Assembly (NCBI GenBank): GCA_000004985.1 | Contig: GG739481.1 | DNA: 1,245 nt | Reading direction: 5' to 3' (one strand) | From: Naegleria gruberi | Lineage: Eukaryota | Part shown: positions 1 to 1,245 of the stretch, piece after piece | Numbering within the stretch: the first letter of the stretch is position 1 | How the letters are laid out: each line of letters opens with the position of its first letter | Made by a program: the position numbers and the translations under genes | The notes under the pieces: model-generated | Database searches by the model: none | What the model saw: only the letters and a program-made list of their open reading frames with translations | What the model was told of the DNA's origin: nothing

Positions 1-147
1 CAAGAGGTTGTCAGTAAGCTTATCAGGATAAGAAATAATGCAAATAATACGAGTGGAGCAAGTGATTTATCAATTATTGTGTCACCAAGTTCGCCCAGGT
101 ACGAGAGTACCGTTGTTCTTTTTGGGGATCCTCCAAAACAAGAATAG
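1..147 (+). CDS. Possible 3' end of an upstream + strand gene. Frame 1 is open from the window edge (…QEVVSKLIRIRNNANNTSGASDLSIIVSPSSPRYESTVVLFGDPPKQE*) and the stop TAG is at 145-147.
   Basis: There are 48 stop-free codons in frame 1, whereas frames 2 and 3 hit stops within 30 nt. The composition is mixed and not low-complexity. An AATAAA at 235-240 lies about 90 nt past the stop. The evidence is only ORF length and context, with no recognisable domain. Confidence 0.25.
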   Translation, partial: QEVVSKLIRIRNNANNTSGASDLSIIVSPSSPRYESTVVLFGDPPKQE

Positions 148-234
148 TAGAGAGAAAACTTGAAATCCAAATACCATCTCTAAACATTTCCATTTCTGGA
201 ATTTGGATTTTTTTGAAAGATAGCAATCCAAAAC

Positions 235-240
235 AATAAA
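235..240 (+). promoter_or_regulatory. AATAAA hexamer, a candidate polyA signal for the putative upstream gene ending at 147.
   Basis: The motif aataaa sits in AT-rich intergenic sequence 88 nt after the frame-1 stop codon. Confidence 0.25.
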
Positions 241-267
241 TTTTCCTAATCTTATTGTATGTAAAAA

Positions 268-279
268 TCATATTTAATC
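268..279 (+). promoter_or_regulatory. TATA-like element (catatttaatca) about 50 nt upstream of the ATG at 326. It is a candidate core promoter of the secreted-protein gene.
   Basis: This is an AT-rich TATTTAA motif at a spacing appropriate for a short 5' UTR in a compact eukaryotic genome. It is weak evidence on its own. Confidence 0.2.
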
Positions 280-325
280 AAACGAGATTTACATTCTCCA
301 AAACAAATCAAAACTAAAAAACAAA

Positions 326-385
326 ATGAAACAAATCATTGCCATTCTGTTAGTTCTCTTATTTGCAGCTTGCACAGTGTATTGT
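326..385 (+). other. Predicted N-terminal signal peptide (about 20 aa). Cleavage is probably near CTVYC|S.
   Basis: Lys at position 2, a 12-residue hydrophobic core (IIAILLVLLFAA) and a small-residue/Cys c-region. No further hydrophobic segment follows, so the product is predicted soluble and secreted. Confidence 0.6.
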
Positions 386-682
386 TCAACTGATTCTTAT
401 ATTGCTTCATCTTATGCATATCCATACGCTTATCCATATTCATATGGAGGATATGGAGGATATGGAGGATATGGGGCATATGGAGGAGCAAATTGCTATC
501 CGCCAGTTGCTTCTACTTATGCCTATGCTGTAGCTCCAGTTACCTATGCTGCTCCTGTGGCTGCAACCTATGCAGTCGCTGCACCAGTTGCCACTTATGC
601 AGTTGCTCCAGTTTCATATGCAACTCCAGTAAGTTATGCAGCTCCGTATGCTTACCCATACGCCTATGCCAGACCTTGCTAA
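326..682 (+). CDS. Small secreted Tyr/Ala/Gly/Pro-rich repetitive protein, 118 aa. Complete ORF from ATG at 326 to TAA at 680-682. Likely a structural, matrix or wall-type protein.
   Basis: The ORF is uninterrupted and has an A-rich, Kozak-like context (aaaacaaaATGa). The N-terminus MKQIIAILLVLLFAACTVYC is a textbook signal peptide with a basic n-region, a hydrophobic core and a small/Cys c-region. The mature part is low-complexity with an ordered layout: SYAYPYAYPYSY, then (GYG)x4, then about six APV(A)(A)TYAV-type units, then PYAYPYAYARPC. The parallel frame (493..798) gives a Cys/Ser-rich nonsense string, as expected for a shadow frame. Confidence 0.7.
   Translation: MKQIIAILLVLLFAACTVYCSTDSYIASSYAYPYAYPYSYGGYGGYGGYGAYGGANCYPPVASTYAYAVAPVTYAAPVAATYAVAAPVATYAVAPVSYATPVSYAAPYAYPYAYARPC
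443..487 (+). repeat. In-frame 9-bp tandem repeat, tatggagga x5 with one variant copy (tatggggca), encoding the (Y-G-G) block.
   Basis: The nucleotide sequence reads tatggagga at 443-451, 452-460 and 461-469, tatggggca at 470-478, and tatggagga at 479-487. Confidence 0.9.
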
Positions 683-752
683 ATTCAATTGGAAGTGAAG
701 CTCAAATATTGAAGCTGAATATGGATAAGCCATTGAAGGCCTTAGTTGTGAT

Positions 753-758
753 AATAAA
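753..758 (+). promoter_or_regulatory. AATAAA polyadenylation hexamer for the 326..682 gene, 71 nt downstream of its stop codon and 34 nt upstream of the tRNA.
   Basis: The motif aataaa sits in the 3' flank of the secreted-protein gene. Its position implies a 3' UTR of roughly 90-105 nt ending just before the tRNA gene. Confidence 0.4.
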
Positions 759-791
759 GAAGAGTGTGATTTTGCAAAACCTTAATGTAAA

Positions 792-862
792 GCATTAGTA
801 GTGTAACGGTATCATACCAGCCTTCCAAGCTGGTGACCCGGGTTCGACTCCCGGCTAATGCA
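792..862 (+). tRNA. tRNA-Gly(UCC): tRNA-Gly, anticodon UCC, eukaryotic nuclear type. 71 nt with no encoded CCA.
   Basis: The acceptor stem GCATTAG/CTAATGC is a perfect 7 bp, with discriminator A. The anticodon stem CCAGC/GCTGG carries loop CTTCCAA, so the anticodon is TCC. The variable loop is TGAC. The T arm CCGGG-TTCGACT-CCCGG matches the eukaryotic tRNA-Gly consensus GACCCGGGTTCGAyTCCCGG. An A-box-like element lies at 799-810 and a B box GGTTCGACTCC at 841-851. The overall sequence is very close to known metazoan tRNA-Gly-UCC genes. Confidence 0.9.
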
Positions 863-867
863 ATTAG

Positions 868-878
868 TTTTAAATTTT
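868..878 (+). terminator. RNA polymerase III terminator: two T4 runs at 868-871 and 875-878, immediately 3' of the tRNA.
   Basis: The sequence reads gTTTTaaaTTTTg, beginning 6 nt after the tRNA discriminator base. Runs of four or more T on the coding strand are the canonical Pol III termination signal. Confidence 0.7.
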
Positions 879-904
879 GTCACGAAACACAGCTTCTTAT
901 TCAA

Positions 905-910
905 TTTATT
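905..910 (-). promoter_or_regulatory. AATAAA polyadenylation hexamer overlapping the stop codon of the minus-strand gene (…AGA CAA TAA ATT…).
   Basis: The reverse complement of 905-910 is aataaa, and the stop codon taa sits at hexamer positions 3-5. Confidence 0.45.
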
Positions 911-1245
911 GTCTACTAATTTCATAATAGGGAGTTGTTTGCATCAATTGTACATTCATATCTGATGTTGTATTCTTTCTCTTTCTGTAAACAACAAGTG
1001 CCACAATAATAAAGGCAACAATGGCACAAACTATCACGCCACCACCAACAACTATTGGTAGAACAATGACAAGAATTTGTTCTATGGAGAATAGATTCGA
1101 ATTGTTGTTTGGATCTATTGAACCTGGGAGGGAGGTTACATTTGGAGTAATTGAGAATTTGCAATCCGTGGCAAGGAGATCAGTATTCGAAACCAACAAG
1201 TAGACATTATATGAATAGATATTCGAAATGATTCCATTTCCATGG
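906..1245 (-). CDS. C-terminal portion of a type I single-pass membrane protein. This is a partial CDS: the 5' end lies beyond the right window edge and the stop TAA is the reverse complement of 906-908.
   Basis: The minus-strand frame is open for 113 codons from the window edge (…HGNGIISNIYSYNVYLLVSNTDLLATDCKF…) with no stop. The TTG at 1197-1199 that the ORF track calls a start is internal. The ectodomain tail carries the N-glycosylation sequons NVT and NNS. A 30-aa hydrophobic segment ILVIVLPIVVGGGVIVCAIVAFIIVALVVY (987..1076) is followed directly by the RKRK stop-transfer cluster. The 22-aa cytoplasmic tail ends …TTPYYEISRQ*. Introns further upstream cannot be excluded. Confidence 0.6.
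   Translation of the reverse strand, partial: HGNGIISNIYSYNVYLLVSNTDLLATDCKFSITPNVTSLPGSIDPNNNSNLFSIEQILVIVLPIVVGGGVIVCAIVAFIIVALVVYRKRKNTTSDMNVQLMQTTPYYEISRQ
987..1076 (-). other. Predicted transmembrane helix of the minus-strand gene, flanked on the cytoplasmic side by the basic stop-transfer sequence RKRK (975..986).
   Basis: There are 30 consecutive hydrophobic or small residues including a GGG motif, then an abrupt switch to R-K-R-K-N. This follows the positive-inside rule for N-out/C-in topology. Confidence 0.6.

Follow-up and report, generated by a model that had tools for sequence, protein, structure and literature searches.

The open reading frame and its surroundings

The window analysed here, a stretch of DNA of 1,245 nucleotides, carries on its plus strand a complete open reading frame (ORF) at 326..682, which starts with ATG, comprises 118 codons followed by TAA and encodes a protein of 118 amino acids, as an earlier note on this DNA had described. 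Reading upstream reveals an in-frame TAA at 275-277 and no ATG between this stop and the start of the ORF. Pattern search indicated a candidate TATA box, TATTTAA (271..277, plus strand), 55 bp upstream of the ATG, and a candidate poly(A) signal, AATAAA (753..758, plus strand), 71 nt past the stop codon; a function for both is suggested by their position. The start codon is preceded by an A-rich leader of CAAAA-type repeats (299..325, plus strand), which ends in the start context AAA-ATG and overlaps a period-5 tandem array located by TRF at 299-335.

The only other elements near the ORF in the window are a tRNA gene and the ends of two unrelated ORFs. The tRNA, a tRNA-Gly(UCC) of the Pol III type at 792-862 (Rfam tRNA match, 69 bits), has an A73 discriminator and lacks an encoded CCA, and T4 runs begin 6 nt downstream of it; its exact patterns had no match in viral, metagenome or GTDB contigs. 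No homologs were found for the neighbouring membrane-protein fragment, and no oxidase gene is visible within the 1.2-kb window, which is too short for a neighbouring-gene search. In a codon count, all seven Gln codons were CAA, which makes a ciliate nuclear code unlikely, and all seven Arg codons were AGA or AGG, which makes Caenorhabditis unlikely as the source. The intergenic DNA is AT-rich, with a GC content of 0.25-0.32, and the context of the ORF is eukaryotic and gene-dense.

The GC content of the ORF at codon positions 1, 2 and 3 is 0.54, 0.58 and 0.19, respectively, and 0.4% of Markov sequences matched to the local composition contain a stop-free run of 119 codons. The divergence of the repeats follows the codon position as well: the six P-V-[TS]-Y-A cores show 5, 5 and 34 differences at positions 1, 2 and 3, and the two copies of the heptapeptide YAYPYAY towards both ends of the protein (nucleotides 413-433 versus 647-667) differ by three nucleotides, all of them third-position and synonymous. 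The cap codon strings quoted in the earlier note are correct, and its argument for selection on the peptide motif is borne out by both the repeat cores and the cap heptapeptides. Peptide-level selection on the repeats, in a real coding frame, is thus supported.

The view that the ORF is a non-functional, chance open frame in a degenerate short-repeat tract has arguments of its own: repetitive DNA is often open in several frames, ORFs of 56 and 101 amino acids overlap in the other plus frames and ORFs of 51 and 39 amino acids on the minus strand, a length of 118 amino acids is reached in 1.65% of Markov shuffles of the window, and the exact protein and its relatives are missing from about 15 billion predicted proteins. 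This reading is nevertheless quite improbable, given that the repeats diverge mostly at the third position in the frame of the ORF (34 versus 5 and 5) and that GC3 matches the AT-rich intergenic DNA whereas GC1 and GC2 are high. Furthermore, a textbook signal peptide stands at the N-terminus, outside the repeats; the frame opens at the first ATG after the in-frame stop, in AAA-ATG context, with TATA-like and AATAAA elements plausibly spaced; and the ORFs in the other plus frames begin with TTG, no normal eukaryotic start. The ORF looks like a genuine eukaryotic gene for a small secreted protein. Splicing from the consensus donor GTAAGT (629-634) to the AG at 671-672 was rejected, because the shifted frame would run into the tRNA and the conserved C-terminal cap would be lost. 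Within the limits of the window the gene has no intron, and the genome around it is AT-rich, gene-dense and eukaryotic.

Signal peptide and block structure of the encoded protein

The signal peptide was judged by rules, a classical secretory signal being defined by a basic n-region, an h-region of 7-15 residues and small residues at positions -1 and -3. These elements are all found in MKQIIAILLVLLFAACTVYC (residues 1-20; 326..385, plus strand): (i) the n-region MK; (ii) a 13-residue hydrophobic core, QIIAILLVLLFAA, with a mean Kyte-Doolittle hydropathy of up to 3.6 (residues 4-14); (iii) a c-region, within which both Cys16 and Cys20 lie. The clean signal peptide claimed previously thus has canonical tripartite features and (-3,-1)-compatible candidate cleavage sites after C20 (VYC|S) or C16 (AAC|T), where cleavage most likely occurs. 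AlphaFold, run on the single sequence, places a helix at residues 2-30, with a pLDDT of about 87 for residues 1-20, and is confident only for the signal-peptide helix and for nothing in the mature chain. The low confidence of the model in the mature chain would fit disorder and lends no support to beta-assembly. The precursor is presumably secreted through the secretory pathway.

The same N-terminus could also be read as that of a bacterial lipoprotein, since FAAC (residues 13-16), which stands behind a basic n-region and hydrophobic core, fits a lipobox; MKQIIAILLVLLFAAC would then be the lipobox signal (F-A-A-C) and Cys16 the lipidated residue. The lipobox pattern is that of PROSITE PS51257. 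Against this extremely improbable reading, the adjacent tRNA-Gly has A73 of the eukaryote/archaeon type, no encoded CCA and downstream T-runs, no Shine-Dalgarno sequence precedes the ATG, and sigma-70-like sites are no commoner than in shuffles (5 versus 5.1). In addition, 185,579 prokaryotic species genomes held neither an exact match of the tRNA nor a relative of the protein, a blastn search with the entire window found nothing in phages or plasmids, and the protein had no NCBIfam match.

Behind the signal peptide, the mature chain of about 98 residues (10.1 kDa, pI about 5.5) is almost uncharged, with one Asp and one Arg, and mildly hydrophobic, with a GRAVY of +0.18. It contains no Lys, His, Gln, Glu, Phe, Trp, Leu or Met. 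The earlier figures of about 23% Tyr and 25% Ala hold for this mature chain (Tyr 23/98, 23.5%; Ala 25/98, 25.5%, counted after residue 20) but not for the 118-residue precursor to which they had been assigned (Tyr 24/118, 20.3%; Ala 28/118, 23.7%). The mature chain is a block-structured low-complexity polypeptide, in which Gly and Val occupy separate, strictly segregated blocks, and all the repeat elements named in the earlier note (N-terminal cap, Gly/Tyr block, six PV units and C-terminal cap) could be located.

The N-terminal cap, YAYPYAYPYSY (residues 30-40; 413..445, plus strand), has Tyr at six alternate positions and therefore five overlapping Y-x-Y motifs; a six-Tyr alternating chain of this length arises in 0.28% of shuffles. 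It is followed by the Gly/Tyr block GGYGGYGGYGAYGG (residues 41-54; 446..487, plus strand), which is built as (GGY)x3 + GAY + GG and contains all nine Gly of the protein. The block described before as (GYG)x4 is therefore present, that formula being a register variant of the same repeat. A 9-bp tandem repeat with 5.1 copies and 89% matches overlaps it at 442-487. No other block has stayed repetitive in the DNA itself, so that this one probably arose by recent slippage expansion. Being nearly perfect in the DNA, it may even be a neutral slippage product, which would speak against the functional reading.

A short linker, A-N-C-Y-P (residues 55-59; 488..502, plus strand), carries Cys57 (nt 494-496) at the junction between the Gly/Tyr block and the PV units. 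Six Pro-delimited units of the form P-V-x(0-2)-[TS]-Y-A-x(0-5) occupy residues 60-106 (503..643, plus strand), as judged by their layout and the codon differences of their cores, and contain AAPV twice, at residues 75 and 85. Ser is encoded by TCA in unit 5 and by AGT in unit 6, and a single change would turn either into a Thr codon (ACA, ACT), so that a hydroxyl residue has been kept before Tyr in the PV units. The C-terminal cap, PYAYPYAYA (107-115), and the ensuing R-P-C lie at 644..679 on the plus strand; residues 107-118 read PYAYPYAYARPC and end in Cys118. Of the two Cys that had been placed near both ends of the mature protein, Cys118 is indeed terminal, while Cys57 (in CYPP) is internal, lying at position 37 of the 98-residue mature chain. 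The layout had also been called mirror-like, which is overstated: the caps are direct copies of one motif, and the Gly block is one-sided. A type I antifreeze-like reading, with Ala-rich sequence and periodic Thr, was rejected because Pro, found every 4-11 residues between 60 and 117, excludes a long helix.

The arrangement of Tyr and Gly was compared with composition-preserving shuffles of the mature chain. The alternating-Tyr strands are (Y-x)6 in the N-terminal cap and (Y-x)4 in the C-terminal cap, and two such chains, one of 6 or more Tyr and another of 4 or more, were seen together in 0.02% of the shuffles. The mature chain has nine Y-x-Y motifs and no YY; nine or more of the former occur in 0.8% of the shuffles, and the latter is absent in 0.14%. 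The confinement of nine Gly to 14 residues was not reproduced in any of 100,000 shuffles. Pro residues are isolated except for P59-P60.

Searches for relatives and comparison with known Tyr-rich proteins

Word-indexed phmmer with the full and the mature sequence against 5.8 billion clusters, up to E=10, yielded no homolog, and neither did an exhaustive phmmer search of 1.84 billion representatives. The sole match in the latter, P0001, was rejected as a Kelch-repeat protein aligned through its 'IFGGY...' composition. The PDB likewise yielded no homolog, the only match being Keap1 at E=0.62, and no family was assigned by Pfam (E<=10), PHROGs or NCBIfam. Back-translated pattern scans with tblastn confirmation found no relative in viral, metagenome or prokaryote contigs, and a full-text literature search for the cap and PV-unit motifs found no paper. 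Exact-sequence look-ups were empty as well, and neither the protein itself nor a relative turned up among about 15 billion predicted proteins. The previous judgement that no confident family can be assigned agrees with these empty searches of proteins, Pfam, PDB and contigs. The families it went on to name (coccidian wall, insect chorion and cuticle, nematode proteins) gained no confirmation, their defining domains being absent according to Pfam. Because there is no homolog or family signature, composition and motif analogy are the whole basis for the putative function, and low-complexity classes such as Tyr-rich repeat proteins are convergent and functionally mixed.

A soluble Gly/Tyr-rich precursor of host-defence or signalling peptides, comparable to the nematode NLP/CNC (caenacin) and GRSP peptides, would also be small and carry a signal peptide and a (GGY)n block, as the ORF product does. 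Nematode NLP/CNC peptides carry basic residues and processing sites, in contrast to the mature chain of the ORF product, whose only basic residue is a single Arg, which lacks dibasic sites and which consists mostly of Ala/Pro/Val/Tyr repeats. In C. elegans these Gly- and Tyr-rich secreted peptides are induced by fungal infection, and the likeness lies in the small precursor with GGY-type repeats (PMC2453101). The defence-peptide reading is, however, very unlikely: the mature chain, with a net charge of about 0, has just one Arg, neither Lys nor His and no dibasic sites, the Gly block makes up just 14 of 98 residues, the Ala/Pro/Val/Tyr bulk is missing from NLP/CNC peptides, and phmmer found no similarity to the NLP/CNC families.

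Among the wall proteins of coccidia, which are Tyr-rich and disordered, GAM56, GAM82 and EtSWP1 resemble the ORF product in their signal peptide, disorder, regional Tyr and few, strategically placed Cys, and share with it the lack of homologs outside close relatives (PMC4776368). They are nevertheless larger, EtSWP1 having 224 amino acids and 7.1% Tyr, and their Tyr is embedded in stretches rich in Ser or Lys, with acidic regions (PMC4776368). The ORF product shares no sequence similarity with them.

Insect eggshell proteins are small, with Pro/Ala/Gly-rich repeats, and are insolubilised in a set order, first by disulfides and then by peroxidase-made di- and tri-tyrosine, which harden them (PMC13409908). 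The ORF product is, like them and like low-complexity cuticle proteins, small, repetitive and rich in Ala, Pro, Tyr and Gly. AAP[A/V/L] motifs, which define no homologous family, have been linked to cuticle proteins that cannot be extracted (PMC5395146); the two AAPV motifs and the YA-x-P-V spacing of the ORF product recall such cuticle repeats, a weak likeness in a chain so rich in Ala, Pro and Val. Its Tyr content is 2-3 times above the 4-9% family averages of Anopheles cuticle proteins (PMC5395146). Unlike the insect proteins, it has no Rebers-Riddiford chitin-binding consensus of the CPR cuticular proteins (PF00379), vitelline membrane (VM) domain or cuticle/chorion Pfam domain; for the dipteran VM domain, which is hydrophobic and has conserved Cys, there was no Pfam match and no phmmer match in the 1.84 billion representatives. 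The gene spacing around the ORF is also atypically dense for insects.

Eggshell proteins of the liver fluke Opisthorchis are Gly/Tyr-rich and contain GGYGGYGGYGGY (PMC4014650), and in a rumen-fluke eggshell protein Y-x-Y was proposed as the site of cross-links (PMC11727788). The ORF product shares with the trematode proteins, which are hardened by Tyr-derived chemistry, the form of a small Tyr-rich precursor with a predicted signal peptide. Fluke eggshell proteins are, however, Gly-dominated or combine a TES domain with Lys and His for DOPA-quinone chemistry, whereas the ORF product has 9% Gly, is mostly Ala/Pro/Val/Tyr and lacks Lys, His and a TES domain (Pfam).

In plant extensins the Y-x-Y motif forms intramolecular isodityrosine, followed by peroxidase-dependent intermolecular links, namely pulcherosine and di-isodityrosine (PMC9842689). 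The ORF product is similarly repetitive, Pro- and Tyr-containing and predicted to be secreted, with its nine Y-x-Y motifs. It differs from extensins in the lack of Ser-Pro(3-5) glycomodules, with no SPPP and a Pro-Pro only at residues 59-60, in its far smaller size, in the absence of Lys and His, and in showing no sequence similarity.

Suckerins, the proteins of cephalopod sucker-ring teeth, combine Pro-flanked Ala/Val/Thr/Ser modules, which make beta-sheets, with GGY/GYG modules, and their beta-sheet networks are stabilised by hydrophobic contacts and Tyr stacking; those tabulated are 18-39 kDa, with many tandem P[M1]P[M2] units, His- and Leu-rich, and of pI about 8 (PMC11931252). The criterion used for them was a tandem P[M1]P[M2], M1 being Ala/Val/Thr/Ser/His-rich and about 11 residues long and M2 consisting of Gly/Tyr/Leu. 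The ORF product recalls this block-copolymer logic, with a signal peptide, high Tyr and Pro-bounded A/V/T/S/Y segments (5-10 residues) beside a GGY block. Its single Gly block, the lack of module alternation and of His and Leu, its pI of 5.5, the alternating-Tyr caps and the pair of Cys set it apart from suckerins, and the phmmer searches showed no sequence similarity to them. Gene spacing as dense as that around the ORF is not cephalopod-genome-like.

The likeness to suckerins bears on a further reading, namely secreted self-assembly through pi-stacking and hydrogen bonds, with no covalent Tyr links, into a silk- or suckerin-like network, a functional amyloid, an adhesive or a coacervate. The Pro-bounded Ala/Val/Thr/Ser/Tyr segments beside GGY, which echo the P[M1]P[M2] logic, and the uncharged, mildly hydrophobic chain are consistent with it. 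It is still rather unlikely, as the Pro-bounded segments are just 5-10 residues long, the Gly/Tyr module is single and His is missing, and the dense Y-x-Y motifs and terminal Cys point to covalent chemistry, though without proving it. This reading overlaps the best explanation, given below, at the assembly step.

A putative cross-linked matrix or wall protein

The best explanation, to which we give a little under an even chance, is that the ORF product is a self-assembling secreted building block of a matrix or wall, cross-linked through Tyr and Cys. It would most likely be built into an extracellular layer that is insoluble, for instance a wall, shell, cuticle or sheath. We infer this role from analogy to a convergent class of proteins, and it does not imply membership in any family.

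Under the cross-linked matrix reading, the Pro-bounded segments and the alternating-Tyr caps would pair as short beta-strands, each with an all-Tyr face, and this pairing would lead to non-covalent self-assembly, with the (GGY)n block as a flexible spacer. Disulfides of Cys57 and Cys118 could either close the PV block into a loop or link chains end to end. A secreted peroxidase or oxidase would then couple Tyr in bonds of the dityrosine or isodityrosine type, favoured at Y-x-Y, whereupon the layer would become insoluble. The beta-assembly, the disulfides, the Tyr coupling and the host structure are all proposed by analogy with the systems compared above. Because the mature chain lacks Lys, His and Gln, only Tyr and Cys are left to form covalent cross-links of the usual kinds. 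The proposal of the earlier note that Tyr is oxidatively cross-linked in a hardened matrix is accordingly plausible, on chemical grounds that are stronger than those it stated.

Eukaryotic genomes commonly encode secreted structural proteins of low complexity that are specific to one lineage, so that the finding is an ordinary one and leaves current understanding unchallenged. An unlikely but more far-reaching possibility is that the protein belongs to a lineage-restricted family of very small 'tyrosine-zipper' wall proteins and is the first of them to be sampled, the family coming from an unsampled gene-dense AT-rich eukaryote or a tRNA-carrying large virus of eukaryotes. Such an origin would explain why the ORF product and its neighbour are unmatched in about 15 billion predicted proteins. 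The tyrosine-zipper module, two (Y-x)n strands capping a Pro-punctuated beta-block, would be a minimal self-assembling and self-cross-linking unit. If the cross-linked matrix reading is right, the protein would represent a natural block copolymer of 10 kDa in which Tyr and Cys are the sole residues open to cross-linking. As such it would offer a compact model for the assembly and hardening of Tyr-rich matrices and possibly a template for protein materials, and its gene could serve as a marker of the wall, shell or cuticle stage in the organism that carries it.

Layout and coding frame of the protein

Within the window (1,245 bp, GC 37%), a complete ORF runs from ATG to TAA on the plus strand (326..682) and encodes a product of 118 aa. 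This product starts with a signal peptide, MKQIIAILLVLLFAACTVYC, carrying Cys16 and Cys20 in its c-region, and continues successively with the stretch STDSYIASS, an N-terminal cap (YAYPYAYPYSY), a Gly/Tyr block (GGYGGYGGYGAYGG), a linker (ANCYP), six Pro-bounded PV units (PVASTYAYAVA-PVTYAA-PVAATYAVAA-PVATYAVA-PVSYAT-PVSYAA) and a C-terminal cap (PYAYPYAYA, then RPC). The motifs and codon strings quoted in the earlier note have all been found in the sequence. The Tyr and Ala percentages given there describe the mature chain (23.5% and 25.5%) and not the precursor (24/118 and 28/118), since these values are reached only without the first 20 residues. The term “mirror-like”, applied to the layout, overstates its symmetry: the caps, sharing the exact heptapeptide YAYPYAY (residues 30-36 and 108-114), are direct copies of one common motif, and the Gly block is present on a single side only. 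Cysteines had also been placed near both ends of the mature protein; Cys118 is indeed the C-terminal residue, but Cys57 is internal: as number 37 of the 98 mature residues, it falls where the Gly/Tyr block meets the PV units, away from the N-terminus.

The order of residues was compared with shuffles of the mature sequence. Of these shuffles, 0.8% contain at least nine Y-x-Y motifs, 0.28% an alternating-Tyr chain of at least six, 0.02% such a chain together with a second one of at least four, and 0.14% no YY at all despite 23 Tyr. The clustering of all nine Gly inside 14 residues was not reproduced in 100,000 shuffles, and that of all nine mature-chain Val inside 42 residues appeared in 0.4%. 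The rarity of these arrangements indicates an ordered block structure, beyond biased composition alone. No two Tyr are adjacent, and they recur at regular intervals: every 2 residues in the caps, every 3 in the Gly block and every 6-9 across the PV units. In an extended strand, the alternation brings all Tyr of a given cap to the same face.

The ORF is very probably a real gene encoding a secreted protein. Its GC content at codon positions 1, 2 and 3 is 0.54, 0.58 and 0.19, compared with 0.25-0.32 in the flanking non-coding DNA; the first two positions are set by amino-acid choice and the third tracks the genomic AT bias. Pairwise differences among the six P-V-[TS]-Y-A cores number 5, 5 and 34 at codon positions 1, 2 and 3, and all three sites that differ between the YAYPYAY copies (nt 413-433 and 647-667) are third positions. 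Tyr is preceded by Ser in PV units 5 (TCA) and 6 (AGT), and both codons are a single step away from one for Thr; thus, a hydroxyl residue is retained before Tyr. Only the GGY block, which may have expanded recently by slippage, remains a DNA-level repeat (9-bp period, 5.1 copies, 89% matches). ORFs of such length turn up in 1.65% of Markov-shuffled versions of the window, and runs of 119 codons free of stops in 0.4% of sequences matching the local composition. A chance open frame in repeat DNA is nevertheless improbable, because the repeat divergence is phased by codon position, the GC3 value is low (0.19) and the signal peptide is non-repetitive.

The ATG of the ORF is the first one downstream of an in-frame TAA (275-277). 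A degenerate repeat of CAAAA/AAAACAAA (TRF period 5; direct repeat D5) makes up the leader and first codons (299-335, plus strand), owing to which the 5' UTR is extremely A-rich and the start context is AAA-ATG-AAA. A second plus-strand frame through the repeat tract is open at 493-798, with a TTG start and a 101-aa Cys/Ser/Leu-rich product; having neither signal peptide nor ATG and overlapping the tRNA gene, it is regarded as a side effect of the repeat. A perfect-consensus splice donor, GTAAGT (629-634, plus strand), coincides with Val-Ser codons of the ORF and was judged fortuitous, as its use with the AG at 671-672 loses the C-terminal cap and shifts the frame into the tRNA.

Genomic neighbourhood

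A tRNA-Gly(UCC) gene has been identified at 792-862 on the plus strand (ARAGORN; Rfam tRNA, 69 bits). The A73 discriminator, the lack of an encoded CCA, the canonical A and B boxes and the T4 runs past the gene (868-871 and 875-878) make it look like a eukaryotic gene transcribed by Pol III. It lies 110 bp past the ORF stop and just 44 bp from the stop of a convergent gene, a spacing that points to a very gene-dense genome. The sequence TATTTAA is found at 271, 55 bp upstream of the ATG, and AATAAA follows all three ORF ends (235, 753 and, on the minus strand, 910, where it overlaps the stop codon of the right-hand ORF).

The left ORF (1-147, plus frame 1) enters at the window edge, and terminates with …VVLFGDPPKQE* (stop 145-147); this short piece may be the 3' end of another gene, the third in the window. 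The right ORF, on the minus strand, runs from beyond the edge at 1245 down to a stop at 906. It covers the C-terminal part of a single-pass membrane protein whose Asn-rich ectodomain contains NVT and NNS sequons; the transmembrane segment (ILVIVLPIVVGGGVIVCAIVAFIIVALVV) is followed by YRKRK as stop-transfer signal and by a tail of 31 residues. In Pfam it gave solely a weak, transmembrane-driven Syndecan match below the cut-off (20 bits), and a search of 5.8 billion clusters yielded no homolog.

The FAAC at residues 13-16 (362-373, plus strand) matches a lipobox, so that a prokaryote-oriented annotation pipeline would label the ORF a lipoprotein. In a eukaryotic source this match is irrelevant, and with the genomic context being eukaryotic, a bacterial lipoprotein is highly improbable. 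Sigma-70-like sites in the window show no excess over shuffle expectation, and a Shine-Dalgarno sequence before the ORF is absent. Taken as a whole, the neighbourhood is read as nuclear DNA from a eukaryote with an AT-rich, gene-dense genome; a large eukaryotic virus is the less likely origin.

Search for relatives and family membership

Searches with phmmer (word index of 5.8 billion clusters, full and mature sequences as queries, up to E=10) revealed no relative. The exhaustive phmmer search of 1.84 billion representatives returned one match, a Kelch-repeat protein (E=4e-4), rejected as spurious. No relative was found in the PDB, by exact-sequence look-ups or by pattern-plus-tblastn scans of three contig collections, no family in Pfam, PHROGs or NCBIfam, and no match to window material among GTDB genomes, phages and plasmids. 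Because HMMER and BLAST compensate for compositional bias, relatives of very low complexity may be under-scored; even so, a moderately identical orthologue would have been detected. The AlphaFold model from the single sequence has a mean pLDDT of 54, is confident for the signal-peptide helix only and falls below 50 over most of the repeats.

These results bear out the earlier view that a family cannot be assigned, and the protein is placed in none. The defining domains of CPR cuticle, vitelline-membrane and trematode eggshell proteins are absent (Pfam and inspection), as are the extensin motifs (direct inspection). The motifs present, namely Y-x-Y, AAPV, GGY and Pro-bounded A/V/T segments, are all generic. 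The original observation stands with minor corrections, and its interpretation is a reasonable hypothesis, except that the Cys placement and the candidate families are not supported.

Chemistry and proposed assembly

The predicted mature protein (10.1 kDa, pI 5.5, GRAVY +0.18) contains Asp and Arg once each, lacks Lys, His, Gln, Glu, Phe, Trp, Leu and Met altogether, and has no N-glycosylation sequon. The usual cross-linking chemistry based on Lys, His or Gln is therefore closed within the chain, whether quinone tanning onto Lys/His or Gln-Lys bonds made by transglutaminase (as listed for cuticle, PMC5395146, and fluke eggshell, PMC11727788); Tyr and Cys remain as the sole residues for covalent linking.

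By analogy with known systems, the protein may be a self-assembling secreted wall or matrix protein cross-linked through Tyr and Cys, a tentative reading whose probability falls a little short of even. It would be translocated co-translationally, with the signal peptide cut after C16 or C20, and would self-associate by means of both Tyr-faced caps and of the short Ala/Val/Thr/Tyr strands between Pro residues, with the GGY block serving as a flexible spacer. The P[M1]P[M2] modules of suckerins follow the same design logic (PMC11931252). Cys57 and Cys118 could then form disulfides, closing an intramolecular loop round the PV block or building intermolecular chains, and oxidative Tyr coupling would come afterwards, in the order of the insect eggshell. 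In that eggshell, small Pro/Ala/Gly-rich repetitive proteins are insolubilised by peroxidase-made di- and tri-tyrosine and disulfides (PMC13409908); in extensins, isodityrosine formation at Y-x-Y motifs is well established (PMC9842689). Further functional analogues are the Gly/Tyr-rich eggshell proteins of trematodes (PMC4014650, PMC11727788) and the Tyr-rich wall proteins of coccidia (PMC4776368). A non-covalent beta-sheet, amyloid or adhesive material, which shares the assembly step with the cross-linked model, is rather unlikely. Less likely again is a defence peptide acting in soluble form, Gly/Tyr-rich like the NLP/CNC type (PMC2453101), as the mature chain is neutral and its bulk is Ala/Pro/Val.

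Secreted Tyr-rich structural proteins of low complexity make up a convergent functional class, of which the protein is a new, apparently orphan member. It is a well-formed case of a common phenomenon, and would be more interesting only if it came from an unusual lineage or virus, or if the two-cap “Tyr-zipper” were a conserved module.

Follow-up and report, generated by a model that had tools for sequence, protein, structure and literature searches.

That tRNA genes (tDNAs) can act as barriers to Pol II is already known from yeast and from Leishmania. Of 272 yeast tRNA genes, 132 present a TFIIIB roadblock to Pol II. The footprint of TFIIIB lies 10-40 bp upstream of the start site, which in turn precedes the mature tRNA 5' end by about 13 bp; the front edge of Pol II runs 12-16 bp in advance of its active site, and the ends left by roadblocked Pol II are found 65 bp upstream of tRNA genes (PMC5052057). 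On the box B (3') side of yeast tRNA genes there is no significant Pol II peak, and transcripts terminated by the roadblock are unstable products that are seen after exosome depletion and are not mRNAs (PMC5052057). A barrier facing a convergent gene is exemplified by yeast PCL5, where a B-box mutation in the convergent tF(GAA)H1 lengthens the 3' end. In convergent regions of the Leishmania genome, Pol III genes limit read-through (PMC4150806), and at the convergent strand-switch regions of Leishmania and Trypanosoma, which belong to Discoba as Naegleria does, tRNA genes are found where opposing Pol II meets and read-through is reduced. The kinetoplastid setting differs in that these organisms have long polycistronic units and base J, whereas Naegleria has monocistronic, randomly oriented genes, each with its own AAUAAA.

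The background against which a Naegleria locus has to be read is well described. The N. gruberi genome contains 924 tDNAs (PMC2888827), and genes in Heterolobosea are monocistronic and randomly oriented, with about two genes per directon (bioRxiv 10.64898/2026.07.29.740908), from which it follows that about 25% of neighbouring gene pairs should be convergent. Direct RNA sequencing of N. gruberi identified AAUAAA as the top poly(A) hexamer, placed it about 15-20 nt from the cleavage site, showed the hexamer to be the main determinant of site choice and gave a median 3' UTR of 39 nt; in about 11-13% of genes the stop codon and AAUAAA are combined in a dual-use signal, and the median 3' UTR of these genes is 22 nt (PMC11529991).

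We analysed a stretch of 1,245 nt with a GC content of 37% (hereafter, the window), in which two protein-coding genes are arranged tail to tail and the 223-nt spacer between them holds a tRNA gene. ARAGORN detected a single tRNA in the window, a tRNA-Gly with anticodon UCC (tcc in the DNA) at 792-862 on the + strand. The gene is 71 nt long, has no intron and no encoded CCA, and carries A as its discriminator; position 862 is followed directly by ATTAG rather than CCA. When compared with Rfam model RF00005, for which the gathering score is 29 bits, 792-862 scored 69.3 bits (E = 9.4e-15) and was aligned over the full length of the model (1-71 of 71). Standard pairs account for 20 of the 21 positions in the cloverleaf stems (acceptor 7/7, anticodon stem 5/5, T stem 5/5), the exception being a U.U at 804/812 in the 4-bp D stem, and the conserved loop residues are present. 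An AT-rich acceptor stem (GCAUUAG) is what a genome of 33-37% GC would lead one to expect. The minimum-free-energy fold produced by RNAfold lacks the D stem, while the cloverleaf evaluates at -22.9 kcal/mol and is supported by the covariance model; the loss of so weak a stem, of 4 bp, from a minimum-free-energy fold is normal.

The promoter, terminator and identity elements of this gene are likewise in place. An A box, which is part of type 2 Pol III promoters, was found by pattern match at 799-809 (TAGTGTAACGG, + strand) and would serve as an internal promoter element, and the B box at 841-851 (GGTTCGACTCC, + strand), the TFIIIC-binding element, fits the consensus GGTTCGANTCC exactly. Two T4 runs on the same strand, at 868-871 and 875-878, lie 6-17 nt past the tRNA 3' end in the position of Pol III terminators. 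About 0.17 such runs are expected by chance within 20 nt past the tRNA, and the runs are thus consistent with a terminator function and not significant on their own; the tRNA-Gly itself is far beyond chance. Its anticodon UCC is accompanied by discriminator A73 and by the pairs G1:C72 and C2:G71, a combination that represents the eukaryotic/archaeal type of tRNA-Gly identity and not the bacterial one. Every sequence-level feature that was checked for a eukaryotic nuclear tRNA-Gly gene (covariance score, A and B boxes, oligo-T, absence of CCA, identity elements) was therefore found, and when set beside known eukaryotic nuclear tRNA-Gly(UCC) genes the tRNA of the window resembles them in cloverleaf, anticodon, boxes, lack of CCA, A73 and oligo-T, with no substantive difference. 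These findings indicate that 792-862 is most likely a working tRNA-Gly(UCC) gene of the Pol III type, which Pol III would transcribe from the internal A and B boxes and leave at the T4 runs. An initial sequence-only reading of this DNA had proposed a tRNA-Gly at 792-862 with T4 terminators at 868-878, and ARAGORN, the Rfam score and inspection of the sequence all agree with it.

Two other accounts of the tRNA-like sequence can be weighed on the same evidence. That it represents a pseudogene or a SINE copy derived from a tRNA, a possibility for which the earlier reading had asked for a check, has nothing specific in its favour and is effectively refuted, leaving a chance that we regard as negligible: an alignment to the full model that scores 69.3 bits (threshold 29), 20 of 21 pairs, and intact A and B boxes and loop residues all argue against decay, the T4 terminators follow directly, and there is no SINE body, no A-tail and no repeat copy in the window. 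Alternatively, the tRNA could be released from Pol II read-through of the upstream gene on the same strand, with RNase P and RNase Z cleavage making the mRNA 3' end, as in tRNA punctuation or MALAT1/mascRNA. The tRNA does lie on the strand of that gene and only 109 nt past its stop codon, and a sub-threshold match to mascRNA was obtained (19.5 bits against 42.5). This match, however, is weak and reflects mere general tRNA similarity, a canonical AATAAA lies ahead of the tRNA, and both a complete set of internal Pol III boxes and T-run terminators belong to the tRNA gene itself, so that we consider this account highly improbable.

An origin of this DNA in a phage, a prokaryote or a giant virus was also considered and rejected. 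Searches with exact and degenerate DNA patterns of the tRNA-Gly gave no match in viral, metagenome or prokaryotic genome contigs, and blastn against phages yielded only weak tRNA-Gly similarity (77-80% identity). The lack of pattern matches, the Naegleria orthologue of a neighbouring gene described below, A73 and the missing CCA all speak against such a source.

The genes around the tRNA were examined in the same way. The window opens within a frame on the + strand (gene 0), in frame +1 and open from nt 1, of which the C-terminal 48 codons and a TAG stop (145-147) are included at 1-147; its GC content at codon positions 1, 2 and 3 is 0.46, 0.44 and 0.29. It is followed by an ORF at 326-682 on the + strand (gene 1) that encodes a 118-aa protein and ends with TAA at 680-682. 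The product of gene 1 begins with a classical N-terminal signal peptide and has a body rich in Tyr, Ala, Pro, Val and Gly, and the gene contains a YGG tandem repeat with a 9-nt unit at 442-487. GC content at its codon positions 1, 2 and 3 (0.54, 0.58 and 0.19) shows strong periodicity and the chance of an open frame of this length is about 2e-4, which together argue that gene 1 is a real coding frame. A reading of its product as a bacterial lipoprotein, suggested by a lipobox-like 'FAAC', was set aside because the gene lacks a Shine-Dalgarno sequence and stands in a eukaryotic context.

On the opposite strand, a frame open from the window edge (gene 2, 906-1245, - strand) contributes the C-terminal 112 codons of a protein and a TAA stop at 908-906; the product ends with a transmembrane helix followed by RKRK. 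This C-terminus is 96% identical to residues 406-518, the last 113, of the N. gruberi protein NAEGRDRAFT_75152 (lineage Discoba, Heterolobosea) and ends at the same residue. A HMMER search with the gene 2 fragment against 1.84 billion representatives returned one match, which was this protein. From these comparisons, gene 2 is identified as encoding a type I membrane protein orthologous to NAEGRDRAFT_75152, whose accessions are EFC37154.1 and XP_002669898.1. The match also assigns the window to the nuclear genome of a Naegleria in the N. gruberi group, one closely related to N. gruberi NEG-M but distinct from it. A word-indexed homologue search, on the other hand, found nothing for the gene 2 fragment; having overlooked a 96%-identical N. 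gruberi protein, it gives unreliable negatives, and the absence of homologues that it reported for the gene 0 fragment and for the gene 1 product is therefore uninformative as to their presence in Naegleria. For gene 1, Pfam gave no match and an exact look-up of the product found no record, and Pfam matches elsewhere were sub-threshold and driven by transmembrane segments. A ciliate genetic code was also rejected: if TAA and TAG stood for Gln, the frame of gene 2 would extend across the tRNA, and a double TAG TAG closes gene 0. The tRNA being intact and both frames being upheld, the description of the locus as a Pol III-type tRNA gene between convergent protein-coding genes is sound.

Having established the parts, we measured the distances between them. 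The stop codon of gene 1 lies 109 nt from the tRNA and its AATAAA 33 nt, while 43 nt separate the tRNA 3' end from the stop codon of gene 2. Thus, the clearance of under 50 nt on each side that had been claimed in the sequence-only reading is right for the gene 2 side; on the gene 1 side it is right when counted from the AATAAA and not when counted from the stop. The tDNA accordingly has the geometry of a potential barrier on both flanks, with gene 1 (+) approaching from 109 nt upstream and gene 2 (-) from 43 nt downstream. Gene 0 and gene 1 are separated by only 178 nt, in keeping with the compact genome inferred earlier. A tRNA-Gly gene between convergent genes is an ordinary layout to be expected for N. 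gruberi: with hundreds of tDNAs and short UTRs in the genome, some tDNAs should come to lie tens of nucleotides from an mRNA end. A 3'-3' spacer holds no Pol II promoter and, by this reasoning, would be the least harmful place for a tDNA; the position of the tRNA-Gly in the 223-nt spacer thus probably reflects a gene-dense genome, many tRNA genes and the absence of a Pol II promoter to disrupt.

The + strand of the window has canonical AATAAA hexamers at 235, 753 and 1008, and the - strand has one at 910-905; each of the three gene ends is provided with one at or past its stop codon. UGUA was not found upstream of any of these three hexamers. The likely poly(A) signal of gene 0 is the AATAAA at 235-240 (+ strand), in the context ACAATAAATT. 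The same 10-mer context recurs at the signal of gene 2.

For gene 1, the AATAAA at 753-758 (+ strand) is the only canonical hexamer in the 3' region, and between the stop codon and 753 there is no further canonical or single-mismatch hexamer. It lies at -39 to -34 relative to the mature tRNA 5' end and is followed by a GU/U-rich stretch at 763-773. Applying the N. gruberi rule of 15-20 nt between signal and cleavage (PMC11529991), we predict cleavage of the gene 1 mRNA at about 768-778, which is 14-24 nt before the tRNA 5' end. As an AATAAA is expected by chance in about 23% of cases in a spacer of 109 nt, its presence is consistent with a poly(A) signal and not significant on its own, and the 3' UTR that it implies, about 90 nt, exceeds the 39-nt median of N. 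gruberi.

These last properties could also be read to mean that 753-758 is an AT-rich, TATA-like site for TFIIIB/TBP, in place of or in addition to a poly(A) signal, with the gene 1 mRNA ending elsewhere. Its position at -39 to -34 falls inside the footprint that yeast geometry predicts at 739-769, its chance presence is far from negligible (about 23%), and the 3' UTR would be more than twice the N. gruberi median. However, the stretch from the stop to 753 offers no other canonical or single-mismatch hexamer, and the GU/U-rich sequence at 763-773 follows as it does at a real poly(A) site; we therefore consider this possibility quite unlikely.

At gene 2, the AATAAA at 905-910 on the - strand overlaps the stop codon (CAA TAA ATT; TTTATT on the + strand), the hexamer occupying 910-905 and the stop 908-906, which makes gene 2 a textbook case of the dual-use stop/AAUAAA known from N. 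gruberi and Giardia; it resembles those signals in the overlap itself, and the length of its 3' UTR is here a prediction. With the 22-nt median 3' UTR of dual-use genes (PMC11529991), cleavage of the gene 2 mRNA is predicted at about 878-895, 16-33 nt past the tRNA 3' end. A GU/U-rich stretch, GCUGUGUUUCGUG, is found at 893-881 on the - strand, and a CA at 879-878 lies within the complement of the second T run. The AATAAA hexamers of the window are, on this evidence, credible poly(A) signals, whose use at each gene we infer. The gene 1 stop at 682, the AATAAA at 753-758 and the gene 2 stop at 906-908 with its overlapping AATAAA were all correctly located in the sequence-only reading.

Neither predicted cleavage site is further from the tRNA gene than one polymerase footprint, which means that Pol II must physically meet the Pol III unit. 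On the gene 2 side, by the time the cleavage site emerges the front edge of Pol II would already have come to approximately the tRNA 3' end, at 5-15 bp from the B box, a position deduced from general Pol II dimensions. The earlier statement that the Pol II units abut or overlap the Pol III unit is thus physically right by polymerase geometry.

How far does the locus follow the yeast barrier? As at PCL5 and tF(GAA)H1, Pol II genes are aimed at the tDNA of the window over a short range. Gene 2 is the counterpart of PCL5, being convergent with the tRNA, whereas gene 1 approaches from the TFIIIB side; the distance from stop codon to tRNA is 43 nt at gene 2 compared with about 150 bp at yeast PCL5. 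Transferring the yeast geometry to the window would place TFIIIB at about 739-769, where it would cover the gene 1 AATAAA, and a stable roadblock of the yeast type would be predicted to halt Pol II near 727, when the AATAAA at 753-758 has yet to be transcribed. Because such a stall precedes the hexamer, a yeast-type roadblock and the AATAAA at 753-758 cannot both define the end of gene 1. The locus departs from the yeast barrier in that the gene 1 poly(A) signal falls within the footprint predicted for TFIIIB, and by its geometry it is a candidate barrier.

The earlier reading had raised the possibility that the 3' ends of both mRNAs are defined by the tRNA gene. In its strongest form, this would make the tDNA a selected boundary element, bound by TFIIIB and TFIIIC and kept in place to terminate Pol II on both sides, with both 3' ends defined by it or requiring it. 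Such a role would suit the way in which both Pol II units aim at the tDNA with clearances of 33 nt and 43 nt, the entry of Pol II into the Pol III unit before the cleavage sites emerge (by yeast geometry, PMC5052057) and the roadblock or barrier activity of tDNAs demonstrated in yeast and in Leishmania, another member of Discoba. However, both mRNAs have a canonical AAUAAA of their own, and the hexamer explains most of the site choice in N. gruberi (PMC11529991); a TFIIIB roadblock working as in yeast would halt Pol II near 727, ahead of the gene 1 hexamer; the box B side, which gene 2 approaches, shows no significant Pol II peak in yeast (PMC5052057); and yeast transcripts terminated by the roadblock are unstable and not mRNAs (PMC5052057). 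Moreover, with 924 tDNAs and about 25% of spacers convergent, such a placement is expected without selection. We consider a selected boundary unlikely, and the suggestion that the tRNA gene sets the two mRNA ends is left unsupported, as AAUAAA is the main determinant of mRNA ends in N. gruberi and the roadblock near 727 would come before the hexamer.

Termination of both mRNAs by their own AAUAAA is more likely, since a functional mRNA has to be cleaved and polyadenylated, and where this happens in N. gruberi is governed mainly by the hexamer. Our preferred reading, which we hold with good though not complete confidence, is accordingly that of a functional Pol III tRNA-Gly gene flanked by two mRNAs whose 3' ends derive from their own AAUAAA signals, with the Pol III complex acting as a fail-safe barrier and not as the determinant of either end. 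Under this arrangement, AAUAAA at 753-758 would direct cleavage and polyadenylation of the gene 1 mRNA near 768-778, and the stop-overlapping signal at 910-905 would direct cleavage of the gene 2 mRNA near 878-895. Pol II would reach these signals by transiently invading the Pol III unit, and TFIIIB, TFIIIC and Pol III, where bound, would most likely provide a back-up barrier against read-through into the opposite gene. Occupancy by these factors is itself inferred, and a back-up role for this tDNA is plausible by analogy with the described barriers. At the gene 1 end, the neighbours may be less passive than a picture of mere adjacency implies: given that TFIIIB, if placed as in yeast, would occupy 739-769 and stop Pol II short of the gene 1 hexamer, expression of gene 1 and of the tRNA may interfere with each other.

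What is specific to the window is only the locus and its very tight spacing. For the annotation of Naegleria it contributes a well-formed tRNA-Gly(UCC) gene together with three gene ends, and it is an example of the close packing of Pol II and Pol III units in this genome; its importance beyond annotation is small. If the neighbouring mRNAs were found to depend on the tDNA, the barrier function known from yeast and Leishmania would extend to Heterolobosea, and the locus would serve as a compact natural test case for collisions between Pol II and Pol III, including one at a poly(A) signal within a TFIIIB site; this would be an extension of a known principle and not a new one.

A more far-reaching version, in which interference between Pol II and Pol III is obligatory and couples the tRNA gene to both of its neighbours, with the AATAAA at 753-758 serving at once as poly(A) signal and TBP/TFIIIB site, appears to us very unlikely. 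It would follow if the two polymerases could not work simultaneously, since the only AAUAAA of gene 1 lies inside the predicted TFIIIB site and the gene 2 cleavage site would emerge only once the front edge of Pol II is at the tRNA 3' end, near the B box. The two neighbours that would be coupled in this way are a Tyr-rich secreted protein and a surface glycoprotein, possibly stage-specific.

Gene 2, on the minus strand, encodes the C-terminal part of a type I membrane protein, and its product (909-1244) was compared with residues 406-518 of the Naegleria gruberi orthologue, NEG-M NAEGRDRAFT_75152, revealing four substitutions and a one-residue indel in 113 residues. These differences show that the gene 2 sequence is not the reference sequence itself; the copy in the window comes from a different strain or sibling species, or is a divergent allele or a paralogue, relative to the NEG-M reference.

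The product of gene 1 (326-682, plus strand) is a small secreted protein that is rich in alanine (24%) and tyrosine (20%). It contains YGG repeats, with a 9-nt tandem array at 442-487, as well as YAxAPV-type repeats and a C-terminal cysteine. The protein was assigned to no Pfam family, and no homologue was detected in the word-indexed protein search, a type of search for which an empty result is not evidence of absence: it returned zero matches for the gene 2 fragment despite the presence of a 96%-identical N. gruberi protein in the representative library. We speculate that the gene 1 product might be a structural protein of the wall or cyst type that can be cross-linked via tyrosine.

Gene 1 also harbors one arm of a 15-nt perfect inverted repeat within its coding region (GCTTATCCATATTCA, 428-442, plus strand), the other arm residing in its 3' UTR (TGAATATGGATAAGC, 716-730, plus strand). 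When the gene 1 UTR was shuffled, an inverted repeat of 15 nt was reached in only one of 2000 shuffles. The repeat could represent a long-range stem within the mRNA, or it could be the relic of an inverted duplication of the Tyr-Pro/Tyr-Gly repeat.

Upstream of gene 1, the 3' UTR of gene 0 (the upstream gene end, plus strand) contains a hairpin between the stop codon (145-147) and the AATAAA (235-240), with 14-nt arms that are 93% complementary (163-176 and 197-210, plus strand) and a 20-nt loop. Within the stretch that follows (241-325, plus strand), only approximately 70 nt beyond the predicted gene 0 poly(A) site (~255) are left for the entire promoter and 5' UTR of gene 1, and the sequence here is an A-rich, CAAAA-like repeat (299-335). 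The Pol II promoter of gene 1 is either extremely short or overlaps the 3' end of gene 0.

The 10-nt context surrounding the AATAAA, ACAATAAATT, is identical in gene 0 (233-242, plus strand) and gene 2 (912-903, minus strand). Additionally, ATT follows each of the window's two TAA stop codons, those of genes 1 and 2, yielding TAAATT at 680 on the plus strand and at 908-903 on the minus strand.
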